Shown: one piece after another, positions 1-64,000 of the stretch
Layout: every line of letters starts with the position of its first letter
Position numbering within the stretch: the first letter of the stretch is position 1
Origin: Nitriliruptorales bacterium
GTDB taxonomy: Bacteria > Actinomycetota > Nitriliruptoria > Nitriliruptorales > Nitriliruptoraceae
Assembly (NCBI GenBank): GCA_033722375.1
Contig: JAWVZB010000001.1
Location: 5,175-69,174, forward strand
Direction: 5' to 3'
Length of the DNA: 64,000 nt
The notes under the pieces: generated by a model
Database searches by the model: none
What the model was told of the DNA's origin: nothing
Seen by the model: only the letters and a program-made list of their open reading frames with translations
Translations under genes and position numbers: made by a program

Positions 1-1
1 G

Positions 2-373
2 GTGGCGGGTGTGATCGCCCTGATCATCGGGATCGTGACCATCGCCCGGACGGGGATCCCCGCCGAAGGCATCACCGATGCGACCACAGCCGTCGGCCCG
101 TTCGACCGCACCGCGCTCATGGGGCTGATCGAGATCGTCGTCGGGCTCGCGTTCATCGGTGCGGGGGCGGGGCGCAACAGCTCAGCGCTGTTCGCCCTGG
201 GACTCGTCTCCGGTGTCTTCGGCGTCGTCTGGCTGATCGAGCCCAACGCCTTCAACGACGCTCTCGGCGTGAACCGGGCGACCGCGTGGCTCTACCTGCT
301 CTTCGGGTTGGTGTCGTCGATCGTCGGCGGGTGGGCGAGCAACTACGAAGAACGCGTCGTCATCCGCCACTAG
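2..373 (+). CDS. hypothetical integral membrane protein (5-prime end may lie outside the window)
   Basis: ORF 2..373 with several hydrophobic helices (GVIALIIGIVTIA, LMGLIEIVVGLAFIGAGAG, LFALGLVSGVFGVVWLI, WLYLLFGLVSSIVGGW) and strong GC3 bias. No family recognised. Confidence 0.5.
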   Translation: MAGVIALIIGIVTIARTGIPAEGITDATTAVGPFDRTALMGLIEIVVGLAFIGAGAGRNSSALFALGLVSGVFGVVWLIEPNAFNDALGVNRATAWLYLLFGLVSSIVGGWASNYEERVVIRH

Positions 374-426
374 GGCGTGCGGACCACACCGTGGGGTGAC
401 ACGCGTGACCCCCGGAAGCCCGACGG

Positions 427-1365
427 TCAGGCTTGGCTGGTGATCTGATCGATCTCGCGGCGGTCGTCGGGAGGGAGTTCCCATCCGGCTGCGGCCACGT
501 TCGCGTGCACCTGGTCGGGCGTCGTCGCGCCGGCGATCACCGAGGCGACCACGTCGTCTGAGGCCAGCCACGAGATCGCGAGCTCCAACAGCGTGTGTCC
601 ACGCCTCTCCGCGAACGACTCGAGTTCAGCAGTCGTGCGGAGGTTCTCCTCGTTGAGGAACCGCTGCGCGCGTTCTCGGGGGATGGACCCGAGTCGCGTA
701 CCGGGGGGCGGTTCCTCGCCGAGCTCGTACTTGCCGGTCAGAACGCCAGAGGCGAGGGGGTAGTAGGGCAGCACCGCGAGGCCGTGACGACGGCAGGCGG
801 GGATCACCTCGTCCTCGACATCGCGGTGCAGCAGGTTCCAGTGGTTCTGCGCGGAGACGAACCGCGCGAGAGCGTGGTCGCGGGCCGCAGTCTCCGCCTC
901 GTCGATCTGGCGGCCGGAGAAGTTCGAGCACCCGATCTCTCGCACCTTGCCCGCGTGGACGAGCTCGTCGAGGGCTCCGAGTGTCTCCTCGATCGGGACG
1001 TCCTCGTCGGGCCGGTGGAGCTGGTAGAGGTCGATGTAGTCGGTCCCCAGGCGGCGCAGCGAGTCCTCCACGGCGGTCGTGATCCAGTCCGGGGAGGCGC
1101 CCTGACGGGCGGGATCGTCCCCCATCTGCAGCCCGAACTTGGTCGCGATGATCGCCTCGTCTCGTCGGTCACCGAGTGCCGCTCCGAGGATCTCCTCGGA
1201 GCGTCCCTCGCCGTACCGGTCCGCCGTGTCGAACAGCGTCACCCCGGCATCGAGGGCAGCCCGGACGACCCGCTCGCTCTCGGCGGCCTCGAGCCGGCCA
1301 CCGAGGTTGTTGCAGCCGAGTCCCACGATCGACACCGTGAGCGATCCGATCACCCGCTGTCGCAT
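427..1365 (-). CDS. aldo/keto reductase family oxidoreductase
   Basis: The C-terminal 312 aa of ORF 427..2058 carry AKR motifs (LGCNNLGG, FDTADRYGEGRSEEILG, IATKFG, YIDLYQLHRPD, IGCSNF). The ATG at 1365 follows the low-quality upstream run-on. It is divergent from the ligase gene. Confidence 0.9.
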   Translation of the reverse strand: MRQRVIGSLTVSIVGLGCNNLGGRLEAAESERVVRAALDAGVTLFDTADRYGEGRSEEILGAALGDRRDEAIIATKFGLQMGDDPARQGASPDWITTAVEDSLRRLGTDYIDLYQLHRPDEDVPIEETLGALDELVHAGKVREIGCSNFSGRQIDEAETAARDHALARFVSAQNHWNLLHRDVEDEVIPACRRHGLAVLPYYPLASGVLTGKYELGEEPPPGTRLGSIPRERAQRFLNEENLRTTAELESFAERRGHTLLELAISWLASDDVVASVIAGATTPDQVHANVAAAGWELPPDDRREIDQITSQA

Positions 1366-1422
1366 CTGTTCCTCCACTGGGACGTTGCCGCGTTGCCGGA
1401 CGACGTTAGGGTGGCGCTCGAC

Positions 1423-2454
1423 ATGTCGAGTTGGCCGTTCGATCCGCCCCTGGCGCCCATGGAGGCGCGCGTCCGCAAGACCCTCCCTGACGGCGCTTGG
1501 GCCTACGAGCCGAAGTGGGACGGGTTCCGTTGTCTCGCGTGGAGCGGGCCCGAGCCCCGTCTCGACAGCCGCAACGAGAAACCGTTGTTGCGGTACTTCC
1601 CGGAGCTCGAAACAGCGATCGACATGCTCCCCGAGGGGTCGGTGGTCGATGGAGAGGTCGTGATCGTGACGAGCGGGCGTCTCGATTTCGACGCCCTCCA
1701 GCTCCGGCTTCACCCGGCCGAGTCGCGGGTGGAGATGCTCGCCGAGCAGACCCCCGCCCGGCTCATCGCGTTCGATGTGCTCGCGGTGTCGGGGCGGGAC
1801 CTGCGGGAGGAACCGTTCGAAGCCCGTCGGGCGGAGCTCGAAGCGCTGTTCTCCGACCTCGACCCACCATGGCACCTCACGCCCTCGACCACCGACCGTG
1901 ACACCGCCGAGCGCTGGTTCGATCAGTTCGAAGCGGCGGGCTGTGACGGGCTCGTGGCCAAACGCCTCGACGGTCCCTACGAACTCGGTGAACGGGCGAT
2001 GGTGAAACTCAAGCACCGCCGCAGCGTCGACTGTGTCGTCGGGGGATACCGGGTCCACAAGGAGGGCGACCGGTTGGGCTCGTTGCTACTCGGGCTCTAC
2101 GACGACAACGGTGAACTGCACTTCATCGGGCACTGCTCGGGGTTCCCCGACCAGGACCGCATCGAACTCCTCGAACTACTGCAACAGCATCAGGTCGAGG
2201 ACAGCTTCGGCGAGAACGTCCGTCGCCCCGGTCAGGAGAGCCGCTGGTCCTCCGGCAAGGATCTGTCCTGGCACCCGGTCGCGCCGGGGCTCGTCGTGCA
2301 GGTCAGCTACGACCAGCTCACGGGCGACCGCTTCCGGCATGCCACGCGCTTCGAGCGGTGGCGCCCCGACAAGGATCCCACCGCCTGCACCATGGATCAG
2401 CTCGAGCGCCCCGAGGGGCCGAGTTTCGACGACGTCGTCGCCGCTGACGGCTGA
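1423..2454 (+). CDS. ATP-dependent DNA ligase, stand-alone LigC-like (ligase plus OB domain only)
   Basis: The in-frame ATG at 1423 (alternative GTG at 1411) gives 343 aa. Adenylation motif I is YEPKWDGFR, followed by VDGEVV, DGLVAKRLDGPYELGER and MVKLKHRRSVDCVVGG. The part of ORF 595..2454 upstream of 1411 is antisense to the AKR gene. Confidence 0.85.
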   Translation: MSSWPFDPPLAPMEARVRKTLPDGAWAYEPKWDGFRCLAWSGPEPRLDSRNEKPLLRYFPELETAIDMLPEGSVVDGEVVIVTSGRLDFDALQLRLHPAESRVEMLAEQTPARLIAFDVLAVSGRDLREEPFEARRAELEALFSDLDPPWHLTPSTTDRDTAERWFDQFEAAGCDGLVAKRLDGPYELGERAMVKLKHRRSVDCVVGGYRVHKEGDRLGSLLLGLYDDNGELHFIGHCSGFPDQDRIELLELLQQHQVEDSFGENVRRPGQESRWSSGKDLSWHPVAPGLVVQVSYDQLTGDRFRHATRFERWRPDKDPTACTMDQLERPEGPSFDDVVAADG

Positions 2455-2471
2455 AACCGGGGTCGACGCGC

Positions 2472-3464
2472 TCAGTCCTGTGGCTCGCGCGCACGCGACG
2501 GGTTCACCCTCGGGGGCTCGCCCGGTTGCTTCGGATAGTGAGGCGGCCACGGGGCGTCCCCGAGGCCACGCTCCTCGTCCGCGAGCACGCGCTCGAGCGT
2601 CCTGCCGAGGTCGTGGTGGTGGTCGTCGAGCGGGGCGTACAGATCACCGACCTCGCGGTAGCGCTCGGGGAAGCGATCCATCGGGAAGTCCTCGATCGCG
2701 ACCGCGTCGAGCTCGTCCCACGTGAAGGGAGCCGACACGAACCCCGTCTGGCGCACGCTGTAGGCGCTGGCGACGGTCTTGTCCCGAGCCGTCTGATTGA
2801 AGTCGATGAAGACACCGTCGCGCTGTTCCTTCCACCACTTCGAGGTCGCGACGGGGTTGCGGCGTTCCGCCTCACGGGCGATCGCGAGCGCCGCGCGCCG
2901 CACCTCGTGGAAGGTCCACCGTGGCTCGATCCGGACGTAGACGTGGATCCCCGTCGAGCCGGACGTCTTCGGGAAGCCGTGCAGCCCGTCCTCGTCGAGG
3001 ATCTCGCGCACCGTCGCGGCAACCGAGCGGACCTCGTCGAACCCGTGCCCGGGAGTGGGGTCGAGGTCGAGCCGCAGCTCGTCAGGATGGTCCGTGTCCT
3101 CTGCCCGGACCGGCCACGGATGCAGGTCGATGGCGTTGAGCTGGACCATCCGCACGATGTCCGCGGGCGTCCGCGGTACCCACATCGGGCCCGGCTGCGC
3201 CGAGGCGAACCGCACCCGGACCGTCTCGATGCCCGCGCGGGGCTTGGTGCGGCGGAGGTAGAAGGGGTCTTCTCCCACGCCCCGAGGCCATCGCTTGAGC
3301 TGACAGGGCCGCCCCACCACAGCTCGCAACGCGCCGTCGCCGCACGCCAGGTAGTGCTCGATGACGTCGTGCTTGGTCCAACCCTGCTCGGGGAAGAGGA
3401 CCTTGTCCGGGTGCGTGACCCGGACGGGCTCACCGGCGACCTCGAGGTGGATCTCGTCGGTCAC
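2472..3464 (-). CDS. primase-polymerase (LigD PolDom / Prim-PolC-like, archaeo-eukaryotic primase superfamily)
   Basis: 330-aa ORF with typical PolDom strings (VTHPDKVLFPE, LKRWPRGV, LDLDP, FPKTSGSTGIHVYVRI, DFNQTARDKTVASAYSVR). It is convergent with the ligase, with 17 nt between the stops. Confidence 0.85.
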   Translation of the reverse strand: MTDEIHLEVAGEPVRVTHPDKVLFPEQGWTKHDVIEHYLACGDGALRAVVGRPCQLKRWPRGVGEDPFYLRRTKPRAGIETVRVRFASAQPGPMWVPRTPADIVRMVQLNAIDLHPWPVRAEDTDHPDELRLDLDPTPGHGFDEVRSVAATVREILDEDGLHGFPKTSGSTGIHVYVRIEPRWTFHEVRRAALAIAREAERRNPVATSKWWKEQRDGVFIDFNQTARDKTVASAYSVRQTGFVSAPFTWDELDAVAIEDFPMDRFPERYREVGDLYAPLDDHHHDLGRTLERVLADEERGLGDAPWPPHYPKQPGEPPRVNPSRAREPQD

Positions 3465-3476
3465 CCGGGCACCGGA

Positions 3477-3770
3477 TCAGTTCGACGCGGGCTGTCGGCG
3501 CTGCTCGCGCTCGTGGTACTCGGTGAGTCGAGTGTGGAGCTTCGCGGCGCTCAGCTCGGCCTGCGGGTGGTGCTCGTCACGGCGGGCGATCCACAGCGGG
3601 CGATGCCCGGTCCAGGTCGCCGTCTCGTCCACCTCGATCTCCCAACCGGGGAACTCGGACTCGAGCCACTCGATCGCGTCCTTGACCGCTCGCTCCGCGC
3701 TGGGGGTCGTGGTCTCGGTCTCGCAGTCGGTCACGTCAGCTCCGTCGGTCTGTCTCAGCATCTGTCTCAA
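3477..3770 (-). CDS. hypothetical small acidic protein (97 aa) upstream of the primase-polymerase
   Basis: High GC3 across the whole ORF. Its stop lies 12 nt before the primase-polymerase start, on the same strand. No recognisable domain. An alternative start is the second Met (MLRQ). Confidence 0.5.
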   Translation of the reverse strand: MRQMLRQTDGADVTDCETETTTPSAERAVKDAIEWLESEFPGWEIEVDETATWTGHRPLWIARRDEHHPQAELSAAKLHTRLTEYHEREQRRQPASN

Positions 3771-4004
3771 CGCCGGAAGACGCCCTCATCTTCCTCGTCA
3801 ACGACGGTACCGAGGCCGTGTGTCACGGCCCACTGTTCGGCCGGCGAGGCAGGGGAAACCGGGTGGAACGGAGAAGTAGAGACACGACGGAACGCGTGGC
3901 CGACCGAACACGTCATCGATGTGCAACCAGCGCACGTTTCGGCGTACCGTCAGATCACGAACCATCCCTTCCACCAGCCCGGAATCGCACACAGGAGTCC
4001 CACC

Positions 4005-5795
4005 GTGCAGGAGTACACGACGGCAGGTCCGATCGAGCTACAGGACGACGACCATCTCGTCCAGCCGCTCATCGCGCACGCCGATGACCGGCCCCACGCC
4101 CCGCTCCTCTCCTACCGCGACGGTGATCGGTTCGTCGATCTCACGACGTCGGACGTGTGGAACCGCGTCCAGGCACTCGCGAAGGGGCTCATCGCCATCG
4201 GCATCGAACCCAAACAACGGGTCTCGATCATGAGCCACACCCGGCTCGAATGGGTGCTCATGGACTACGCGATCCTGGCCGCAGGTGGCGTCACGGTCCC
4301 GATCTACGAGACCTCCTCGACCGAGCAGATCGAGTGGATCATCTCCGACTCGGGCGCCCGGGCGGTCGTGTTCGAGGACAGCGCTCTCAAGGCGAAGTTC
4401 GACGAGGTCGCCGACGGGCTCGACGACTGCGAGCACACGTTCGTCATCGAGGAGGGCGGGCTCGAAGCGCTCATCGAGGCCGGCAAGGACGTGGACGACG
4501 CGACGCTGGACGAGCGGCTCGAGAACATCTCGACCGACGATCTCGCGACCATCATCTACACGTCCGGGACGACTGGGCGCCCCAAGGGGTGTCTCCTGAC
4601 CCACCACAACCTCCGCAGCAACGTGCTGAACACGGTGCAGCTCATCCAGGAGATGATCACCAAGGACGACAGCCAACTGCTGTTCCTGCCGTTGGCGCAC
4701 TCGTTCGCGAAGATCCTGCTGCTGTCCTCGATCGAGCAGGGCGCCAAGGTCGGTTTCAACACCGAGATGGACAAGCTCACCGAAGAGATGCCGATGTTCG
4801 AGCCGACCTACCTGGCGGCGGTTCCGCGGATCTTCGAGAAGGTCTTCACCGCTGCCCAGCAGCGAGCGGCAGCGGACGGCAAGGGCAAGATCTTCGACAA
4901 GGCTGCCGAGGTCGCCGAGCAGTACTCACGCGAGGAACGCTCTGGCACGGTCAGCCTCAAGACCAAGACGCAGCACTTCGTCTTCGACAAGCTCGTCTAC
5001 GGCAAGCTCCGCGACGTGTTCGGTGGTCAGCTCAAGGCCTCGAACTCCGGCGGTGGCCCCCTCGGTGAGCGCCTCGCTCACTTCTTCAACGGCATCGGGG
5101 TCCAGGTCTACGAGGGCTACGGCCTGACCGAGACCAGCCCCGTCCTGACCTCCAACCGGCCCGATGCGTGGAAGATCGGCACCGTCGGCCAGCCCATCCC
5201 GGGCACCACCATCAAGATCGCCGATGACGGCGAGGTCCTCGCGAAGGGCCCCCAGATCTTCCAGGGCTACTACAACAACGAGGAGGCCACGAGCGAAGCC
5301 ATCGACGACGATGGCTGGTTCCACACCGGTGACATCGGCGAGCTCGACGACGACGGCTTCCTCAAGATCACCGGCCGCAAGAAGGAGATCATCGTCACCG
5401 CGGCGGGCAAGAACGTCGCCCCGGCGGTGCTCGAGGACCGCATCAAGCGTCACCGGCTCGTCAGCCAGGCGATGGTCGTGGGCGACAACCGGAAGTTCAT
5501 CGGGGCGCTCGTCACGATCGACGAGGAGACCTTCCCCCAGTGGGCCGAGGAGCACGGCAAGACCGGCAAGTCGGTCGCCGACCTCACCCAGGACGAGGAG
5601 CTCCGCGCCGAGGTGCAGCAAGCCATCGACGACGCCAACCAGGCCGTGTCGCGTGCCGAGTCGGTCCGCGAGTTCCGCATCCTCCCACAGGACTTCACCG
5701 TCGAGGGCGGCGAGCTCACGCCCACACTGAAGGTCAAGCGTCGCGTCGTCGAAGACCGCTATTCCGAGCACATCGACGATATCTACAGCGGGTAG
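4005..5795 (+). CDS. long-chain fatty-acid--CoA ligase (AMP-dependent synthetase)
   Basis: GTG at 4005 with AGGAG 7 nt upstream. AMP-binding motifs are YTSGTTGRPKG, YEGYGLTETSP, GWFHTGDIGELDDDGFLKITGRKKE and LTPTLKVKRR. The rest of ORF 2526..5795 upstream is antisense run-on. Confidence 0.9.
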   Translation: MQEYTTAGPIELQDDDHLVQPLIAHADDRPHAPLLSYRDGDRFVDLTTSDVWNRVQALAKGLIAIGIEPKQRVSIMSHTRLEWVLMDYAILAAGGVTVPIYETSSTEQIEWIISDSGARAVVFEDSALKAKFDEVADGLDDCEHTFVIEEGGLEALIEAGKDVDDATLDERLENISTDDLATIIYTSGTTGRPKGCLLTHHNLRSNVLNTVQLIQEMITKDDSQLLFLPLAHSFAKILLLSSIEQGAKVGFNTEMDKLTEEMPMFEPTYLAAVPRIFEKVFTAAQQRAAADGKGKIFDKAAEVAEQYSREERSGTVSLKTKTQHFVFDKLVYGKLRDVFGGQLKASNSGGGPLGERLAHFFNGIGVQVYEGYGLTETSPVLTSNRPDAWKIGTVGQPIPGTTIKIADDGEVLAKGPQIFQGYYNNEEATSEAIDDDGWFHTGDIGELDDDGFLKITGRKKEIIVTAAGKNVAPAVLEDRIKRHRLVSQAMVVGDNRKFIGALVTIDEETFPQWAEEHGKTGKSVADLTQDEELRAEVQQAIDDANQAVSRAESVREFRILPQDFTVEGGELTPTLKVKRRVVEDRYSEHIDDIYSG

Positions 5796-5807
5796 TCGCT
5801 GCCATCC

Positions 5808-6158
5808 TCAGGCGACGTCGAACACGAACGCGAGCACGAACCAGGCCGACGGGGCGTAGCTCACGATCGCGAGGCCCTGGAGGAGGCGCGTACGGAACCG
5901 GGATCGCGGCCACCGCGCACGGGTGAGTGCGGTGATCGCTGCGATCACACCCCAGATCAGCAGCAGCCCCCCGCTGTAGACGACGAGCACGGCGAAGAAC
6001 AGGCAGGACATGCCCTCGCAGTTCCATGGCAGCAGGTTGCCCTCGAGCTGACCGAGGACGATGCCGGTGAGGAACAGAGCGGGGGCGGCCAGCGCCCCGA
6101 CCACCGTGGCCCGCCAGTCGGGGTCGAGCGCGGCGAACCAGTCTCTTACCCCCCGCAT
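5808..6158 (-). CDS. hypothetical membrane protein (about 116 aa, 3 predicted TM helices)
   Basis: ATG at 6158 with AGGAG 9 nt upstream. High GC3 and hydrophobic segments (VVGALAAPALFLTGIVLG, CLFFAVLVVYSGGLLLIWGVIAAITAL, VSYAPSAWFVLAFVF). It is convergent with the acyl-CoA ligase. Confidence 0.55.
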   Translation of the reverse strand: MRGVRDWFAALDPDWRATVVGALAAPALFLTGIVLGQLEGNLLPWNCEGMSCLFFAVLVVYSGGLLLIWGVIAAITALTRARWPRSRFRTRLLQGLAIVSYAPSAWFVLAFVFDVA

Positions 6159-6531
6159 CGCACGAGTCTCCTGTGCTGGTCGTGCGTCACCCCGACGTGG
6201 TGCAGAGCCCGGGGCTGGCTCGCGGTCTCCGGCGCTGTCCGGATCCGCTCTGGCGGTCGCCGCTTCGTCGGCTGCTTCGCGGCCGATAGGTCCCCGACGC
6301 GTCCTCACACGATGAACCGTGGCGCCGGAGAGTGTGGTCGGCGTAGACCGCGCGCTCCTGCGGGCTCTGCAGGACCATCATGCCACAGGCCAGGCAGAAA
6401 TGGAAGGGTCCACGACGACTCGACGTTTCTCGTGCCGTGAGCGGTCGCCGCTACGGTGCTCCTGATGGAGGAACCCCCTGGAGCTCGAGGGAGCAGCCGT
6501 CCAGGGTGTCGCGCCGAGTGGTGAGGTTCTC

Positions 6532-7344
6532 GTGGCAGAGCGCGTCACGATCGTGTGGGTGCACGGAGGCGGCTGCGATGGCTGCACTATGTCGGTTCTC
6601 GGGGCGACCTCCCCGCGGCTCGAGGAGCTCGTCAGTGGCCGCTTGACCCGCTCGGAGATCAGCGTGGTGCACCCGCACCTCGTCGTCGAGGCGGGGGACG
6701 CCTACGTCGCGGCGCTCGACGCTGCTCGGCACGGACAATCGGACCCCTACGTCCTCGTGGTCGAAGGTTCGATGTTCGACGAGGCCCTGGCCGGGGCGGG
6801 AACGTTCTCGCGTCTCGGACAGCGCGACGGGGTGCCCGTCACCGTTGAGCAGTGGGTCAGCGACCTGGCGCCCGGGGCGGCAGCGGTGGTGGCGATCGGG
6901 ACGTGCGCCACCTGGGGCGGCATCCCGGCGGCCCGCGGCAACGTGACAGGGGCAGGCGGTGTCGACCAGGTGCTCGGTGCCGACTACGAGAGCGCGACGG
7001 GTCTCCCGATCGTCAACGTGCCAGGCTGCGCCCCGAGCGGGGATGCGTTCCTCGAGACGATCCACTACCTGCTGCTCCACTTCGAGGGAGCGGTGCCGTT
7101 CGACATGGACGAGCTCGGTCGCCCGCGGTGGCTCTACGCCGACGAGACGCCACTGCGGCGGCCACGGCTCCCCGGGATCGCCCGCGAGCCGGACGACGAG
7201 CTCACCGCTGCCTGTCCCGTCCCACAGCGGGGGTGGATCAACCGCCTGGGAGGTTGCGCGAGCGTGGGTGGCGACTGCAACGGGTGTACCCGCCCCGATT
7301 TCCCTGACCGCACGCTGCCACTCGTCGCCGTGACCCGGGACTGA
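6532..7344 (+). CDS. [NiFe]-hydrogenase small subunit, short form without Tat signal
   Basis: Contains VWVHGGGCDGCTMS (CxxC of the proximal cluster), IGTCATWGG, VPGCAPSG and the C-terminal WINRLGGCASVGGDCNGCTRPDF. GTG start with GAGG 5 nt upstream. The stop is 6 nt before the large-subunit gene. Confidence 0.85.
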   Translation: MAERVTIVWVHGGGCDGCTMSVLGATSPRLEELVSGRLTRSEISVVHPHLVVEAGDAYVAALDAARHGQSDPYVLVVEGSMFDEALAGAGTFSRLGQRDGVPVTVEQWVSDLAPGAAAVVAIGTCATWGGIPAARGNVTGAGGVDQVLGADYESATGLPIVNVPGCAPSGDAFLETIHYLLLHFEGAVPFDMDELGRPRWLYADETPLRRPRLPGIAREPDDELTAACPVPQRGWINRLGGCASVGGDCNGCTRPDFPDRTLPLVAVTRD

Positions 7345-7350
7345 TCGGCC

Positions 7351-9192
7351 GTGTGCTTCAACAACCTCCCGATCCTCTTCGATGACTCCGGACGCGCGCG
7401 GCTGGACGAATCACGTGGCTTCGCGGTCGACACCGCGCCGCGTGAGGCGCCGGCCTACGTCGCTCCCTCCGAGGCCAAGGGGAAGACCTTCTCGATCGAT
7501 CCGGTGACCCGGGTGGCCGGCGCGCTCGCGTTCCACACCACCGTGGACCTCGAGGACCGCGTCGTCACGAGCGCACACTCACAGGCTGTGCTGTTCCGTG
7601 GCTACGAGCTGATCCTGCGCGATCGGGAGCCCGAGGAGGCCATCCACATCTCGTCCCGTGCGTGCGGTGTCTGCGGCGGGGTCCACTCCACCGCGTCGGC
7701 CATGGCACTCGAGATGGCCTTCGGCGTCGTGCCTCCGCCGCTCGCGATCATCGCGCGCAACCTCGCCGAAGGGGCGGAGCTGCTCTACGACCACTGCCTG
7801 CATCTGTTCCTGCTCGCGGGGGTCGACTACTCGCAGCAGGTGGTCGAGCAGACGAGCCCCGGGTTGTGGCGACGCGCACAGCGGACCGCTGCTCCGAACG
7901 CCGGCACGCACGGCTTGATGACGATCGCCGACATCATGACGGGTCTCAACCCGCTGCGAGGCAGTCTCGTGACCGAGGCGCTCGAGGTGACCCGGACCGG
8001 ACGCGAGATCGTCTCGCTGGTCTACGGCAAGTACCCCCATCCCTCGGCGATCGTCCCGGCCGGGCTCGGAACGAGTCTCGACCACGCCACCTTGAACCAG
8101 GTTCTGTCACGGATGGTGCGGCTGCTCGATTACGCGAAGAAGGTCGCCACGTTGTGGGACGATCTGGTCGAGTTCTTCCTCGAGGCCGATCCCGACTACC
8201 GGCTGGTCGGTGTTCGCCCCGCCAACCTCATCAGCACCGGCATGTGGGACGACCCCCGCGTCTACGACGCCACCTACGCGAACGCCGACGCGTGGGGGCA
8301 GCGCCGCCTCACGACACCGGGGGTGGTGATCGACGGCGAGCTGCGGACCACGAACCTGCGGCAGATCAACCTCGGGATCGAGGAGTTCGTCGACCACTCG
8401 TTCTACGAGCGGTGGGCCGACGACGACGAGCCCGGGGAGGCACCGGACGGGGCGCCGCTGAGTCCGTTCCACCCGTGGAACAAGCGCACCATCCCCCGTC
8501 CCGAGGCAACGAGCTGGCGGGACCGCTACTCCTGGTCCACCGCCCCGCGCTGGGACCGCGAGGCGATGGAGTCGGGACCGCTCGCCCGGCAGTGGATCAC
8601 GGTCGCCGCGGGACTGGTCGAGACGGAGTTCATCCGGACGGCGCCCGGACGGCTCGAGATCGTCGTCCCCGAGAGCTCCCTGCCCGAGATGACGATCACC
8701 TGGCGGGTGCCCGACACGGTCAACGCGCTCGAGCGGATCCGCGCTCGTGCGACCCACGTGGCCTACTGTCTCATGGCGGGCTACACCTACCTCCTCGAGG
8801 CGTTCGACGCGTTCCGCAGCGGGGAGACCGAGATGGCCGCACCCTACGAGGTCACCGACGGGGTTGGGGTCGGCTTCTGGGAAGCGGGACGGGGAACGCT
8901 CACCCACTACGCGACGATCGAGGACGGCAAGCTCGCCAACTACCAGATCCTCACGCCGTCCACCTGGATGGCCTCGCCTCGCGATCCGTGGGATCTGCCC
9001 GGCCCCTACGAGGAGGCCGTCCTGAACACGCCCATCCTCGAGCACACCGAGGACCCGGACGCGTTCACGGGGATCGACATCCTCCGCACGATCCGGAGCT
9101 TCGATCCGTGCCTGCCCTGTGCCGTACATCTGCACACCGGCGGTGGCACGATCGTCCGGGATGCGACGAGCTGCGCGTGTGGTACGTCATGA
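7351..9192 (+). CDS. [NiFe]-hydrogenase large subunit
   Basis: N-terminal IDPVTRVAGA, L1 motif SSRACGVCGGVH, L2 motif SFDPCLPCAVH followed by a 20-aa tail. Total 613 aa. GTG start at 7351; the exact start is uncertain. Confidence 0.9.
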   Translation: MCFNNLPILFDDSGRARLDESRGFAVDTAPREAPAYVAPSEAKGKTFSIDPVTRVAGALAFHTTVDLEDRVVTSAHSQAVLFRGYELILRDREPEEAIHISSRACGVCGGVHSTASAMALEMAFGVVPPPLAIIARNLAEGAELLYDHCLHLFLLAGVDYSQQVVEQTSPGLWRRAQRTAAPNAGTHGLMTIADIMTGLNPLRGSLVTEALEVTRTGREIVSLVYGKYPHPSAIVPAGLGTSLDHATLNQVLSRMVRLLDYAKKVATLWDDLVEFFLEADPDYRLVGVRPANLISTGMWDDPRVYDATYANADAWGQRRLTTPGVVIDGELRTTNLRQINLGIEEFVDHSFYERWADDDEPGEAPDGAPLSPFHPWNKRTIPRPEATSWRDRYSWSTAPRWDREAMESGPLARQWITVAAGLVETEFIRTAPGRLEIVVPESSLPEMTITWRVPDTVNALERIRARATHVAYCLMAGYTYLLEAFDAFRSGETEMAAPYEVTDGVGVGFWEAGRGTLTHYATIEDGKLANYQILTPSTWMASPRDPWDLPGPYEEAVLNTPILEHTEDPDAFTGIDILRTIRSFDPCLPCAVHLHTGGGTIVRDATSCACGTS

Positions 9193-9202
9193 GGGGCCGC
9201 CC

Positions 9203-10942
9203 GTGAGCACGGACGAGGAGGAGCCCGGCGACGAGGCCGGCACCTCGTCGGCAGGGTCGGGCGTGACCATGCGGCGCCTGTCGCAGGCGTTGGATTCCCT
9301 GGCCGAGGTGCAGGCCGACCTCGACGAGGAGCGGCTCCGCCGGTTCCAGGCGGAGGCACTCCTGGACCGCCTGTTCACGTCGATGTCGGATGCGGTGCTG
9401 GTCGTGGATCCACATGGCGAGGTCGTGCGGGCCAGTGGTGCCGCCCCGCGCCTGTTCGGTCGGCCCGAGGACGAGCTGATCGGATCCGTGCCGGAGGGGT
9501 GGTACGAGGACGAGGTTCCCCTCCGTCCCTGGGACCTCCTCGAACGCGCCCCGTCCGGGCAGTTGCACCTCGAGACGGTGGTCCAGCGACCGGATGGCAG
9601 CAGCCGTGAGGTGAGCCTGTCCTGCACCGTGATCCGGGACCGCGACGGCAAGGTCACCGGAGCCGTACACGCAGCTCGCGACCTCAGCAACGTGCACTAC
9701 CTCCTGCGTGAGGTCCGGGCGGCCGAACAGCGCTGGCGCCTGCTGGCCCACGTCGGAGCTCGACTGTCCGAGGCGCTCGATCCGGAGGACGTGCTCGGGG
9801 AGCTCGTGACCTACCTCGGTGGGGAGACCGAGCTCGGTGTGGCGCTGCTGTTGACAGACGACGGAGTGATCGAGGTCGTGCATCTGTCCCCGGACGTCCC
9901 GGACGGCGAGGTCCTCGACGGGCTCGTCGGGACGGCTCCGTCGGCCGGTTCCAGCCTCGCGGCGGTGCTGGCGGACGGTCAGACGGTGCATGCCCCCGCC
10001 CCACCCTCCGACTTCCCGCTCGCTGGGCCCGCCCTCCCGGCGATGGCATCGGCGGCGGTGCTCCCGCTCACCGCCGACGACCGGACCTTCGGGGCGATGA
10101 TCGTCGCGTCACCGGAGGCGCGTGCGGTGCGGGAGGAACACGTGGACCTCTTCGAGGAGGTCGCCGCACGGATCGCCCTCAGCATCGCGAACGCGCGCTT
10201 GCAGCGTCGGATCATGGAACACCGTGCCGAGCAGGAGGCGGTGGCGTACCGCGACCGCATCCTTGAGGCGATCTCGCACGAGATGAAGACCCCGCTGGCG
10301 GTCCTCACGGGCCAGCTCAAGCAGCTCAAGACCGCCGGCGGGTCCGTCGAGCCCGCCGCGCTCGAGAAGATCGTGGCCAGCGTCGATCGACAGGTCATCC
10401 GGCTCCGGCGGCTCGTGACGCAGTTCCTCGACTACATCCGGGTCGAAGCCGGGCATGAACTGGCGGTCAGCACCCGTCCCGTCGACGTGCGCTCGCTGGT
10501 CGAGACGACCGCCGAGACGGTCGCAGACGAGGGTCGGCTGCGGCTCGACCTCCCCGCCGACCTCCCTCCCGCGGAGGCGGACACGAACCGGCTCGACCTG
10601 GCGCTGGCGAACCTGATCTCGAACGCCCTGAAGTACGCGCCCTCCTCCACCCCGGTCACGGTCACCGGTCGCGAGGCGGGGCGACACGTCGAGATCAGCG
10701 TCACCGACGAAGGGCCCGGCATCCCGATCTCCGAACAGCCGCGACTGTTCGACAAGTTCGCCCGTGGATCCGAGGAGAGTGGGGTCGAAGGGAGCGGCCT
10801 CGGGTTGTACATGACGCGCCAGATGATGCACAGTCAGGGTGGCGAAGTACGGCTGTCGAGCCGCCCCGGAGAGGGAAGCCGGTTCACGCTGGTGTTGCCA
10901 CGCTCGGACGTTGAAGACGAGGGGGACAACGATGAGCAGTGA
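9203..10942 (+). CDS. soluble sensor histidine kinase (PAS - GAF - HisKA - HATPase_c)
   Basis: No TM segment. PAS-like region (LFTSMSDAVLVVDPHGEVV ... DRDGKVTGAVHAARD). GAF-like region. H-box ISHEMKTPLAVL. N/G boxes NLISNALKYAP, DEGPGIP and GSGLGLYMTRQM. In-frame GTG at 9203, 10 nt after the hydrogenase stop; an alternative ATG lies about 66 nt further on. Confidence 0.85.
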   Translation: MSTDEEEPGDEAGTSSAGSGVTMRRLSQALDSLAEVQADLDEERLRRFQAEALLDRLFTSMSDAVLVVDPHGEVVRASGAAPRLFGRPEDELIGSVPEGWYEDEVPLRPWDLLERAPSGQLHLETVVQRPDGSSREVSLSCTVIRDRDGKVTGAVHAARDLSNVHYLLREVRAAEQRWRLLAHVGARLSEALDPEDVLGELVTYLGGETELGVALLLTDDGVIEVVHLSPDVPDGEVLDGLVGTAPSAGSSLAAVLADGQTVHAPAPPSDFPLAGPALPAMASAAVLPLTADDRTFGAMIVASPEARAVREEHVDLFEEVAARIALSIANARLQRRIMEHRAEQEAVAYRDRILEAISHEMKTPLAVLTGQLKQLKTAGGSVEPAALEKIVASVDRQVIRLRRLVTQFLDYIRVEAGHELAVSTRPVDVRSLVETTAETVADEGRLRLDLPADLPPAEADTNRLDLALANLISNALKYAPSSTPVTVTGREAGRHVEISVTDEGPGIPISEQPRLFDKFARGSEESGVEGSGLGLYMTRQMMHSQGGEVRLSSRPGEGSRFTLVLPRSDVEDEGDNDEQ

Positions 10943-11306
10943 CCACGATCGGCGCGTCCTGCTCCTGCTGGTCGACGACGAGCCCGAGATCCGCATGCTC
11001 CTCCGCACCATGCTGGGGGTGCGCAACTGGAACGTCGACGAGGCGTCGTCCGGCCCTGAGGCGCTCGAGAAGTGTGACGAGGACGGCTACCGGGCGATCA
11101 TCCTCGACCAGCGGATGCCGAGGATGACCGGCCTCGAGGTCGCCCGGGAGCTCCGCGACCAGGGCAACGAGACCCCCATCGTGCTCTTCTCCGCCTACCT
11201 GGAACCCGACGTGGAGGCGGGCGCCCAGGAGCTCGGCTTGCCAACGGTGCCGAAGGACGACTTCGACCAGCTCTTCGATGTTCTGGAGCGTCTCGTGCGT
11301 GCCTGA
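10932..11306 (+). CDS. single-domain (receiver-only, CheY-like) response regulator
   Basis: 124 aa with LLLLVDDEPEIR, AIILDQRMPRMTG, IVLFSAY and PKD. No output domain. The ATG at 10932 overlaps the kinase stop by 11 nt. Confidence 0.85.
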   Translation: MSSDHDRRVLLLLVDDEPEIRMLLRTMLGVRNWNVDEASSGPEALEKCDEDGYRAIILDQRMPRMTGLEVARELRDQGNETPIVLFSAYLEPDVEAGAQELGLPTVPKDDFDQLFDVLERLVRA

Positions 11307-11321
11307 GTCGTGCGACTCAGG
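11302..11321. terminator. palindromic hairpin spanning both convergent stop codons (candidate bidirectional terminator)
   Basis: CCTGAGTCG-TG-CGACTCAGG is a perfect 9-bp inverted repeat. It contains the TGA of the response regulator (11304-11306) and the complement of the protease stop (11317-11319). Confidence 0.45.
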
Positions 11322-11844
11322 ACCGGTGGGGTGGGCTCGGGGCCGTGAGCCGCGCCACCTCGGCGTCGATCCTCGCGAGCAGGTCGGGGACGAGCGCCAG
11401 GGCGTCCGCTGATGGTTCCGCCGCGAAGCCCGTGTCGATGGGTTCGACCTCGAGGACGCAGGTGTCCTCCGGCAGTGCGCCGTAGTAGGCCGTGATCGCC
11501 AGGATGTGATCGAGGTCGATCACACCGGAGACGCTCTCGCCGAGCCTCGCCTGGAGCTCTGCTGGATCCGGCCCGTCACGCTGCGGAGCTCGCCATCGGA
11601 TCGTGCCGGGCTCATCGCCGCGCGGGTGGCACGCCACGATCAGGAGGGCGTCCGGAGCCAGCTCCTGGAGTAGGTGAACCACCCGGTGCGCGGCCACGGT
11701 GACCTCCTCGACGTGGACCCCGGCCGGCAGGACCCGTTCGCGGCATCGGCGGGCCACGAGGGGGCCGAGGTCGAGGTCACCGGCCCACGGGATCCCGACG
11801 CCGGCGATCAGCAGCGATACTTCGTCGGTGGTCGTTCGTGGCAT
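11317..11844 (-). CDS. hydrogenase maturation endopeptidase-like protein (HybD/HycI/HoxW family, divergent)
   Basis: 175 aa. LLIAGVGIPWAGDLDLGP resembles the GxGNxxxxDDGxG start of the family. DALLIVACHP and VIDLDHILAI resemble the second and third conserved blocks. Assignment is by hand alignment only. Confidence 0.55.
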   Translation of the reverse strand: MPRTTTDEVSLLIAGVGIPWAGDLDLGPLVARRCRERVLPAGVHVEEVTVAAHRVVHLLQELAPDALLIVACHPRGDEPGTIRWRAPQRDGPDPAELQARLGESVSGVIDLDHILAITAYYGALPEDTCVLEVEPIDTGFAAEPSADALALVPDLLARIDAEVARLTAPSPPHRS

Positions 11845-11990
11845 GTGCCGACCTTAGGTCGTCGGCCCGCTCTCGGGCGCGGCGGTTTCGCGACAACCGA
11901 CCTTCGTGCAGACCGACCCACGTCTGACGGTCACTACCCTGGCGAGGCTCGCCCCCGGCGAGGCCCCTCGTAGTCAGGAACAGGTCGACG

Positions 11991-14900
11991 GTGACGGATC
12001 AGGGACAGCACTCCGTCTCGGCACGGCACGCCCACCTGACGTTCGTGCCGGGGGAGCTCGCACCGGCCTCCGGAGCGTTCGTCGTCTGGGGGGTTGACCA
12101 TCCGGATGAGGCTGCGCTCGAGCTCGGGTTCCCGGCTGGCGAGAAGGGCCGGCTGCGGACGGTCGTGCGGGGCGACGACGGCCGGCTGGAGCGTCGTGAC
12201 GTGGACGGTCGCGTGATCCCGCTCGTGCCCATCCTGCGGGTCCTGGCCGCGATGCCGCCGGGTTCGGATCATGCTCCGTGGCAGCGGCCGTCGGACAGCG
12301 TGCTCGCCTGGAGCGTCGCGGCGAAGCTCGCGCTCGAGTTCGTGTCGGCCGGACGCGTGGTACCGAGCTTCCAGGCGGATCAGGGCGGCGACGAGGGACG
12401 CGCGATCTGGCGCTGCGTACCGACCTCCGACGGCCGGCTCGCCCACCTCGCCGAGGCGATGCCGCTCGCCGCCACCGCGTTGCGGAGCGACGAGGACGAC
12501 GCCACGGTCTGGGTACCGCTGCGCCTCCTGCGATCCTTCTGCGACGCGGTCGCGGACGCGTGTGGTCGCGCCGGGAGGCGGCCCGAGGTCGATCCGCGCC
12601 GGCGCGGGGCGCGGCGCCCGTGGGAGGAGATGTGGGCCGACGCGCTCGCGAGTGCTGATCCCACGGTGTCCCGGCTGCGGATGGATTCTGGAGAGCTCGC
12701 GGACGCCGTGCAGGACTGGGCCAGTCCCTACCTGGGCCGCCGCGAGGGACGGTCGGTGCAGCTGCTGCTGAAGCTGGAGCCGCCGGCGACCGAGGACGGG
12801 TCGGTCGCCCCGCTCGAGGTGCCGTCGGGGGAGTGGCGCCTGAGCTTCCATCTGCGTTCCATCCTCGACGAATCCGCGGTGGTGCCTGCCGGAGACGTCT
12901 GGGGGGCGGACGGGGTGGTCGAACTCGCCGGCAAGCGGGTGCACGACGCCGCCGAAGTGCTCGTGCGTGCTCTGGCTGGGGCGGCCCGGCTGTTCCCCCC
13001 TCTGGAGCCGGTCCTCTCCGATGCGTCGCCGACGGGTATCGACCTGTCCGGTCCCGAGGTCGCGCAGCTCTTGACCGGCGACCTCGATGCCCTGGTGGAT
13101 GCCGGCATCGCCGTGCAGATCCCACCGGAGCTGCGACAGGCGGACGACCGCCGCCTACGGATCCGCGCCCGGATCGGCAGGACCACCGATGCTGACATCG
13201 GCTCGCTCGCGGACGCCGGGTTCTCCCTGCCCGACCTGACCCAGTTCGAGTACGAGCTGGCTATCGGCGACGACGCGCTGACCGAGGAGGAGTTCGCCGA
13301 GATCGTCAAGGCCAAACAGCCACTCGTGCGCTGGCGCGGCCAGTGGGTGCGGGTCGAGCGTGACGAGGCCGACCGGCTCGCAGCGATCGCGGGAACCACC
13401 GGCACCCTCGACGTCACCGAAGCGTTGGCGGCGGCGTTGGCGGGCCAGCGCCGCGACGACGAACTCGGACTCGTGGACACCGTGGCGTCGGGCGAGATCC
13501 TGGCGCTGGTGGAGCGGCTGGTGCAGGAGGGGGCGGACCTCGACGACCCCAACCTCGACGGCATCGACGGTGACCTGCGCGACTACCAGCGACGCGGCAT
13601 CGCCTGGCTGCAGCAGCTCGCTGCCCTGGGGCTCGGCGGGGTGCTCGCCGACGAGATGGGGCTCGGCAAGAGCGTGCAGGCCATCGCGCTCATGACCGCG
13701 CGGCGACAGGACCGTCCCCACCTGGTGGTGTGCCCGACCTCGGTCGTCGGCAACTGGGAGCGCGAGATCGCCAAGTGGACCGGTGACTTCCCGAGCATCC
13801 GCTACCACGGGCCCGACCGCCCCAGCACGATCCGTGCCTTCCACCCCGGCCACATCACGGTCACGACCTACGCGCTGCTGCGGCGGGACATCGACCTGCT
13901 CGAAGCCGTCGACTGGGACGTGGTGGTGTTCGACGAGGCGCAGAAGATCAAGAACGCCGAATCCAAGGGCGCGAAGGCCGCGCGGGCACTCGACGCCCGG
14001 GTCAAGATCGCGATGACCGGGACGCCGATCGAGAACCGGCTGTCCGAGCTGTGGGCGATCATCGACGTGACCAACCCGGGGCTGCTCGGATCCCGGCGGC
14101 GCTTCAACGAACGGTTCGGCGTGCCCATCGAGCGTTGGCACGACGCCGAGGCCGCGGAGCGGTTGCGCCGGCTCATCGCGCCGTTCGTGATGCGCCGCCT
14201 CAAGTCCGACCCCGAGGTGTCGGTCGACCTCCCCGAGAAGCAGGAGATCACCGTCCACTGCTCCCTCACCCGCGAGCAGGCGTCGCTCTACCAGGCGGCG
14301 GTGGACAAGGCGTTCTCGGGGGAGGGCCTCGGCGCCACGACCTTCGAGCGGCGCGGGCGGATCCTCGCCCTGCTCACCGCGCTCAAGCAGATCTGCAACC
14401 ATCCGCGCCAGTACCTGCGTGACGGCAGCCGACTCCAGGGCCGGTCCGGGAAGCTCTCGCGGGTCACCGACATCCTCCAGGAGGTGGTCGCCTCGGGCGA
14501 CCACGCGCTCGTGTTCACCCAGTACAAGCAGATGGGCGATCTGCTCGTCGAACACCTCGAGTCGGCCCTCGACCTGCCCGAGGTCCCGTTCCTGCACGGC
14601 GGCACCGCCATGTCGGCGCGGGAGGCCATGGTCGATCGGTTCCAGGAAGCTCCGGATGCCCCGCCGATCCTGCTCGTGTCGCTGCGGGCGGGGGGCACCG
14701 GTCTGAACCTCACCCGCGCCACGGAGGTGATCCACTACGACCGCTGGTGGAACCCCGCGGTCGAGCAGCAGGCCACCGACCGCGCTCATCGCCTCGGACA
14801 GACCCGCCCCGTCACGGTCCACGCGCTCGTGACCGCCGGGACCGTCGAGGACCGCATCGCCGAGCTCCTCCAACAGAAGAAGGATCTCGCCCGGCAGGTG

Positions 14901-15008
14901 GTGGGCGAGGGTGAGGCATGGATCACCGAGCTCGACGACGACGATCTCCGCGAGCTGATCGCGCTCAACGAGGAGGATGTGGAAGACGAGGAAGAGGCGG
15001 TGGCGTGA
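11991..15008 (+). CDS. helZ: SNF2-family DEAD/DEAH-box helicase, HelZ-like (1005 aa)
   Basis: Contains LRDYQRRGIAWL, LADEMGLGKSVQAI, VVFDEAQKIKN, MTGTPIENRLSELW, SLRAGGTGLNLTRA and WWNPAVEQQATDRAHRLGQ. A long N-terminal domain of unknown function precedes the helicase core. Size and SWIM-neighbour arrangement match mycobacterial helZ as I remember it. Confidence 0.85.
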   Translation: MTDQGQHSVSARHAHLTFVPGELAPASGAFVVWGVDHPDEAALELGFPAGEKGRLRTVVRGDDGRLERRDVDGRVIPLVPILRVLAAMPPGSDHAPWQRPSDSVLAWSVAAKLALEFVSAGRVVPSFQADQGGDEGRAIWRCVPTSDGRLAHLAEAMPLAATALRSDEDDATVWVPLRLLRSFCDAVADACGRAGRRPEVDPRRRGARRPWEEMWADALASADPTVSRLRMDSGELADAVQDWASPYLGRREGRSVQLLLKLEPPATEDGSVAPLEVPSGEWRLSFHLRSILDESAVVPAGDVWGADGVVELAGKRVHDAAEVLVRALAGAARLFPPLEPVLSDASPTGIDLSGPEVAQLLTGDLDALVDAGIAVQIPPELRQADDRRLRIRARIGRTTDADIGSLADAGFSLPDLTQFEYELAIGDDALTEEEFAEIVKAKQPLVRWRGQWVRVERDEADRLAAIAGTTGTLDVTEALAAALAGQRRDDELGLVDTVASGEILALVERLVQEGADLDDPNLDGIDGDLRDYQRRGIAWLQQLAALGLGGVLADEMGLGKSVQAIALMTARRQDRPHLVVCPTSVVGNWEREIAKWTGDFPSIRYHGPDRPSTIRAFHPGHITVTTYALLRRDIDLLEAVDWDVVVFDEAQKIKNAESKGAKAARALDARVKIAMTGTPIENRLSELWAIIDVTNPGLLGSRRRFNERFGVPIERWHDAEAAERLRRLIAPFVMRRLKSDPEVSVDLPEKQEITVHCSLTREQASLYQAAVDKAFSGEGLGATTFERRGRILALLTALKQICNHPRQYLRDGSRLQGRSGKLSRVTDILQEVVASGDHALVFTQYKQMGDLLVEHLESALDLPEVPFLHGGTAMSAREAMVDRFQEAPDAPPILLVSLRAGGTGLNLTRATEVIHYDRWWNPAVEQQATDRAHRLGQTRPVTVHALVTAGTVEDRIAELLQQKKDLARQVVGEGEAWITELDDDDLRELIALNEEDVEDEEEAVA

Positions 15009-15961
15009 CCGGGGTCGAGGACGAGACCAGGACGGCGTGGCCCGAGCGGTGGCTCGCCGGTGTCGGTGGGCAGCCGGACGGGTCCGCGGCCGAGCGGTTG
15101 TCCCGCGGGCGGTACTACGCCAGCCGCGGTGGCGGCTCCGACCTCACGATCGAACCGGGTCGGCTGTCGGCGCGGATCCCGGAAGGGCGGCTGCGGCCCC
15201 GGCTCGCCACGGTCGACGTTCCCGAGCTCGACGAGCAAGGCCGTTCGGTCATCGTGGACGTCCTGGCGTCCGAGGTCCGCTTCCTCGCGGCTGCCCTCGA
15301 GGGCGAGCTTCCTCCCGCGCTCGCCGAAGCGCTCGCCGAGCGAGGCGTGGACCTGGTGCCGTCGAGAGACGAGATCGAAGAAGCGTGCACCTGCGGCGAG
15401 CGGCGCATGCCCTGCAAGCACGTGGCCACCGTCCACCACGCCTTCTCCGACCGGTTGGAGGAGGATCCACTGCCGCTGCTGAAGCTGCGGGGACAGGATC
15501 CGACGTCCCTCCTGGCGACGCTGCGCGAGCGCCGGCGGGGCGGGGCGCCTCCAGCTGGCACGATCCAGATCTCCGAGCTCGGGGACACCGACCCCAGCAC
15601 GGCGCGGGGCGATCTGGAGGCGGTGACGCTGCATCCGCGGCAGGTGGACGATCCCGGTTGGCTGCTCGCGCACCTCGGGGAACCGCCCGGGGTCGAGGAG
15701 CTCGAGCGCTTCGAGGAACGCATCGCCGACGCGGCTGACTTCGCGTGGCGGATCGCCGCCGGCGAAGGCTCGGAGGTCGCCGACGAGGAGCTCCTGCTCG
15801 CCGAGCTCCGGGCGCAGCGGGTGTCCGGCGCCGGCAAGGTCGCCGACGCGTTGGGGTGGGATCGCGAGCAGACACGAACGCTGCTCGATGCCTTGTTCGA
15901 GCGGGGCGACGTGCTGCGCATGGGGTCCGGCGAGGACGCCAAGTACCGCGCCGCCGACTAG
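15005..15961 (+). CDS. SWIM zinc-finger protein
   Basis: The GTG at 15005 overlaps the helicase stop (GTGA). The SWIM signature CTCGERRMPCKH fits CxCxnCxH. Confidence 0.8.
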   Translation: MTGVEDETRTAWPERWLAGVGGQPDGSAAERLSRGRYYASRGGGSDLTIEPGRLSARIPEGRLRPRLATVDVPELDEQGRSVIVDVLASEVRFLAAALEGELPPALAEALAERGVDLVPSRDEIEEACTCGERRMPCKHVATVHHAFSDRLEEDPLPLLKLRGQDPTSLLATLRERRRGGAPPAGTIQISELGDTDPSTARGDLEAVTLHPRQVDDPGWLLAHLGEPPGVEELERFEERIADAADFAWRIAAGEGSEVADEELLLAELRAQRVSGAGKVADALGWDREQTRTLLDALFERGDVLRMGSGEDAKYRAAD

Positions 15962-16024
15962 CGGAGCCCTACGAGTCTGCTTGCTGGATATGTCCTGCGC
16001 CCGCACGATTTGTGCAGCAGGCTC

Positions 16025-17797
16025 CTAGACCAGGTCGGTGGGGAGCTCCACGATCCGTGAGCGGAGGTACTCGCCGAGCCCTTTCGCTTGCGGGTCGATC
16101 CGCGTCGAGGCCGACACGCCCATGCCCAGGAGCCCCACCACGACGAAGTTGAGTGCGTTCAGGTTCGGCAGCTCGTAGCGCTGGACGTCGAGCTCCGCGG
16201 CGTCGGGCACGAGCTCCCGGAACCGGTCGACCGTGAGGAAGTCGCGGAGCCATGGGTACGCGTCGGCGCTGCGGACCCACACCCCGACGTTGGCGTTGCC
16301 GCCCTTGTCGCCCGACCGCGCCCCGACCACGCGCCCCAGCGGGACGGAGCTGGTGCCACCGGAGTCCTCCGACGTCGTCTCGGGTTGGTGCGGGGCGCCC
16401 GGGGGTTCGGTCCGCGCGGGGTTGCCGCCCGGGGTCTGGGCGATCTGGGTCTCGTTGCCGTCCGGTCCCACGACGACCTCGGTCACCTCGTCCTTGGGGA
16501 TCAGGGCCGGCCAGTAGACACCGAACGGGTCGGCGTCGTCGGGCGGGGCGGTCATGGTGAACCCGGGGTAGCTCGCCAGCGCGATCTCCACGACCGGGCC
16601 GGAGAAGCCCCGGCGGCCGATCCGGTTGGGGTCGCTGTGCTTGACCACCAGGCGGAGCTGGGCGATCGCCTCGGCGTTGCGGTCCGCGTCGTCATGGTCG
16701 GAGCGGACGAGCTGCCACTCGGCGTGGTCCAGCTCGTCGAGTGGGAGCTGGTCTTCCAGTGTGCGCTGGACCAGATCTGCCTTCGCGTCGACGTCGAGGC
16801 CGGTGAGCAGGAAGGTCATCTCGTTGCGGAACCCGCCGAGCGTGTTGATGCAGACCTTGAGCTGGTCGGTCGGTGGCGTCCCGCGAACTCCCGTGATCGC
16901 CACCTGGTCGTCGCCGACCTGCTCGAGCCGGATCGTGCCGAAGTCGGTGGTCACGTCGGGGTTGAGGTACTCCGGCGCCCCGATCTCGTAGAGGAGCTGG
17001 GCGGTGACGGTCCCGACGGACACCTCCCCGCCGGTGCCGGGGTGCTTGGTGATCACCGACGAGCCGTCGGGATGCACTTCCGCGATCGGGAAGCCGGGGT
17101 GCTCGAGGCCGTCGACCTCCTGGAAGAACGAGTAGTTGCCGCCGGTGGCCTGTGCCCCGCACTCCAGCACGTGGCCGGCGACCACCGCTCCGGCCAGGGC
17201 ATCCCAGTCGTCTCGCTCCCATCCGAACCGCCAGGCGGCCGGCCCGACGACGAGCGACGCGTCCGTGACGCGGGGCGCGATGACGACGTCGGCGCCCTGC
17301 TCGAGCGCCGCGGCGATGCCCCACCCGCCCAGGTAGGCGTTGGCGGTCAGTGGCGGCATGTCGTTCGAGGAGAGCGGGGCGCCGGTGTCGAGGTGGGTGA
17401 ACTCGTGGCCATCCTCCTGGAGCTGTTCCAGGCGGTGGAGGAGGTCGTCGCCCTCGATGTGGGCCACGCGCAGATCGACGTTGCTGTTCGCAACGAGCTC
17501 GCGGGTCGCATCCGCGAGCCCCGAGGGGTTCAACCCGCCCGCGTTGACGACCACCTTCACCCCCCGCTCCGCCACGAGCTCGATCGCGTCCTCGAACTGG
17601 CGGCGGAAGGTCTTCGCGTACCCGGTCGAGGGGTCCTTCTGCTGTCCGCGCCAGAGGATCAGCATGGTCAGCTCGGCGAGGTAGTCGCCGGTGACGACGT
17701 CGACGGGGTGCTCGCCCTCGAGCTGCTCGCGGAAGGCGTCGAAGCGGTCGCCGTAGAAGCCAGAGCAGTTGGCGATGTGCAACACGTCGTCGGCCAC
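16025..17797 (-). CDS. acyclic terpene utilisation AtuA-family protein (DUF1446)
   Basis: GTG at 17797 with GGAGGG upstream. N-terminal IANCSGFYGDR, VVTGDYLAELTM and the C-terminal GARSGDKGGNANVGVW block are typical of the family. Confidence 0.8.
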   Translation of the reverse strand: MADDVLHIANCSGFYGDRFDAFREQLEGEHPVDVVTGDYLAELTMLILWRGQQKDPSTGYAKTFRRQFEDAIELVAERGVKVVVNAGGLNPSGLADATRELVANSNVDLRVAHIEGDDLLHRLEQLQEDGHEFTHLDTGAPLSSNDMPPLTANAYLGGWGIAAALEQGADVVIAPRVTDASLVVGPAAWRFGWERDDWDALAGAVVAGHVLECGAQATGGNYSFFQEVDGLEHPGFPIAEVHPDGSSVITKHPGTGGEVSVGTVTAQLLYEIGAPEYLNPDVTTDFGTIRLEQVGDDQVAITGVRGTPPTDQLKVCINTLGGFRNEMTFLLTGLDVDAKADLVQRTLEDQLPLDELDHAEWQLVRSDHDDADRNAEAIAQLRLVVKHSDPNRIGRRGFSGPVVEIALASYPGFTMTAPPDDADPFGVYWPALIPKDEVTEVVVGPDGNETQIAQTPGGNPARTEPPGAPHQPETTSEDSGGTSSVPLGRVVGARSGDKGGNANVGVWVRSADAYPWLRDFLTVDRFRELVPDAAELDVQRYELPNLNALNFVVVGLLGMGVSASTRIDPQAKGLGEYLRSRIVELPTDLV

Positions 17798-17892
17798 GGT
17801 CCCTCCGGCGTCCGGCTGGTCGGTGTGACGGCTTTCAACGGACGGGCTGGCGAATCTAGTGTGGATGTACCTCACCCGATCCCGGAGTTCCC

Positions 17893-18702
17893 ATGCCGCG
17901 CATCGAGATCAACGGCACCAGGCTCTACTACGAGGACACCGGCAGCGGTGACGAGACCGTGTTCTTCTCCCATGGCTTGCTGTGGGACGGCCGCATGTTC
18001 GGGCCGCAGGTCGAGGCGCTGTCGGACCGCTACCGCTGCATCACCTACGACCACCGCGGCCAGGGCCGCAGCGAGGTGCCGACGGAGTCGTCGATCCCGA
18101 TGGACCTCCTGGCCGCCGACGCGGCCGCCCTGATCGAGGCGCTCGACGCCGCGCCCTGCCACTTCGTCGGCTTGTCCATGGGGGGGTTCACCGGCATGCG
18201 GGTCGCGGCGCGACGGCCCGACCTGGTGCGCTCGCTCGTGCTCATGGAGACCTCTGCCCGGCCGGAGGAGCCGCAGAACCGGGTCAAGTACCGGCTGCTG
18301 GCGCAAGCTGCGCGACTCGCCGGGACCGGCCCACTCACGGGTCAGGTCATGCCGATCATGTTCGGGCAGACGTTCCTGGACGACCCCAGCCGGGCACCGG
18401 AACGCGAGCAGTGGAAGACGATCCTCGCGGGGAACCGCAAGGACATCTACAAGGCGGTCAACGGCGTCATCGAACGCGGCAACGTCGAGGTCGAGGTTGC
18501 GCGTATCGAGGTTCCGACGCTCGTGATGGTCGGCGAGGAGGATGTCGCACAGCCGCCGGAGGAATCGGAGCTCCTCGCGTCCGCCATCCCGGACGCCAAG
18601 CTGGTCCGCATCCCGAGGGCGGGACACACCAGCACGATCGAGGAGCCGGCGTTCGTCAACCAGGAACTGCAACAGTGGCTCGAGACCCACAGGGAGGCCT
18701 GA
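17893..18702 (+). CDS. alpha/beta-fold hydrolase
   Basis: INGTRLYYEDTGSGDETVFFSHG, nucleophile elbow GLSMGG, and a C-terminal GH pair (RAGHTSTIEEP). Confidence 0.85.
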   Translation: MPRIEINGTRLYYEDTGSGDETVFFSHGLLWDGRMFGPQVEALSDRYRCITYDHRGQGRSEVPTESSIPMDLLAADAAALIEALDAAPCHFVGLSMGGFTGMRVAARRPDLVRSLVLMETSARPEEPQNRVKYRLLAQAARLAGTGPLTGQVMPIMFGQTFLDDPSRAPEREQWKTILAGNRKDIYKAVNGVIERGNVEVEVARIEVPTLVMVGEEDVAQPPEESELLASAIPDAKLVRIPRAGHTSTIEEPAFVNQELQQWLETHREA

Positions 18703-18703
18703 C

Positions 18704-19504
18704 ATGACACACCACGAGGACGGACACGTCGACATCGACGCGCTCTTCGACGTCAGCGGCAAGGTCGCCGTCGTCACCGGCGGCTACCGGGGCATCGGCC
18801 GCATGATCACCGAGGGGCTGTTGAAGGCAGGGGTCCGGTGCTACATCACCGGCCGCAAGGCCGACCAGCTCGAGGAGGCCGCCGAGGAGCTGTCCGAGTT
18901 CGGTGAGGTCGTGGCGATCCCGGGTGACCTCTCGGACGAGGCCGGCTGCAAGGAGTTCGCCGCCGCCGTCGCGGAGCAGGAAGACGAGGTCCACATCCTC
19001 GTCAACAACGCGGGTGCGGCCTGGGGGGAGTCGATCGACGAGTACTCGGAGTCGGGCTTCGACAAGGTGCTGGCGGTCAACGTCAAGGGCGTCTTCATGA
19101 TGACCAAGTCGTTGCTTCCGCAGCTCCGTGCGGCCGGTACCCACGACGACCCTGCACGGGTCATCAACATCGGATCGATCGACGGCCTGAGCGTGCCGGC
19201 GCTCGAGTCGTACGCCTACTCCGCGTCGAAGGCGGGGGTCCACCACATGGGCCGTCACATCGCGAGCCGCCTGGCCGAGGATCACATCACGGTGAACGCG
19301 ATCGCTCCAGGGCTCTTCGAGTCGAACATGACTGCGTTCATGTTCGACGACCTGTCCGAGAACGCCGAGGAGATCTTCCCCCTCCAGCGCACCGGCCGCC
19401 CCGACGACATGGCCGGTGCGGTGCTGTTCCTCGCTTCCCGGGCCGGGTCCTACGTCACCGGGGCGGTGATCCCCGTCGACGGCGGCTCGGCGACGCTCCG
19501 CTGA
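18704..19504 (+). CDS. short-chain dehydrogenase/reductase (SDR)
   Basis: ATG 1 nt after the preceding stop, with AGGGAGG upstream. Contains VVTGGYRGIGR, NNAG and YSASKAG (YxxxK). Confidence 0.9.
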   Translation: MTHHEDGHVDIDALFDVSGKVAVVTGGYRGIGRMITEGLLKAGVRCYITGRKADQLEEAAEELSEFGEVVAIPGDLSDEAGCKEFAAAVAEQEDEVHILVNNAGAAWGESIDEYSESGFDKVLAVNVKGVFMMTKSLLPQLRAAGTHDDPARVINIGSIDGLSVPALESYAYSASKAGVHHMGRHIASRLAEDHITVNAIAPGLFESNMTAFMFDDLSENAEEIFPLQRTGRPDDMAGAVLFLASRAGSYVTGAVIPVDGGSATLR

Positions 19505-19653
19505 GCTCACGTGGTGCCAGTTCCCCTGACGCTGCGTGGCGTGCGACCGGTGTCCGTCGGGTGGGCCTCCCACCGCCGGCCGAATAACCACCACGGGGTA
19601 CCGTTCGGGTGAGCCAGACCCTGACCTGATCCTCGCACGGAACGGAGTCCCCG

Positions 19654-19914
19654 ATGTCCGCGCCCACCCGCATCCGATGGGTGCTCGCACTCACGGCGAC
19701 GATGCTGGTCGCCGTGACCCCGGTCGCCCACGCCTACGTCGACCCCGGCTCCACGAGCCTCATCTTCTCCTGGATCGTCGCCGGACTGGCCGCAGCGGGG
19801 ATGACCCTCCGGATCTTCTGGAGCCGCGTTCGGAGCTTCTTCAAGCGGAGCGACGACAGCGGAAGCGCCGACGAGGAGCGCCAGCCGACGAAGGTGGCCA
19901 CCGACACTGACTGA
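19654..19914 (+). CDS. small membrane protein (86 aa) with signal-like N-terminus and YVDPGSTS motif
   Basis: GGAG 7 nt upstream of the ATG. A hydrophobic N-terminus (WVLALTATMLVAVTPVAHA) is followed by YVDPGSTSLIFSWIVAGLAAAGMTL (TM) and a charged tail. Confidence 0.5.
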   Translation: MSAPTRIRWVLALTATMLVAVTPVAHAYVDPGSTSLIFSWIVAGLAAAGMTLRIFWSRVRSFFKRSDDSGSADEERQPTKVATDTD

Positions 19915-19923
19915 CGGCGCACC

Positions 19924-21321
19924 GTGACCAGCGACACCAGCCCCCCCACCCTCCACCCTGCATCGTTCCGCGATCCGGCCGGGTTCCTCTACGAGCGTGA
20001 CGGGGTGCTCCTGCGCCAGGTCGATGGCTCCTACGCCGACGAGTACGACCGGCTCCTCGACTCCGGGCTCTACGACGACCTGACCCGCGACGGTCTGCTC
20101 GTCCCACACGAGGAGGTCGACGAGGAGCTCGCCGCTGCTCCGGGCGCCCACCGGGTGCTCCGACCGCAACGGCTGCCGTTCATCTCCTATCCCTACGAGT
20201 GGTGCCCGGCCCAACGGCGGGATGCAGCGCTGCTGACGCTCGAGATCCAACGGCGGGCGCTCGACCACGGCATGACGCTCCGGGACGCCTCCGCCTACAA
20301 CGTGCAGTTCCGGCACGGGGAGGCGACCCTCATCGACACGCTCTCCTTCGGGCGCTACCGAGAGGGCGAGCCGTGGGTCGCCTATCGGCAGTTCTGCCAG
20401 CACTTCCTCGCCCCGCTCGCCCTCGAATGCCACGCGGACGTCCGACTCGGCAAGCTCCTGGCGACCCACATCGACGGTGTGCCGCTGGACCTCGCCTCCG
20501 AGTTGTTGCCCTGGACGACCAAGCTCCGGCCGGCGCTCTTGACCCACATCCACGGGCAGGCGCGTGCTTCGCGCACGCGCGCGGCCGACGTCGACGAGGG
20601 CGGCAGGACGGCCCGCTTCTCGGAACGAGCGACCCGCGGGCTCGTCGAAGGGCTGGCCAGCGCGGTTCGGAAGCTGCGGTGGGATCCCGACGACACCGTC
20701 TGGGCCGGCTACTACGAGGAGGCCTCCCACTACTCCGAGGAGGCCATGGGCGCCAAGGCCGCCACCGTCGCCGACTGGCTGGACGAGCTCGCGCCCGGCA
20801 CGGTCTGGGACCTCGGCGCCAACACCGGCCGGTTCAGCCGGCTCGCGGCCGAGCGGGGCGCACACACCGTCGCCTGGGACATCGACCACGGCGCGGTCGA
20901 GCGCGCGTGGCGGGAACGCGAGGCGGTCGAGGGGAGTGGAGACCTCCTGCCCCTGGTTCTCGACCTGTCGGCACCCTCGCCCGCGATCGGATGGGCGAAC
21001 GCCGAACGGGCGTCGCTCGTGGATCGGGGCGCCGTCGACGTCGTGATGGCGTTGGCGCTCGTCCACCACCTGGCGATCGGCAACAACGTTCCGCTCGACC
21101 GGGCGGCGGCGCTGTTCGCCGACCTCGGCCGTCACGCCATCGTCGAGTGGGTCCCGAAGACCGACGAGAAGGTCCAGGTCCTGCTCGCCACCCGCGAGGA
21201 CGTCTTCGAGCACTACACGCTGGCCGACTTCGAAGCGGCCGTGGCCTCGTTCTTCGACATCCGCGATCGACTCGAGCTGCCTGGGGGCCGCGAGCTCTTC
21301 CTCCTGGCGCGCACTACGTGA
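19924..21321 (+). CDS. class I SAM-dependent methyltransferase with N-terminal accessory domain
   Basis: 465 aa. The C-terminal half has a Rossmann-type SAM motif (VWDLGANTGRFSRLAAERGAHTVAWDID). The N-terminal half (FRDPAGFLYE ... SYPYEW) recurs in this methyltransferase family. Confidence 0.7.
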   Translation: MTSDTSPPTLHPASFRDPAGFLYERDGVLLRQVDGSYADEYDRLLDSGLYDDLTRDGLLVPHEEVDEELAAAPGAHRVLRPQRLPFISYPYEWCPAQRRDAALLTLEIQRRALDHGMTLRDASAYNVQFRHGEATLIDTLSFGRYREGEPWVAYRQFCQHFLAPLALECHADVRLGKLLATHIDGVPLDLASELLPWTTKLRPALLTHIHGQARASRTRAADVDEGGRTARFSERATRGLVEGLASAVRKLRWDPDDTVWAGYYEEASHYSEEAMGAKAATVADWLDELAPGTVWDLGANTGRFSRLAAERGAHTVAWDIDHGAVERAWREREAVEGSGDLLPLVLDLSAPSPAIGWANAERASLVDRGAVDVVMALALVHHLAIGNNVPLDRAAALFADLGRHAIVEWVPKTDEKVQVLLATREDVFEHYTLADFEAAVASFFDIRDRLELPGGRELFLLARTT

Positions 21322-22871
21322 CCGACACCCACGGAACGAGCCTGCTGGAGCGCCTGCCGGTCCACCCGCTGATCCTCGCCGCCTACCCGGTGCTCTTCCT
21401 GTGGGCCCACAACGTCGACGAGGTCTTCTCCGAGGACGTGTGGCCGATCCTCGCCTGGGTGCTCGCCGGGGCAGTCGGCATGTGGATCGCCGCGTCGTTC
21501 GTCTACCGCGGTGTTCGTCGGGGAGCGCTCCTGACCTCGTTCGTGGCGACGCTCCTGCTGTCCTACGGCCACGTCGCCGGCGAGTGGGTGGCCGGGGTCG
21601 GGATCGGTGTGGTCGTGCTGCTCGTGCTGGTGGCAGCAGCCGCACTGTGGGTGATCGGGGACGGGGCGGTGCACGTGGTGACGGGCATCGCCAACGTGGT
21701 CGCCCTGGTGCTGCTCGTGGTGGGGGCATGGCCGCTGGCGGGTGAGGCGGTCGAGGCGGTCGGGCGGGGCGATGCCGCCCGCGCCGAGCTCGCAGCCGTC
21801 TTCGACGGGGCGCCCGATGGTCCGGTTCGCGACATCTACTACGTGGTCCTCGACCGCTACCCGCGTGCCGACACCCTGGAGGAGCTCTACGGCTACGACA
21901 ACAGCCAGTTCCTCGGGTTCCTCGAGGCGTCGGGCTTCCACGTCGCCGACGACAGCCTGGCGAACTACCCCAAGACCGCCCACTCCCTGGCGGCGTCCCT
22001 GAACATGACCTACCTCGACGAGCTCGAGGAGACCGTCGCGACCAAGGATCTCGACGACTGGGGGCCCGTCTACCGGATGCTCGACGACCACCGCGTAGGA
22101 CAGCTCCTCACCGACGCCGGTTACGAGTACCTCCACCTCGGCACGTGGTGGCAGCCGACGGCGGAGAGCGTCCTGGCCGACCGGATCCTGACGCGCAACG
22201 CCGGCTCGGAGTTCGGTCGCCTGTTCGCGGAGACCACGATCTGGCCTGCGGTACAGGAGGTCCTCGGCAGCGACGAGCCACTCAGCAACCGCGAGCAGCT
22301 CTTCGCGTTCACCGAGCACCAGTTCGACGTGCTCGACCGACTGGCCGACGACCGTGGCAACCCGGCGCGCTTCGTCTTCGCCCACCTGACGGTGCCGCAC
22401 GAGCCTTACGTGTTCGAGGCGGACGGGACCTACGTGCCGGCCGAGGTGGAGGCCGCACGCAGCCGCACGGAGCGGTTCGTCCCGCACCTCGAGTACGCCA
22501 ACCGACGCATCCGCGGCTTCGTCGAGGAGCTCTCCAAGGGGCGGGCGGACGACGAGCAGCCGATCGTGGTGGTCCAGGCCGACGAGGGGCCGCATCCCCG
22601 GAGCCGTGTGGCGGCGGGTCCCGACTACGACTGGCTCGGCGCCCCGCTGTCCGACCTCCGCGAGAAGCTGCGCATCCTCAACGCCTACCACCTTCCCGGC
22701 GTCACGGACGACGAGATCCCCGAAGGGATCACGCCCGTCAACACGTTCCGGCTGATCTTCAGCCACTACTTCGGCGCGGACCTGCCCCTGCTCGAGGATC
22801 ACGTGTACGTCTTCCCCGACGAGTCCCACCTCTACCGCTTCACCGAGGTCACGGACCGCGTTCGCGAGTAG
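21318..22871 (+). CDS. sulfatase-like hydrolase/transferase (LTA-synthase / alkaline-phosphatase superfamily) with N-terminal TM domain
   Basis: The GTG overlaps the preceding stop (GTGA). About 5 TM helices precede the motifs DIYYVVLDRYPR, FAHLTVPHEPYVF and VVVQADEGPHP. Confidence 0.65.
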   Translation: MTDTHGTSLLERLPVHPLILAAYPVLFLWAHNVDEVFSEDVWPILAWVLAGAVGMWIAASFVYRGVRRGALLTSFVATLLLSYGHVAGEWVAGVGIGVVVLLVLVAAAALWVIGDGAVHVVTGIANVVALVLLVVGAWPLAGEAVEAVGRGDAARAELAAVFDGAPDGPVRDIYYVVLDRYPRADTLEELYGYDNSQFLGFLEASGFHVADDSLANYPKTAHSLAASLNMTYLDELEETVATKDLDDWGPVYRMLDDHRVGQLLTDAGYEYLHLGTWWQPTAESVLADRILTRNAGSEFGRLFAETTIWPAVQEVLGSDEPLSNREQLFAFTEHQFDVLDRLADDRGNPARFVFAHLTVPHEPYVFEADGTYVPAEVEAARSRTERFVPHLEYANRRIRGFVEELSKGRADDEQPIVVVQADEGPHPRSRVAAGPDYDWLGAPLSDLREKLRILNAYHLPGVTDDEIPEGITPVNTFRLIFSHYFGADLPLLEDHVYVFPDESHLYRFTEVTDRVRE

Positions 22872-22884
22872 CCGCCCCAGCGGG

Positions 22885-23050
22885 TCCCCCCGTGCAGGGG
22901 GGAGCGAGTCGGCATAGCCGACTCTGGGGGGGGTTGTGATCGAGATGGGGGGTTGTCGTCGCGGGGGTGGTGGCTGGGTTGTGTGGGGGGCTCCCCCCTA
23001 GCCGAGGGGGGAGCGAGTCGGCGGAGCCGACGATGGGGGGTTGTCATCGA
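22885..23050. repeat. G-run-rich intergenic repeat: two ~60-nt direct copies, each with two hairpins, plus a partial copy
   Basis: The 17-mer GGGGGGAGCGAGTCGGC is identical at 22897-22913 and 23006-23022. Each copy is preceded by a C-run/G-run hairpin (TCCCCCC-gtgca-GGGGGGA; CTCCCCCC-tagccga-GGGGGGAG) and contains a GAGTCGGC-nnn-GCCGAC(TC) hairpin. GGGGGGTTGT-nATCGA/CGTCG occurs 3 times (about 22928, 22947, 23035). The region lies between convergent genes. Confidence 0.7.
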
Positions 23051-23145
23051 AAAGGGGTGCCCCGGCCGCAGCGGAGGGGGTTGCTACGACCGGGGCGTGC
23101 GCCAGGCCGGGGGGCGACCGGTCCCGACGCAGGTGTGGTTCGTGG

Positions 23146-24321
23146 TCAGCCGGTCCCAGGACGGGTGTCGAGCGTCACCCGTAGTTCGAGCTCGTCGCCG
23201 TCGCGGATGACCGTGAGTTCGACGGTGTCGCCCGGTCGGTGTGTCCGGATGACACCGGCGAGCTGCTCCATCGACTCGATCTCCTCTCCATCCACTGCAA
23301 CAACGATGTCCCCCCGGTTTAGTCCCGCGTCGTGGGCAGGGGTGCCCTCGACGACCTCGGCGATCACCGCGCCCTCGGACACGGGGAGGCCGTACAGCTC
23401 GGCAACCTCTGGTTCGACCGTCTGGCCCTGGACGCCGAGGAAGGCGTGCTGGACCTCGCCGGTCTCGATGAGCTGGTCGGCGATGGAGCGAGCCGTGTCG
23501 ATCGGGATGGCGAAGCCGATGCCGTCGTTGCCGCCGCCGGCGGACACGATGGCGGTGTTGATCCCCATGACGGCGCCGTCACCGTTGACGAGCGCCCCGC
23601 CCGAGTTCCCGGGGTTGATGGCCGCGTCGGTCTGGATCATGTCGACGAGCGGCGACCCCGGCGACGCCACCGTGCGGTTGAGCGCGCTGACGACACCGGC
23701 CGTCACCGAGCCGTCCAGGCCGAACGGCGAGCCGATGGCGACGGCGGTGTCACCGACGGCGGGCTCTCCGGTGGCGAACGCCGGTACGGGGAGGTCGGCC
23801 GCATCGACCTTCACGACCGCGATGTCGGAGGTCGGGTCGGTGCCGACGATCTCGGCGTCGAGCCGCTGACCGTCGGGAAGGGTGGCCGCGACGTCTCGGG
23901 CGCTCTCGACGACGTGGGCGTTGGTGAGGAGGTAGCCGTCGGAGGTGTAGACCACCGCGGAGCCCGAGCCGGTGCCACGGGGACCGCTGACATCGAGGCG
24001 GGCGACCGATGGCCCGACCTGGGCGGCGATCGCCGCGGTGAGCGACTCGCCCGCGTCGAACGTCACCGAGGCCGGCTGGGTGGCGGCGGGATCGGCGTCA
24101 GCGTCGCCGGCCAGACTGACCGGAACCGCGACGCCAGCCGACGCGAGCCCTGCGACGAGAGCCACTGCGGCGTACTGGCGCCAGCCGAGCCGCGTGGTTA
24201 CCGCCTCGTCGGGCGGCGACTGCGGAGTCGGAGGGCGCGGGGCGGTTGCGCCCCGCTCGGCGTCGGCCGTCGGAGCGGAGCCTGCGGCGGGTGCGTGTTC
24301 GCGGATGTTGCCTTCGCGCAT
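23146..24321 (-). CDS. htrA: HtrA/DegP-family trypsin-like serine protease with C-terminal PDZ domain
   Basis: Catalytic triad context LTNAHVV, DIAVVKV and GNSGGALV. PDZ-like region FLGVQG ... GLNRGDIVVAVDG. An N-terminal TM anchor is present. Confidence 0.9.
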   Translation of the reverse strand: MREGNIREHAPAAGSAPTADAERGATAPRPPTPQSPPDEAVTTRLGWRQYAAVALVAGLASAGVAVPVSLAGDADADPAATQPASVTFDAGESLTAAIAAQVGPSVARLDVSGPRGTGSGSAVVYTSDGYLLTNAHVVESARDVAATLPDGQRLDAEIVGTDPTSDIAVVKVDAADLPVPAFATGEPAVGDTAVAIGSPFGLDGSVTAGVVSALNRTVASPGSPLVDMIQTDAAINPGNSGGALVNGDGAVMGINTAIVSAGGGNDGIGFAIPIDTARSIADQLIETGEVQHAFLGVQGQTVEPEVAELYGLPVSEGAVIAEVVEGTPAHDAGLNRGDIVVAVDGEEIESMEQLAGVIRTHRPGDTVELTVIRDGDELELRVTLDTRPGTG

Positions 24322-24409
24322 GGAAGCCTCCTCGGGAGGGGTTCGGTGCCTGTCTGCGACGTCGCTGGCGACGGTACGAACGGCTCGTTCAGCACTCGAC
24401 GGACAGCGG

Positions 24410-24442
24410 GTAAGGATTCGGTAAGGATCGGGTCAGGACCCG
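24410..24442. promoter_or_regulatory. three tandem 11-bp direct repeats (candidate OmpR/PhoB-family response-regulator binding site)
   Basis: GTAAGGATTCG / GTAAGGATCGG / GTCAGGACCCG are head to tail, giving one-helical-turn periodicity. They sit in the divergent htrA / response-regulator intergenic region, 46-78 nt upstream of the regulator ORF start. Confidence 0.4.
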
Positions 24443-24487
24443 CCGGGAGGCGGGCTCGCACGAGGACCTCGGGATTACGCTCGCGAG

Positions 24488-25204
24488 GTGGGGGTGATCC
24501 CGTTGACCGAGGATGCGACGACGCTGCTCCTCGTCGAGGACGACGACGGCATCGCGAAGCCGCTCGCTGCCGCGCTCGAGGGAGCCGGCTACGGCGTGCG
24601 GCGGGTCGGGTCGGGGCGTGATGCCCTGCGAGAGCTGGACGGGACCGTGTCGGCCGTCATCCTCGACCTCGGACTCCCCGACGTCGACGGGGTCGAGCTC
24701 TGCCGCCGCATCCGTGAGGAGCACGGCTCCGAGCTGCCGATCCTGATCCTCACCGCCAGGGGTGGGGAGACCGACGTGGTGGTCGGGCTCGACGCGGGCG
24801 CCGACGACTACGTCACGAAACCGTTCCGGCTGGCCGAGCTCCAGGCTCGGCTGCGGGCGCTCCTGCGGCGCAGCGATGCCACGGCCGAGGGCGACGGGGA
24901 GGTGGCGCAGGACGTCCGGGTCGAGCCCGGTCCCCGTCGGGCGTTCCGGGGGGACGAGGAGCTCGAGCTGACACCGACGGAGTTCGACGTCCTGCGGACG
25001 CTCGTCGCCGCGGCGGGTGACGTCGTGCCCCGGGAGGAGATCATGCGCCGGGTCTGGGGGGAGAACTGGTACGGGTCGTCGAAGACGCTCGACATGCACG
25101 TGTCGGCGTTGCGGAGGAAGCTCGACGACGACCCTTCCGCGCCCCGCTACATCGCCACCGTGCGGGGCGTGGGGTTCCGCTTCGAGACCGGCGACGACAC
25201 GTGA
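24488..25204 (+). CDS. OmpR/PhoB-family response regulator
   Basis: REC domain (LLLVEDDDGI, VILDLGLPDVDG, ILILTARG, ADDYVTKPF) plus a winged-helix domain (LTPTEFDVLRTL, TLDMHVSALRRKL, TVRGVGFRF). The start is uncertain (GTG 24488 or GTG 24494). Confidence 0.9.
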   Translation: MGVIPLTEDATTLLLVEDDDGIAKPLAAALEGAGYGVRRVGSGRDALRELDGTVSAVILDLGLPDVDGVELCRRIREEHGSELPILILTARGGETDVVVGLDAGADDYVTKPFRLAELQARLRALLRRSDATAEGDGEVAQDVRVEPGPRRAFRGDEELELTPTEFDVLRTLVAAAGDVVPREEIMRRVWGENWYGSSKTLDMHVSALRRKLDDDPSAPRYIATVRGVGFRFETGDDT

Positions 25205-26508
25205 GACGGCGGCTGCTGTGGTCGGCGGTGGCGATGCTCGTGGCCGCGCTGCTGCTCTTCGCGTTGCCCCTCGCGGTCGTGGTGCGTGGGTTGCTCGTCG
25301 ACCGCGCACTCGATGAGCTCCAGGGACGACTCGAGCAGGCGGCACTGCTCATCGACCAGCGCGCCCGGACCTGTGGGGAGATCCAGCTCTTCGTTGCGGC
25401 CGCCGGCGGGGAGACCACCCGGTTGACGCTGTGGCGGGACGGCGAGGTGATCGCGGCGTCGAGCGGGCAGCCGACCGTCGTCGCCGACGAGCTGACGGAG
25501 GCTCGCGCGGGGCGGATGGGCCGCAGCTACGTCGCCGACCGACTGGCCGTAGCGACGCCACTGGCGACGCCGCGGTGTGGTGGGGCGACGGTCCTGCGCG
25601 CCACGGAGCCCGCTGCGGGGCTGGAGCGTTCGATCCGGAACGCGTGGCTCGCGCTCGGCGGCGTCGGACTCGCGGTGCTGGCGTTGGCCGCGGGGGTCGC
25701 GATCTGGCAGGGACGTCGTCTGGCGCGGCCCTTCGAGCGTCTGGCGGGGGACGCGCGTCGGCTCGGTGAGGGCGACTTCAGTGTCCGGCCGGAGCGTTCG
25801 GGACTCCCGGAGGCGGACGCGATCGCCGAGGCTCTGGACACCACCGCCGATCGGCTCGGCCGTGCGGTGCAGCGGGCACGTGCGTTCACCGCTGACGCGT
25901 CCCACCAGCTCCGGACCCCTCTCACGGCGTTGCGTCTCCAGCTCGAAGGTCTCGCCACAGCCGGGGCGGATCCGGGGGCGGTCGCGGCAGCGCTGGAGGA
26001 GGCCGATCGGCTCGAGGCCACGATCGACGAACTGGTGGCACTGACGGACGTCGAGGGCCCCGAGATGACCGTCGACCCTGCCCTCCTCGTCGAGGAACGA
26101 GCAGGGGTGTGGCGGTCGCTCGCCGAGGAGACCGGACGCGAGTTCAACGTCGAGGTGGTGCCGTGCAACGCGGTTCGGGTGCGCCCCGCCGCGGTCGGAC
26201 AGGCGCTCCAGGTCCTGCTCGACAACGCTTTCGAGCACGGAGAGGGACCGGTCACGGTGCGTGTCGGTCCCTCCTTGCCGGACGACGAGGACGGCGGGGT
26301 GCGCATCTGCGTGCTCGACGAGGGCCCCGGCATGTCGGGGTCTCCAGCCGGACGCCGCGAGGCCGATCGGGGAGGGGGGCCGCTGCCCCTGACCGGTGGG
26401 CGCGGCCTGGTGCTGGCCCGGAGCCTCGTCGAAGGGGAAGGAGGACGGCTCGTCGTGGGTTCCACGGGATCGGGGACCCGCGCCTGTATCGTCCTGCCCG
26501 TCGCCTGA
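25201..26508 (+). CDS. membrane sensor histidine kinase (TM-sensor-TM-HAMP-HisKA-HATPase_c)
   Basis: The GTG overlaps the regulator stop (GTGA). Contains the H-box FTADASHQLRTPLTAL, LLDNAFEHG, DEGPGM and GRGLVLARSL. Confidence 0.85.
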   Translation: MRRRLLWSAVAMLVAALLLFALPLAVVVRGLLVDRALDELQGRLEQAALLIDQRARTCGEIQLFVAAAGGETTRLTLWRDGEVIAASSGQPTVVADELTEARAGRMGRSYVADRLAVATPLATPRCGGATVLRATEPAAGLERSIRNAWLALGGVGLAVLALAAGVAIWQGRRLARPFERLAGDARRLGEGDFSVRPERSGLPEADAIAEALDTTADRLGRAVQRARAFTADASHQLRTPLTALRLQLEGLATAGADPGAVAAALEEADRLEATIDELVALTDVEGPEMTVDPALLVEERAGVWRSLAEETGREFNVEVVPCNAVRVRPAAVGQALQVLLDNAFEHGEGPVTVRVGPSLPDDEDGGVRICVLDEGPGMSGSPAGRREADRGGGPLPLTGGRGLVLARSLVEGEGGRLVVGSTGSGTRACIVLPVA

Positions 26509-27767
26509 TGAACCCCACGAACACGCCCATCCGTTGGTGGGCCATCGTGAGCATGCTCGCGGTGGCCCTGGCGACGCCTGCCTCCGCACACGACCGCTCC
26601 GAGGACGAGATCGCCGAGGAGATGCATCGGACGGGCCAGCAGGCGTCCGAGGTCGCCGACGATCTCGCGATCACGACCGAGCGGATCGCCGCGGCCCGCG
26701 AGGAGCTCGCAGTCCTCCAGGACCGGCTGGCCGCGCAGCGGGGGAGGCTCCAGGTGCTCGAGGGCCAGTTGGCGCTGGCGCAGGAGGGTCTCGCTGCCGC
26801 CGAGGTACGTCGGGAGGCTGCCGAGGAGAACCTCGCCCAGGCCGAGCGTCTGCTGCGGTTCGCGGAGGAGGAGCTGGCGGCGGCAGAGACGCGGCTGCAG
26901 AACCAGGTGGTGGCGGCCTACAAGTACGGAGTGGCGGGGCGCAGCGACTGGATGCTCCAGGCGGTGCGCCAGGCTCGTGATCCCAACGACCTGGTGTCCA
27001 ACATCTACAAGCTGCGTTCGGTCGTCGAGCACCAGGACACGATCGTCCACGAGGTCCTCGAGCTGCGTCAGGAACGGGAGGACCTGCTGGTCCGGGCCGA
27101 GGAGACCAGGCGGCAGACCGAGGAGGCGCGCGATGATGCCGAGCACACGCTCGCCGTCGTGGCGAGTCTCCGCGACGATGCGAAGCGGGTGGCCGAGGAG
27201 ATCGCACGGGACGAGCAGCGGCAGCAGGCCGTCCTGAACGAGCTGCAAGCCGACGCCGCCGCCTACGAGCAGGTCCTCGAGGAACTGCGGGCGCGGCAGG
27301 CGGCGCTCGAAGAGGAGCAGGAGGCGGCCCGAGCCCGGCGGGTGGCTGCCGGGGGCGCGGTCTGTCCGGTCGAGGGCGCGAAGGCGGGGCGGGACTTCAC
27401 CAACGACTGGGGCTACCCGCGGCCGGGGGGACGTCGCCACGAGGGCACGGACATCTTCGCGAGCCGAGGCACGCCCGTCTACGCGATGTACGACGGGACC
27501 ATCAAGGAGCTGCGACGCGTCGACACGGGGATCGGCGGGCTGTTCGTGTCGTACTGGGTGGCGCCTGGTGAGCACTGGTACAACGCCCACCTCGACACGG
27601 TCGCACCAGGCATCTCGGTCGGGGACGCGGTCGCTGCCGGGCAGCAGATCGGCACCGTCGGCAACAGCGGGAACGCGCGCACCACGCCACCGCACCTGCA
27701 CATCGGTCACTACTTCGACGATGTCGCGGAGAACCCCTACCCCGTCCTCGCCGACGCCTGCCAGTAG
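26508..27767 (+). CDS. secreted coiled-coil M23-family metallopeptidase
   Basis: The ATG overlaps the kinase stop. Signal peptide (WWAIVSMLAVALATPASA), a long heptad-rich region, then M23 motifs HEGTDIF, GNSGNARTTPPHLH. Confidence 0.85.
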   Translation: MNPTNTPIRWWAIVSMLAVALATPASAHDRSEDEIAEEMHRTGQQASEVADDLAITTERIAAAREELAVLQDRLAAQRGRLQVLEGQLALAQEGLAAAEVRREAAEENLAQAERLLRFAEEELAAAETRLQNQVVAAYKYGVAGRSDWMLQAVRQARDPNDLVSNIYKLRSVVEHQDTIVHEVLELRQEREDLLVRAEETRRQTEEARDDAEHTLAVVASLRDDAKRVAEEIARDEQRQQAVLNELQADAAAYEQVLEELRARQAALEEEQEAARARRVAAGGAVCPVEGAKAGRDFTNDWGYPRPGGRRHEGTDIFASRGTPVYAMYDGTIKELRRVDTGIGGLFVSYWVAPGEHWYNAHLDTVAPGISVGDAVAAGQQIGTVGNSGNARTTPPHLHIGHYFDDVAENPYPVLADACQ

Positions 27768-27800
27768 CCGGCGGCCCCGAGCTCCACGGGACGCCCGGGT

Positions 27801-29381
27801 TCAGGCGAGGTCCTCGACGACGCACCGCGCCGCGTTGTGCCCGGCAGCCCCGATCACGGAGCCTGCCGGGTGACAGCCGGCTCCGCAGGCGTACAAGCCG
27901 GCCACGTCGAGCCGGTACGGCACCCGTTGGTCGAAGGCGAACGTGTTGTCGACGTGGAAGATGTTGCCGCCGGTGATGCCGAAGTGGCGCTCGATCGCCT
28001 GTGGGTGGAGGACCTGGCGGTCGACCACCAGCTCGGCGACGCCGGGGGAGAACCGTCCGACGAGCTCGAGCAGGTGATCCGCGTAGCGCTGGCCGACCGT
28101 GTCCCAGCCCCCCTCGACGCGGTTCGGCACCCACTGGACGAACAGCGCTGCCGAGTGGTGACCATCCGGGTCGCGCAGTGATCCGTCGACGGCGGTGTGG
28201 ATGTAGAGCTCGATGGCCGGCTCCTCCGGGAGCCGTCCGTCGAGGGCGGTTCGGAAGGCGCCGATCATGCCGTCGATCGGCTCGTCTTGCCAGGGCAGCA
28301 GGTGGATCGTCGCCCCGTGCACGTTGCGCCCGTCGCGATCGGGGAGAGCGGGAAGATCCCGGAGCGCCAGGTTGACCTTCAAGGTGGTGCCGGGCCGTCG
28401 TGCGTAGTCGTCGAGCCGCCCCGCCAGCGACGGCACGAGCCGGGCGCCGACGAGGTCAGTGAGTCGCCACGGGTCGGTGGCGACGACCACTACACGCGCC
28501 GGGATGGGCTCACCGTCCGCCACGATGCCCCGGACCGCGTCATCCTCGACCAGGACGGCGGACACCTCGGCGCTGGTCACGATCTCTGCTCCGGCGCTGC
28601 GGGCGGCATCAGCGAGCGCGGCGCTCACGGTGCCCATGCCACCCTCCACGACCATCCAGGTCCCGTCACTGTCCGGCAGGCGCGCCGAGCTGTGCACCAG
28701 GAGGTTGTGCCCCGTTCCCGGCGTGTCCCAGGTCCCGTGGATCCCCGGGAAGCCGTCGGTGACGGCGTACATCGCCATCAGCAGCGGGCTCGTGAAGCCG
28801 TAGCTCCTCAGATGGTCCCCGACCGAGCCGCGCACGAGGCGGAGGAAGCGCGCACGGAGCTCGGGGCGGACGTAGCGCGCGGCCGTCTCCTCCACCGTCG
28901 ACGGCGGTGCGAGCCAGGCAGGGGCGAGATCGTCGCGGAGTGCGGCGAGGTCGGCCTCGTACCGCTCCACCGCTGCGGCCTCGGCGGCCCCGAACCGCTC
29001 CTCGATCTCGGCTCGGTTGCGGTCGGGGTCGGAACCGAGCGTGAGCGCACCCCCGTCCAGCAGCGGGAGGTGGTAATGGGGGTCGCGGCGGATCAGCGGG
29101 AGGTCGAGGTCGAGGAGCTCCAGCAGCTCGGGCGGCATGAGGCCGAGGAGGTAGGCGCCCGTGGAGGCCCCGAGTCGCGGTACGGCAGCGAACGGGTACT
29201 CGGTCCGTACCGCCCCGCCGACGATGTCGGCGCGTTCGAGCACGGTGACCGACAGCCCGTTCCTTGCCAGCAGGGTCGCTGCGACCAGACCGTTGTGGCC
29301 TGCGCCGACGATCGCCACATCACGTTCGTCTTGTCCCGTCACGATCCGTCCTGCCGCTTCGCGCGCCTCGCGGCGCTGCAT
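27801..29381 (-). CDS. NAD(P)/FAD-dependent oxidoreductase, phytoene-desaturase (CrtI)-like
   Basis: Dinucleotide fold VAIVGAGHNGLVAATLLARNGLSVTVLE and a C-terminal GLYACGAGCHPAGSV block. ATG at 29381 (alternative GTG at 29342). The upstream part of ORF 27801..30182 is antisense to the SBP gene. Confidence 0.8.
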   Translation of the reverse strand: MQRREAREAAGRIVTGQDERDVAIVGAGHNGLVAATLLARNGLSVTVLERADIVGGAVRTEYPFAAVPRLGASTGAYLLGLMPPELLELLDLDLPLIRRDPHYHLPLLDGGALTLGSDPDRNRAEIEERFGAAEAAAVERYEADLAALRDDLAPAWLAPPSTVEETAARYVRPELRARFLRLVRGSVGDHLRSYGFTSPLLMAMYAVTDGFPGIHGTWDTPGTGHNLLVHSSARLPDSDGTWMVVEGGMGTVSAALADAARSAGAEIVTSAEVSAVLVEDDAVRGIVADGEPIPARVVVVATDPWRLTDLVGARLVPSLAGRLDDYARRPGTTLKVNLALRDLPALPDRDGRNVHGATIHLLPWQDEPIDGMIGAFRTALDGRLPEEPAIELYIHTAVDGSLRDPDGHHSAALFVQWVPNRVEGGWDTVGQRYADHLLELVGRFSPGVAELVVDRQVLHPQAIERHFGITGGNIFHVDNTFAFDQRVPYRLDVAGLYACGAGCHPAGSVIGAAGHNAARCVVEDLA

Positions 29382-29423
29382 CCGACATACTGGCAGCGGC
29401 AGAACGGTATTGGGGGACGACCC

Positions 29424-30650
29424 GTGCGACCGAGAACGGCTGTGGGTCTGCTGCTGGCGTGGGCGCTCATACTGGTGGGCTGCTCGTCCGGCAACGGTCA
29501 GCCGGACAGCATGGTGCTGAACGTGATCATGGCCGACGACTGGGCCAGCACCGAGCCGGTCACGACCGCGATCCGGTCCTTCGAGCAGGACCATCCCGGG
29601 GTGCAGGTCCGGATGGAGGGGCTCCCGTTCGCCCAGATCGCCGATGCCGTCGAGTCCCGGAGGGCAAGCGGCGCGGCCGTTGACGTGGCCCAGTGGCACG
29701 CCTTCGCCGCAGCCGCGCTCGGGATCGCCGAACCTCTCGACGACCTCTGGGACGAGCACCTCGATCGTGCCGACTTCGTCCCCGGCGCCGTCGAGGACGT
29801 GGAGTGGGCGGGGCGTCTGTACGGCGTTCCGCTCGACACCAACGCACTCGTCCTGCTCACCAACGCCGATGCGCTCGAGGGGGCCGGTTTCACCCCCTCG
29901 GAGCTGGACTCGGTCGACGTGCTCGCTGACGCGGTCCGTGCGGCCGCGTCCCGGAACGAATTCGGTCTGGCGTTCTCGAACTCGAGCTGGTCCACCTATG
30001 GGTTGATCCGTGCCCACGGGGGTGAGGTGGTGGAGATCGCCGACGACGGCAGCCCGACCTTCCTGCTGGACAGCCCCGAGGTGATCGAGACCTTCACGTT
30101 GATGGAGTCGCTGGTCTCGGACGGCAGTGCGGCTGGAGCCTCCACCCAGGACGTCTCCACCGATTCGTTCGCGCTGTTCCAATCGGGGTCGTCAGCGATG
30201 CACCTGTCGGGAACCTGGGATGTCGCCGCGATCCTCCAGAGTGACGTTCCGTGGGAGCTCGAGGTCATCTCGCTGCCGACGGTCGAAGGGCGTGACGCTG
30301 GGACCGTCATCGGGGGCTCGAGCCTGTTCATCCCGACGGGTGCGGAGCATCGCGAGCTCGCCTTCGAGTTCATGCGCCGCCTGATCCGGCCCGACATCGG
30401 ACTGGCGTTGGCGGAGCAGGAGGGACGCATCCCGACCCGGACAGACGTGCTCGAGGACCCCTTCTTCGACTCTCCGGTCTACGCAACCGTGCGGGAGGCC
30501 CTTCCCACGGCCTCGGCGATGAAGCTCATCGCCTTCCCCGAGGCGTCGCAGGCGTTCAGTAACGCGATCCAGGACGTGCTGACCGGCGCGGCGGGGGCAC
30601 GGGAGGCACTCGAAGAGGCCCAACGCATCGCGATCGAGGCGGAGGGATGA
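29424..30650 (+). CDS. extracellular solute-binding lipoprotein (ABC family-1 / sugar-type SBP fold)
   Basis: GTG at 29424 with GGGGGA upstream. Lipoprotein signal VRPRTAVGLLLAWALILVGCSS. SBP_bac_1-like body (WHAFAAAALG, GVPLDTNALVLLTN, GGSSLFIP). No ABC permease or ATPase gene is adjacent. Confidence 0.8.
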   Translation: MRPRTAVGLLLAWALILVGCSSGNGQPDSMVLNVIMADDWASTEPVTTAIRSFEQDHPGVQVRMEGLPFAQIADAVESRRASGAAVDVAQWHAFAAAALGIAEPLDDLWDEHLDRADFVPGAVEDVEWAGRLYGVPLDTNALVLLTNADALEGAGFTPSELDSVDVLADAVRAAASRNEFGLAFSNSSWSTYGLIRAHGGEVVEIADDGSPTFLLDSPEVIETFTLMESLVSDGSAAGASTQDVSTDSFALFQSGSSAMHLSGTWDVAAILQSDVPWELEVISLPTVEGRDAGTVIGGSSLFIPTGAEHRELAFEFMRRLIRPDIGLALAEQEGRIPTRTDVLEDPFFDSPVYATVREALPTASAMKLIAFPEASQAFSNAIQDVLTGAAGAREALEEAQRIAIEAEG

Positions 30651-32518
30651 GCGACGACACGCCGCGTCGATCGGGGGTGTGGGAGCGTCTCTGGCGTGCG
30701 GCTGCAACCGTCCAGACCTCGCTGTTCCCGCGCATCCTCCTGGCGTTCCTCGTGGTCCTGGCGGTCAGCTCCATCGTCACCCTGCTGCTCGAGAACCGGC
30801 TCACGCGTGATGCGCTCCGCGAACAGGCGGCGTCGCTGTTGGCCAACGACCTCGAGGTCGTGGCTGCCCACAACGTGTCGAACCAGACACGTCTCGCAAC
30901 CCAGATCCGTACGGTGGCGGAGACGCTGTCGCTCGACCTGGATCGGCCGGGTGCACGGCAGCGCCTGATCGAGGCGATCACCCAGCTCCAGCGGTCAGCC
31001 AGCCTCTCGCTCGTGAACGTGTTCGACCCGTCGGGGAACCTGGTCGCCCAGACCGGAGAGGAGCTCGCCCCACCCCCACCGCAGGCGTTCGAGGAGCTGC
31101 TCGCGAGTGACCTCGAGGGCGTCGTCCCCACCGTGGACGGGGGCTGGGTGCAGATGGTCGCGACCGCCGTCGGGCGGGGCCCGGAGCCCTACATGCTCGT
31201 CGCCGGAGAATGGTTCGGGGACGCCCGTGCGTTCGAGCTGCGCAACCTGACCGGCATCCAGGGGGTGCTGCTGGTCGTCGACGGCGAGGTCGTGGGCGCG
31301 ACCTCGATCGGCCTCGAGGCCGGGACCCCGCCGGGGGACATCGGCATGATGCGTGAGCCGCAGGAGGTGGCACTCCAGGAGGGGGAGGCGCTCCTGAGCT
31401 ACCACCCCGTCAGTCGGTCGTCGGCCGTCTGGGGAGCCGACGCGTCGGTCGGACTGCTTCTGCCGTCCCCACTGGGGCGATTGGACGCGTCGTTGTTCCG
31501 CAACCGGCTCGCAATGGTCGTGATCCTGATCAGCGTGGCCGGCGTTCTGGCGTGGCTGTCCACACGCCTCGTCATCCGCCCGCTCGAACGCCTGGCCGAG
31601 ACCGCCCAGCAGATCTCTCGCGGCGATCTTGCCGCGACGTTCGAACACGAGGACGCCGACGAGATCGGCGTGCTCGCCGATTCCCTCGAGCGGATGCGGC
31701 GCACCTTGTTGGCGCAGCTCGAGGTGATCGGACGGCAGGCGCAGGCGCTGCAACGGGCGACCGAGCGGGTCGTGACGGTCCAGGACGAAGAGCGACGCCG
31801 GCTGTCGCGGGATCTGCATGATGGCCTCCAGCAGCGCCTCGTGATGCTCCGTCTCGAGCTCGGTCGACTCACATCCCGGACCGACCCCGACGTCCGGCAG
31901 TCATTGGACGAGATCGCAGACGAGGTCGACCGGGTCATCGCCCTGCTGCGCGAGACCGGCCAGGCGATCTTCCCCTCGATCCTGCAGGACCGCGGCCTGA
32001 GCGGTGGCCTGCGGAGCCTGTCGGGCCGGAGCCCCGTTCCGCTGGAGGTGGACACCGATCCTGATCCGTTGCCGCGCTTCGCTCGTGACTTCGAAGCCAA
32101 CGTCTACTTCATCGTCGCGGAGGCCGTGACCAACGTGCTCAAGCACGCGGATGCGACCCGGGTGGAGGCCCGGGTGGTGCTCGAGGCAGAGCATCTCGTC
32201 TTGGAGGTGACCGACGACGGCACTGGCTTCGACACGGCTGCGGCGGGCGGGTCCGGTCTGGCGCACATGCATGACCGTGCCCGGGCGCTGCGGGGCGAGC
32301 TGGCTGTCACCAGTGGTCCCGACGGGACGAGGGTCCGCGGCCGGTTCCCCGTTCGGTCAGTCCCGGCGACGGAGGAAGAACAGCACGGCGGCGACCCGGC
32401 GGTTGAGGTCGGACTCGTCCGTGAGCCCGAGCTTGCGGAAGATGGCGTTGGAGTGCTTCTCGACCGACCGCTCGGTGATGTGGAGCTCCCGGGCGATCGC
32501 GGCGTTGCCACGCCCTGA
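30647..32518 (+). CDS. membrane sensor histidine kinase, NarX/LiaS type (TM - ~260-aa extracytoplasmic domain - TM - HAMP - HisKA_3 - HATPase_c)
   Basis: The ATG overlaps the SBP stop (ATGA). HAMP (RPLERLAETAQQISRGDL), H-box ERRRLSRDLHDGLQQRL, and VAEAVTNVLKHA. The ORF runs 54 aa past the usual domain end (…RGRFPV). Confidence 0.85.
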   Translation: MSDDTPRRSGVWERLWRAAATVQTSLFPRILLAFLVVLAVSSIVTLLLENRLTRDALREQAASLLANDLEVVAAHNVSNQTRLATQIRTVAETLSLDLDRPGARQRLIEAITQLQRSASLSLVNVFDPSGNLVAQTGEELAPPPPQAFEELLASDLEGVVPTVDGGWVQMVATAVGRGPEPYMLVAGEWFGDARAFELRNLTGIQGVLLVVDGEVVGATSIGLEAGTPPGDIGMMREPQEVALQEGEALLSYHPVSRSSAVWGADASVGLLLPSPLGRLDASLFRNRLAMVVILISVAGVLAWLSTRLVIRPLERLAETAQQISRGDLAATFEHEDADEIGVLADSLERMRRTLLAQLEVIGRQAQALQRATERVVTVQDEERRRLSRDLHDGLQQRLVMLRLELGRLTSRTDPDVRQSLDEIADEVDRVIALLRETGQAIFPSILQDRGLSGGLRSLSGRSPVPLEVDTDPDPLPRFARDFEANVYFIVAEAVTNVLKHADATRVEARVVLEAEHLVLEVTDDGTGFDTAAAGGSGLAHMHDRARALRGELAVTSGPDGTRVRGRFPVRSVPATEEEQHGGDPAVEVGLVREPELAEDGVGVLLDRPLGDVELPGDRGVATP

Positions 32519-33031
32519 TGCCATCGCGGCGAGCACCTCGAGCTCGCGAGGAGTCAGTCCGGCGATCTCGCTGGCGGTCCGGCGCCGCTGCGCCTCCATC
32601 AGCGCCTCGACGATGGTCGGGTCGAGGACCGAGCCACCGTTCACCACCTCGGTGATGGCCTGCACGAGCCGGTCGGCGTCCCCCAGCCGCTCCTTGAGCA
32701 GGTAGGCCGTGTGCTCGGCGCCGTCACCGAGCAGCTCGAGTGCGTACTCAGGATCTGCATGCTGGCTCAGGACCACGATGCCGATCTCCGGATCTTCTTT
32801 CCGCAGTCGCTTGGCGAGCTCGATCCCCTCGGTCGTGAACGTCGGCGGCATGCGGATGTCGAGCAGCACCGCGTCCGGGGAGTGTTCGTTCAGGAGGTCC
32901 AGCAACTCGTCCGGGCGGCCGGCAGTACCGAGGACCTCGATGCCCGGGGTCTCGTCGATGACCGAGCGGGCGCCCTCGCGCACGAGGTAGTCGTCCTCTG
33001 CGATGAGGACCGTGATGGTGTCGGGTGGCAT
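32357..33031 (-). CDS. NarL/LuxR-family response regulator
   Basis: ATG at 33031. REC domain (VLIAEDDYLVREG, VLLDIRMPP, VVLSQH) plus a LuxR HTH (LTPRELEVLAAMASGRGNAAIARELHITERSVEKHSNAIFRKLG). Confidence 0.9.
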   Translation of the reverse strand: MPPDTITVLIAEDDYLVREGARSVIDETPGIEVLGTAGRPDELLDLLNEHSPDAVLLDIRMPPTFTTEGIELAKRLRKEDPEIGIVVLSQHADPEYALELLGDGAEHTAYLLKERLGDADRLVQAITEVVNGGSVLDPTIVEALMEAQRRRTASEIAGLTPRELEVLAAMASGRGNAAIARELHITERSVEKHSNAIFRKLGLTDESDLNRRVAAVLFFLRRRD

Positions 33032-33086
33032 GCGGGCAGGGTAGGCGTGCGGGGCGGACTGGCAGCGGAACACATCGGGAGGATGT

Positions 33087-33104
33087 GGTGGTGCTAGCAC
33101 CACC
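33087..33104. promoter_or_regulatory. perfect 18-bp palindrome upstream of the LuxR-type regulator gene
   Basis: GGTGGTGCTAGCACCACC lies 56-73 nt upstream of the ATG at 33031. It could be an operator or an RNA hairpin. Confidence 0.3.
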
Positions 33105-33266
33105 TTGCGAAGAGGCCCGCTCACACACTGTCTCTTGCCGGCCGTTGCTTGTCATACTTGCTCCAAGCAAGAGGGCACGGCCCGAACGCCCGAATGTACG
33201 ACAGAGGGGGAAACCCGGACCCGGTCGCCAACTCCAGGGGTGGTACGGCGATCGATCCCGTCCGGT

Positions 33267-33298
33267 CAGAACCCCGGACCTCGAGGTCCGGGGTTCTG
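33267..33298 (-). terminator. intrinsic-terminator-like hairpin after the MFS gene
   Basis: CAGAACCCCGGACC-TCGA-GGTCCGGGGTTCTG is a perfect 14-bp stem beginning 6 nt after the MFS stop (33304-33306). There is no clear U-tract, which is common in high-GC genomes. Confidence 0.6.
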
Positions 33299-33303
33299 CC
33301 TTG

Positions 33304-34449
33304 TCATCGGTCCGTCACGAATCGCGCCATGGCGAGGCCCGTCAGCGCGAACACGGCCGCTGAGGCGAGCGCGTTGGCCGCGACGCCGCCCTGCTCGTAC
33401 AGCCACGGACCGGCGGCCGCGGCCACGATCCGGCCGCCGGACATCGACATCCCGACGAGGGCGAGGAAACGCACCCGGCCGGCCGGTCGGAGCTCCGTAC
33501 CCAGCGGGATCGCGGCCACGATGGCGACCTCGAAGGCGAACAGCGCGAACGCAACGGCGATCACGCCGGCCACGAGCTTGGTCGAGGCCAGCGCCAGTGT
33601 GATCAAGGCAGCGACCGCGAGCGCGCACCCCACCAGGAACGTCCGCCGCTTCCCGAAGCGGTCGCCGACCGCGAGCGTGACGAACTCGCCGGCGAGCTCG
33701 GCCACACCGATCGCGATCACCCACGCTCCGATCCCGATCACGCTGAAGCCATGGACATCCTCGAGCCACGCCCCGAACACGACGAAGGTCAGCTCGGCGG
33801 CGGTCAGCAGCCCGGCCATCAGCGCCAGGAACGCGAAGGTCTCGCGATCGAGTCGCAGCGGTCCGCGCGCTTGCCCGGTCGCTTCCCGCGCCTCGAGCGA
33901 CCGCCATGCCTGGCCGGAGAAGATCGCTGCCAACACCGCGCCGACGACGAACGGGGCGCGCCAGTCCCACGTGGCGATGAGCCAGCCTGCGATCGGGGCG
34001 CCGACCAACAGCGCCCCGGCGTAGACGAGCTCGAGAACGGCGAGCACCCGGGCACGGCGGTCGTAGCTGGTCAGGTCCGAGAGGTACGCCTGCGCGGTGG
34101 CGTCGAAGGCCAGCCGGGCGGCCCCGAACACGGCGAAGCCGACGAGCGCCACCGCGTAGCCCGCCGGAGCCACCACGAGTAGCGCGCCTGCCGTGAACAG
34201 GAGGAGCGCGACCGTCACGAGTCTCCGGGCGTCACCCCGATGACCGCCCGCAGCCACTGCCAACGGGACCATCAGACCGCCGACCCCGCGGGCAGACAGC
34301 AGGAGGCCTGCCTGGGCGAGGGAGACGTCGAGGCCCCGGGCGATCGCGGGGAGGAAGGGGAACGCCAGCCGCTCCATCGACACGAGCACGAGGCGCGTGC
34401 CCGCGAAGTAGGTCAGGGCGCGGCGTCGGTGGCGGTCGTCGTGGGTCAT
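33304..34449 (-). CDS. MFS transporter
   Basis: 381 aa, about 12 hydrophobic helices, with an MFS-like loop between TM2 and TM3 (GGHRGDARR). No substrate is inferable. Confidence 0.85.
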   Translation of the reverse strand: MTHDDRHRRRALTYFAGTRLVLVSMERLAFPFLPAIARGLDVSLAQAGLLLSARGVGGLMVPLAVAAGGHRGDARRLVTVALLLFTAGALLVVAPAGYAVALVGFAVFGAARLAFDATAQAYLSDLTSYDRRARVLAVLELVYAGALLVGAPIAGWLIATWDWRAPFVVGAVLAAIFSGQAWRSLEAREATGQARGPLRLDRETFAFLALMAGLLTAAELTFVVFGAWLEDVHGFSVIGIGAWVIAIGVAELAGEFVTLAVGDRFGKRRTFLVGCALAVAALITLALASTKLVAGVIAVAFALFAFEVAIVAAIPLGTELRPAGRVRFLALVGMSMSGGRIVAAAAGPWLYEQGGVAANALASAAVFALTGLAMARFVTDR

Positions 34450-34556
34450 GGGCGCGGTCTACCACAGGCGACGAACTCTCCTTCGCGACCCAACCGTTCC
34501 GCACGTCGCAACGAACCAGGACGGGACCGCCCCGCCTCCGACCTGGAGCAGAGCTC

Positions 34557-35855
34557 GTGCGCATCGCCGTCGTCGGTACCGGCATCGCCGGCCTCGTTGC
34601 TGCGTGGCTGCTCGACCGCCGTCACGAGGTGCACGTCTTCGATCAGCGGGAACGGCTCGGCGGCCACACCCACACGATGACGGTGGGCGGTGGGCGTGCG
34701 CGGACCTCTACGTCGAACCTCGGTGTCGACGAGCGGGGCGGCCATGCGGTCGCGGTCGACACCGGCTTCATCGTCTACAACGAGCCCACCTACCCCGGAC
34801 TGACCCGCTTGTTCGACGAGCTCGGGGTCGAGACCGAACCGAGTGACATGTCGTGGGCGGTGAGCTGCCGCCGCTGCAACCTCGAGTACGCGGGGAGCCT
34901 CCAGGGTGTGACCGCCCAGCCGAGCAACCTGGCTGATCCCTCGTACGTGCGGTTCCTGGCCGAGATCAACCGGTTCAACCGGCTCGGCCGGAAGCTGGTC
35001 GACGAGGACAGAACGGGGCGGCTCACGATCGGGCGGTTCCTCGACCGTGCCGGGTTCGGTCGTGGACTGCGCGACCACTACCTGCTCCCGATGGCCGCCG
35101 CGATCTGGTCGACGGGGGCGGGACGGATCGAGGACTTCCCCCTCGCGACGTTGTTGCGCTTCTTCCACAACCACGGCCTGCTCGGGGTCACCGGTCACCA
35201 CCCGTGGCGCACGGTGACGGGCGGGGCCTCGACCTACATCCCCAAGCTCGTCGAGGGGTTCCGCGAGCGCATCCATCTCGGTGACGGCGTGGTCAGCGTC
35301 GACCGGGATCCCCACGGGGTGGATCTGCGACTCGCGTCCGGGGAGCGACATCGGTTCGACCGCCTGGTCGTCGGGGCGCACGCGGACCAGGCCCTCGGGA
35401 TGCTGGCTGACCCGACCCGCCGGGAGAAGGAGCTGCTGGGGGAGTGGGAGTACACCGACAACGATGCGTGGCTGCACACCGACACATCGCTGCTTCCCAA
35501 GCGCTCCCGTGCCCGTGCATCATGGAACTACCTGGTGAACGACTGCACCGCCCCGGGCGAGCGGGTGAGCTTGAGCTACGACATGAACCGGCTCCAGAAC
35601 ATCGACACGCAGGAGCGGTACGTCGTCACCCTCAACCCCCCACGCCAGCCGAGCGCGGACCACGTCCTCGCGAGGATGAACTACCGCCATCCCGCCTACA
35701 CCCCGGAGTCGGTGGCAACCCAGCCCCACCTCGACGAGCTCAACGGCCGGAACAACACCTTCTATGTCGGCGCGTACCACCGCTACGGCTTCCACGAGGA
35801 CGGGGTCTGGTCCGCCCAGCGAGCAGCGGCGCACTTCGGGATCCGCTGGCCATGA
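34557..35855 (+). CDS. FAD-dependent oxidoreductase (amine-oxidase fold; UfaD-like)
   Basis: MRIAVVGTGIAGLVAAWLL ... VHVFDQRERLGGHTHT. First gene of a four-gene operon joined by overlaps. Confidence 0.85.
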   Translation: MRIAVVGTGIAGLVAAWLLDRRHEVHVFDQRERLGGHTHTMTVGGGRARTSTSNLGVDERGGHAVAVDTGFIVYNEPTYPGLTRLFDELGVETEPSDMSWAVSCRRCNLEYAGSLQGVTAQPSNLADPSYVRFLAEINRFNRLGRKLVDEDRTGRLTIGRFLDRAGFGRGLRDHYLLPMAAAIWSTGAGRIEDFPLATLLRFFHNHGLLGVTGHHPWRTVTGGASTYIPKLVEGFRERIHLGDGVVSVDRDPHGVDLRLASGERHRFDRLVVGAHADQALGMLADPTRREKELLGEWEYTDNDAWLHTDTSLLPKRSRARASWNYLVNDCTAPGERVSLSYDMNRLQNIDTQERYVVTLNPPRQPSADHVLARMNYRHPAYTPESVATQPHLDELNGRNNTFYVGAYHRYGFHEDGVWSAQRAAAHFGIRWP

Positions 35856-36703
35856 CCCCGCCATCCACCTCCGAACCCCCGGCCCACTCGCAGCTCCTCG
35901 AAGGAACCGTGCGCCACCGGCGCCACCAGCCGCGCGAGCACGCGTTCCGCTACGGGCTGTTCCACGCCCTCCTCGACCTCGATGAGCTCGATCGACTGGA
36001 TCGGGAGATCGTCGGGTTCGGCCACAACCGTGCCGCGCCGACCTCCTTCCACGACCGCGACCACCTCGATGACACCGACGAGCCGGTCCGGAACAAGCTG
36101 GAGCGCTGGCTCCGACGCCACGGGCGGTCGCTCCCGGACGGACCCGTCCACCTGTGGACCAGCCTCCGGGTGCTCGGCTACGTGTTCAACCCCGTGAGCT
36201 GGTTCTTCTGCTACTCGCGGACCGGGGAGCTCGAGCTCGTCGTGGCCGAGGTGAACAACACCTTCGGTGAGCGCTACTGCTACTTGCTCGACGATCTGGA
36301 GGAACGGGGCGGCACGTGGCAGGCCAGGCGAACGAAACGGTTCCACGTCTCGCCGTTCCTGCCGGTCGACGGGCTCGACTACACGTTCCGGTTCCGGCCC
36401 CCGGCCGGCGACGGGCGGACGGTGGCAGCGCACATGGATGTCCACGGCGAGGACGGCGAGCTCGTGTTCGACGCCACGCTCGCCGAGCGTCCGGAACCGT
36501 TGACCACGGCGAGCCTGTGGCGGGCGGTCGTCCGCCACCCGCTCGTCACCGTCATGACCATCGCCCGCATCCACTGGCAGGCTGTGAAGCTGTGGTGGAA
36601 GCGTGTGCCGTTCTTCCGCAAGCCCGACGCACCCGACAACGGGCTCGACGGCGCCCCGCTGCCGTCCGAGAGCCCGAACCGACCACTGGAGAGAGCATCA
36701 TGA
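35852..36703 (+). CDS. DUF1365-family protein (UfaO-like)
   Basis: The ATG overlaps the preceding stop (ATGA). Contains GTVRHRRHQPREHAFRYGLF, GYVFNPVSWFFCY and AEVNNTFGERYCY, which are characteristic of DUF1365. Confidence 0.85.
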   Translation: MTPPSTSEPPAHSQLLEGTVRHRRHQPREHAFRYGLFHALLDLDELDRLDREIVGFGHNRAAPTSFHDRDHLDDTDEPVRNKLERWLRRHGRSLPDGPVHLWTSLRVLGYVFNPVSWFFCYSRTGELELVVAEVNNTFGERYCYLLDDLEERGGTWQARRTKRFHVSPFLPVDGLDYTFRFRPPAGDGRTVAAHMDVHGEDGELVFDATLAERPEPLTTASLWRAVVRHPLVTVMTIARIHWQAVKLWWKRVPFFRKPDAPDNGLDGAPLPSESPNRPLERAS

Positions 36704-37989
36704 GACGCTCACCGTCTGGACGTGACCTGTCCGCCGTCCGCGCCGCGTCCTCCCAGTTCGAGCAGATGACCGTCGGGCGGCTCGATGGGCCGCGGCCCGC
36801 CGGCCGCCGCCGCACCTTCGGGGATCCGACGTCGGAGCTGACAGCTGAGCTCGACGTCGCCGAGTGGGACTTCTTCCACCAGCTGCTCGCGGGCGGCTCG
36901 ATCGGCGTCGGGGAGTCCTACATGGCCGGCCAGTGGCGCTCGTCCGACCTGGTCTCGCTCATCCGGATGGTCATCGCCAACCGCGATGCGCTGCGCAGCG
37001 TCACCCCGGCGGCCGTCGTGCGGGTGCTCGACGAGCGCATCCGCCATGCACTCAACGGCAACCGTCACCGCCAGGCACGTCGCAACATCGCCGCCCACTA
37101 CGACCTCAGCAACGAGCTCTACGAGCTGTTCCTCGACGAGACGATGACCTACTCGTGTGCTTACTTCGAGGAGCCCACCATGACCCTCGACGAGGCGCAG
37201 CGCGCCAAGTACCGCCGCATCGCGGAGAAGGCGCATCTCCGGGGCGGCGAGCACGTGCTCGAGATCGGCTGCGGGTGGGGAGGGTTCGCCGAGTACGCCG
37301 CCACGACCTACGGCTGTCGGGTCACGGGGATCACGCTCTCGGAGGAGCAAGCGAGCTACGCACGAGCCCGCCTCTCCCGCGCCGGCCTCTCGCAGCTCGT
37401 CGACATCCAACTGGTCGACTACCGCGACGTCGAGGGCAACTACGACCGGGTCGTGTCGATCGAGATGCTCGAGGCCGTCGGACCCCGCTACCTCGACACC
37501 TACTTCCAGCGCGTCGACGAGCTGCTGGCCCCGGACGGGGTGGCGGTCGTGCAGGTCATCACGATCCCCGAGCAGCGCTACGGCCGCTACAAGCTCCGCC
37601 CCGACTTCATCCAGGCCTACATCTTCCCCGGCGGCCACCTGCCGTCCCTCGAGGCGATGACGGGTGCGATGGGCAACTCGTCCGACCTCTACGTCGACGA
37701 CGTCGAGAACATCGGCATCCACTACGCCGAGACCCTGCGACGCTGGCGGGAACGCTTCCTGGGCAACGCGACCCAGGTCCGCCGACTGGGTTTCGACGAG
37801 CGGTTCCTGCGGATGTGGGACTTCTACCTCGCCTACTGCGAAGGGGCGTTCCTGGCCCGCTACATCAACGATCTCCAGCTCGTGCTCACCCGTCCGATGA
37901 ACGCGACGCTCGGGACCTCCCCCTACGGCGCCGAGCACGCGCTCGCGTCGCAGGCTGGCGAGATCACCCTGGTGGAGGGCGTGGCGTGA
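36700..37989 (+). CDS. cyclopropane-fatty-acyl-phospholipid synthase-family SAM methyltransferase
   Basis: ATGA overlap with the preceding gene. Contains AHYDLSNELYELFLDETMTYSCAYF, VLEIGCGWGGFA, SIEMLEAVG, IFPGGHLPS and WDFYLAYCEGAF. Confidence 0.9.
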   Translation: MRRSPSGRDLSAVRAASSQFEQMTVGRLDGPRPAGRRRTFGDPTSELTAELDVAEWDFFHQLLAGGSIGVGESYMAGQWRSSDLVSLIRMVIANRDALRSVTPAAVVRVLDERIRHALNGNRHRQARRNIAAHYDLSNELYELFLDETMTYSCAYFEEPTMTLDEAQRAKYRRIAEKAHLRGGEHVLEIGCGWGGFAEYAATTYGCRVTGITLSEEQASYARARLSRAGLSQLVDIQLVDYRDVEGNYDRVVSIEMLEAVGPRYLDTYFQRVDELLAPDGVAVVQVITIPEQRYGRYKLRPDFIQAYIFPGGHLPSLEAMTGAMGNSSDLYVDDVENIGIHYAETLRRWRERFLGNATQVRRLGFDERFLRMWDFYLAYCEGAFLARYINDLQLVLTRPMNATLGTSPYGAEHALASQAGEITLVEGVA

Positions 37990-39017
37990 ACGTCATCGAC
38001 GGCATCGTCGATCGTGGCGTTCCCGACCCGCTACTGCGGGGCGCCATCCGGTTGCTTCTGCGGCGTCGACGAGCGCGTGAGCTCACGGGCGGGCCGGAGG
38101 CGGTGCAGGCCCGGAAACGTCAGGTGATCGAGTCGGGTCGCCGCGGACCGATCGCGGTCCACACCTCGGACGCGAACGATCAGCACTACGAGGTGCCCAC
38201 GGAGCTCTACGAGCTGATGCTCGGGGCGCGGCTCAAGTACTCCTCGGGCTACTGGCCGCCCGGAGTGGACGATCTCGACGCCGCCGAGGAGGCGATGCTC
38301 CGCATGACCGCTCAGCGCGCCCAGCTGGGCCCGGGACAGGACGTGCTGGACCTCGGCTGCGGCTGGGGCTCGTTCACGCTGTGGGCGGCGGAGCACTATC
38401 CGACCGCTCGGATCACCGCTGTCTCGAACTCGGCGACCCAGCGGGAACACATCGAGAAGGTCGCCGGGGAGCGGGGGCTCGACAACGTCGAGGCCCGCAC
38501 GGTGGACGTCAATGATCTCACCTTCCGGGCCGACAGTTTCGACCGCGTGGTGTCGATCGAGATGTTCGAGCACGTGCAGAACCACGAACGGCTGCTGTCG
38601 CGGATCGCGGACTGGCTGCGTCCCGATGGCAGCTTGTTCGTCCACCACTTCGCCCACCGACAGGCCGCCTACCCGTTCTCGCGGGACGGTCGCGCCGATT
38701 GGATGGCGCGGTGGTTCTTCACGGGCGGGCTGATGCCGTCCGACGACTACCTCCTCCACCTCCAGCGGGAGCTCGTGGTCGAGGACCACTGGGTCGTCGA
38801 CGGCAGCCACTACGCCCGCACCTGCGAGGCCTGGCTCGAGCGTCTCGACGCCAACCGTGGCCGCGTGCTCGACCTGTTCGCGGACGCGTACGGCCGCAGC
38901 GACGCCGAGGCATGGCTCCACCGGTGGCGAACGTTCGTGATCGCCTGTGCGGAGCTGTTCGCCTTCGGCGGTGGCGACGAGTGGTGGGTGACCCACCTGC
39001 GGATGTCTCCGCGCTAG
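37986..39017 (+). CDS. second CFA-synthase-like SAM methyltransferase
   Basis: GTGA overlap with the preceding gene. Contains QHYEVPTELYELMLGARLKYSSGYW, VLDLGCGWGSF, SIEMFEHV and FFTGGLMPS. Confidence 0.85.
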   Translation: MNVIDGIVDRGVPDPLLRGAIRLLLRRRRARELTGGPEAVQARKRQVIESGRRGPIAVHTSDANDQHYEVPTELYELMLGARLKYSSGYWPPGVDDLDAAEEAMLRMTAQRAQLGPGQDVLDLGCGWGSFTLWAAEHYPTARITAVSNSATQREHIEKVAGERGLDNVEARTVDVNDLTFRADSFDRVVSIEMFEHVQNHERLLSRIADWLRPDGSLFVHHFAHRQAAYPFSRDGRADWMARWFFTGGLMPSDDYLLHLQRELVVEDHWVVDGSHYARTCEAWLERLDANRGRVLDLFADAYGRSDAEAWLHRWRTFVIACAELFAFGGGDEWWVTHLRMSPR

Positions 39018-39808
39018 CGGGCGGCGGTCGCTCGCTCCGACTCCGGCTCGTCACGGCCCTCCGCGCCCCGACCGCGCTTCCGAAGGATGTGGCGCATCCC
39101 GATGGCGTAGCCGATCACGGCGATCGTGGCGAACGAGAACCATTGGACCGCGTAGCTCAGGTTCTGGGTCGGATCCGCCGTCGGCAAAGCCGCCGGGATC
39201 GGCAGGTCCCCGGGCTGGTTCGGCTGCTGCGCCGTGAGTTGGATCAGGAACGGCAGCAGGGGGGTGTCGGTCTGTGCGGCGATGCGGTCCACGTCGGCGT
39301 GGAACAGGCGTTCCACCTCCCCCTCGACGGGATCGGTGGGAGCGAACCACCCGCCGTCGGGGTTCTCGGTCGAGGCGACAACGACCCCTTGAACCGTGGC
39401 CCGCAGGGGAGGGGCGGCCTCGGCAACCGGTGGCTCGTCGAGCTCGAACGGGACCCAGCCGCGGTTCACGAGGACCGCGCGGCCGTCGTCGAGCTCGAGG
39501 GGAGTCACCACGTGGTAGCCGCTGCGGCCGTCGTGTGACCGCGAACGCAGGAGCACCTCGTCGTCCGTGAGGTAGGTCCCCGCCGCGGACACCGGCAGGT
39601 ACTCGATCTCCTCGATCGATCGTGCCGCGACTTCGGTCACCGGCACGGGTGGCTGCGCGAGTCGCTCGTCCAACTGCGCTGCCAGCGCCTTCTCCTCACC
39701 CCAGCGGTCGAGCTGCCAGAAGCCCAGCGAGACGAAGGCCACGGTGGCGACCACGACGAGGACGTGCCCGACGATCCAGCGGGGCGCGAGGAGCGGGTGA
39801 CGTTCCAT
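39014..39808 (-). CDS. SURF1-family protein (cytochrome oxidase assembly)
   Basis: An N-terminal TM followed by FWQLDRW, and a C-terminal TM with AVQWFSFA. Its stop shares the tetranucleotide CTAG with the convergent methyltransferase stop. Confidence 0.8.
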   Translation of the reverse strand: MERHPLLAPRWIVGHVLVVVATVAFVSLGFWQLDRWGEEKALAAQLDERLAQPPVPVTEVAARSIEEIEYLPVSAAGTYLTDDEVLLRSRSHDGRSGYHVVTPLELDDGRAVLVNRGWVPFELDEPPVAEAAPPLRATVQGVVVASTENPDGGWFAPTDPVEGEVERLFHADVDRIAAQTDTPLLPFLIQLTAQQPNQPGDLPIPAALPTADPTQNLSYAVQWFSFATIAVIGYAIGMRHILRKRGRGAEGRDEPESERATAAR

Positions 39809-39824
39809 CGAGCGGAGCGTATCC

Positions 39825-40568
39825 GTGGGCTCCGTGCGCTCGAGTTCTAGAGTGTCGGGTGTGGATGCTGGGTTGCGGAACGCCGTCGCTGCGTCCCACT
39901 TGCATGCCGTCAGTCGCGGGACACTCGCACAGCTCCTCGAGGGTGCGAGTCAGGTGGCCGTTTCGGGTGGATCGATCACCCATCGTGAAGGTGACAGCGA
40001 GCCGCATCTGGAGCTCGTCGTCTCGGGTGCGATCCGGGTGTTCATCACGGCTCCGGATGGGCGGACCATGACGATCCGCTACTGCCGCCCCGGTGCGCTG
40101 CTCGGGGCGATGTCGCTGTTCACCCGCGACTTCCTGATGCCGGCCACGGCCCAAGCGCTCGTTGACAGCGAGCTCTTGCGCTTGTCCGTGAACCGCGGTC
40201 GGGCACTCGCGGCCGACCCAGAGGTGGCGCATGCCCTGTTGTGCGAGCTCAGCGAACGGGCCCGCGACTTCCTGCACGAGATCCCCGGCGGCACCTTCGC
40301 GACCGTGCGGCAGCGGGTCGTGCGGCACCTGCTCGACCTCGCCTCCGAACGGGTGCGGGACGTCGAGCCCGCAGCGCTCGAGGGTCGCCTCCCGGTCGTG
40401 AAGATCACACAGCAGGAACTCGCGGACGCGGCCGGCACCGTGCGCGAGGTGGTCGTGCGCATCCTCCGCGAGCTCCGCCACGAAGGGTTGGTCCGCACCG
40501 AGCGGACCGAGATCGTCCTCCTCGATCCGGCACGGATGATCGAGGAGGAGTGGAACCTGAGTTCCTGA
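39825..40568 (+). CDS. Crp/Fnr-family transcriptional regulator
   Basis: cNMP-binding-like beta-barrel (HREGDSEPHLELVVSGAIRVF..DGRTMTIRY) and a C-terminal HTH (ITQQELADAAGTVREVVVRILRELRHEGLV). The start is uncertain; in-frame GTGs occur at 39825, 39834, 39852 and 39861. Confidence 0.8.
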   Translation: MGSVRSSSRVSGVDAGLRNAVAASHLHAVSRGTLAQLLEGASQVAVSGGSITHREGDSEPHLELVVSGAIRVFITAPDGRTMTIRYCRPGALLGAMSLFTRDFLMPATAQALVDSELLRLSVNRGRALAADPEVAHALLCELSERARDFLHEIPGGTFATVRQRVVRHLLDLASERVRDVEPAALEGRLPVVKITQQELADAAGTVREVVVRILRELRHEGLVRTERTEIVLLDPARMIEEEWNLSS

Positions 40569-40620
40569 CACCACGGCGTTGACGTGGGATGGTGGCCCCC
40601 CACCGGGTGCGAGGAGGCAC

Positions 40621-42024
40621 ATGCGGACCCGAGGACGACGGCGGCCGCCCGCTGATGACGCTCTCAACCGCCTCGATGCCGATCTGGATGGGACGCTGAT
40701 CCGCCCCGGCGATCCGGACTACGCGCTCCACCGGGCGGTGTGGAACGGGTCGATCGACCGGCGCCCAGCGTTGATCGTTCGCTGCGCCGGTGTCGCCGAC
40801 GTCCAGGCTGCGGTGCGCTTCGCGCGGGAGACCGACCTCGAGATCGCCGTGCGAAGCGGTGGGCACAGCTTCCCGGGCCTCTCGGTCGTCGACGACGGTG
40901 TCGTGATCGACCTCGGTGCGATGAAGGGTGTGGAGGTTGACGCAGAAGCCAGGACTGCACGCGTCCGGGCCGGTGTACTCCTCGGCGAGATGGACCGCGC
41001 GACGCAGGCCGTCGGGATGGCCGTGCCGACCGGCGCGGTGACCCACACCGGCGTCGCCGGGCTGACCCTCGGCGGTGGCATCGGCTGGCTGATGCGGAAG
41101 CACGGTCTCGCGATCGACCAGCTCCGAGCGGCGGACCTCGTCACCGCCGACGGGGAGGTCGTTCGGGTGTCTGAGGAGCAGCACCCCGAGCTGTTCTGGG
41201 GTATCCGCGGTGGCGGCGGCAACTTCGGGATCGTGACCGACTTCGAGTTCGCCCTCAACCCTGTGGGGCCGACGGTGCTGTCGGTGTTCGCGTTGTGGCC
41301 GTTCGAACATGCTGAAGGGGTGAGCCGCTACTACCGGGAGTGGTCGGCTGCGGTGCCCGAGGAGCTGACGACGGCGCTGGTGATGCGCAGGGCCCCCGCC
41401 CTCGACATCGTCCCGGAGCACCTGCACGGGCAGCTCGTGGTCGGGGTCGTGGGCTGTTGGGCGGGCCCGCTGGAGGAGGGACTGGCGGTCGTCGGACCCA
41501 TGCGAGCATTCGGGTCGTCGGCGGCCGACCTGACCGCCCCGCGACCGTTCGTCGAGCACCAGGGGCTACTCGATGCGAGCTTCCCCCATGGGGTCTGGGT
41601 CTACATGAAGGCCTGCGACGTGGTCGAGCTGACCGACGAGGTCATCGACGTGAGCATCGAGCACGCGGGGCGAGCCGTCTCCCCGAGATCCAGCGTCATC
41701 GCCTGGCAGCTCGGGGGCCGGGTCGCCGAGATGGATGGAGACGCGACGGCGTTCGGCAGCCGTGACGCGGGGTTCATCTTCAACATCTCCGGCATCACCG
41801 ACGGTCCGGAGGACTTCGAGCAGGAGCGCACCTGGGTCCGCGACTTCTTCGATGCCCTGATCCCGTACCAGACCAGCGTCTACGTCAACTTCCTCATGGA
41901 GGGCGGGGAGGAGCGGGTCCGGGAGGCCTACGGGGCGCAGCGCTACGACCGGCTCCGCGCCCTGAAGGCGAGCTGGGACCCCGAAAACGTCTTCCACCTG
42001 AACCAGAACATCCCGCCCGCCTGA
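40621..42024 (+). CDS. FAD-binding (PCMH-type) oxidase with BBE-like C-terminus
   Basis: ATG at 40621 after GAGGAGG. Contains AVRSGGHSFPG, GVAGLTLGGGIGW, WGIRGGGGNFGIVT and a C-terminal NVFHLNQNI. Confidence 0.85.
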   Translation: MRTRGRRRPPADDALNRLDADLDGTLIRPGDPDYALHRAVWNGSIDRRPALIVRCAGVADVQAAVRFARETDLEIAVRSGGHSFPGLSVVDDGVVIDLGAMKGVEVDAEARTARVRAGVLLGEMDRATQAVGMAVPTGAVTHTGVAGLTLGGGIGWLMRKHGLAIDQLRAADLVTADGEVVRVSEEQHPELFWGIRGGGGNFGIVTDFEFALNPVGPTVLSVFALWPFEHAEGVSRYYREWSAAVPEELTTALVMRRAPALDIVPEHLHGQLVVGVVGCWAGPLEEGLAVVGPMRAFGSSAADLTAPRPFVEHQGLLDASFPHGVWVYMKACDVVELTDEVIDVSIEHAGRAVSPRSSVIAWQLGGRVAEMDGDATAFGSRDAGFIFNISGITDGPEDFEQERTWVRDFFDALIPYQTSVYVNFLMEGGEERVREAYGAQRYDRLRALKASWDPENVFHLNQNIPPA

Positions 42025-42112
42025 CTGCCGCATCGGCGGCTCCGCCCAGAGGACGGGGCGGTTCGCCCGAGTGGACGTGTCTGCGCGCCGTGAACGCTCG
42101 TAGGGTCGCGAC

Positions 42113-43027
42113 ATGCGACCGACGATCCACCACCGCGACGGGCACCACGGCTGGGACCGTGACCGCGAGCCGATCCTCGAGGTCTCCTCTGGGGACGTCG
42201 TCGAGGTCCACACGATCGATGCCGCGGGGGGCCAGCTCGACGAAACCTCCGGCGCCGCCGACGTCGCCGACCTCGACGGGGAGCGGGCCAACCCGCTCAC
42301 CGGTCCGATCCGGGTGGTCGGGACGCAGCCGGGGGACGTCCTCGCGGTGCACATCCTCGAGCTGCACACCTCCGGATGGGGATGGACGGCGAACATCCCC
42401 GGCTTCGGGCTGCTGTCCGACGACTTCCCCGAACCGCACCTGATCCACACGCGCTACGACGCGGAGCAGCTCGAGTTCGGCGACCTCGCAACCGCGCGCC
42501 CCGCCCCGTTCATCGGCACGATCGGCGTGGCACCGTCCGCGCCCGGCACCCATCCCGTCATCCCGCCCCGCACGGTCGGCGGGAACCTCGATCTCAAGGA
42601 CGTCGGGCGCGACACGACCCTGCTCCTGCCCGTCGCCGTGGACGGGGCGCTCCTGTCACTCGGTGACACGCACGCCCTCCAAGGTGACGGCGAGGTCTGC
42701 GGGACGGCGGTGGAGACGCCCATGGAAGTGGTCCTCCGGGTCGACGTCCTGAAGGACCGCAGCGTGGAGAGTCCGCAGGTCGTGGTCCCCGAGCCGCTCC
42801 CGGTCCCGCACGGCCCGTACCACGTCACGACCGGCGTCGGACCGGACCTCATGACCTGCACGCGCGATGCCACCCGGGCGATGATCGACGAGTTGCGCCG
42901 GCGGGGGGTCGATCCCCGCGACGCCTACCTGTTGTGCAGCGTGTTCGGGAACCTGCGGATCGGCGAGGTCGTCGACGCCCCGAACTGGGTGGTGGCGATG
43001 GAGTTCCCGCTGGCGGTCCTGACCTGA
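42113..43027 (+). CDS. acetamidase/formamidase-family amidohydrolase
   Basis: NPLTGPIRVVGTQPGDVLAVHI, GWGWT and GNLDLKDV are typical FmdA/AmdA blocks. Confidence 0.85.
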   Translation: MRPTIHHRDGHHGWDRDREPILEVSSGDVVEVHTIDAAGGQLDETSGAADVADLDGERANPLTGPIRVVGTQPGDVLAVHILELHTSGWGWTANIPGFGLLSDDFPEPHLIHTRYDAEQLEFGDLATARPAPFIGTIGVAPSAPGTHPVIPPRTVGGNLDLKDVGRDTTLLLPVAVDGALLSLGDTHALQGDGEVCGTAVETPMEVVLRVDVLKDRSVESPQVVVPEPLPVPHGPYHVTTGVGPDLMTCTRDATRAMIDELRRRGVDPRDAYLLCSVFGNLRIGEVVDAPNWVVAMEFPLAVLT

Positions 43028-43097
43028 CACATCCTCCGGGGATCGCTCACGGGTTCGTCGCCCATGCGGTGCGCAACGTGCGACAGATCCTGCGTGG

Positions 43098-44822
43098 TCA
43101 GTCGGGCGGCCCGGCGGCGCCCATGCGGACGTCGGGCGCCCCGACCCGGGCGGCGTCCGCCGTGTGATCGTCGGGCTGGCGCTGTGAGTCCACCTCGGCG
43201 AAGACCCGGGCGAGGTAGTGCTCGACCTCGCGACGGATGTCCTCCTCGTCCCAGCCGAGCACGTCGGCCACGGTCTCGGCGATCGGCTGGGCCGCCGACA
43301 CGCCACGGTCCCACGCTTCGATGGAGGTCCGGGTCCGCCGCGTGAGGATGTCGTCGAGGTGGAGGGCCCCCTCGTGGGTGGCTGCGTACCGCGCCTCCAC
43401 CATGAGGTAGTCGTCCGCGCCCGGGATCGGTGCCGTCAGCGAGCGATCGTCCTCCAGCAGATCCAGGACCTCGGTCGTCAGCGTCCCGTAGCGCCGCAGC
43501 AGGTGTTCGATGCGGACCACGTGCAGTCCGCTGTCGCGGGCGAGCTTGTGACGCTGGTTCCATATCGCCTCGAAGCCAGGTGCTCCCACCACCGGGATGC
43601 GGTGGGTGACCGACCGCGGGACGCGACGGTGGAGGTTGCGCGCCACCGCGTCGACGGCGTCCTTGGCCATCACGCGGTAGGTCGTGTACTTCCCCCCGGC
43701 GACGGTGATCATGCCCGCCACGGTCTGCGCGACCGCATGCTCGCGAGACAGCGTGCTCGTGGCCTCGCTCTCGCCGTAGAGCAGCGGTCGGAGGCCAGCG
43801 AAGACGCCTTCGACGTCGTCCTCGGTCAGGGGCGGGGTGATGTGCTGGTTGACCTGCTCGATCAGGTAGGTGATGTCCGCACGGCTGGCCGCTGGGTGGG
43901 AGAGGTCCAGGTCCCAGTCGGTATCGGTGGTTCCGATGAGCCAGTGTCGCTGGTTCGCCCCCGCCGGCCACGGGATCACGAACAGGACCGATGCGTCGGT
44001 CCGGAACACCAGCCCGGCGTCGGCGTGGATGCGATCCTTGGGGACCACGATGTGGATGCCCTTGGACGGGCGAACCCGGATCCGGCCACGCCCCGCCATC
44101 TTCTGCACCTCGTCGGCCCAGACGCCGGTGGCGTTGACGACCTGGCGTGCCCGGATCTCGAGATCCTCGCCGGACTCGAGATCCCGAGCCCGGAGCCCGA
44201 CCACGCGCTCGCCCTCGCGGAGCAACCCGATCACCCGGGTACTGGTGGCGACGGCGGCACCGTGGCTGGCGGCCGTGCGCGCGAGGCTCATGGTGTGCCG
44301 GGCGTCGTCGACCTGCGCGTCCCAGAACTGGATCGCGCCGACCAGCGCATCCCGTTTCAGCGCCGGGGCGATCTTCCGTGCCCCGGAGCGGGTGAAGTGG
44401 CGGTGGGACGGGAGCTGACGGGCGCCCCCCAGCGTGTCGTAGAGCACCAGCCCAGCACCGATGTAGAACCGCTCCCAGCCCCGATGGCGCAAGGGGTAGA
44501 GGAACGGGACCGGACGGACCAGGTGCGGGGCGAGCCGCTGGAGCATCAGTGACCGTTCCTCCAGCGCCTCCTTGACGAGTCCGAAGTTGTACTGCTCGAG
44601 GTAGCGCAGCCCGCCGTGGATCAGCTTGGACGACCGGCTCGACGTTCCGGCCGCGTAGTCCCGCTGCTCGATGAGCGCGACGTCGAGCCCTCGGGTGGCC
44701 GCATCCACAGCGATCCCGCAACCGGTGACGCCGCCACCGATGACCGCGACGTCGAACACGCCATCGCGCATGCTCGCGATCGCGTCTGCACGTCGCTGTG
44801 GCGAGAGTTGGTCCGCCGGCAC
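43098..44822 (-). CDS. glpD: FAD-dependent glycerol-3-phosphate dehydrogenase
   Basis: GTG at 44822 with AGGAG 7 nt upstream. Contains FDVAVIGGGVTGCGIAVDAATRGL and GTSSRSSKLIHGGLRYL, plus a C-terminal GlpD alpha-helical domain. Confidence 0.9.
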   Translation of the reverse strand: MPADQLSPQRRADAIASMRDGVFDVAVIGGGVTGCGIAVDAATRGLDVALIEQRDYAAGTSSRSSKLIHGGLRYLEQYNFGLVKEALEERSLMLQRLAPHLVRPVPFLYPLRHRGWERFYIGAGLVLYDTLGGARQLPSHRHFTRSGARKIAPALKRDALVGAIQFWDAQVDDARHTMSLARTAASHGAAVATSTRVIGLLREGERVVGLRARDLESGEDLEIRARQVVNATGVWADEVQKMAGRGRIRVRPSKGIHIVVPKDRIHADAGLVFRTDASVLFVIPWPAGANQRHWLIGTTDTDWDLDLSHPAASRADITYLIEQVNQHITPPLTEDDVEGVFAGLRPLLYGESEATSTLSREHAVAQTVAGMITVAGGKYTTYRVMAKDAVDAVARNLHRRVPRSVTHRIPVVGAPGFEAIWNQRHKLARDSGLHVVRIEHLLRRYGTLTTEVLDLLEDDRSLTAPIPGADDYLMVEARYAATHEGALHLDDILTRRTRTSIEAWDRGVSAAQPIAETVADVLGWDEEDIRREVEHYLARVFAEVDSQRQPDDHTADAARVGAPDVRMGAAGPPD

Positions 44823-44925
44823 GGGCACACTCCTCGTCGGGGCGGCAGCGTAGTGAGCGTCCCGGTGGCCGCTGACCACCCCGCCGATGCCACCGAACGA
44901 GCACCGATCGCGAACAGGAGCGTGG

Positions 44926-45801
44926 ATGCGCACCGTGCTGGCGTTCGCGCTGCTGCTCGTGACCGTGGCAGCCTGCACCGACGGAACGCCGCCGGCCGGC
45001 GAACCGACGTCGACACCTGCGACCGCCACCACCAGCGACCCCGACCCGAGGGAGCCCACCATCGAGTCGATCCGCTACGCCCCCGATCACCCGTCACAGT
45101 TCGGGCAGCTCTACCTGCCCGACGAGCCCCGATCGACGCTCGTGGTGCTGATCCACGGCGGCTTCTGGTACGCCCAGTACGGGCTCGAGAGCGTCCAACC
45201 GCTGGCTCGCGACCTGGCCGACGGCGGCTACCCCGTGTGGAGCATCGAGTACCGGCGCGTCGGCGAGCACGCCGGCGGGTGGCCGGGCACCTTCGAGGAC
45301 GTCGCGATGGCCATCGACCACGTCATCCAGCTGCCCGTGGCTCCGTCGCGCATCGTCGTCGTCGGGCACTCGGCCGGCGGGCACCTGGCCCTGTGGGCGG
45401 CAGCACGACAGCGCCTGCCGGACGGCCGGGTCGGGTCACAGCCGGCCGTCGTTCCCGACCAGGTCGTCGGTCTCGCTGCGGTGTCGGACCTCCGGTCGGC
45501 CGCTCGGCAGGGACTCGGGGCCGACGCCGTCGACAAGCTGTTGGGCGGGGCGCCGTCCGAGGTTCCCGAACGCGTCCGGGTCGCAGCGCCGATCGCGTCG
45601 CTGCCCCTGGGCGTGCCCCAGCTCCTGGTCCACGGCCGCCAGGATCGGCTGGTGCCCGTCGAGATGTCGGAGCAGTACGCCCAGCAGGCTCGCGCTGCCG
45701 GCGACCAGGTTCAGCTCGAGATCGTCGACGGCGGACACTTCGACATGATCGACCCCGACCACGCCGCCTGGGACACGGTGCTCGCCTTCCTCGAGGGGTG
45801 A
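44926..45801 (+). CDS. alpha/beta hydrolase (esterase-type) lipoprotein
   Basis: ATG at 44926 after AGGAG. Lipobox LLLVTVAAC. Oxyanion HGGFW. Nucleophile GHSAGGHLA. Confidence 0.75.
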   Translation: MRTVLAFALLLVTVAACTDGTPPAGEPTSTPATATTSDPDPREPTIESIRYAPDHPSQFGQLYLPDEPRSTLVVLIHGGFWYAQYGLESVQPLARDLADGGYPVWSIEYRRVGEHAGGWPGTFEDVAMAIDHVIQLPVAPSRIVVVGHSAGGHLALWAAARQRLPDGRVGSQPAVVPDQVVGLAAVSDLRSAARQGLGADAVDKLLGGAPSEVPERVRVAAPIASLPLGVPQLLVHGRQDRLVPVEMSEQYAQQARAAGDQVQLEIVDGGHFDMIDPDHAAWDTVLAFLEG

Positions 45802-45897
45802 CCGACTCCGAAACGGGGCGCTGTACCCGTGACCGCGGTGACGACTTGCCCTGGCGACGGTGGGCCACGACCCTCGGAAGAGAGCGAGGAGATCCCT

Positions 45898-47676
45898 GTG
45901 TGCGGATTCGTGGGCGAGCTCCGCCTGGACGGCGAGTCGCCCGATCTGGCCGCCGTCGCCCGCATGGCCGCGACGATGTCCGACCGCGGCCCCGATGGCG
46001 AAGGGGTGTGGTCGCAGGGGCCCGTGGCGTTCGCCCACCAGCGGCTCAAGATCATCGACCTGTCGGAGCACGGGTCCCAGCCGATGCACGACGCGGAGCT
46101 CGGGCTCACGATCGTGTTCAACGGCTGCATCTACAACTACCCCGAGCTCCGCGACGAGCTCCGCGCCGCCGGCTACCGCTTCTTCTCCACCTCGGACACC
46201 GAGGTCATCCTCAAGGCCTACCACGCCTGGGGGGACCGCTTCGTCGAGCGGCTCCAGGGCATGTTCGCCTTCGTGATCCACGAGCGGGATTCGGGACGTC
46301 TGTACGCCGCTCGTGACCGGTTCGGGATCAAGCCCCTCTACTACACCGAGGATCCCCACCGCATCCGCGTGGCGTCGACGCTCCCCGCGCTCCTGGCCGG
46401 GGGCGGGGTCGACACGTCGATCGATCCCGTCGCCCTCCACCACTACCTCACGTTCCATTCGGTCGTGCCGCCGCCGCACACGATCATCGAAGGCGTCAAG
46501 AAGGTCCCGCCGGCCACGATCGTCGTTCTCGAGCCGGACGGGGCGCGCTGGGCCGACGAGTTCTGGCGTCCCGACTTCACCCGCGATCCCGATCGCGCCG
46601 ACTGGACCGAGCGGGACTGGGAGGACGCGACGCTCGCGGCGCTGCGCAAGGCGGTGGAGTACCGCCTGGTCGCCGACGTGCCCGTGGGCGTGCTCCTGTC
46701 GGGCGGGCTCGACTCGAGCCTCGTCGTCGGTCTTCTGGCCGAGGCGGGCCAGAAGGGCCTCAACACGTTCTCCATCGGCTTCGAGGCCGCGGGGGGCGAG
46801 GAGGGCGACGAGTTCAAGTACTCCGACGTGATCGCGGAGCACTTCGACACCGACCACCACCAGATCCGGATCGGTACCGAGCGGATGTTGCCGGCGCTCG
46901 ACGACGCCATCCGCGCCATGAGCGAGCCGATGGTCAGCCACGACGTCGTCGCCTTCTACCTGCTGTCCCAGGAGGTCTCGAAGCACCTCAAGGTGGTCCA
47001 GTCGGGCCAGGGCGCGGACGAGGTCTTCGCCGGCTACCACTGGTACCCGCCGATGCGTCAGGCGGAGGGGTTGGGCGTGGACGTGTACGCGCAGGCGTTC
47101 TTCGACCGCACTCACGCCGAGATGGCGCAGGTCGTCCAGCCGGAACACCTGATCGACGAGGACGTGTCTCGCGACTTCGTCAGGTTCCACTTCGGGCAGC
47201 CCGGCGCCGAGACCGCGGTCGACCGGGCCCTCCGGCTCGATGCCCAGATCATGCTCGTGGACGACCCCGTCAAACGCGTCGACAACATGACGATGGCGTG
47301 GGGGCTCGAGGCCCGCGTGCCCTTCCTCGACCACGAGGTGCTCGAGGTCGCGGCCCGCATCCCCCCCGAGCTCAAGCTGGCCCAGGACGGCAAGGGGGTC
47401 TTGAAGGAGGCCGCCCGACGCGTCATCCCCTCCGAGGTCATCGACCGCCCCAAGGGCTACTTCCCGGTACCGGCGCTCAAGCACATCGAGGGCAGCTACC
47501 TCGAGCTGATCCGCAGCGCGTTGAAGTCCGACGCCGCCCGGCAGCGTGGACTGTTCCGCGCGGACTACGTCGATCAGCTCCTCGCCGCCCCCAACGAGGA
47601 GCTCACGCCGCTGCGTGGCAACAAGCTCTGGCAGCTCGGTCTCCTCGAGCTGTGGCTCCAGGCACACGGCGTCTGA
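45898..47676 (+). CDS. asnO: asparagine-synthase-family glutamine amidotransferase (NAGGN system AsnO-like)
   Basis: GTG-TGC start (N-terminal nucleophile Cys) with GAGGAG 6 nt upstream. Contains RGPDGEG, RLKIIDL and SGGLDSS (PP-loop). It is followed 1 nt later by the Ngg-type gene. Confidence 0.85.
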   Translation: MCGFVGELRLDGESPDLAAVARMAATMSDRGPDGEGVWSQGPVAFAHQRLKIIDLSEHGSQPMHDAELGLTIVFNGCIYNYPELRDELRAAGYRFFSTSDTEVILKAYHAWGDRFVERLQGMFAFVIHERDSGRLYAARDRFGIKPLYYTEDPHRIRVASTLPALLAGGGVDTSIDPVALHHYLTFHSVVPPPHTIIEGVKKVPPATIVVLEPDGARWADEFWRPDFTRDPDRADWTERDWEDATLAALRKAVEYRLVADVPVGVLLSGGLDSSLVVGLLAEAGQKGLNTFSIGFEAAGGEEGDEFKYSDVIAEHFDTDHHQIRIGTERMLPALDDAIRAMSEPMVSHDVVAFYLLSQEVSKHLKVVQSGQGADEVFAGYHWYPPMRQAEGLGVDVYAQAFFDRTHAEMAQVVQPEHLIDEDVSRDFVRFHFGQPGAETAVDRALRLDAQIMLVDDPVKRVDNMTMAWGLEARVPFLDHEVLEVAARIPPELKLAQDGKGVLKEAARRVIPSEVIDRPKGYFPVPALKHIEGSYLELIRSALKSDAARQRGLFRADYVDQLLAAPNEELTPLRGNKLWQLGLLELWLQAHGV

Positions 47677-47677
47677 C

Positions 47678-49510
47678 ATGGCCGACAAGAAGCCGACCCG
47701 CCGCGACCCCCGCACCACCCGCGGCGCCGCACGCCAAGCCGGCAAGCCGACCGCCGAGGAGGCGCTGTCGACCCGGAGTTGGACCGACCGCCCCGAGCAC
47801 CTCACCGGGGACCTCGACCCCGAGGTCGTGCTCGAGTGCGGCTGGGGTCGGCTCATCTTCGGGCAGACCTTCGCGGACCTCGAGCAGCTCACCGACGTGC
47901 TCGGCGACGAGGAGCCGGGCCGGCGCGACATCTGCCTCTACGTGCGCGAGCCCCACGTGCTCGTCAGCATGGCTCCGCAGGAGCTGTTCATCGATCCGTC
48001 GCACACCTACCGGCTGTGGCTGCATCACTACCGCCCCCGCCAGGACCCGATCCGAGGCGTCACCGTTCGTGAGCTGCGTGACGAATCGGACGCGGACGAG
48101 GTCAACCGCATCTACACGTCGGCCGGGATGGTGGTCGCCCCGACCGACGTGATGTGGGACAACCAGCGCACCCGGACCTTCGTCTACCTCGTCGCCACGG
48201 ACGAGGACGGCGACGTCGTGGGCACCATCACCGGCGTCGACCACGCCGAGGCCTTCAACGACCCCGAGGACGGTTCGTCGCTGTGGTGTCTCGCGGTGGA
48301 TCCGCAGACGACGCTGCCGTCGGTGGGCGAGGCGCTCGTGCGCACGCTGGCCGAGCGGATGAAGGCGCGGGGGCGCGCGTACCTCGACCTGTCGGTCATG
48401 CACGACAACACCCCGGCCATCGGGCTGTACGAGAAGCTCGGCTTCCAGCGGGTCCCGGTGTTCTGCGTCAAGCGCAAGAACCCCATCAACGAGCAGCTGT
48501 TCAGCCCGCCGTCCGCGGGCGGCATCGAGGATCTCAACCCCTACGCCCGCGTCATCGTCGACGAGGCCCTGCGTCGTGGCATCGCGGTCGACGTCGTGGA
48601 TGCGGCCGCCGGTTTCCTCAAGCTGTCGCACGGTGGGCGGGAGGTGCTGACCCGCGAATCCCTGTCCGAGCTCACGACCGCCGTCGCGATGTCGATGTGT
48701 GACGACAAGCGGGTGACCCGCCGCATCCTCGCCGATACCGGCCTGCGGGTGCCACGCGGGCGATCCGCCAGCTTCGACGCCGACGATCGTGGTTTCCTGG
48801 ACGAGGTCGGTGAGCTCGTGGTGAAACCCGCCCGAGGGGAGCAGGGGCAGGGGATCACCGTCGGCGTGCGCAAGCCCGAGGAGCTCGAGGACGCGATCGA
48901 CCTGGCCAGGAGCTTCTGTCCGGACGTGCTGCTCGAGGAACACGTCGACGGAGACGACCTGCGCATCGTCGTGATCGACCACGAGGTGGTGGCCGCGGCC
49001 GTTCGCCGCCCCGCCCGTGTGGTCGGCACCGGGGACCGCTCGATCGAGCGCCTGATCCGCTCGCTCAGCCGACGCCGGGCCGCGGCCACCGACGGGGAAG
49101 CAGCCATCCCCATGGACGATCTCACCGAGGCCGCGGTGTCTGATGCGGGTTTCGACCTCGACGACGTGCTGCCGGAAGGCGAGGAGGTGGAGGTGCGCAA
49201 GACCGCCAACCTCCACACCGGAGGGACCATCCACGACGTGACCGAGGATCTGCATCCAGAGCTGGCCGAGGCCGCACGGACCGCCAGCCGGGCGCTCGAC
49301 ATCCCGGTCGTCGGGCTCGACCTCATCGTGCCGGAGGTCGACGGGACCGACTACGTCATGATCGAGGCCAACGAACGGCCCGGTCTCGCCAACCACGAGC
49401 CGCAGCCCACCGCGGAACGCTTCATCGATCTCCTGTTCCCGTCGACGCAGGCGTTGCCCACCGGCTGGGATCCCGCACAGTCGGGGCGAGGTCGCGACCA
49501 CAAGCTCTGA
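47678..49510 (+). CDS. ngg: N-acetylglutaminylglutamine synthetase-like bifunctional protein (GNAT acetyltransferase plus RimK-type ATP-grasp)
   Basis: GNAT block (LWCLAVDP..GEALVRTLAERMKARG..LYEKLGFQRV) followed by an ATP-grasp block (VVKPARGEQGQGITV, EANERPGL). It sits between the amidotransferase and the M42 peptidase. Confidence 0.8.
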   Translation: MADKKPTRRDPRTTRGAARQAGKPTAEEALSTRSWTDRPEHLTGDLDPEVVLECGWGRLIFGQTFADLEQLTDVLGDEEPGRRDICLYVREPHVLVSMAPQELFIDPSHTYRLWLHHYRPRQDPIRGVTVRELRDESDADEVNRIYTSAGMVVAPTDVMWDNQRTRTFVYLVATDEDGDVVGTITGVDHAEAFNDPEDGSSLWCLAVDPQTTLPSVGEALVRTLAERMKARGRAYLDLSVMHDNTPAIGLYEKLGFQRVPVFCVKRKNPINEQLFSPPSAGGIEDLNPYARVIVDEALRRGIAVDVVDAAAGFLKLSHGGREVLTRESLSELTTAVAMSMCDDKRVTRRILADTGLRVPRGRSASFDADDRGFLDEVGELVVKPARGEQGQGITVGVRKPEELEDAIDLARSFCPDVLLEEHVDGDDLRIVVIDHEVVAAAVRRPARVVGTGDRSIERLIRSLSRRRAAATDGEAAIPMDDLTEAAVSDAGFDLDDVLPEGEEVEVRKTANLHTGGTIHDVTEDLHPELAEAARTASRALDIPVVGLDLIVPEVDGTDYVMIEANERPGLANHEPQPTAERFIDLLFPSTQALPTGWDPAQSGRGRDHKL

Positions 49511-49529
49511 CGTCGCTACCGTCGCAGCC

Positions 49530-50699
49530 ATGGATGCGAAGAAGCTCGAGATCGACCTCGACTACCTGCGCGAGGTCCTCGTCGCGATGCTGCGCATCCC
49601 GAGCCCGACGGGGCGCACCGACGAGATCATGCAGTACGTGGGCGAACGGGTGGACGAGCTCGGCCTGGACTTCGAGCTGACCCGGCGGGGCGCGATGCTG
49701 GCGTCTCTGGAGGGGCGTCAGAACAGCCCTGACCGCGCGGTGATGGTCCACACGGACACGATCGGCTGCATGGTCCGCGAGCTGAAGGACAACGGGCGGC
49801 TCGCGGTGGTTCCGGTCGGAACCCACAGCGCCCGCTTCGCCGAGGGCAACCGTGTCACGCTCTTCACCGACGACGCCGATCTCGTCTTCACCGGCACCAT
49901 CCTCCCCTTGAAGGCCAGCGGCCACGCGTTCGACCACGAGGTCGATGAGCAGCCGGTCGCCTGGACCCAGGTCGAGGTTCGTATCGATGAGCCCGTCCGC
50001 TCCCGTGCCGACCTCGAGGAGCTCGGGATCCGCGTCGGGGATTTCGTGGCCATCCAGGCGCTGCCCGAGATCACCCAGAACGGGTTCGTCAAGTCCCGCC
50101 ACCTCGATGACAAGGCAGGCGTCGCGGCGGTCCTTGCGGCTTTCAAGGCCCTGATCGACCACGAGGTGGAGCTCGAGGTCGGGGTGCACCTGCTCGTCAC
50201 GATCTCGGAGGAGGTTGGCACCGGCGCGAGCCACGGGCTCAGCAAGGACGTCGCCGAGATGGTCTCGATCGACTCGGCGGTGGTCGCGCCGGGGCAGTCG
50301 TCCCGAGAGGACGCGGTCACCGTGGCCATGCAGGACCTCCACGGGCCGTTCGACTACCACCTGACCCGCAAGCTCCTGCGTCTCGCCAGCGCCTATGACA
50401 TCCCCCACGAGCGAGACGTGTTCATCCACTACCGCTCAGATGTCGCGGCCGCGCTCGAGGCCGGTGCCGAGACCAGGGCGGCGCTCATCGGTCCCGGGAC
50501 CGATGCGACCCACGGGTTCGAGCGAACGCACCTCGAGGCGTTGCGCGCGACGGCCGAGCTCGTGTGTGTCTACCTCCAGACCGACTTCACGTTCGGGACC
50601 TGGGACGCGCAGCGGCGTGGTCCGCTGAAGGACTTCCCGTCGTCGTCGGTCCAGCCGGCACGGCGCGATCCGAGCATCCAGGACACCCCCGACGACTGA
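49530..50699 (+). CDS. M42-family metallopeptidase (third member of the NAGGN trio)
   Basis: Contains MVHTDTIG, SRHLDDKAG and ISEEVG, which are typical M42/FrvX metal-binding blocks. Confidence 0.85.
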   Translation: MDAKKLEIDLDYLREVLVAMLRIPSPTGRTDEIMQYVGERVDELGLDFELTRRGAMLASLEGRQNSPDRAVMVHTDTIGCMVRELKDNGRLAVVPVGTHSARFAEGNRVTLFTDDADLVFTGTILPLKASGHAFDHEVDEQPVAWTQVEVRIDEPVRSRADLEELGIRVGDFVAIQALPEITQNGFVKSRHLDDKAGVAAVLAAFKALIDHEVELEVGVHLLVTISEEVGTGASHGLSKDVAEMVSIDSAVVAPGQSSREDAVTVAMQDLHGPFDYHLTRKLLRLASAYDIPHERDVFIHYRSDVAAALEAGAETRAALIGPGTDATHGFERTHLEALRATAELVCVYLQTDFTFGTWDAQRRGPLKDFPSSSVQPARRDPSIQDTPDD

Positions 50700-50758
50700 T
50701 CGTCGCTCACCGACCCGGCACGAGTACGGTCGACCGCGACGCTGTCCAGGAGGATGCC

Positions 50759-51703
50759 GTGGAGTTCGCGCTGATGATCGAGGGGCAGGAGGGGGTGTCG
50801 TGGTCCGACTGGACCGCGCTCGCCGACGCCGTCGAGGCCAACGGATTCGATGCGCTGTTCCGCTCCGACCACTACGTCGGCCTGATGGGTGACGAGACCC
50901 GGGGCTCGCTGGACGCTTGGGCGACTCTCAACGCGCTCGCTGCGGTGACGGACCGGATCCGGCTCGGCACGCTCGTGTCCCCGGTGACGTTCCGCCACCC
51001 TTCACTGCTGTTCAAGAACGCCGTCACGGCCGACCACGTGTCCGGGGGACGCATCGAGGTGGGCATGGGCGCGGGCTGGAACGAGCGCGAACACGAGGCC
51101 TACGGCTTCGACTTCCCGGAGACGGACGAACGCTACGACCTGTTCGAGGAGTCGGTCGAGATCGTCCGGCGCCTTCTGACCGAGGAAGAGGTCAGCCACG
51201 ACGGTCCGCGGTTCACCCTCTCGGAGGTCAAGCCGTTGCCGCGCCCCGTCCAGGACCCGCCTCCGCTCGTCATCGGTGGGAGCGGTGGCCCGCGATCGCT
51301 GTCGATCGCGGCCCGGTTCGCCGACGAGTACAACACGCTCGGGGCGAGCCTCGACGACGTCCGGGACCGGCGGGGGAGGTTCGTCGATGCGTGGGAGGAG
51401 GCGGGGCGCGACGGCCATCCGCGGTTCTCGGTCATGGTTCCCGTCCTCGTCGGCGGCTCGGACGACGAGGTACGCGCTCGTGCCGAGGTCTTGCTGGACC
51501 GCCTCGGGCGCGACGCCGATGCGGGTGAGTTCATCGAGGAGCGCCGCGACAAGTGGGCGCTCGGAACTCCCCAGCAGGTGGCCGACACGATCGGTCAGCT
51601 CGGTGACGCCGGGGTGGACCGCGTCATGCTCCAGCACCTGGTCCACACCGACCTCGACAGCGTGTCCCTGATCGGAGAAGAGGTCATCCCGGCGGTCGGC
51701 TGA
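50759..51703 (+). CDS. LLM-class (luciferase-like) flavin/F420-dependent oxidoreductase
   Basis: GTG at 50759 after AGGAGG. Contains FDALFRSDHY, LGTLVSPVTFRHP and GGRIEVGMGAGW. Confidence 0.85.
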   Translation: MEFALMIEGQEGVSWSDWTALADAVEANGFDALFRSDHYVGLMGDETRGSLDAWATLNALAAVTDRIRLGTLVSPVTFRHPSLLFKNAVTADHVSGGRIEVGMGAGWNEREHEAYGFDFPETDERYDLFEESVEIVRRLLTEEEVSHDGPRFTLSEVKPLPRPVQDPPPLVIGGSGGPRSLSIAARFADEYNTLGASLDDVRDRRGRFVDAWEEAGRDGHPRFSVMVPVLVGGSDDEVRARAEVLLDRLGRDADAGEFIEERRDKWALGTPQQVADTIGQLGDAGVDRVMLQHLVHTDLDSVSLIGEEVIPAVG

Positions 51704-51731
51704 CCATCGGGATGACCTGCCCCCCTGCCGC

Positions 51732-53324
51732 TCAGCCGGTGACGACGACCTTGGCGCGCATCCACGGGTGTGGACTGCACAGGTACTCGTACTCACCGGG
51801 CTCGGTGAACGTGTACGAGAACGTCTCGTGGTCGCCGAGCAGGCCGGAGTCGAACGACCCGTCGACCGCGGTGACGGAGTGCATGATCCCGTGGTCGTGG
51901 TTCGTCCACGTCACCGTCGTGCCGACCTCGACCTCGAGCACGTTGGTCGAGTAGTCGGCAGGGCTCTCGTCGAGCGCGAACTCGTCGTCGGCCCCCTCCT
52001 CCTGGAACTCCATGGAGCCCTGGAGGATCGACACCTGGGCGGTGGGGCCATCGCCAGCTGCTTCGTCACCACCGCTGTCCGGAGCCTGTGCCTCCTCGGG
52101 GCGCGTGATCTCGCCGGGTTCGACCTGCTCGAAGATCTCGGGATCCTCGGCACCGGTGATGACGATGTGGCCCGCGGCGCCCTTGTCGAAGGTGCGGGTC
52201 AGGGCGTGGTCCACGAGCACGATCGTCTGTGGCACCTGCCCGACCAGTTCCACCACGGTGCCGCCACCGGCTGGTACGAGCGTGGTCTGTGAGCCGCGGA
52301 TCGGGTCGTTCAGCAGCGCCGCCTCCTGGTAGACCACGTCCCAGTGGGAGCCGATCGGGTGGAAGCTCGACAGCAGGTTCAGCCCCGCGTTGATGAAGTA
52401 GATCCGGGCGCGCTCGCCCACCTCCATCTCGAGGGCGTTGTCGCCGGCGATCGCGCCGACGGCGCCGTTGAACACGACGTGGGTGGGCAGCTCGTCGGTG
52501 AGTGCTGCCCGGTCAAGTGGCTTGACGTCGGCGTCGCTGTCCGCGAGGTAGTACTCGGACTGCACGACGTACCACTCCCTGTGGACCTCGGGGAGTGGGG
52601 TCGCCGGGTCGACGAGGATCCCGCCGTACATCCCGTGCGAGATGTGCGACGGCACGTCGCCGTAGGCGCAGTGGTACATGAAGAAGCCGGGGTAGAGCAG
52701 CCGGGCCTCGATGGTGCGGGTCTCGCCCGGGGCCACCGTGGTGTCCGCTGCGCCGCCGCCCTGGCCGGTCACGGCGTGGAAGTCCACGTTGTGGGGGTGC
52801 TCGTTGCCGGCGGGGTTGTGGATCGTGAACCGCAGCACGTCCCCCACCCGGGCACGGATCACCGGCCCGGGGGTGCCGACCACGAGCGTTTCTGGCCCGT
52901 CGGTGAGCCGGTAGCCCCACGTCTCGGTCTGCGTGCCGGCTCCCGGGTCGATCGTCGAGACGTTCTCGACCACCTCGAAGCTCACGTCGACGATGGCGGG
53001 GGTGGTGCGGTCAGCGGCTGGGGGCATCTCTGGCGCCACGGCGACGTTGATCTCGTCCGCTGGTGCCGGTGCCAGCGAGGACTTCGGCACCAGCTCGGGC
53101 AGCACGTCCTGGCCGGCGGCGAGCGGGTTCACCTGGTCGGTCGATGGAGCTGTGGGTGCCGGATCGGCCGCGGCCGGCTCGGGGACCGGCACCGGATCCG
53201 AGCCTCCGCTCACGAGCAGCGCCGCCGCCACGCTGAGTGTCACGGCCGCCACGAGGAGGGAGACCGCCCGTCCCGTCCCCAGGCCCTCTTGTTGGTGGGT
53301 TCGTTCGTCCGTGCGCATCAGCAT
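51732..53324 (-). CDS. nirK: copper-containing nitrite reductase (NirK) with fused C-terminal cupredoxin domain
   Basis: ATG at 53324 with GAGGAG 6 nt upstream. T1/T2 Cu ligand blocks HNVDFHA, MYHCAYGDVPSHISHGMYG and SFHPIGSHWD. The C-terminal roughly 100 aa has VTWTNHD..MHSV ... YEYLCSPHPWM (type-1 Cu H/C/H/M pattern). Confidence 0.85.
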   Translation of the reverse strand: MLMRTDERTHQQEGLGTGRAVSLLVAAVTLSVAAALLVSGGSDPVPVPEPAAADPAPTAPSTDQVNPLAAGQDVLPELVPKSSLAPAPADEINVAVAPEMPPAADRTTPAIVDVSFEVVENVSTIDPGAGTQTETWGYRLTDGPETLVVGTPGPVIRARVGDVLRFTIHNPAGNEHPHNVDFHAVTGQGGGAADTTVAPGETRTIEARLLYPGFFMYHCAYGDVPSHISHGMYGGILVDPATPLPEVHREWYVVQSEYYLADSDADVKPLDRAALTDELPTHVVFNGAVGAIAGDNALEMEVGERARIYFINAGLNLLSSFHPIGSHWDVVYQEAALLNDPIRGSQTTLVPAGGGTVVELVGQVPQTIVLVDHALTRTFDKGAAGHIVITGAEDPEIFEQVEPGEITRPEEAQAPDSGGDEAAGDGPTAQVSILQGSMEFQEEGADDEFALDESPADYSTNVLEVEVGTTVTWTNHDHGIMHSVTAVDGSFDSGLLGDHETFSYTFTEPGEYEYLCSPHPWMRAKVVVTG

Positions 53325-53339
53325 GGCTCGCTCCTCACC

Positions 53340-53351
53340 GATCAACGTTGA
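53340..53351. promoter_or_regulatory. palindromic motif GATCAACGTTGA directly upstream of the nirK ribosome-binding site (candidate Rrf2 operator half)
   Basis: TCAACGTTGA is a perfect 10-bp palindrome lying 3 nt from the nirK SD. An inverted copy lies at 53496-53506. Confidence 0.35.
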
Positions 53352-53495
53352 CTGCAGCACTCATACATCTGCAGGCTCCGCCTTCGGACCGGTTCGGCGA
53401 CAGGGGCCCTTGGCACTCGAGCGTGGGCCGAAGGTCCCGAGCGGAGGGGCACTTCGTGTCTTCCTCGCTCGGCTCTGCGACCGGACCATGCATCG

Positions 53496-53506
53496 CAACG
53501 TTGATC
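53496..53506. promoter_or_regulatory. second copy (CAACGTTGATC) directly upstream of the Rrf2-gene ribosome-binding site
   Basis: Reverse complement of 53340-53350. It lies 2 nt before GGAGG (53509-53513) and 16 nt before the GTG at 53522. Confidence 0.35.
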
Positions 53507-53521
53507 ACGGAGGTCCACGAC

Positions 53522-53947
53522 GTGCAGCTCGAGCTCGGCAAGCGCGCCGACTACGCCATCCGGGTCATCCTGGACCTGGCCCGCCATACGGAACAGCGGA
53601 AGTCACGCGAGATCGCCCAGGAGATGGACATCCCGCGCTCCTACCTGCCGCGAATCCTCGCGATGCTGGTCGACGCCGGCCTCGTGGTGTCCCGCGCCGG
53701 GCCCGCCGGTGGTTACCGGCTCGCCGGTTCGCCGGCGACCATCTCGCTGCTCACGGTGGTGGAGGCGGCCGAGGGGCCGTTGCGCTCGACCGAGTGCGTA
53801 CTGCGCGGAGGTGCGTGCCGGTGGAACGGTACGTGCGTCGTGCATGCCCCGTGGACGGAGGCGCAGGAGGCATTGCGTGAGCGGCTCGCGGCGACGAGCT
53901 TCGCCGATCTCGCCGCCCTCGGAACCACCGCAGAGGTGAGCGCGTGA
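53522..53947 (+). CDS. Rrf2-family transcriptional regulator (NsrR/IscR-like, three-Cys cluster motif)
   Basis: GTG at 53522 after GGAGG. Contains KRADYAIRVILDLAR and an HTH (SREIAQEMDIPRSYLPRILAMLVDAGLV). Cys pattern is C-x6-C-x5-C (CVLRGGACRWNGTC). Confidence 0.85.
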   Translation: MQLELGKRADYAIRVILDLARHTEQRKSREIAQEMDIPRSYLPRILAMLVDAGLVVSRAGPAGGYRLAGSPATISLLTVVEAAEGPLRSTECVLRGGACRWNGTCVVHAPWTEAQEALRERLAATSFADLAALGTTAEVSA

Positions 53948-55233
53948 CGGTGGTTCCACTCTCCAAGCGCCCGTCGAACGGCGCCGCCAGCGATCCGGGA
54001 CCGCCGTTCGGTCACCTGATGCCGCCGGTCGTGCTTGCCGGCGTCTCGGCGGTCGCCGCGATCATCTGGATCGTCGCCGGTGACGTCCTCCCCGGCGGGC
54101 GGTGGGTGGCGATCCACCTCTTCACGCTCGGGGTGCTCACGCCGCTGGTCGCGACCTTCTCGCTGCACTTCGGTGCTGGCGTGCTCAACGCCACCCGGCG
54201 CTCGACGAGGTGGATGCTCGGCGGACTCGCTGGCGGTGCCGCGATGGTGCTCGTGGGCCTCCCTGGCGGGTGGCCGTGGTTGATCGCCGGCGGGGCGACG
54301 ATCGCGTCCGCGGCGGTGTTCACGGCCTACCTCCGCCTGCGCCGGATGCGGAAGGACACCGAGCAGGATCGCTTCCGGTTCGTCGTCCGGGGCTACGAGC
54401 GAGCGCACGGTGCCTTCCTCCACGGGGCACTGCTCGGGGCGCTCCTGGGGATCGGTGTGCTGCCGGGGGAGTGGTACTGGGGCGTCCGTGTCGCGCATCT
54501 GCACGTGAACGTGCTCGGGTGGGCGGGCGTCACGCTGCTGGCGACCTTGGTCTTCTTCGGCCCGACCGTGTTCCGCACCAAGATCGCTGACGGTGCCGAG
54601 GACCGAGCCAGGAGCGCGGTCCGCGTCGGCGCGACGGCGGTCACGGTGGCCGCCGTCGCGCTGATCGCCACGGGGTTCGGTGGGGTCGCTGCGACCGTGT
54701 CGCGTCTGGTGGCGGCGGTCGCGCTGGCTGTCTTCCTCGCCGGCGCCGCCCAGGTGGTACGCCCCGTCCTGGTGGCGTCCCGACGGGCGTGGGAGCGATC
54801 GCTCTCGACACTCCTCATCCGTGACGCGGCTGTCTGGTTCTGCCTCGGGATCGCGATCGACGTGGCCGCCGTGGCCTCCGGCACCTGGCGGTGGGTCGAT
54901 CCCGCCGGGCTGGCCGTCCTCGTGGGTGGCCTGGTGACCGCGATCCTCGGCGCCGTGACCTACCTGGCACCGATGGTGCTCGTCGTCGGCGCCGATCCAC
55001 GTCGGTGGCTGCGTGAACGGATCGAAGCCGGAGCGTCGGGGCGCGCCTGGATGATGAGGCTGTCGGTCGGGGCGATCGTCGGGACGGCGGCTGCGGGTGT
55101 TTCGCTCGGCGAGATCGGCTCGGTGGTCGCAGCGGCCGGATGGGCCGGTGTCATCGGAACGCTGGTTACCCAGGTCGGACTGGTCGCCTCCGGGGTCATC
55201 GGCGCGGCGCGCACGCCCCGATCAGTCGGTTGA
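53944..55233 (+). CDS. polytopic membrane protein of unknown function (about 12 TM; possibly NnrS-like)
   Basis: The GTG overlaps the Rrf2 stop (GTGA). It is hydrophobic throughout, with His-containing helices (WVAIHLFTLG, RVAHLHVNVLGW). The NnrS resemblance rests only on size, topology and context. Confidence 0.55.
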   Translation: MTVVPLSKRPSNGAASDPGPPFGHLMPPVVLAGVSAVAAIIWIVAGDVLPGGRWVAIHLFTLGVLTPLVATFSLHFGAGVLNATRRSTRWMLGGLAGGAAMVLVGLPGGWPWLIAGGATIASAAVFTAYLRLRRMRKDTEQDRFRFVVRGYERAHGAFLHGALLGALLGIGVLPGEWYWGVRVAHLHVNVLGWAGVTLLATLVFFGPTVFRTKIADGAEDRARSAVRVGATAVTVAAVALIATGFGGVAATVSRLVAAVALAVFLAGAAQVVRPVLVASRRAWERSLSTLLIRDAAVWFCLGIAIDVAAVASGTWRWVDPAGLAVLVGGLVTAILGAVTYLAPMVLVVGADPRRWLRERIEAGASGRAWMMRLSVGAIVGTAAAGVSLGEIGSVVAAAGWAGVIGTLVTQVGLVASGVIGAARTPRSVG

Positions 55234-55926
55234 CTGGACACCTGAGGCGGTGAGGGGCAGCTCCAGGACGAAGCGGGCGCCGGACCCGTTGGGGGCGTCG
55301 GTGACCGCGAGGCCGCCGGCATGGGCTTGCGCGATGCGTCGGGAGATGGCGAGTCCCAGTCCGAGTCCGGATCGGGCATGGTCCCCGGTGACGTAGTGCT
55401 CGAAGATCCGTTCCGCGTCCTCTGGGGCGACCCCGTCGCCGCTGTCGGTGATCCACAGGAGTGCCGCGTCGTCCTCGGTGACGACGTCCACGTGGATCGG
55501 CTCGTCGTCGGGTGAGTACTTGTCGGCGTTGTCCAGCAGGTTGCGGAGCAATTGGCGGATCCGCGTCACGTCGACGGTGAGCGGGACCTCCTCGTCGGGT
55601 ACGCGCAGCACGATCTCGTGGCCGTCCACGAAGACCCGGTCCAGATCGTCCACGTACTCGCTCACCAGCTCACCGAGATCGACACGTTCGAGGTCGAGCG
55701 TGAGCTCATCCTGGCCGGCAACGTGGAGGTCGTCCACGATCGCCTGCGCCACCCGGAGCTGTCGGCGACCGGCTCCAACGAGTTCGCGACTGTCGGCAGG
55801 GAGTCTGTCGCGCTGCTTCTCGAGGGCGTCCAGGGCGGTCTCGATCACGGTCAGTGGCGTCGTCAGCTCGTGCCGCAGGAGGGAGAGGGTCTCCTCGAGG
55901 TCGTGGATGCGGTCCTGGTCGCTCAC
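55222..55926 (-). CDS. minimal cytoplasmic histidine kinase (HisKA plus HATPase_c only)
   Basis: GTG at 55926 with AGGAGAGGAGG upstream. H-box LRHELTTPLTVI, LLDNADKYSP, DSGDGV and GLGLGLAISRR. No TM or sensor domain. Confidence 0.75.
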   Translation of the reverse strand: MSDQDRIHDLEETLSLLRHELTTPLTVIETALDALEKQRDRLPADSRELVGAGRRQLRVAQAIVDDLHVAGQDELTLDLERVDLGELVSEYVDDLDRVFVDGHEIVLRVPDEEVPLTVDVTRIRQLLRNLLDNADKYSPDDEPIHVDVVTEDDAALLWITDSGDGVAPEDAERIFEHYVTGDHARSGLGLGLAISRRIAQAHAGGLAVTDAPNGSGARFVLELPLTASGVQSTD

Positions 55927-56235
55927 GTGGGCCGCCTCCTCTCCTGATAGCTGCGCTGGTGTGCCCCCGCCTGCACACGGATGGCCAGTGCACCACGGTG
56001 GCGCCTGCATGCCAGTGATGTCGTCAAAGGGACACTCCTTCCGGAGCCCGCCGAACGGGCACGACCCCCTGGACGAATGACAGGGGGGAACTGCTTGCTG
56101 TTCCTCGTCCCGGATCGTCATGCCCCCGGGGGGTGTCGGGAGCGCCCCTGGTCGGTGTCGAGGTTCCTGGGACGTGTCACACCCTCGCCGTACGGTCACG
56201 TCTTGAACAGGTGTTCGCTGGTCGGTGGGAGGACG

Positions 56236-57411
56236 ATGACGGTCGCGGTTGGGGTCCTGTCGGCGCTCGTGGCCGGCGTGATCGTGGCGCTGGTCGTTTC
56301 CCGTCAGCAGAAGGCCGGTTCGGCGGATCTCGTGGCGGAGCTGCGGGCGGAGCTGGTCGCTCAGCGCCAGCAGTTGGAGAGCCAGCGGGACGCGTCGATC
56401 GGGTCCGCGCTCGACACCCTGGTCGCGATGGCGCGAGAGCAGCTCGGGGCGCACACCGAGGCCGGCACGCGGGCGCTCGAATCCCGCAACGAGGTGATGG
56501 GGGAGCGGCTGCAGAAGATGAACGACGAGCTCGACCGGATGCGCGAGCTCGTGCGCGACCTCGAACGCGACCGGCAACGCCGGTTCGGCCAGCTCTCCGA
56601 GCAGCTCGAGAAGGCGGGGCGCACGACCGCCGAGCTCGCCGGACAGACCCGCGCACTCCGAGAGGCGCTCGCGAGTCCCCAGGCGCGGGGCCAGTGGGGC
56701 GAGCGGATGGCCGACGACGTGCTCCGGGCGGCCGGGATGGTCGAGGGCGTCAACTACCTGCGGCAGGACACCTCCGGGAAGGGTCGCCCCGACTTCACCT
56801 TCAAGCTGCCCGCCGACCGCGTCGTGCACATGGACGTGAAGTTCCCGCTGGACAACTACCTGCGGGCGCTCGAGGCCGAGGGCGACCGTGACCGTGCCGA
56901 GCACGAGAAGGCGTTCCTCCGTGACGTGAAGAACCGGGTCCGCGAGCTCACGAAGCGCGACTACGTCGACCCCACCTCAGGGACGCTCGACTACCTGATC
57001 ATGTTCATCCCCAACGAGCACATCTACGCCTTCGTGCACGAGCGCGATCCCGAGCTCCTCGACTACGCGCTCGAGCAGAAGGTGGTCCTCTGCTCTCCCG
57101 TGACGTTGTTCTCCGTGCTCGCGGTGATCCGCGAGGCGGCCGACAACTTCGCGTTCGAACAGACCTCCAGCGAGATCCTCGAGTGTCTGACCGCGTTCAG
57201 CGATCAGTGGGGCCGCTTCGTCGAGCAGATGGACAAGGTCGGCGACCGCATCGACTCCACCAAGAAGGAGTACGAGATGCTCAGCGGGCGCCGGCGCCGC
57301 ATGCTCGAGAAGCAGCTCGATCGCATCGACGAGCTCCGTGCCGAACACGGCCTGGACGGGGCGCGCGTGCTGGCCCTCCCCGAACGCGAAGAGGTAGAAG
57401 ACACCGCCTGA
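56236..57411 (+). CDS. rmuC: DNA recombination protein RmuC
   Basis: ATG at 56236 after GGGAGGA. An N-terminal TM and coiled coil precede the RmuC nuclease-like block (RPDFTFKLP..VHMDVKFPL, DYLIMFIPNE, VVLCSPVTL). Confidence 0.85.
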   Translation: MTVAVGVLSALVAGVIVALVVSRQQKAGSADLVAELRAELVAQRQQLESQRDASIGSALDTLVAMAREQLGAHTEAGTRALESRNEVMGERLQKMNDELDRMRELVRDLERDRQRRFGQLSEQLEKAGRTTAELAGQTRALREALASPQARGQWGERMADDVLRAAGMVEGVNYLRQDTSGKGRPDFTFKLPADRVVHMDVKFPLDNYLRALEAEGDRDRAEHEKAFLRDVKNRVRELTKRDYVDPTSGTLDYLIMFIPNEHIYAFVHERDPELLDYALEQKVVLCSPVTLFSVLAVIREAADNFAFEQTSSEILECLTAFSDQWGRFVEQMDKVGDRIDSTKKEYEMLSGRRRRMLEKQLDRIDELRAEHGLDGARVLALPEREEVEDTA

Positions 57412-57577
57412 CCGACGTGGCCACTTGTTCGCCCACCGCGCACCGAGTGCGGTTCGTGCTTGCCAATCCAGCTGTGGGGACTAGGGTGCTACTACCGCGG
57501 TAGTCGGCCGTGCGGGGCCCTCGGGGGAGGCGTCTCGGGTTGCCGCTGCTGCGTTCATCCACGATGGGAGATCACAC

Positions 57578-59206
57578 ATGCGGATCAAACGACTCCGCTG
57601 GGCAGGTGCCCTGCTCGCGTTCGCGTTGGTCGCCACCGCCTGCGGCGGGGACGACACACCTGACGACGGCGGGACAGAGACCCAGGAACCCGGCGGCGCA
57701 GACACCGAGAGTCCGACTGATGACGGTGGGGACCAGGCCGCCGACGACGTACTCGTCGTCGGAACGACCGAGAAGCCGAGCTCGATCGACCCAGCGCGGG
57801 TCTACGAGAAGTTCGCTTCCGACATCCTCTTCAACACGACCGACACGCTCGTCGCGCTCGAGCCCGGCAGTGGTGACGCCGTTCCCGGCGTGGCCGAGAG
57901 CTGGGACATCTCCGATGACGGGCTGACCTACACCTTCACCCTCCGTGAAGGCGTCACGTTCCAGGATGGCTCCGACCTCACTTCCGAGGACGTCAAGTGG
58001 TCGCTCGAGCGGTCGCTGAACATCAACCATCCCGACGGTGCGTCCTTCCTGATCGGTGCGATCGAGTCGATCGAGGCACCCGACGACCGGACCGTCGTGA
58101 TCACGATCGGTTCTCCGAACGTGACCTTCCTGTCGCGACTGGCCTACTCCGTGGGCGCGATCCTTCCGTCCGACTCCGACACCTACTCGGCGCCGGAATC
58201 GGCCCTCGAGGAACCGTCTGCCGAGGAGGCGAACGAGTTCATCCAGAACTCGACCATCTTGGGCTCTGGCCCCTATCAGCTCACCGACTACGACCCCGAC
58301 CAGGGGGCCACGCTCCAAGCGTGGGATGGCTACTGGGGTGACGCCCCGCTCATCCCGACGGTGAGGATCCAGTTCTTCGAGAACTCTGCGCAGATGAAGA
58401 GTGCACTCGAGAACGGCGAGATCGACCTGAACGTTCAGGACTTCACCCCGACCGAGTTCACCTCACTCGAGCAGTCCGAGGGCATCACCGTCGAGACCGG
58501 TGACGGCGGGCGGATCCGCTACATCGTGATCGACGTCACCCAGGCGCCGTTCGACGACCCGAACGTCCGTCGGGCGATGTCGGCGAACATCGACCGTCAG
58601 CGCATCATCGACGAGGTGTTCGAGGGCAACGGCCAGCCGATCTACTCGATGATCCCGCCGGGCTACCCCGCATCGAAGGACTACATGTCCGACATCGATG
58701 CCTCGCTCGACGAGCCGGTCGACATCACCCTGTGGTACCCGCTGAACAAGTACGGCGACACCGAGGACGCGGTCGCAGAGACGATCGCGCGCTCCTTGGA
58801 GGAGTCGGGCCAGTTCACCGTCGAGACGCAGTCGGCGGACTGGGCATCGGAGTACGTGAACAACCTCAACAACGGGGTGTACGCGGCCTACCTGCTCGGG
58901 TGGTACCCCGACTACATCGACCCCGATGACTACATCGAGCCGTTCTACCACTCGGAGCGGACGTTCCTCGGGTTCTACCAGTCGGACCAGATGGACTCGC
59001 TGATCGATCAGGAGCAGCAAGAGAGTGATCTCGAGGCTCGCCTCCCGATCTTCGACGAGATCCAGCAACTGGCAGCGCAGGACATGCCGTTCATCCCCTT
59101 GTACGAGGAGTCCACGACGGCTGCGTACGTCGAGGGTCTGACGGGTGTCGAGAACTCGATCGACATCGCCATCCAGGCCCGCTGGTTCTTGATCGGCCGC
59201 GGCTGA
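57578..59206 (+). CDS. ABC transporter substrate-binding lipoprotein, family 5 (peptide/nickel/opine type)
   Basis: Lipoprotein signal LLAFALVATACGG. SBP_bac_5 blocks (VVGTTEKPSSIDPA, LVALEPGSGDAVPGVAESW, TFTLREGVTFQDGS). Confidence 0.9.
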   Translation: MRIKRLRWAGALLAFALVATACGGDDTPDDGGTETQEPGGADTESPTDDGGDQAADDVLVVGTTEKPSSIDPARVYEKFASDILFNTTDTLVALEPGSGDAVPGVAESWDISDDGLTYTFTLREGVTFQDGSDLTSEDVKWSLERSLNINHPDGASFLIGAIESIEAPDDRTVVITIGSPNVTFLSRLAYSVGAILPSDSDTYSAPESALEEPSAEEANEFIQNSTILGSGPYQLTDYDPDQGATLQAWDGYWGDAPLIPTVRIQFFENSAQMKSALENGEIDLNVQDFTPTEFTSLEQSEGITVETGDGGRIRYIVIDVTQAPFDDPNVRRAMSANIDRQRIIDEVFEGNGQPIYSMIPPGYPASKDYMSDIDASLDEPVDITLWYPLNKYGDTEDAVAETIARSLEESGQFTVETQSADWASEYVNNLNNGVYAAYLLGWYPDYIDPDDYIEPFYHSERTFLGFYQSDQMDSLIDQEQQESDLEARLPIFDEIQQLAAQDMPFIPLYEESTTAAYVEGLTGVENSIDIAIQARWFLIGRG

Positions 59207-59308
59207 TCACACCAGGGCAGGACGACGCGGTGGCCGGACCCATGAGGTCCGGCCACCGTCTTCTCTACGCTCACTAGACTCACGCGGCCGGGACCCGGGA
59301 GGAACGCG

Positions 59309-60343
59309 CTGGCAGCATCGAACGAACGTGGCGGCAGCCTGCGGTCGTATGTACTGGGGCGGCTGGCCTTCGCGCCCGTCTTTCTGTTCCTGCTGCTCAC
59401 ACTGTTGTTCATCCTCCTGCGAGTCATGCCGGGTGACCCTGTTACCGCTGCGCTCGGGGACCGCTTGTCGCCGTCGGCACTCGAAGCCAGACGGGCAGCC
59501 GCAGGCCTCAACGACCCCATATTGGTCCAGTACGGCCGCTACCTCGCCGGGGTCGTGCAAGGCGATTTCGGCGATGCCGTCACCGACCCGCGCGAGGTCA
59601 GCGAGATCGTGTTCGACCGGTTCCCCGCGACGTTCGAGCTGACCATGACCGCCATGCTCCTAGCGATCGCGATAGGGGTCGTGGTCGGTGCCATCGGGGC
59701 GAGGTTCCGCGACACGCCCCTTGATGTCGGTGGTCGGCTCTTCGGGATCCTCATCTACGCGGCTCCCGTCTTCTGGCTCGGGATCCTCGGTCAGCTCCTG
59801 TTCGCGTCCCGGTGGGGGCTCCTCCCGACCGGGAACCGGTTGAGTGCTCGTATCACGGTTGAGAAGCCGACCGGCTTCTACCTGCTCGACAGCATCCTGA
59901 CGACCGATATGACCTTCTTCACCACCGCTCTCCAGCATCTCGCACTGCCGGCCATCACGCTCGGGCTCGTGATCAGCGGCGTGTTCATCCGGATGGTGCG
60001 GGTCAACATGCTCCAGACCCTTCGGGCCGACTACGTCGAGGCCGCGGAAGCACGTGGGGTCGAGGAGCGCAAGGTGGTGTTCCGCCATGCCTTCCGGAAC
60101 GCGCTCGTTCCGGTAGTGACCATCATGGGCTTGCAGTTCGCCCTCTTGCTCGGTGGGGCGATCCTGACCGAGACGACGTTCTCCTGGCCCGGTCTCGGGT
60201 CCGCCTTGGTCGAGTTCATCAACGCGCGGGACTACGCCGCCGTTCAGGGGATCGTCACGTTCTTCGCACTGATGGTGGTCTTCGTCAGCGTCGCGATCGA
60301 CGTGATCAACGGGGTCATCGATCCCCGGGTGCGCTACTCATGA
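59309..60343 (+). CDS. ABC transporter permease (DppB/OppB type); start codon non-canonical or uncertain
   Basis: The frame is open from 59246. The conserved N-terminus LRSYVLGRLAFAPVFLFLLLTLLFILLRVMPGDP lies upstream of the first ATG/GTG/TTG (TTG 59405). A CTG at 59309 is preceded by GGGAGGA at 5-nt spacing. An EAA-type loop is present (YVEAAEARG). Confidence 0.75.
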   Translation: MAASNERGGSLRSYVLGRLAFAPVFLFLLLTLLFILLRVMPGDPVTAALGDRLSPSALEARRAAAGLNDPILVQYGRYLAGVVQGDFGDAVTDPREVSEIVFDRFPATFELTMTAMLLAIAIGVVVGAIGARFRDTPLDVGGRLFGILIYAAPVFWLGILGQLLFASRWGLLPTGNRLSARITVEKPTGFYLLDSILTTDMTFFTTALQHLALPAITLGLVISGVFIRMVRVNMLQTLRADYVEAAEARGVEERKVVFRHAFRNALVPVVTIMGLQFALLLGGAILTETTFSWPGLGSALVEFINARDYAAVQGIVTFFALMVVFVSVAIDVINGVIDPRVRYS

Positions 60344-61419
60344 CCCCCACTGCCCCGAACATCAGCCGCTGGGCGTCGCTGCGGCGACGCATGGAACACG
60401 CCCTGCGGCCATGGCGTCGGGCGAACCCGATGGCCCGTCGCCTCGTGGTGGTCGGCCTGCTCATCACCGGCTTCTTCGGCTTCCTCGCCGTGTTCCCCAA
60501 CGCGGTCGCGCCCTACGCGGAGGACCAGTACCGCTTCGTCGAGGGGACGACCGACGACCCCCTCACCGTGGACGCAGACTGCGCCGAGGTCGAATGCCCC
60601 CAGATCCCTCGCCGCATCGAGCCGACCGAGGGCCATCCCTTCGGTACGACGGCGGACCGCTTCGATGTTTTCTCGCGTGTCATTCACGGGGCACGTGTCG
60701 CGTTCGCGATCGTGCTTCTGTCGACCGCCCTCGCCATGGGTATCGGCGTGCCTCTCGGTCTCTTCTCGGGATACCGCGGCGGGAAGCTGGACCGTGCTCT
60801 CGTCACCCTCATGGATGCCGTTTACGTCATCCCAGGTCTGCTACTCGCCATCATCGTCGCCTTCGTGCTCCAGAGGTACTTCGATCCGGGCCTCGCGTCT
60901 GCTGCGGTCGCGGTCGGGGTGGTCTACATCCCCCAGTACTACCGCGTGATCCGCAACCACACGCTGTCGGTCAAGGAGGAGCCGTTCGTCGAAGCAGCGA
61001 GATCCATCGGGGCGAAGCCTCGGACGGTGATCACCCGGTACGTGTTCTTCAACGTGGTGCAGTCGGTGCCGGTGATCTTCACCCTCAACGCGGCCGACGC
61101 CGTTCTCACGCTGGCGGGGCTGGGGTTCCTCGGATACGGGGTGCCGTTCCCTGAGGCAGAGTGGGGTTTGGACGTCTCTCGGGCGCTGTCGGATGTCGTT
61201 TCGGGCTTCTGGTGGACGGCGTTCTTCCCTGGCGTCGCGATCATGCTCCTCGTGACCGGGCTCACCCTGGTGGGGGAGGGTCTCAACGACATCATCAACC
61301 CACTGCTGCGGGTTCGTGGGTACAAGGGCAAGGTTCCTGATCGCGACGAGCCCGCCCCCGAGGCAGATGCCACCCAGGACGAGCACGTGACGGTCGGCTC
61401 TCGGAGAGAGACCAGATGA
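60340..61419 (+). CDS. ABC transporter permease (DppC/OppC type)
   Basis: ATGA overlap with the preceding permease. Contains GTTADRFDVFSRVIHGAR and FVEAARSIGAKP. Confidence 0.85.
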   Translation: MTPTAPNISRWASLRRRMEHALRPWRRANPMARRLVVVGLLITGFFGFLAVFPNAVAPYAEDQYRFVEGTTDDPLTVDADCAEVECPQIPRRIEPTEGHPFGTTADRFDVFSRVIHGARVAFAIVLLSTALAMGIGVPLGLFSGYRGGKLDRALVTLMDAVYVIPGLLLAIIVAFVLQRYFDPGLASAAVAVGVVYIPQYYRVIRNHTLSVKEEPFVEAARSIGAKPRTVITRYVFFNVVQSVPVIFTLNAADAVLTLAGLGFLGYGVPFPEAEWGLDVSRALSDVVSGFWWTAFFPGVAIMLLVTGLTLVGEGLNDIINPLLRVRGYKGKVPDRDEPAPEADATQDEHVTVGSRRETR

Positions 61420-62489
61420 GTACTCCCGTCACCTTCGCCTCCCCCGACGACCGCGACAGGGCCGGTCCGATCCTCGAGGTCCGTGATCTCTCGGTCGCGT
61501 ACGGCACACCGCAGGGGTCGCTCCACGCGGTCGACCGGATCAGTTTCGATCTCCATCCCGGCGAGAGTCTCGGGGTGGTCGGCGAGTCCGGTTGCGGGAA
61601 GTCCTCCATGGGTCGGGGGCTCATGCAGCTCCTGCCACCCGGCGGCGACGTCGGTGGGAGCGTCAAGCTGAAGGGAGAGGAACTCATCGGGGTGGGTCGG
61701 CGTCGTTTGCGGCATGCGCGCGGCCAGGACATCGCGCTCGTGTTCCAGGAACCGATGACCCGCCTGGATCCGTTGATGCGGGTCTCCGACCACTTCGTCG
61801 AGGCGGTCCGCGCCCACCGTCCCGACACGTCCAAGGACGACGCGAAGCAAGCGGGGCGCGAGGTGCTCGCGGCGATGGGCATCCCGCCGACACGCGCAGA
61901 CAACTACCCCCACGAGTTCTCCGGTGGCATGCGGCAGCGGATCATGATCGCACTGGGGATCGTCCTCAATCCGGCCGTGATCATCGCGGACGAGCCGACC
62001 ACGGCCCTCGACGTCATCGTCGAGGCCCAGATCCTCGATCTCCTGGACCGCATGCGTCGCACCGAGGACGTCGGGCTGATCCTCATCACCCACAACCTCG
62101 GCATCGTCGCCGAGACCTGCGACCGGGTCGCGGTGATGTACGCCGGCAGGATCGTCGAGATCGGACCCATCGACGACGTGTTCGCCAATCCGGCCCATCC
62201 CTATACCAAAGGCCTGCTCCGGTCCGTCATCAGTACCGACACCACCGAACTGTCGAGTATCGACGGTGCCCCGCCCAGTCTCATCGATCCGCCCTGTGGG
62301 TGCCGGTTCGAGCCGCGGTGCCCCGAAGCGTTCGATGCGTGCCCCTCGGTCGACCCGGCACTGACCGAGGTCCGGTCCGATCAGCACGCCGCGTGTCTGC
62401 TCTACCCCGGCGCGGATGCCGGGAGCACCACCGATGTCGTTCCTCCCGAACGGGATGCGGCGGAGGGCCTGCAAGGGGAGACCAGATGA
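61416..62489 (+). CDS. ABC transporter ATP-binding protein (DppD/OppD type)
   Basis: Walker A GESGCGKS, signature FSGGMRQR, Walker B IIADEPTTALD, and a C-terminal oligopeptide domain (HPYTKGLL, CRFEPRCP). Confidence 0.9.
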   Translation: MSTPVTFASPDDRDRAGPILEVRDLSVAYGTPQGSLHAVDRISFDLHPGESLGVVGESGCGKSSMGRGLMQLLPPGGDVGGSVKLKGEELIGVGRRRLRHARGQDIALVFQEPMTRLDPLMRVSDHFVEAVRAHRPDTSKDDAKQAGREVLAAMGIPPTRADNYPHEFSGGMRQRIMIALGIVLNPAVIIADEPTTALDVIVEAQILDLLDRMRRTEDVGLILITHNLGIVAETCDRVAVMYAGRIVEIGPIDDVFANPAHPYTKGLLRSVISTDTTELSSIDGAPPSLIDPPCGCRFEPRCPEAFDACPSVDPALTEVRSDQHAACLLYPGADAGSTTDVVPPERDAAEGLQGETR

Positions 62490-63778
62490 CCGACACCATC
62501 ATCGAGGTCGAGGATCTCCACACCCATTTCGACGTAGGGGGCAGCCTCTTCGGCGGCGAGGGGGACGTCGTTCGGGCTGTCGACGGGGTCAGCTTCGACA
62601 TCCGACGCGGTGAGATCTTCGGGCTCGTGGGCGAGTCCGGGTCCGGCAAGACCACGCTGGGTCGGACGATCCTGGGGCTCGTACCTGCCACCTCCGGACA
62701 CATCCGCTACCGCGACATGGATCTTGCGACACTCGACGAGAAGCAGTTCCGCCCCTTGCGACGGAACCTCGGGATGATCTTCCAGGACCCCAACGCCTCG
62801 CTGAACCCGGCGATGACGGTCGGGCAGGGGGTGGGCCACCCTCTCCGGATCCATGGGATCACGAGCAACCGCGCGGAGACCCGGCGGCGGGCCGCCGAGA
62901 TGCTGGACCGCTGTGGTCTGTCGCCGGGGGAGCAGTTCCTCGACACCTACCCCGAGGATCTGTCGGGCGGCCAGAAGCAACGGGTCGTCATCGCGCGAGC
63001 CCTCATCACCGAACCCGAGCTCGTCGTGGCTGACGAGCCGGTCGCATCGCTCGACATGTCGATCCGGGCCAAAGTCCTCGAGCTCATGATGGATCTGCAG
63101 GACGACCTCGGCCTCACCTACCTCTACATCACCCACGACCTTGCGTCCGGGAAGTTCGTCTGTGACCGGATGGCGATCATGTACCTCGGCCAGATGGTGG
63201 AGTGGGGGGAATCCGAGGACATCTACGACGATCCGCAGCATCCCTACACCAGGGCTCTGCTCGAGGCCATCCCGCTGCCGGATCCGTCACGGCGGGACCG
63301 CGACAAGAAGCTGCCGCGGGGTGAGATCCCTGATGCCCTGGACCCACCACGCGGGTGCCGGTTCCACCCCCGCTGTCCCGAGGCGTTCGAGCCCTGCGGC
63401 TGGGAGCCGAAGGACCTCGTCGATGCCCTCGAGGAGCGGTGGACCACCGTCGACGAAGACACCTTCGAACGGGAGCTCGGCATGACCGGCGACCTCGAGC
63501 GCGTGGGCTTCGAGGGTTCGCGGCTCCGGTTCAGCCCCGAGGACAGGAACGCGTTCTCGACCTGGCTCCAGGACGTCGGGCCCGAGCTTCCGACCGCGGT
63601 GTGGAGCGGCGTCGAGACCGTCGAGCGCGACGGGGACGATGTCGTGGTCCGTTTCCGGTTCGGCCCGGAGCCCGGTCAGCAGCAACACGCCGGGCGCACC
63701 GTCGCCTGTCACCTCCATGGCGTCGTCGCCCGTCCCGACGGCGACCACGTCGGCGAGCCCGTGGACGCGACCACGTGA
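62486..63778 (+). CDS. ABC transporter ATP-binding protein (DppF/OppF type) with ~125-aa C-terminal extension
   Basis: Walker A GESGSGKTT, signature LSGGQKQR, Walker B VVADEPVASLD, then HPYTRALL and CRFHPRCP. An extra 125 aa follows. Confidence 0.9.
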   Translation: MTDTIIEVEDLHTHFDVGGSLFGGEGDVVRAVDGVSFDIRRGEIFGLVGESGSGKTTLGRTILGLVPATSGHIRYRDMDLATLDEKQFRPLRRNLGMIFQDPNASLNPAMTVGQGVGHPLRIHGITSNRAETRRRAAEMLDRCGLSPGEQFLDTYPEDLSGGQKQRVVIARALITEPELVVADEPVASLDMSIRAKVLELMMDLQDDLGLTYLYITHDLASGKFVCDRMAIMYLGQMVEWGESEDIYDDPQHPYTRALLEAIPLPDPSRRDRDKKLPRGEIPDALDPPRGCRFHPRCPEAFEPCGWEPKDLVDALEERWTTVDEDTFERELGMTGDLERVGFEGSRLRFSPEDRNAFSTWLQDVGPELPTAVWSGVETVERDGDDVVVRFRFGPEPGQQQHAGRTVACHLHGVVARPDGDHVGEPVDATT

Positions 63779-64000
63779 GGGAGTCGCGTCACGACCACGA
63801 TGCCGGTGGCGATCCCGAGGTCCTGGATCGGAAGGCGGAGCTGCGGCAGCAGGTGTGGGACGCGATCAGCGATGCAGGCGTCGGGCGCTTCCCCGGCGCA
63901 CACGGTCGGATCCCCAACTTCACCGGGGCCGAGGACGCGGCCGAACGGCTGCGGGACACCGATGCCTGGCGAAGCGCAGCGACCCTGAAGTCGAACCCCG
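63775..64000 (+). CDS. 5-formyltetrahydrofolate cyclo-ligase-family protein (3-prime end outside the window)
   Basis: The GTG overlaps the preceding stop (GTGA). The open frame to the window end reads LDRKAELRQQVWDAISDAGVGRFPGAHGRIPNFTGAEDAAERL..W..A..LKSNP, matching the family N-terminus as I remember it. It is not in the supplied ORF track because it has no stop. Confidence 0.55.
   Translation, partial: MRESRHDHDAGGDPEVLDRKAELRQQVWDAISDAGVGRFPGAHGRIPNFTGAEDAAERLRDTDAWRSAATLKSNP

What the first reader, a model, noticed from the sequence alone, without database searches (positions are those of the whole stretch)
6532..11844. Histidine-kinase-linked [NiFe]-hydrogenase module: candidate non-canonical H2-sensing two-component system
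The small subunit (6532-7344) and large subunit (7351-9192) are followed after only 10 nt by a soluble PAS-GAF histidine kinase (9203-10942). That kinase overlaps a receiver-only response regulator by 11 nt (10932-11306). A maturation-protease-like gene converges on the unit (11317-11844). Nothing in the locus encodes an electron-acceptor partner such as cytochrome b, diaphorase or a ferredoxin-like subunit. The small subunit has no Tat signal, and no hyp genes are in the window. The only established precedent for a hydrogenase wired to a PAS kinase is the proteobacterial regulatory hydrogenase (HoxBC-HoxJ-HoxA, HupUV-HupT-HupR). This locus differs in four ways: the large subunit is about 613 aa and keeps a cleavable C-terminal tail, the small subunit has two rather than three cluster-binding sites, the kinase carries an extra GAF domain, and the regulator has no DNA-binding output. 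Together this suggests an independent, possibly undescribed H2-sensing signalling system.
Basis: partly seen in the sequence, partly recalled or inferred. Interest (0 to 1): 0.85.

Follow-up and report, generated by a model that had tools for sequence, protein, structure and literature searches.

The report
Kinase-coupled [NiFe]-hydrogenase, likely hydrogen sensor
This actinobacterial locus encodes a stripped-down nickel-iron hydrogenase wired to a signalling kinase. It belongs to a widespread clade I could not find described, related to the enzymes that scavenge trace hydrogen, and it most likely senses hydrogen rather than harvesting energy from it.

Summary
The large subunit is not a group 2b or 2c sensor. 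It falls in the 1h/1l/1m superclade: 40-43% identity to canonical 1h and 49-54% to 1l/1m-like enzymes.

In a tree of 83 large subunits, the kinase-linked sequences form one clade with 90% bootstrap support. Three things travel together across Actinomycetota, Chloroflexota, Acidobacteriota and Planctomycetota:
- a short small subunit that has lost the distal Fe-S cluster and the C-terminal extension;
- a large subunit;
- an immediately downstream signalling protein with a conserved N-terminal long-helix-plus-PAS module.

Only the output varies: kinase plus a receiver-only protein, hybrid kinase, REC-PAS-STAS, or GGDEF-EAL. The sister 1l/1m-like clade never has the kinase. Three sensor-type loci lie next to a 1l-type uptake hydrogenase.

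Best reading: an independently evolved hydrogenase-based H2 sensor that works like HoxBC-HoxJ but is not a member of that family. H2 dependence is inferred, not shown. Eight full-text searches found no description of this clade. Acidobacterial offshoots carry tandem large subunits, and in many loci both copies have lost all four Ni-Fe cysteines yet keep the kinase.

The parts
6159..6531 (+). Upstream intergenic region, the presumed promoter region of the operon
   Evidence: It lies between the divergent 116-aa gene and the SSU start. No sigma-70-like consensus was found, so the promoter is not identified.
6532..7344 (+). Short [NiFe]-hydrogenase small subunit, 270 aa. No Tat signal. Proximal 4-Cys and medial 4-Cys sites only; the distal cluster and C-terminal extension are missing.
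   Evidence: AF2 model pLDDT 85.6; best PDB match is 5aa5_A with TMq 0.84 and TMt 0.67. The best 120 database relatives are all 237-310 aa.
7351..9192 (+). [NiFe]-hydrogenase large subunit, 613 aa, with all four Ni-Fe cysteines
   Evidence: PF00374, E 4e-76. Best PDB hit is HofG 5aa5_C at 492 bits, against 207 for Hyd-1 and 157 for Huc. Motifs; clade placement.
7657..7680 (+). L1 motif RACGVCGG (C105, C108)
   Evidence: Identical in the kinase-linked type A clade and the 1l/1m-like clade; different from 1h (RICGICGD).
9097..9129 (+). L2 motif SFDPCLPCAVH (C587, C590, H593)
9130..9189 (+). 20-residue C-terminal tail with the conserved RDATSCACG (CxC) motif, the presumed protease substrate
9203..10942 (+). 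Soluble sensor histidine kinase: N-terminal 46-residue helix, PAS, GAF, HisKA (H359), HATPase_c
   Evidence: Pfam. Catalytic motifs. AF2 model of residues 1-200, pLDDT 87.4, helix 15-60 and PAS 64-160. N-terminal module conserved across the clade.
10932..11306 (+). Receiver-only response regulator, 124 aa (D15, D16, D59, S87, K108). Overlaps the kinase gene by 11 nt.
   Evidence: The same gene order occurs in L002, L004, L005, L034, L091 and L094. Elsewhere the REC is fused to the kinase.
11317..11844 (-). Divergent HycI/HybD-superfamily maturation-protease-like gene, convergent with the operon
   Evidence: TIGR00072 45.9 bits against a cut-off of 47.45. HycI 2e85, E 0.017. Homologous, E 1e-20 to 1e-38, to the proteases that directly follow 1l/1m-like LSUs.

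Best explanation
The locus encodes a cytoplasmic, hydrogenase-based sensor complex feeding a two-component phosphorelay.

- A normally matured Ni-Fe site in the large subunit binds and splits H2.
- The electrons can travel only as far as the proximal and medial Fe-S clusters. The small subunit has lost the distal cluster and its C-terminal extension, and none of the usual acceptor partners is encoded nearby. So the enzyme reports H2 as a redox or conformational state instead of feeding respiration.
- That state is read by the N-terminal long-helix-plus-PAS module of the co-translated kinase, which probably docks where the distal-cluster lobe used to be.
- This changes autophosphorylation at H359 and phosphotransfer to D59 of the receiver-only protein, which passes the signal on by protein-protein contact or further phosphorelay.

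Shown: gene anatomy; intact catalytic and signalling residues; clade membership; cross-phylum conservation of the SSU-LSU-PAS module with interchangeable outputs.

Inferred: physical complex formation, the docking site, H2 as the signal, the sign of regulation, and the downstream targets. Uptake hydrogenases are plausible targets, because group 1l-type clusters lie next to the sensor operon in three relatives.
For: 1. The LSU keeps all four Ni-Fe cysteines and the C-terminal tail, and a protease-like gene is adjacent. A Planctomycetes relative has hypF-hypC-hypD directly upstream.

2. The SSU lacks the distal cluster and extension in every member of the kinase-linked clade. The 1h and 1l/1m-like SSUs keep them (structure).

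3. Kinase-linked LSUs form one clade with 90% bootstrap support, distinct from 1l/1m-like (99%) and 1h (100%).

4. Among close (type A) relatives with at least 1 kb downstream, 13 of 15 have a PAS-kinase and one has GGDEF-EAL. Essentially all type C loci have one. Of about 25 type B loci, none does.

5. Reverse test: all 3 proteins retrieved with the N-terminal module profile and looked up lie within 3.5 kb downstream of a short SSU and LSU; two follow them directly.

6. Outputs differ while the input module is constant: separate REC, fused REC, REC-PAS-STAS, multi-kinase/Hpt relay, GGDEF-EAL.

7. The sensor operon is convergent with a textbook group 1l cluster plus hypE in L090, and adjacent to 1l-like genes in L057 and L006.

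8. The N-terminal module aligns with the HoxJ N-terminus from residue 7, including a shared EAxWxD motif.

9. Tight gene spacing and no terminator-like site inside the unit.
Against: - There is no biochemical or expression evidence. H2 dependence is inferred by analogy with HoxBC-HoxJ.
- Nothing in the LSU distinguishes it from the catalytic sister clade at the sites checked. The RVAGAL motif and the gas-gate residues V/L are shared with 1l/1m-like enzymes.
- The similarity to HoxJ is only slightly better than to unrelated PAS domains (E 2e-13 against 2e-9 to 2e-11).
- The window's own kinase has a diverged N-terminal motif.
- The nested acidobacterial forms lost the Ni-Fe ligands but kept the kinase. 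The conserved signal could therefore be the Fe-S redox state rather than H2 itself.
- No hyp genes are in the window.
- All members found are from metagenome-assembled genomes or metagenomes.
Confidence: 0.65

Rival explanations
1. This is an ordinary energy-conserving, high-affinity uptake hydrogenase of the 1h/1l/1m type. The kinase and receiver are merely its co-located regulators and sense some other signal, such as O2, redox state or nutrients, through PAS and GAF.
For: The closest characterised relatives are catalytic uptake enzymes. The LSU active-site motifs are intact and L1 is identical to the 1l/1m-like clade. A protease-like gene is present. PAS and GAF are generic sensor domains; the fold search gave only generic LOV, NifL and FixL matches.
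Against: The SSU lacks the distal cluster, which is the electron exit. None of the usual acceptor partners (cytochrome b, NifU-like or other 1h accessory proteins) is encoded nearby. The regulator has no DNA-binding domain. The coupling survives changes of output domain and even loss of the Ni-Fe site. Genuine 1l clusters occur beside the sensor operon as separate units with their own long SSU.
Confidence: 0.14
2. This is a hydrogenase-derived Fe-S redox, O2 or CO sensor. The kinase reads the oxidation state of the two Fe-S clusters. H2 is at most one input, acting as a reductant that resets the clusters, and the primary signal is an oxidant or another gas.
For: Acidobacterial descendants keep the 8-Cys small subunit and the kinase. 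Many of them have lost all four Ni-Fe cysteines in both tandem LSU copies, so signalling there cannot depend on H2 activation.
Against: In the window's own subclade all four Ni-Fe cysteines, the tail and a protease-like gene are retained across about 20 sequences. This implies selection for a working Ni-Fe site. hyp genes are directly linked in L093.
Confidence: 0.17
3. The arrangement is a decaying or non-functional relic, or an assembly artefact, with no coherent function.
For: One relative (L001) has frameshifts in the SSU and partner gene. L095 is fragmented. L050 has transposase-like ORFs downstream.
Against: In the window all five ORFs are intact, with high GC3 (0.84-0.89) and conserved catalytic residues. 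An identical gene set is present on the independently deposited copy of the contig. More than 120 clusters at 90% identity exist for both the LSU and the SSU.
Confidence: 0.03

Closest known systems
Group 2b regulatory hydrogenase systems: HoxBC-HoxJ-HoxA of Cupriavidus necator and HupUV-HupT-HupR of Rhodobacter/Bradyrhizobium
   Same: Cytoplasmic SSU without a Tat signal. SSU-LSU genes followed directly by a soluble PAS histidine kinase. The kinase N-terminal helix plus PAS aligns with HoxJ residues 7-173. Some relatives lie next to uptake hydrogenase genes. This is the best functional analogue.
   Different: The LSU is only distantly related: HoxC scores 131 bits against 505.5 for HofG, and it lies outside the clade in the tree. 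The LSU is 613 aa with a 20-aa tail and a protease-like gene, whereas HoxC is 485 aa and ends at the His. The SSU has two cluster sites rather than three and no C-terminal extension. The gas-gate residues are V/L, not I/F. The kinase has an extra GAF domain. The regulator is receiver-only, not NtrC-type.
Groups 1l and 1m [NiFe]-hydrogenases (Hyl, Hhm), the putative high-affinity uptake enzymes described in PMC9561532
   Same: Nearest sequence relatives, at 49-54% identity. Identical L1 motif SSRACGVCGGVH. A C-terminal tail with a CxC motif. The same divergent protease family.
   Different: They form a separate clade (99% bootstrap, against 90% for the kinase-linked clade). They have a long SSU with three cluster sites and a C-terminal extension. 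The protease follows directly on the same strand. Group 1l has five small transmembrane genes. None has a kinase.
Group 1h (group 5) Actinobacteria-type high-affinity hydrogenase: Hhy, and HofKG (PDB 5aa5)
   Same: Best solved-structure match for both subunits. Same superclade. Occurs in aerobic soil phyla.
   Different: 40.6-43.5% identity. L1 TSRICGICGDNH and L2 ...PCGVH differ. The 1h proximal cluster motif is GCDGD (Asp in place of the second Cys), whereas here it is GCDGC. The NifU-like, DUF5947 and DUF6084 accessory genes are absent.
Group 2c diguanylate-cyclase-linked putative sensory hydrogenases (HydDB, PMC5037454)
   Same: The idea of a hydrogenase coupled to a PAS signalling protein. 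One close relative (L001, 68% identity) has GAF-PAS-GGDEF-EAL in place of the kinase.
   Different: The published 2c L2 consensus is SFDxCLVCTVH (PMC4853749); here it is SFDPCLPCAVH. Group 2c was reported mainly in aquatic sulfate reducers and methylotrophs. The window's partner is a kinase.
[FeFe]-hydrogenase group C (HydS-type) putative sensory hydrogenases (HydDB table, PMC5037454)
   Same: A hydrogenase module coupled to PAS, kinase or phosphatase signalling outputs that vary between lineages.
   Different: An unrelated metalloenzyme superfamily. This resemblance rests on the HydDB table and general knowledge and was not tested here.

Membership tests
Group 2b regulatory [NiFe]-hydrogenase (HoxBC/HupUV) | Large subunit groups phylogenetically with HoxC/HupV | tested here: not met
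   HoxC scores 131 bits against 505.5 bits for HofG. HoxC is the outgroup to the whole 1h/1l/1m/kinase-linked assemblage in the neighbour-joining tree.
Group 2b regulatory [NiFe]-hydrogenase (HoxBC/HupUV) | Large subunit ends at the His of the L2 motif, with no C-terminal extension and no protease | tested here: not met
   A 20-residue tail follows H593. A protease-like gene is adjacent.
Group 2b regulatory [NiFe]-hydrogenase (HoxBC/HupUV) | Small subunit without a Tat signal | tested here: met
   The first start codon lies 14 residues before the first Cys motif, and an in-frame stop lies 22 codons upstream.
Group 2b regulatory [NiFe]-hydrogenase (HoxBC/HupUV) | Small subunit with three Fe-S cluster sites and a C-terminal extension used for oligomerisation and kinase binding | tested here: not met
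   Only 8 Cys, giving two sites. The protein ends about 18 residues after the last Cys. HoxB is 347 aa.
Group 2b regulatory [NiFe]-hydrogenase (HoxBC/HupUV) | Adjacent soluble PAS histidine kinase of HoxJ/HupT type | tested here: inconclusive
   A PAS kinase lies directly downstream. The N-terminus aligns with HoxJ residues 7-173 at 98% probability, E 2e-13. Unrelated PAS domains score E 2e-9 to 2e-11.
Group 2b regulatory [NiFe]-hydrogenase (HoxBC/HupUV) | NtrC-type response regulator (HoxA/HupR) as output | tested here: not met
   The regulator is 124 aa with a REC domain only. HoxA matches only its REC part.
Group 2b regulatory [NiFe]-hydrogenase (HoxBC/HupUV) | Narrowed gas channel (HoxC I62 and F110) | tested here: not met
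   V and L occupy the aligned positions.
Group 2b regulatory [NiFe]-hydrogenase (HoxBC/HupUV) | H2-dependent modulation of kinase activity, with very low catalytic turnover | not testable with these tools
   Requires biochemistry.
Group 2c DGC-linked [NiFe]-hydrogenase | L2 consensus SFDxCLVCTVH | tested here: not met
   The window has SFDPCLPCAVH. The consensus is quoted in PMC4853749.
Group 2c DGC-linked [NiFe]-hydrogenase | Co-encoded PAS diguanylate cyclase/phosphodiesterase | tested here: not met
   The window's partner is a HisKA/HATPase kinase. Only relative L001 has GGDEF-EAL.
Group 1h [NiFe]-hydrogenase (Hhy/Hof) | L1 TSRICGICGDNH and L2 SFDPCLPCGVH, and clade membership | tested here: not met
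   The motifs differ. The three 1h references form a separate 100% clade. Identity is 40.6-43.5%.
Group 1h [NiFe]-hydrogenase (Hhy/Hof) | Three-cluster small subunit of about 350 aa, and the conserved NifU-like, DUF5947 and DUF6084 accessory genes | tested here: not met
   The SSU is 270 aa with two sites. The window has no hits to these accessory proteins. They are present in L087-L089.
Groups 1l/1m [NiFe]-hydrogenases | Clade membership of the large subunit | tested here: not met
   The 1l/1m-like loci form their own 99% clade. The window lies in the 90% kinase-linked clade. The reference 1l identity rests on the L090 gene order matching the published description (PMC9561532).
Groups 1l/1m [NiFe]-hydrogenases | Long three-cluster small subunit. 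Five small transmembrane genes between SSU and LSU (1l), or SSU-LSU-peptidase on one strand (1m). | tested here: not met
   The SSU is short and lies 6 nt from the LSU. There are no small transmembrane genes. The protease is on the opposite strand.
Two-component system (HisKA-family kinase plus receiver) | H-box His and the N, G1 and G2 boxes in the kinase. DD, D, S/T and K residues in the receiver. | tested here: met
   H359, NLISNALKY, DEGPGI and GSGLGL in the kinase. D15, D16, D59, S87 and K108 in the receiver.
Hydrogenase maturation endopeptidase (HybD/HycI, TIGR00072) | Score above the family cut-off, and canonical metal ligands (Asp/Glu16, Asp62, His90/93) | tested here: inconclusive
   45.9 bits against a cut-off of 47.45, with full-length coverage. 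The canonical ligand positions are replaced in this protein and in all 1l/1m-associated homologues. The L090 homologue is called PF01750 HycI.

The most novel reading that the evidence does not exclude
The clade is a high-affinity sensor of trace, possibly atmospheric, H2 that evolved from scavenging hydrogenases. Through phosphorelay, partner-switching or c-di-GMP outputs, it tells soil Actinomycetota, Chloroflexota, Acidobacteriota and Planctomycetota when to deploy uptake hydrogenases or persistence programmes. In Acidobacteriota the same scaffold duplicated its large subunit. Many of those loci then lost the Ni-Fe site altogether, giving a pseudo-hydrogenase Fe-S sensor for a different signal.
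Probability: 0.3. Interest if true: 0.85.

Novelty: new variant of a known kind. Interest (0 to 1): 0.72.

Why it matters
Regulation of trace-gas H2 oxidation in soil bacteria is poorly understood. The only proven [NiFe] H2 sensors are the proteobacterial group 2b enzymes.

A second, independently evolved sensor lineage would have several consequences:
- It would give a testable route to how dominant soil phyla perceive H2, and a comparison point for how a catalytic hydrogenase is converted into a sensor. Here the conversion involves loss of the distal cluster and gain of a docking PAS module.
- Because the large subunit is closest to groups 1h/1l/1m, similarity-based surveys may count it as a high-affinity uptake hydrogenase. 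That would inflate estimates of atmospheric H2 oxidisers.
- The small subunit is currently annotated 'hypothetical protein' or mis-named 'HypE'.
- The cysteine-less acidobacterial derivatives are a separate curiosity.

Tried and rejected
1. **Selenocysteine in type C.** Many type C large subunits stop just before the first L2 cysteine. TAA, TAG and TGA are all used, and no xxCxxH follows, so these are true truncations.

2. **Loss of the RIEGH proton-transfer Glu as a sensor signature.** RVAGAL is shared with the catalytic 1l/1m-like clade, and 1h has RIVGSL.

3. **RH-like gas-channel narrowing.** The residues are V/L, as in the sister clade.

4. **A conserved Cys or cofactor motif in the docking PAS.** The one widely conserved Cys is a Trp in the window. 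The fold search gave only generic LOV, NifL and FixL PAS matches.

5. **The AMP-binding neighbour as a conserved partner.** It is only 30% identical to the one in L094 and absent elsewhere.

6. **Promoter and terminator scan of 5700-12200.** Nothing was found.

7. **HoxJ-specific homology.** It is real but only marginally above generic PAS controls.

8. **Profile search with the N-terminal module to census output domains.** It returned only 77 hits, mostly short kinases and fragments, so it was not a useful census.

9. **Literature.** Eight full-text searches found group 2c, 1l, 1m and 2f descriptions, but no kinase-linked 1h/1l-like clade.

Full report
**Observation**

Independent gene calls on a second deposited copy of the contig (L085, offset 206) agree with them.

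Pfam and NCBIfam give these assignments:
- 6532-7344: a hydrogenase small subunit (Oxidored_q6, weak NiFe_hyd_SSU_C).
- 7351-9192: a nickel-dependent hydrogenase large subunit (PF00374, E 4e-76).
- 9203-10942: PAS-GAF-HisKA-HATPase_c.
- 10932-11306: a receiver domain only.
- 11317-11844 (minus strand): TIGR00072 'hydrogenase maturation protease', full length, at 45.9 bits against a cut-off of 47.45.

Reading the junctions gives a 6-nt gap, a 10-nt gap, an 11-nt overlap, and 10 nt between the two convergent stop codons. No terminator-like site lies inside the unit.

The small subunit cannot carry a Tat signal. An in-frame stop lies 22 codons upstream of its GTG, with no start codon between them.

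It has exactly eight cysteines: 15, 18, 125, 166 and 228, 242, 249, 252. Alignment with HofK, HoxB and HoxK shows that the segment carrying the distal-cluster ligands, and the C-terminal extension, are missing. An AlphaFold model (pLDDT 85.6) matches the HofK chain of 5aa5 best. TM-score is 0.84 over the query but 0.67 over the longer target.

The large subunit has L1 RACGVCGG and L2 DPCLPCAVH, followed by a 20-residue tail. The kinase has H359 and the N, G1 and G2 boxes. The receiver has D15, D16, D59, S87 and K108.

The whole 64-kb window contains no hyp gene, second hydrogenase, cytochrome b or 1h accessory gene. The Pfam-annotated flanks are a ligase, an acyl-CoA-synthetase-like gene and an SNF2 helicase.

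**What the hydrogenase is related to**

The exact large subunit is deposited as a Nitriliruptorales metagenome-assembled genome. Against solved structures it matches the actinobacterial-type (group 1h) HofG of 5aa5 at 492 bits. E. coli Hyd-1 scores 207 bits and the group 2a Huc 157 bits. The small subunit behaves the same way.

It is nevertheless not a canonical 1h enzyme:
- Identity to Streptomyces, Mycobacterium, Methylocystis and Cupriavidus 1h large subunits is only 40.6-43.5%.
- The 1h motifs TSRICGICGDNH and PCGVH are not met.
- The 1h accessory genes seen in L087-L089 are absent.

The group 2c L2 consensus, SFDxCLVCTVH (PMC4853749), is also not met. HoxC of the group 2b sensor scores only 131 bits.

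**Comparative genomics**

Scans of one genome per GTDB species and of JGI metagenomes gave 80 related loci. Protein look-ups added Pfam-annotated neighbourhoods. Searching their ORFs with the window's proteins sorted the loci into three types.

- **Type A.** The large subunit is 60-79% identical to the window's. Hosts are Actinomycetota, Chloroflexota, one Acidobacteriota genome and a Planctomycetes genome. There is a short small subunit, a large subunit with tail, and directly downstream a PAS signalling protein.
- **Type B.** Identity is 49-54%. There is a long three-cluster small subunit and the protease directly after the large subunit, but never a kinase. Locus L090 shows that at least part of this type is the published group 1l. 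Its gene order is a 434-aa small subunit, five genes of 87-110 aa, a 633-aa large subunit, a Rieske protein, HycI and hypE. This matches the description in PMC9561532. The adjacent-gene actinobacterial loci fit that paper's group 1m.
- **Type C.** Identity is 48-55%, in Acidobacteriota. There is a short small subunit, two tandem large subunits, and a 750-1280-aa multi-PAS-GAF hybrid kinase.

A neighbour-joining tree was built from 83 large subunits, 596 columns and 200 bootstraps. Types A and C together form one clade with 90% support. Type B has 99% and the 1h references 100%. Type C is nested within type A.

Every small subunit of the kinase-linked clade lacks the distal-cluster segment and the extension. 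Every type B and 1h small subunit keeps them.

Among type A loci with at least 1 kb of downstream sequence:
- 13 of 15 have the PAS kinase;
- one (L001) has GAF-PAS-GGDEF-EAL, preceded by the same N-terminal module in a shifted frame;
- one (L050) has transposase-like ORFs.

Essentially all type C loci have the kinase, and none of about 25 type B loci do.

The reverse test also holds. Three proteins retrieved with a profile of the N-terminal module were looked up. All three lie within 3.5 kb downstream of a short small subunit and a large subunit, two of them directly after it. One of these loci also has hypF-hypC-hypD immediately upstream.

The family is large. The best 120 clusters at 90% identity for the large subunit are all at least 61% identical and about 615 aa. 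The best 120 for the small subunit are all 237-310 aa.

**The signalling side**

The partner proteins share their first ~160-180 residues, which are highly conserved. The consensus is LHEAAWPDMFANLQxAYAELxxxQFELERR...SMSEALFLxD..GRV...N.AA. In the AlphaFold model of the window's kinase (pLDDT 87.4) this region is a 46-residue helix followed by a PAS core and a long exit helix. The window's actinobacterial subclade has a diverged version of the first helix.

What follows the module varies:
- HisKA-HATPase with a separate receiver-only gene (window, L002, L004, L005, L034, L091, L094);
- the same with the receiver fused (L042/L090, L045, L048 and all type C);
- a kinase followed by REC-PAS-STAS (L092);
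- a multi-kinase relay with an Hpt domain (L094);
- GGDEF-EAL (L001).

A constant input module with interchangeable outputs is what one expects of a sensor cassette.

The family profile aligns with the first 173 residues of HoxJ, including an EAxWxD motif in the pre-PAS helix (98% probability, E 2e-13). Unrelated PAS domains reach E 2e-9 to 2e-11 over the PAS core alone. I therefore treat common ancestry with HoxJ as suggestive only.

In three type A loci an uptake-type hydrogenase cluster lies within a few kilobases. In L090 it is convergent; in L057 and L006 it is on the same strand. This is the arrangement expected if the sensor controls uptake hydrogenase expression, as HoxBC-HoxJ does.

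**Mechanism proposed**

The Ni-Fe site is intact and is presumably matured by Hyp proteins encoded elsewhere, and processed by the divergent protease. H2 is split, but electrons can go no further than the proximal and medial clusters. The redox or conformational state is read by the kinase's helix-PAS module, and the signal leaves through H359 to D59 of the receiver-only protein.

The anatomy, conservation and clade structure are shown. Complex formation, the docking site, H2 as the signal and the targets are inferred. I put this at 0.65.

The main rivals are:
- a catalytic uptake enzyme with co-located regulators (0.14). The missing electron exit, the lack of a DNA-binding output, and the persistence of the coupling when outputs change all argue against it;
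- an Fe-S redox or O2 sensor in which H2 is secondary (0.17). The cysteine-less type C proteins argue for it. Strict retention of the Ni-Fe ligands, the tail and the protease-like gene in type A argues against it.

**Features that did not discriminate**

The replacement of RIEGH by RVAGAL is shared with the catalytic sister clade, as are the V/L gas-gate residues. The truncated type C proteins are not selenoproteins, because all three stop codons occur.

**Comparison with known systems and novelty**

The system works like the group 2b regulatory hydrogenase but fails most of its membership criteria: phylogeny, C-terminal tail, cluster number, regulator type and gas-gate residues. It is closest in sequence to groups 1l/1m and 1h but fails their criteria too: clade, small-subunit architecture and accessory genes.

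Eight full-text literature searches found the descriptions of groups 2c, 1l, 1m and 2f, but nothing on a kinase-linked 1h/1l-like clade. That is absence of evidence in the held library, not proof.

I rate it a new variant of a known kind: an independently evolved sensory [NiFe]-hydrogenase lineage. Interest is 0.72.

Noticed in passing
L022 7995-11686; L033, L040, L067, L069 and about 20 other acidobacterial loci: Two tandem large-subunit paralogues have both lost all four Ni-Fe cysteines (L1 SRARGTSSVAH and SRVSGQGSGAN). Both terminate exactly at ...SFDP, using TAA, TAG or TGA. They sit between an 8-Cys short small subunit and a ~1140-aa multi-PAS-GAF hybrid kinase. These are pseudo-hydrogenase sensors that cannot activate H2 in the canonical way.
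   Followed up: partly
L011 6110-9809; L013, L051, L052, L054, L059-L061, L063: An intermediate form. The first tandem large subunit keeps one L1 Cys and stops at SFDP. The second keeps CxxC and ends exactly at the L2 His (SFDPCLHCAVH-stop), with no tail, like HoxC. No protease gene was found in these loci.
   Followed up: partly
L090 9105-21237 (same contig as L042); also L057 19-8216 and L006 4462-13325: The sensor-type operon lies next to a group 1l-type uptake hydrogenase cluster (long SSU, five small genes, LSU, Rieske, HycI, hypE). This suggests that the sensor regulates that enzyme.
   Followed up: partly
window 9157-9183, and the C-termini of all type A and type B large subunits: The C-terminal tail, which is normally cleaved and poorly conserved, carries a conserved CxC motif: RDATxCxCG in the kinase-linked clade and REVNxCxC in the 1l/1m-like clade. 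It is absent from 1h, 1d and 2b tails. Its function is unknown.
   Followed up: no
window 11317-11844, and proteases in L008-L021, L090 and others: The whole protease clade associated with type A and 1l/1m-like hydrogenases lacks the canonical HycI/HybD metal ligands. The D16 and D62 positions are replaced, and the H90 region is deleted.
   Followed up: partly
window 11304-11319: The two convergent stop codons and the 10-nt spacer form a perfect palindrome, TGAGTCG-TG-CGACTCA. The loop is too short for a conventional hairpin, and its significance is unknown.
   Followed up: no
window 6532-7344; L087 6833-7888; P0237, P0308: Annotation problem. The window's small subunit is deposited as 'hypothetical protein'. 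Relatives, and even the characterised HofK, are named 'hydrogenase expression protein HypE' in public records.
   Followed up: yes
L001 9208-14624: The one GGDEF-EAL-linked relative has its small subunit split into two ORFs, and its N-terminal helix-PAS module is in a different frame from the GAF-PAS-GGDEF-EAL ORF. This is either a decaying locus or an assembly error.
   Followed up: partly
L074 1-3051: An orphan large-subunit lineage branches at the base of the whole assemblage. It ends at SFDPCMSCATH with no tail, and a small-subunit gene follows it rather than preceding it.
   Followed up: no
L090 4721-5500 and L094 12749-13516: A pair of small CbiA/ArsA-like ATPase genes (about 111 and 137-143 aa) recurs near sensor-type operons. 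It may correspond to the CooC-type nickel-insertion ATPase reported for group 1m clusters.
   Followed up: no

What the first reader, a model, noticed from the sequence alone, without database searches (positions are those of the whole stretch)
6532..7344. Hydrogenase small subunit with only eight cysteines: distal Fe-S cluster ligands absent, medial site has four Cys
The 270-aa protein has Cys only at positions 15, 18, 125, 166, 228, 242, 249 and 252. The first four match the proximal-cluster ligands of standard small subunits (CxxC, GxC, GC). C228, C249 and C252 match the medial-cluster pattern (C...CxxC within W....C.GC..P.F). C242 occupies the position that is Pro in [3Fe-4S] enzymes, which predicts a [4Fe-4S] medial cluster. 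The segment that normally carries the distal-cluster HxxC...C.....C ligands (residues about 170-227 here) contains no cysteine at all. A two-cluster relay with no surface-exposed distal cluster would not deliver electrons to a conventional redox partner. That fits a signalling role or a novel partner. The protein also starts directly at the conserved core, with no twin-arginine leader.
Basis: partly seen in the sequence, partly recalled or inferred. Interest (0 to 1): 0.7.

Follow-up and report, generated by a model that had tools for sequence, protein, structure and literature searches.

The report
Two-cluster hydrogen-sensor hydrogenase small subunit
This gene encodes the small subunit of a [NiFe] hydrogenase that has lost its outermost iron-sulfur cluster and sits in an operon with a histidine kinase and a response regulator, so it is most likely a previously undescribed type of hydrogen sensor, evolved from the enzymes that bacteria use to consume hydrogen from air.

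Summary
ORF 6532-7344 (+) encodes a 270-aa [NiFe]-hydrogenase small subunit with exactly eight Cys. Aligned to HofK (5AA5), HoxB and HoxK, four are proximal-cluster ligands and four are medial-cluster ligands. The distal H-x-x-C...C-x5-C ligands and the ~100-aa C-terminal tail are gone.

This is a family trait, not an error. All 101 full-length homologs of 120 keep the eight Cys, and no conserved Cys/His/Asp/Glu column replaces the distal site. All 77 standard group-1h-like small subunits retrieved keep the distal motif.

The large subunit (7351-9192) has an intact NiFe site and is closest to group 1h (HofG, 491 bits). It belongs to a clade of large subunits paired with short small subunits (NJ bootstrap 93/100), far from the group 2b sensor HoxC.

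The operon continues with a PAS-GAF histidine kinase and a receiver-only response regulator. A kinase follows in 11 of 14 loci with readable downstream sequence. Several loci adjoin a standard 1h-like operon. One metagenomic gene fuses a hybrid kinase to the short small subunit.

Best reading: an independently evolved H2-sensing regulatory hydrogenase with a two-cluster relay. I found no description of it in the searchable literature.

The parts
6532..7344 (+). Small subunit, 270 aa. It has eight Cys, no Tat signal, no distal-cluster ligands, and only 18 residues after the last Cys.
6574..7029 (+). Span holding the four proximal [4Fe-4S] ligand codons: C15 (6574-6576), C18 (6583-6585), C125 (6904-6906), C166 (7027-7029). 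The coordination is all-Cys, whereas HofK has Asp at the C18 position.
   Evidence: invariant in A1/A2
7138..7212 (+). Residues 203-227. This is a variable, Cys-free linker that replaces the distal-cluster ligand stretch (H-x-x-C ... C-x5-C) of standard small subunits.
7213..7287 (+). Four medial-cluster ligand codons: C228 (7213-7215), C242 (7255-7257), C249 (7276-7278), C252 (7285-7287). They predict a [4Fe-4S] cluster that becomes the terminal cluster of the relay.
7351..9192 (+). [NiFe] large subunit, 613 aa. Both NiFe-binding motifs are intact: RACGVCGGVH (7657-7686) and DPCLPCAVH (9103-9129). A 20-aa C-terminal extension follows (9130-9189). The protein is group-1h-like.
9203..10942 (+). 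Sensor histidine kinase. The start is an in-frame GTG at 9203, 11 nt after the large-subunit stop; an alternative ATG lies about 66 nt downstream (near 9270). Domains: coiled coil-PAS (9362-9694), GAF (9782-10192), HisKA (10250-10453) with H-box SHEMKTPL (10274-10297), and HATPase (10580-10903).
10932..11306 (+). Receiver-only (CheY-like) response regulator, 124 aa. Its ATG overlaps the end of the kinase gene by 11 nt.

Best explanation
The four genes at 6532-11306 form an H2-sensing module.

Proposed mechanism:
1. A cytoplasmic [NiFe] hydrogenase heterodimer splits H2 at a normal NiFe site. It descends from the group 1h ('actinobacterial', high-affinity) lineage.
2. The electrons can move only onto a truncated relay: an all-Cys proximal [4Fe-4S] cluster and a four-Cys medial [4Fe-4S] cluster.
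3. The distal, surface-exposed cluster and the C-terminal tail that couple 1h enzymes to their electron acceptors have been deleted. The enzyme therefore cannot feed a respiratory chain. It instead reports H2 availability as the redox or conformational state of the dimer.
4. The co-encoded PAS(-GAF) histidine kinase reads that state. It probably docks on the small subunit near the now-terminal medial cluster.
5. The kinase changes phosphorylation of a receiver-only response regulator. That regulator relays to outputs such as uptake-hydrogenase expression.

Shown here: the ligand pattern, family-wide conservation, an intact NiFe site, phylogenetic placement, operon structure and its conservation, proximity to 1h operons in several genomes, and a kinase-small-subunit fusion.

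Inferred: cluster types, H2 dependence of signalling, the docking site, the sign of regulation and the regulated targets.
For: Ligand pattern:
- Mapped against HofK (5AA5), HoxB and HoxK.
- The eight Cys are invariant in 101 of 101 full-length homologs, and nothing conserved replaces the distal site.
- 77 of 77 standard relatives keep the distal motif.

Large subunit:
- Both CxxC motifs are kept.
- Only one clade-specific substitution was found at positions conserved in standard 1h-like large subunits.
- Best solved relative is HofG at 491 bits, against 207 for Hyd-1 and 157 for Huc.
- Large subunits paired with short small subunits are monophyletic in 93 of 100 NJ bootstraps. The 1h-like super-clade excludes HoxC in 100 of 100.

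Operon:
- The kinase starts 11 nt after the large-subunit stop, and the response regulator overlaps the kinase by 11 nt.
- A histidine kinase directly follows the short small subunit and large subunit in the window, L001, L002, L003, L083, L085, L088, L089, L090, L091 and L094. It is absent in L087, the P0075 contig and L014.
- A receiver-only regulator then follows in the window, L083, L085, L088, L089 and L090.

Link to uptake hydrogenases:
- L001 reads sensor genes, two kinases, a REC-GerE (LuxR-type) regulator, then a standard 1h-type small subunit.
- L089 has a standard 1h-type pair 1.5 kb downstream.
- L002 and L011 lie on one contig, 16 kb apart, with HypE-like and NifU genes between or beside them.
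- L086 and L097 lie next to HofKG-type operons.

Fusion (Rosetta-stone evidence):
- P0123/L091 is a single uninterrupted 1171-aa ORF: REC-PAS-REC-HisKA-HATPase followed by a short 8-Cys small subunit.

Kinase:
- The kinases are collinear with HoxJ. The L085 kinase matches HoxJ at 26% identity end to end, pairwise E 3e-28.
Against: - There is no biochemical evidence. Cluster number and type are inferred from ligands alone.
- The window's large subunit keeps a C-terminal extension and Val/Leu at the RH gas-channel positions. It therefore lacks the hallmarks of the known sensor RH and looks catalytically ordinary.
- The response regulator has no output domain, and no hydrogenase, hyp or protease gene lies within the 64-kb window, so the regulated target is unknown here.
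- Two relatives with an intact large subunit (L087, the P0075 contig) lack an adjacent kinase.
- The PAS domain shows no conserved Cys or His that would suggest a redox cofactor.
- All carriers found are metagenome-assembled genomes or metagenomic contigs, so nothing can be tested genetically yet.
Confidence: 0.75

Rival explanations
1. It is an energy-converting uptake hydrogenase with an unconventional electron exit. The exposed medial cluster hands electrons directly to a soluble or membrane partner not encoded nearby. The kinase and regulator merely control expression of the operon, or respond to a different signal.
For: - The large subunit is indistinguishable from standard 1h-like catalytic subunits at conserved positions.
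- It keeps the protease-type C-terminal extension.
- It has the standard Val/Leu channel residues.
- Two relatives with an intact large subunit lack an adjacent kinase.
Against: - The tail and distal cluster used by 1h enzymes for partner coupling are both deleted.
- None of the accessory genes of 1h operons (NifU-like, DUF5947, DUF6084) accompany it.
- The kinase linkage is conserved across phyla, and a covalent kinase-small-subunit fusion exists.
- Several genomes already carry a standard 1h-type enzyme beside it.
Confidence: 0.12
2. It is a redox, O2 or CO sensor built on a hydrogenase scaffold rather than an H2 sensor. The Fe-S clusters, or the NiFe site binding another gas, provide the signal.
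For: A sister sub-branch (L003, L014) keeps the eight-Cys small subunit but has lost the NiFe-binding cysteines of the large subunit. L003 is still followed by kinase-like ORFs. The Fe-S part can therefore be maintained without an H2-splitting site.
Against: - In the window and its nine closest relatives, all four NiFe cysteines and the rest of the catalytic core are strictly conserved.
- The modules recur beside H2-uptake and maturation genes.
Confidence: 0.08
3. The distal cluster is not really missing. It is ligated by non-Cys residues or supplied in trans. Alternatively, the gene is a decaying paralog or an assembly artefact.
For: Nothing beyond the general possibility. Unusual ligands do exist in this lineage: HofK uses Asp at the proximal cluster.
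Against: - No conserved H, D, E or C column exists in the replaced segment, and its length varies from 14 to 33 residues.
- The pattern recurs in more than 100 independent assemblies from several phyla, with 50-75% identity and many invariant positions.
- The model folds confidently as a small subunit.
Confidence: 0.03

Closest known systems
Group 2b regulatory hydrogenase with its two-component system (Cupriavidus necator/R. eutropha HoxBC-HoxJ-HoxA; R. capsulatus HupUV-HupT-HupR)
   Same: - Cytoplasmic [NiFe] heterodimer with no Tat signal.
- Encoded together with a PAS histidine kinase and a response regulator.
- The kinase is collinear with HoxJ.
- Proximal and medial sites are both four-Cys.
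- One family member (L091) has a large subunit ending exactly at the CxxCxxH histidine, like HoxC.
   Different: - Unrelated lineage: the large subunit is 29% identical to HoxC against 41-55% to 1h-like enzymes, and HoxC falls outside the clade in 100 of 100 bootstraps.
- RH keeps three [4Fe-4S] clusters with a His/3Cys distal site (PMC5665086), while this family has two sites.
- RH has a ~50-aa small-subunit C-terminal tail (its role in kinase binding is from my own knowledge). Here the tail is 18 aa.
- RH has Ile/Phe in the gas channel (PMC11023054), while this protein has Val/Leu.
- The window's large subunit keeps a C-terminal extension.
- The regulator is receiver-only, not a sigma-54 activator.
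Group 1h (formerly group 5, 'actinobacterial-type', high-affinity) uptake hydrogenases: HofKG/AH of C. necator (PDB 5AA5), Hhy of mycobacteria and streptomycetes
   Same: - Closest sequences and fold: the small subunit matches 5aa5_A at E 4.5e-55 and TM 0.84, and the large subunit matches 5aa5_C at 491 bits.
- The L1/L2 motifs and the CxC-containing C-terminal extension are the same as in standard 1h-like large subunits.
- Cytoplasmic, with a four-Cys medial site.
   Different: - Lacks the distal cluster ligands and the ~100-aa small-subunit tail.
- Lacks the NifU/DUF5947/DUF6084 accessory genes.
- The small and large subunit genes abut directly and are followed by signalling genes.
- Forms its own clade.
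- The proximal site is all-Cys, unlike the 3Cys+Asp of HofK.
Group 2c (diguanylate-cyclase-linked, putative) [NiFe] sensors and group C [FeFe] sensory hydrogenases (HydS)
   Same: Hydrogenase modules genetically wired to signalling domains (HydDB, PMC5037454). One relative (L088) is followed by a REC-GGDEF-EAL-STAS protein.
   Different: - Different lineages.
- No group 2c sequence was available here for comparison.
- [FeFe] enzymes are unrelated in fold and cofactor.

Membership tests
[NiFe]-hydrogenase small subunit (Oxidored_q6 / NiFe_hyd_SSU_C) | Flavodoxin-like N-domain carrying four proximal-cluster ligands (CxxC, GxC, GC) | tested here: met
   Pfam PF01058 at 8.4e-24. C15/C18/C125/C166 align with the ligand columns of HofK, HoxB and HoxK. 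Foldseek TM 0.84 to 5aa5_A.
[NiFe]-hydrogenase small subunit of groups 1/2 (three-cluster relay) | Distal cluster ligands H-x-x-C ... C-x5-C | tested here: not met
   Absent in the window and in all 120 homologs. Present in 77 of 77 standard relatives.
Group 1h [NiFe] hydrogenase | Large subunit clusters with HofG/Hhy-type sequences and shares their L1/L2 motifs | tested here: met
   5aa5_C scores 491 bits against 207 or less for other groups. The 1h-like super-clade has 100/100 support. Motifs are SSRACGVCGGVH and SFDPCLPCAVH. Within that super-clade it forms a separate clade (93/100).
Group 1h [NiFe] hydrogenase | Small subunit with three clusters and a long C-terminal extension; accessory genes (NifU-like, DUF5947, DUF6084, protease) in the operon | tested here: not met
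   Two ligand sets only, and an 18-aa tail. No such genes anywhere in the 64-kb window, in contrast to the pHG1 AH operon.
Group 1h [NiFe] hydrogenase | High-affinity, O2-insensitive H2 oxidation coupled to the respiratory chain | not testable with these tools
   Requires enzyme kinetics.
Group 2b regulatory hydrogenase (HoxBC/HupUV) | Large subunit phylogenetically within group 2b | tested here: not met
   29% identity to HoxC, and HoxC lies outside the clade in 100 of 100 bootstraps.
Group 2b regulatory hydrogenase (HoxBC/HupUV) | Three [4Fe-4S] clusters; small-subunit C-terminal peptide; large subunit ending at CxxCxxH; Ile/Phe gas-channel gate | tested here: not met
   Two sites and no tail. 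A 20-aa large-subunit extension. Val/Leu at HoxC I62/F110. Reference features come from PMC5665086 and PMC11023054.
Group 2b regulatory hydrogenase (HoxBC/HupUV) | Genetic linkage to a PAS histidine kinase and a response regulator | tested here: met
   The kinase linkage is conserved in 11 of 14 informative loci.
Group 2b regulatory hydrogenase (HoxBC/HupUV) | H2-dependent control of kinase activity | not testable with these tools
   Needs phosphorylation assays.

The most novel reading that the evidence does not exclude
H2 sensing was invented a second time, inside the lineage of atmospheric-H2-oxidising (group 1h) hydrogenases found in Actinomycetota, Chloroflexota and Acidobacteriota. The route was deletion of the distal Fe-S cluster, so that the medial cluster becomes a surface 'contact' read directly by a kinase. 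In some organisms the kinase is covalently fused to the small subunit. Such a sensor might be tuned to trace H2. It would also offer a minimal, two-cluster system for settling whether regulatory hydrogenases signal by electron transfer or by conformational change.
Probability: 0.35. Interest if true: 0.85.

Novelty: new variant of a known kind. Interest (0 to 1): 0.7.

Why it matters
The only experimentally established H2-sensing [NiFe] hydrogenases are the proteobacterial group 2b enzymes. Papers up to 2026 still cite C. necator as the example (PMC13098282 and PMC13289019). High-affinity hydrogenase carriers such as Streptomyces have been described as lacking an H2 sensor (PMC4767420).

A 1h-derived, kinase-linked sensor would change that picture in three ways:
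- It would show that some Actinomycetota, Chloroflexota and Acidobacteriota do monitor H2.
- It would give metagenome annotators a recognisable marker: a small subunit of about 270 aa with eight Cys, followed by a large subunit and a PAS kinase. This protein is currently labelled 'hypothetical protein' or mislabelled 'HypE'.
- It would give biochemists a stripped-down relay, plus a natural kinase fusion, for studying how hydrogenase state is converted into a phosphorylation signal.

A small subunit with just proximal and medial clusters is, to my knowledge, not a described cofactor arrangement.

Tried and rejected
- **Sequencing error or frameshift hiding a Cys-rich segment.** Rejected, because the pattern is conserved in 120 homologs.
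- **Non-Cys distal ligands.** Rejected, because residues 203-227 hold no conserved H, D, E or C column.
- **Membership of group 2b.** Rejected by phylogeny and four structural hallmarks.
- **Hydrogenase, hyp, protease or nickel-transport genes elsewhere in the window.** tblastn with pHG1 proteins found none. Pfam on neighbouring ORFs gave unrelated functions: FadD-like ligase, LigD, SNF2 helicase and AtuA.
- **Promoter/terminator scan and inverted repeats upstream of the operon.** Nothing usable. Rfam found nothing, and only one tRNA-Ser was detected.
- **Redox-cofactor ligands in the kinase PAS domain.** No invariant Cys or His.
- **Sensor-specific substitutions in the large subunit.** Only one position differs, A132 against Gly.
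- **Metagenome-contig scan.** It added only seven more short-type loci, mostly on short contigs.
- **Literature.** Eight full-text searches and several readings found no description of a 1h-derived or two-cluster sensor. The Greening et al. 2016 ISME J survey is not held, so a mention there cannot be excluded.

Full report
**1. The observation**

ORF 6532-7344 (+) is real. It starts at GTG, encodes 270 aa and cannot be extended upstream. Its cysteines are exactly at 15, 18, 125, 166, 228, 242, 249 and 252. Pfam calls the N-terminal part Oxidored_q6 (8.4e-24) and the C-terminus a weak NiFe_hyd_SSU_C match. The identical protein is in NCBI as 'MAG: hypothetical protein R3343_00075 [Nitriliruptorales bacterium]'. 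The window is 69% G+C.

**2. Which ligands are which**

The best solved relative is HofK, the small subunit of the actinobacterial-type (group 1h) hydrogenase of R. eutropha (5aa5_A, E 4.5e-55). HMMER aligns it in two pieces that skip about 15 more residues in HofK than in the query.

I fetched HofK/HofG, HoxB/HoxC/HoxJ/HoxA and HoxK/HoxG from megaplasmid pHG1. I aligned them with the query and with small subunits taken from related genomic loci. The result:
- C15, C18, C125 and C166 sit in the proximal-ligand columns. HofK has Asp where the query has C18.
- The distal ligands of every reference are missing from the query, together with a 12-18-residue deletion. They read 'VHDGC...NCIVKLGCWGP' in HofK, 'VHHGC...GCMMENMGCKG' in HoxB and 'IHDKC...FCLYKMGCKG' in HoxK.
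- C228 aligns with the first medial Cys ('vvqCNV').
- C242 aligns with 'GGC'. This column is Pro in HoxK, whose medial cluster is [3Fe-4S].
- C249/C252 align with 'CIGC'.
- The ~100-aa C-terminal tail of 1h-like small subunits and the ~50-aa tail of HoxB are both absent.

An AF2 model built on 45 homologs is confident (pLDDT 83, pTM 0.88). Its best structural match is 5aa5_A, with TM 0.84.

**3. Error or chance?**

Neither.
- The protein search returned 1261 relatives. The best 120 (49-76% identity, 175-310 aa) were aligned.
- All 101 full-length members keep all eight Cys. The other 19 are N-terminally truncated and keep the six Cys columns they cover.
- 111 of 120 have no Cys at all between the fourth proximal and first medial Cys. 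The other nine have one non-conserved Cys.
- No column in residues 203-227 conserves His, Cys, Asp or Glu, and the segment varies from 14 to 33 residues.
- By contrast, 77 of 77 standard-length small subunits from the retrieved loci have the full H-x-x-C...C-x5-C motif plus the four-Cys medial motif.

At the level of 50%-identity clusters the short type is only a handful of clusters. The family is compact, but it spans Actinomycetota (Nitriliruptorales, Acidimicrobiia), Chloroflexota (Promineifilaceae, Dehalococcoidia) and Acidobacteriota.

**4. The partner large subunit**

ORF 7351-9192 (613 aa) is a NiFeSe_Hases protein. Its features:
- Both metal-binding motifs are intact: RACGVCGGVH and DPCLPCAVH.
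- A 20-aa C-terminal extension follows.
- HofG is by far its best solved relative: 491 bits, against 207 for E. coli Hyd-1 and 157 for Huc.

In NJ trees of 76 large subunits, those encoded next to a short small subunit form one clade (93/100 bootstraps). That clade sits inside a 1h-like super-clade which excludes the group 2b sensor HoxC (100/100).

Identities of the window's large subunit:

| Compared with | Identity |
|---|---|
| Closest clade members (excluding the L003/L014/L091 sub-branch) | 63-71% |
| Standard 1h-like enzymes | 50-55% |
| HofG | 41% |
| HoxC | 29% |

Only one position separates the clade from standard enzymes at otherwise conserved columns. The residues at the RH gas-channel gate are the ordinary Val/Leu, not Ile/Phe (PMC11023054). 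The catalytic subunit therefore looks normal, and the specialisation lies in the small subunit.

**5. Surroundings**

- Eleven nucleotides after the large-subunit stop, an in-frame GTG (9203) opens a 579-aa kinase with a coiled coil, PAS, GAF, HisKA and HATPase domains.
- Its last 11 nt overlap the ATG (10932) of a 124-aa receiver-only response regulator.
- No hyp, protease, nickel-transport or second hydrogenase gene lies in the 64-kb window.
- Flanking genes are unrelated: a FadD-like ligase, LigD ligase and primase, an SNF2 helicase.

**6. Is the linkage conserved?**

Yes. A histidine kinase directly follows 'short small subunit - large subunit' in L001, L002, L003, L083, L085, L088, L089, L090, L091 and L094 as well as in the window. 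It is absent in L087, the P0075 contig and L014. In L083, L085, L088, L089 and L090, as in the window, a receiver-only regulator follows the kinase.

Outputs vary:
- a LuxR-type REC-GerE regulator in L001;
- REC-GGDEF-EAL-STAS in L088;
- PadR regulators in L002, L088 and L089;
- a REC-ParA-like protein in L091.

Several modules adjoin genes for a standard uptake enzyme:
- L001 runs sensor, two kinases, LuxR-type regulator, then a standard 1h-type small subunit.
- L089 has a standard pair 1.5 kb downstream.
- L002 and L011 are 16 kb apart on one Acidimicrobiia contig, with HypE-like and NifU genes between or beside them.
- L086 and L097 sit beside HofKG-type operons and a HycI-like protease.

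The strongest single item is P0123 (locus L091). It is one uninterrupted 1171-aa ORF in which a REC-PAS-REC-HisKA-HATPase hybrid kinase is fused to a short eight-Cys small subunit. An intact large subunit, a second PAS kinase and a regulator follow it.

The kinases are collinear with HoxJ, including the N-terminal helix and PAS domain. The L085 kinase matches HoxJ at 26% identity over 439 residues, pairwise E 3e-28.

**7. Mechanism**

Established knowledge of [NiFe] hydrogenases: electrons leave the NiFe site through proximal, medial and distal clusters spaced about 12 Å apart. The His-ligated distal cluster is the surface exit.

Here the exit and the tail are deleted, while the active site and two four-Cys sites are strictly conserved. 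I infer that H2 reduces a closed two-cluster relay, and that the state of this relay is read by the PAS kinase. The kinase probably sits on the face vacated by the distal domain. This is analogous to RH-HoxJ-HoxA, where H2 reduces the medial and distal clusters (PMC5665086). The sign of control, the targets and the H2 threshold are unknown.

Rival readings, each weighed in the Rival explanations section of this report:
- a catalytic enzyme with an unusual acceptor;
- a non-H2 redox sensor;
- a hidden third cluster.

**8. Comparison with what is known, and novelty**

It works like a group 2b regulatory hydrogenase but fails every structural and phylogenetic membership test for that group. It belongs to the 1h-like super-clade but fails the three-cluster, tail and accessory-gene features.

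- HydDB lists only groups 2b and 2c as [NiFe] sensors (PMC5037454).
- Recent papers still cite C. necator as the example sensor.
- S. avermitilis work explicitly notes the lack of an H2 sensor for high-affinity enzymes (PMC4767420).
- Eight full-text searches found no description of this family.
- The 2016 ISME J survey could not be read.

I rate it a new variant of a known kind.

**9. Verdict**

The best explanation is an independently evolved, two-cluster H2-sensing hydrogenase module (confidence about 0.75). Interest: 0.7.

Noticed in passing
L003:8883-10676 and L003:10751-12583 (Blastocatellia MAG); L014:3048-4817 (Acidobacteriota MAG): In a sister sub-branch, the large subunits next to eight-Cys short small subunits have lost the NiFe-binding cysteines. 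The N-terminal motifs read RLSGRASGAH, RIKGTSSGAH and RACGTESVAH. The ORFs stop at TAG or TAA right after RSFDP or RSFDV, just before the C-terminal CxxC, so these are not selenocysteine codons. L003 has two such genes in tandem and is still followed by kinase-like ORFs. L014 is followed by an MFS transporter. These are hydrogenase-like proteins without an H2-splitting site.
   Followed up: partly
L091:106-3621 (protein P0123, Logan SRR24490439_4651); large subunit at L091:3628-5322: A natural fusion of a REC-PAS-REC-HisKA-HATPase hybrid kinase to a short eight-Cys small subunit, in one 1171-aa ORF with no Ns. The adjacent large subunit keeps both CxxC motifs but ends exactly at DPCLSCAVH, with no C-terminal extension, like the known sensor HoxC.
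   Followed up: yes
L092:1014-2066 (protein P0121, 2.9-kb contig): An HTH_17 (excisionase-type DNA-binding) domain and a short small subunit lie in one 350-aa ORF, followed by a large subunit. This could be a one-component DNA-binding H2 sensor or a gene-calling artefact. It is a single observation on a short contig.
   Followed up: partly
Protein P0126 (328 aa): A small subunit whose sequence resembles standard 1h-like enzymes ('SCDGCTVAVTGG', 'CNVGTVG') and keeps part of the tail, yet also lacks all distal ligands. This may be an independent loss of the distal cluster or an early branch of the family.
   Followed up: no
L002:12340-13128, L088:3405-3767 (-), L089:2347-2769 and 7739-8167: PadR-family regulators recur next to the sensor module. 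In L002, PadR and receiver domains lie in one ORF. This may be the missing DNA-binding output for the receiver-only regulators. No PadR gene was detected next to the operon in the window.
   Followed up: partly
L002:13150-16036; L090:504-2117 and 9284-13058: SBP_bac_5/BPD_transp ABC transporters (the family that includes the NikA nickel system) flank the sensor module in two loci. L090 also has a HypC gene next to it.
   Followed up: no
window 9130-9189 and the equivalent regions of L052, L060, L011, L061: The C-terminal extension of the large subunit carries a conserved '(R/E)(D/V)xT-C-x-C-G' CxC motif, shared by the sensor clade and standard 1h-like enzymes but absent from HofG-type enzymes. 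Its role, for example in metal handling during maturation, is unknown.
   Followed up: no
(database annotations): Small subunits of this whole 1h-like super-family are frequently mis-annotated in RefSeq and GenBank as 'hydrogenase expression protein HypE'. This includes HofK on pHG1. The window's own protein is annotated 'hypothetical protein'.
   Followed up: no
window 595-2454 (+) and 2472-3476 (-): An ATP-dependent DNA ligase (NF006078, 447 bits) and a LigD primase-polymerase domain protein are encoded convergently, tail to tail. This is a split NHEJ LigD system, unrelated to the finding.
   Followed up: no

What the first reader, a model, noticed from the sequence alone, without database searches (positions are those of the whole stretch)
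7351..9192. Large subunit reads RVAGA where canonical enzymes read R-I-E-G-H (proton-gate glutamate replaced)
All four Ni-Fe cysteine ligands are present: RACGVCGGVH (residues about 102-112) and DPCLPCAVH (residues about 585-593). However, the N-terminal signature IDPVTR-IEGH of standard [NiFe]-hydrogenases is IDPVTR-VAGA here (nt about 7495-7524). The Glu of this motif is Glu18 in D. gigas numbering, with equivalents in D. fructosovorans and E. coli Hyd-1. It is the established first proton acceptor from the active-site cysteine, and its substitution strongly reduces turnover in model enzymes. A natural Ala at this position suggests a slow or differently gated enzyme, again compatible with sensing. 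The protein also keeps a 20-aa tail after the CxxCxxH motif (LHTGGGTIVRDATSCACGTS), so it needs proteolytic maturation. As I recall, the classical regulatory hydrogenase lacks such an extension.
Basis: partly seen in the sequence, partly recalled or inferred. Interest (0 to 1): 0.6.

Follow-up and report, generated by a model that had tools for sequence, protein, structure and literature searches.

The report
Glu-less hydrogenase subunit of a likely H2 sensor
The odd RVAGA motif is real, but it is inherited by a whole branch of air-hydrogen-oxidising enzymes, so it does not mark sensing; gene context suggests this copy belongs to an apparently undescribed kinase-linked side-branch that probably senses hydrogen.

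Summary
ORF 7351-9192 encodes a 613-aa [NiFe]-hydrogenase large subunit with all four Ni-Fe cysteines and a 20-aa tail. It reads DPVTRVAGAL where canonical enzymes read DPITRIEGH: Ala56 aligns without gaps to Glu28 of E. coli Hyd-1, and Ala58 to His30.

Ala56 is not a sensor adaptation. The same R[VI]AGA motif occurs in all 120 nearest homologues of the genome's own catalytic-type paralogue (contig C99), which I assign to group 1m from its gene cluster. It also occurs in group 1l loci. Group 1h (PDB 5AA5, the best structural match) reads RIVGS. On the tree, the Glu loss maps once to the base of the 1h/1l/1m superclade.

Context is what points to sensing:
- The window protein sits in a 100/100-supported sister clade of 1l+1m.
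- Its members pair a short, ~270-aa small subunit with a signalling gene directly downstream: a PAS histidine kinase in 13 loci and GGDEF-EAL in one.
- One substitution is specific to this clade: Asn535 (Hyd-1 numbering) is Met540.

The tail and a divergent HybD-like peptidase gene support proteolytic maturation, unlike the classical regulatory hydrogenase. Proton exit probably uses the conserved Arg514-Asp147-His148 network or water; this is inferred, not shown.

The parts
6532..7344 (+). Small subunit, 270 aa, no Tat signal. It matches 5AA5 HofK over residues 20-224 and 263-301 only, with the intervening region shortened and no C-terminal part.
   Evidence: Pfam PF01058; PDB alignment; short (259-304 aa) in all sensor-clade loci against 410-495 aa in 1l/1m loci.
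7351..9192 (+). [NiFe]-hydrogenase large subunit, 613 aa (the finding).
   Evidence: AF2 model mean pLDDT 84; best PDB match 5AA5 with TM 0.93.
7495..7524 (+). IDPVTRVAGA. Ala56 (7516-7518) stands at Hyd-1 Glu28 and Ala58 (7522-7524) at His30.
   Evidence: Gap-free HMMER alignment to Hyd-1 and 5AA5; column counts.
7657..7686 (+). L1 motif RACGVCGGVH (Cys105, Cys108).
   Evidence: identical in all 120+120 homologues.
7786..7794 (+). Tyr146-Asp147-His148. Asp147 and His148 correspond to Hyd-1 Asp118/His119, part of the Arg-Asp-His network proposed as an alternative proton route.
   Evidence: Alignment. Asp 60/60 and His 60/60 in the sensor clade; His is Asn in 1m. PMC3325256.
8890..8892 (+). Arg514, equivalent to the pendant Arg509 of Hyd-1. 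The preceding Gly513 replaces canopy Pro508.
8968..8970 (+). Met540 in PSTWMASPR. Every catalytic group examined has Asn here (Hyd-1 Asn535). This is a sensor-clade-specific substitution.
9103..9129 (+). L2 motif DPCLPCAVH (Cys587, Cys590, His593).
9130..9189 (+). 20-aa C-terminal tail LHTGGGTIVRDATSCACGTS with the conserved R-D/E-x-T/N-T/S-C-x-C-G motif.
   Evidence: tail dN/dS 0.11-0.29.
9203..10942 (+). PAS-GAF-HisKA-HATPase histidine kinase, probable GTG start 10 nt after the large-subunit stop.
   Evidence: Pfam; sequence at the junction; the same gene order in orthologous loci.
10932..11306 (+). Receiver-only response regulator, 124 aa; its start overlaps the kinase stop.
   Evidence: Pfam PF00072.
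11317..11844 (-). Divergent HybD/HycI-like maturation endopeptidase, convergent to the operon.
   Evidence: Family profile against PDB 5TTX at E 4.4e-15 and HybD 1CFZ at 8.6e-8. Homologues lie directly downstream of 1l/1m large subunits and at the same position in L044 and L046.

Best explanation
The gene encodes the Ni-Fe-binding large subunit of a cytosolic hydrogenase. It belongs to a distinct clade, sister to the atmospheric-H2-oxidising groups 1l and 1m, that I did not find described in the held literature. This clade has been recruited as the input module of signalling systems.

The replacement of the canonical proton-gate Glu (and the following His) by Ala-Gly-Ala is not a feature of the sensor. 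It arose once in the common ancestor of groups 1h, 1l, 1m and this clade, and was inherited.

Proposed mechanism:
- H2 reaches an intact Ni-Fe site (four Cys, pendant Arg514, Asp147, Asp585 all present) and is split.
- The proton cannot leave by Cys587 to Glu. It leaves more slowly through the conserved Arg514-Asp147-His148 hydrogen-bond network, or through water occupying the cavity left by the small Ala side chains.
- The electrons reduce the clusters of a truncated small subunit that seems to have no outlet to an external acceptor.
- The PAS-GAF histidine kinase encoded 10 nt downstream reads that reduced state or conformation and phosphorylates the receiver-only regulator.
- The likely target is expression of the genome's group 1m hydrogenase.

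Before assembly, the 20-aa tail is removed by the dedicated HybD-like peptidase.

Shown here: the motifs, the phylogeny, the gene linkage and the peptidase homology. Inferred: H2 as the signal, the proton route, the signalling step, the regulatory target and tail cleavage.
For: - Motif and alignment.
- The same motif appears in the paralogue on C99. All 120 of that paralogue's nearest homologues read R[VI]AGA[LM] with RACGVCGGVH and DPCMPCTTH. So do the loci with five single-TM ORFs between the subunits, the group 1l hallmark (PMC13554262).
- The C99 cluster fits the published group 1m gene set: adjacent S/L genes, HybD, NifU-like, CooC-type, TPR, BirA-like and small TM proteins (PMC9561532).
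- Careful ML tree: sensor clade 100/100; 1l+1m 95/95; their union 100/99; with 1h 95/92; RIEGH-bearing representatives fall outside.
- RIEGH is otherwise near-universal among the 50%-identity representatives.
- Signalling linkage: 13 loci with Cys-bearing sensor-clade large subunits carry a PAS kinase directly downstream, and one carries GAF-PAS-GGDEF-EAL. None of the 10 1l/1m-type loci does.
- In L007 and L054 the sensor operon lies beside a 1l/1m-type catalytic cluster.
- The sensor co-occurs with 1m-type paralogues in G000 and G018.
- Arg514, Asp147 and His148 are each 60/60 in the clade. This network was proposed and mutated as an alternative proton route (PMC3325256).
- The blocked relay of Hyd-1 E28Q can be rescued by H2O/OH- (PMC8020662).
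- Purifying selection.
Against: - No biochemical data exist for any member of the clade.
- Full Ni-Fe ligands, a tail and a peptidase are equally what a catalytic enzyme would have.
- hypD and hypF were not found in this 172-contig assembly. Six of seven related genomes with such large subunits do have hypD, so an assembly gap is likely but not proven.
- The regulator has no output domain, so the target is unknown.
- I could not read atomic coordinates, so no spatial check of what sits near Cys587 was possible.
- The tail and N-terminus are modelled at pLDDT below 50.
- Within the clade, Cys-less derivatives stay kinase-linked. The module can therefore signal something without Ni-Fe chemistry, which leaves room for a non-H2 signal.
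Confidence: 0.7

Rival explanations
1. One reading: the Glu-to-Ala change is itself an adaptation that slows or gates the enzyme for sensing.
For: Glu28 is described as a universal proton gate, and E28Q is proton-transfer-defective until H2O/OH- rescues the relay (PMC8020662). The gene is kinase-linked.
Against: Ala is invariant in the catalytic-type 1m and 1l relatives, and the position is Val/Ile in 1h. The change predates kinase linkage on the tree. From memory, not checked here: the classical group 2b sensor keeps the Glu.
Confidence: 0.05
2. It is an ordinary low-turnover uptake hydrogenase whose operon also carries its own regulators. The kinase would sense something else and control the hydrogenase genes.
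For: Intact active-site ligands, tail and peptidase. Two-component genes often flank the operons they control.
Against: The small subunit is ~270 aa and lacks the C-terminal part and partner proteins of 1l/1m enzymes. No electron-acceptor gene is present in any of 14 loci. The signalling gene is always immediately downstream, often overlapping, across at least four phyla, and is swapped for GGDEF-EAL in one lineage. Derived Cys-less copies keep the kinase.
Confidence: 0.15
3. The module senses redox state, O2 or CO through its Fe-S or Ni-Fe centres, not H2.
For: Cys-less relatives remain kinase-linked. The kinases carry PAS and GAF domains that often bind redox cofactors.
Against: The window protein and its Actinomycetota and Chloroflexota relatives keep every Ni-Fe ligand, the pendant Arg and the maturation tail under purifying selection. 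In two cases the operon sits next to H2-oxidising hydrogenase clusters.
Confidence: 0.08
4. The locus is a decaying relic, because the genome lacks the Hyp maturation machinery.
For: hypD and hypF were not detected in G000.
Against: dN/dS is 0.18-0.31, with all motifs intact against orthologues of 69-79% identity. The genome also keeps a complete-looking group 1m cluster on a 10.9-kb contig that ends inside the cluster. Six of seven relatives with such genes have hypD.
Confidence: 0.02

Closest known systems
Group 1m (HhmSL) and group 1l (HylSL) [NiFe]-hydrogenases of atmospheric-H2 oxidisers (PMC9561532; PMC13554262)
   Same: - Sister clade on the tree, about 50% identity.
- Identical DPVTRVAGAL and RACGVCGGVH motifs.
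- The same N-terminal MCFxNLP extension.
- The same ~20-aa tail with a CxCG motif.
- The same divergent peptidase family.
- 5AA5 is the best structural template.
   Different: - Small subunit ~270 aa instead of 410-495 aa.
- No HylTM, CooC, NifU, TPR or BirA genes in the operon.
- A signalling gene always lies directly downstream.
- Asn535 (Hyd-1 numbering) is Met.
- His148 is kept where 1m has Asn.
- L2 reads DPCLPCAVH instead of DPCMPCTTH.
Group 1h/5 actinobacterial-type hydrogenase (R. eutropha AH, PDB 5AA5)
   Same: Best sequence match (E 2.7e-146) and fold match (TM 0.93). It also lacks the proton-gate Glu (RIVGS). Cytosolic, no Tat signal.
   Different: - L1 is RICGICGDNH.
- No N-terminal MCF extension.
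- The tail has no CxC.
- The proximal cluster has an Asp ligand (GCDGD), against CxxC here.
- The Mg-site Glu is Ser in 1h but Glu86 here.
- Not kinase-linked.
Group 2b regulatory hydrogenase HoxBC/HupUV with kinase HoxJ/HupT
   Same: A hydrogenase heterodimer encoded with a PAS histidine kinase and response regulator. By analogy, it would work as an H2 sensor controlling hydrogenase expression.
   Different: - Different lineage: group 2 structures match at about E-45, against E-146 for 1h.
- The RH large subunit has no C-terminal tail (PMC8229454) and, from memory, keeps the Glu.
- The RH small subunit is predicted to hold three [4Fe-4S] clusters (PMC5665086) and has a C-terminal ~50-aa extension that binds the kinase (PMC5665086, PMC8229454). 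Here the small subunit is truncated.
Group 2c diguanylate-cyclase-linked (putative sensory) hydrogenases (HydDB, PMC5037454)
   Same: One member of this clade (L045) is followed by a GAF-PAS-GGDEF-EAL protein in place of the kinase.
   Different: Different lineage. In the window the partner is a kinase.

Membership tests
[NiFe]-hydrogenase large subunit (PF00374) | Profile match plus N-terminal RxCGxCxxxH and C-terminal DPCxxCxxH cysteine pairs | tested here: met
   PF00374 at E 4e-76; RACGVCGGVH and DPCLPCAVH.
[NiFe]-hydrogenase large subunit (PF00374) | Proton-gate Glu in R-[IV]-E-G-H | tested here: not met
   Ala56 aligns to Glu28 of Hyd-1. All 35 canonical representatives have Glu.
[NiFe]-hydrogenase large subunit (PF00374) | Pendant Arg and canopy Asp residues (Hyd-1 R509, D118, D574) | tested here: met
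   Arg514, Asp147 and Asp585 are invariant. Canopy Pro508 is Gly513.
Group 1h (Hhy/AH) | L1 RICGICGDNH, L2 DPCLPCGVH, and clustering with 5AA5 | tested here: not met
   L1 differs. The tree places 1h outside the 1l+1m+sensor clade (100/99).
Group 1l (Hyl) | Five single-TM proteins (HylTM1-5) encoded between the small and large subunit genes; three-cluster long small subunit | tested here: not met
   The subunit genes are 6 nt apart and the small subunit is 270 aa. Five TM ORFs are seen in L013, L016, L017 and L020 but not here.
Group 1m (Hhm) | Adjacent S/L genes with HybD, NifU-like, CooC-type, TPR, BirA-like and small TM genes; membership of the 1m clade | tested here: not met
   Only the adjacency and a peptidase are shared. 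The window protein lies in the sister clade. The C99 cluster of the same genome does meet these features.
Group 2b regulatory hydrogenase | Histidine kinase and response regulator encoded with the hydrogenase | tested here: met
   conserved in orthologous loci.
Group 2b regulatory hydrogenase | Large subunit without a C-terminal extension | tested here: not met
   A 20-aa tail is present. RH lacks one (PMC8229454).
Group 2b regulatory hydrogenase | Phylogenetic membership of group 2 | tested here: not met
   Group 2a Huc matches at E ~5e-45, against 2.7e-146 for 1h. Tree.
Group 2b regulatory hydrogenase | H2-dependent control of kinase activity with low H2 turnover | not testable with these tools
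   Needs biochemistry.

The most novel reading that the evidence does not exclude
H2 sensing evolved a second time, independently of group 2b. A branch of the high-affinity, O2-insensitive atmospheric-H2 oxidisers (1l/1m) lost its outer electron relay and became the input of kinases or c-di-GMP enzymes. This would give bacteria a sensor tuned to trace H2 in air. The whole superclade, sensors and catalysts alike, works without the supposedly universal Glu proton gate. It would use the Arg-Asp-His network or water instead, and the sensor-specific Asn-to-Met change next to the gate would tune residence of the H2-derived state.
Probability: 0.4. Interest if true: 0.7.

Novelty: new variant of a known kind. 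Interest (0 to 1): 0.5.

Why it matters
Two points matter.

First, Glu28 is treated in the mechanistic literature as a universal proton gate of [NiFe]-hydrogenases (PMC8020662). Yet a large natural superclade has none, and that superclade includes the enzyme groups linked to atmospheric H2 uptake. These enzymes are natural experiments for alternative proton exit routes.

Second, the window gene belongs to a widespread kinase-linked sister clade of groups 1l/1m, found in Actinomycetota, Chloroflexota and Acidobacteriota. I found no description of it in the held literature. If it senses H2, it would explain how aerobic soil bacteria regulate high-affinity hydrogenases. It would also offer an O2-insensitive H2 sensor scaffold.

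For the finding as written, the lesson is a correction: the motif should be used as a lineage marker, not as a sign of sensing.

Tried and rejected
- I first filed the C99 paralogue and all long-small-subunit loci as group 1l. After reading PMC9561532, the Actinomycetota loci with adjacent subunit genes, including C99, fit group 1m better.
- I looked for published statements on the missing Glu in group 1h. The 5AA5 paper is not held, and reviews PMC11023054 and PMC10657181 say nothing on it.
- I looked for literature linking kinases to 1h/1l/1m and found none.
- I tried to use the AF2 model for a spatial check of a substitute carboxylate. Coordinates are not exposed, and the tail and N-terminus are low-confidence, so no 3D claim is made.
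- A Pfam scan of the convergent 175-aa ORF gave only HycI at E 0.078. A family profile against the PDB was needed to show the HybD relationship.
- Search for hypD and hypF in the genome was negative. I treat this as a probable assembly gap, not as evidence of decay.
Full report
**Observation**

ORF 7351-9192 (+) translates to a 613-aa protein that matches Pfam PF00374 at E 4e-76. It has these features:
- IDPVTRVAGA at residues 49-58 (nt 7495-7524).
- RACGVCGGVH at residues 103-112.
- DPCLPCAVH at residues 585-593.
- A 20-residue tail, LHTGGGTIVRDATSCACGTS.

HMMER alignments to E. coli Hyd-1 and to the R. eutropha actinobacterial-type hydrogenase 5AA5 have no gap between the DPxTR block and the first CxxC motif. 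Ala56 therefore stands exactly at Glu28 of Hyd-1, and Ala58 at His30.

The motif is fixed, not a chance variant:
- Ala56 and Gly57 are invariant in a 96-sequence alignment.
- All readable motifs among the 120 nearest homologues are R-[VI]-A-G-x.
- Comparison with two orthologues shows synonymous changes inside the motif codons and gene-wide dN/dS of 0.18-0.31.

**Surroundings**

The gene lies in a tightly packed operon:
- A 270-aa small subunit at 6532-7344, 6 nt upstream.
- A PAS-GAF-HisKA-HATPase kinase whose likely GTG start (9203) is 10 nt after the large-subunit stop.
- A 124-aa receiver-only regulator (10932-11306) that overlaps the kinase stop.
- A convergent 175-aa ORF (11317-11844, minus strand).

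The 175-aa ORF alone barely touches Pfam HycI (E 0.078). A profile of its family hits the hydrogenase-2 maturation peptidase 5TTX at E 4.4e-15 and HybD at 8.6e-8. Its homologues sit directly downstream of related large subunits elsewhere. The tail plus a dedicated peptidase supports proteolytic maturation. The classical regulatory hydrogenase of R. eutropha lacks such a tail (PMC8229454).

**Is RVAGA special to this enzyme?**

No.

- The best solved relative is 5AA5, group 1h (E 2.7e-146). The AlphaFold model (pLDDT 84) matches it with TM 0.93. 5AA5 itself reads DPITRIVGSL.
- The same genome carries a second hydrogenase on contig C99 whose 633-aa large subunit also reads DPVTRVAGAL.
- That cluster has adjacent subunit genes, a 465-aa small subunit, a HycI/HybD peptidase, NifU-like, CooC-type, TPR and BirA-like genes, and small single-TM proteins. 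This is the gene set published for group 1m (PMC9561532).
- All 120 of its nearest homologues read R[VI]AGA[LM] with RACGVCGGVH and DPCMPCTTH. They include Haloechinothrix halophila and an Acidothermales MAG protein.
- Loci from Chloroflexota, Armatimonadota and others carry five 80-105-aa single-TM ORFs between the subunit genes. This is the hallmark of group 1l (PMC13554262). They read RVAGAL as well.
- Among 50%-identity representatives of the whole family, RIEGH is otherwise nearly universal.

A careful ML tree gives these supports (ultrafast bootstrap / SH-aLRT):

| Clade | Support |
|---|---|
| Window clade (sensor clade) | 100/100 |
| 1l + 1m | 95/95 |
| Window clade + 1l + 1m | 100/99 |
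| The above + 1h | 95/92 |

RIEGH-bearing representatives fall outside. The simplest reading is one loss of the Glu, and of the His two residues on, at the base of this superclade, before any kinase linkage.

**What does distinguish the window's clade?**

Gene context distinguishes it. I examined 14 loci whose large subunit belongs to this clade and keeps the Ni-Fe cysteines: the window, L006, L007, L008, L012, L014, L018, L033, L044, L045, L046, L054, L055 and L056.
- In all of them the small subunit is 259-304 aa.
- In 13 the next gene is a PAS histidine kinase, often overlapping. In L045 it is a GAF-PAS-GGDEF-EAL protein.
- None of the ten 1l/1m-type loci has a kinase next to the structural genes. 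Each of the nine that are not cut off carries the peptidase homologue instead.

Further context:
- In L007 the sensor operon, a second kinase and a NarL-type regulator lie directly upstream of a 1l/1m-type cluster. In L054 the sensor operon is convergent with such a cluster.
- Among 20 related genomes, only G018 has the orthologue, again together with 1m-type paralogues.
- The small subunit aligns to 5AA5 HofK only over residues 20-224 and 263-301. The intervening region is shortened and there is no C-terminal part.

Column statistics show what is sensor-specific in the large subunit:
- Hyd-1 Asn535 is Met540 (PSTWMASPR) in 60/60 clade members. It is Asn in 1l/1m, 1h and 34/35 canonical enzymes.
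- His148 (Hyd-1 His119) is kept in 60/60 sensor-clade sequences but is Asn in the 1m set.

**Mechanism**

- *Shown.* The Ni-Fe ligands are conserved, as are the pendant Arg514, Asp147, Asp585, the Mg-site Glu86 and the C-terminal His593. The Glu28 and His30 equivalents are absent.
- *From the literature.* Glu28 next to Cys576 is regarded as a universal proton gate. E28Q is proton-transfer-defective, but entry of H2O/OH- can rescue the relay (PMC8020662). An Arg-Asp-His hydrogen-bond network (Arg479, Asp123, His124 in D. vulgaris) has been proposed, and tested by mutagenesis, as an alternative route (PMC3325256).
- *Inferred.* In this superclade the proton leaves by that network or by water in the pocket left by Ala56 and Ala58. 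In the sensor clade the electrons stop in a truncated relay, and the reduced state is read by the kinase, as in HoxBC-HoxJ. The output is probably expression of the 1m hydrogenase.

I could not verify the spatial arrangement because model coordinates are not exposed.

**Comparison and novelty**

- By descent, the protein is closest to groups 1m/1l and then 1h. It fails the defining operon features of each and lies outside their clades.
- By operon layout it resembles group 2b regulatory hydrogenases, and through L045 group 2c. It is not a member of either: wrong lineage, tail present, different small subunit.
- I found no paper in the held library that links a kinase to 1h/1l/1m-type hydrogenases. 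That is absence of evidence only.
- Other agents of this scan reached similar readings on other genomes. One of them pointed me to group 1m, which I checked against the paper and the C99 cluster.

**Caveats**

- hypD and hypF were not detected in this 172-contig assembly. Six of seven related genomes with such large subunits have hypD, and C99 ends inside the hydrogenase cluster. An assembly gap is therefore likely.
- Nothing here measures activity.

**Verdict**

- Observation: confirmed.
- Interpretation: partly supported. The enzyme is probably a sensor, but the RVAGA motif is a lineage marker shared with catalytic enzymes, not evidence of sensing.
- Interest: moderate. The motif is explained. 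The clade it belongs to, and the Glu-less superclade as a whole, deserve experimental attention.

Noticed in passing
L012 6104-9803, L014 6158-9806, L021 7995-11686, L027 6068-9833 and about 15 more Acidobacteriota/Blastocatellia loci (some labelled Heliobacteriaceae): Nested inside the sensor clade are two derived forms. One is tail-less large subunits that end exactly at DPCLHCAVH. The other is tandem pairs of large-subunit paralogues that have lost all four Ni-Fe cysteines (RxSGxxSGAH; the protein ends ...SFDP). Both are still preceded by a short small subunit and followed by a 750-1280-aa hybrid PAS/GAF histidine kinase. These look like cofactor-less hydrogenase-like signalling modules.
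   Followed up: partly
window 7354-7356 (Cys2) and 9172-9180 (Cys608-Ala-Cys610); same in 241 homologues: Every tail-bearing 1l/1m/sensor large subunit that is complete at its N-terminus starts M-C-[FLM]-x-N-L-P, and all 241 carry a C-x-C-G in the tail. The tail-less Acidobacteriota forms have lost both (MYF/MVF starts). Group 1h has neither. This suggests Cys2 and the tail Cys pair work together, for example as a metal site used in maturation. The co-loss may be a single event. AF2 places both ends at pLDDT below 50.
   Followed up: partly
window 8968-8970 (Met540): The Asn-to-Met change in the PSTW[N/M]ASPR loop is a clean synapomorphy of the whole kinase-linked clade, including its Cys-less members. 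From memory, the loop neighbours the Glu/Cys proton-gate region (D. fructosovorans Ser499). Spatial proximity was not checked.
   Followed up: partly
own genome contig C99 (10.9 kb), 79-10200: Group 1m-type hydrogenase cluster: single-TM proteins, a 465-aa small subunit, a 633-aa large subunit, a peptidase-like ORF, BirA-like, TPR, HycI, NifU-like, PadR and CooC-type genes. The contig ends inside the cluster.
   Followed up: partly
own genome G000: No hypD (PF01924) or hypF (TIGR00143) is detectable, despite two hydrogenase loci and 99% estimated completeness. Six of seven related genomes with such large subunits have hypD.
   Followed up: partly
L045 6208-11624: In one Actinomycetota relative (67% identity) the gene after the large subunit is GAF-PAS-GGDEF-EAL instead of a kinase. 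The small subunit is called as two ORFs (132 + 127 aa), which could be a frameshift or a split.
   Followed up: no
L007 4462-15273; L054 5105-13860: The sensor operon lies directly beside a 1l/1m-type catalytic hydrogenase cluster. In L007 an extra GAF kinase and a NarL/LuxR-type regulator lie between them. In L054 a 493-aa Rieske protein, HycI and HxlR lie between them.
   Followed up: partly
L006 11203-12318; L033 11569-12357: In Acidimicrobiia the response regulator of the sensor operon is a PadR-receiver fusion, an unusual DNA-binding output. In the window and its closest relatives it is receiver-only.
   Followed up: no
L035 5155-7935; L018 7896-9853: L035 has a single 926-aa ORF that fuses a small-subunit-like and a Cys-less large-subunit-like protein. 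In L018 the large subunit is split into 168-aa and 509-aa ORFs, a probable frameshift.
   Followed up: no
window 6532-7344: The proximal-cluster motif of the small subunit is GCDGC (four Cys), where 5AA5 HofK has GCDGD (three Cys and one Asp).
   Followed up: no
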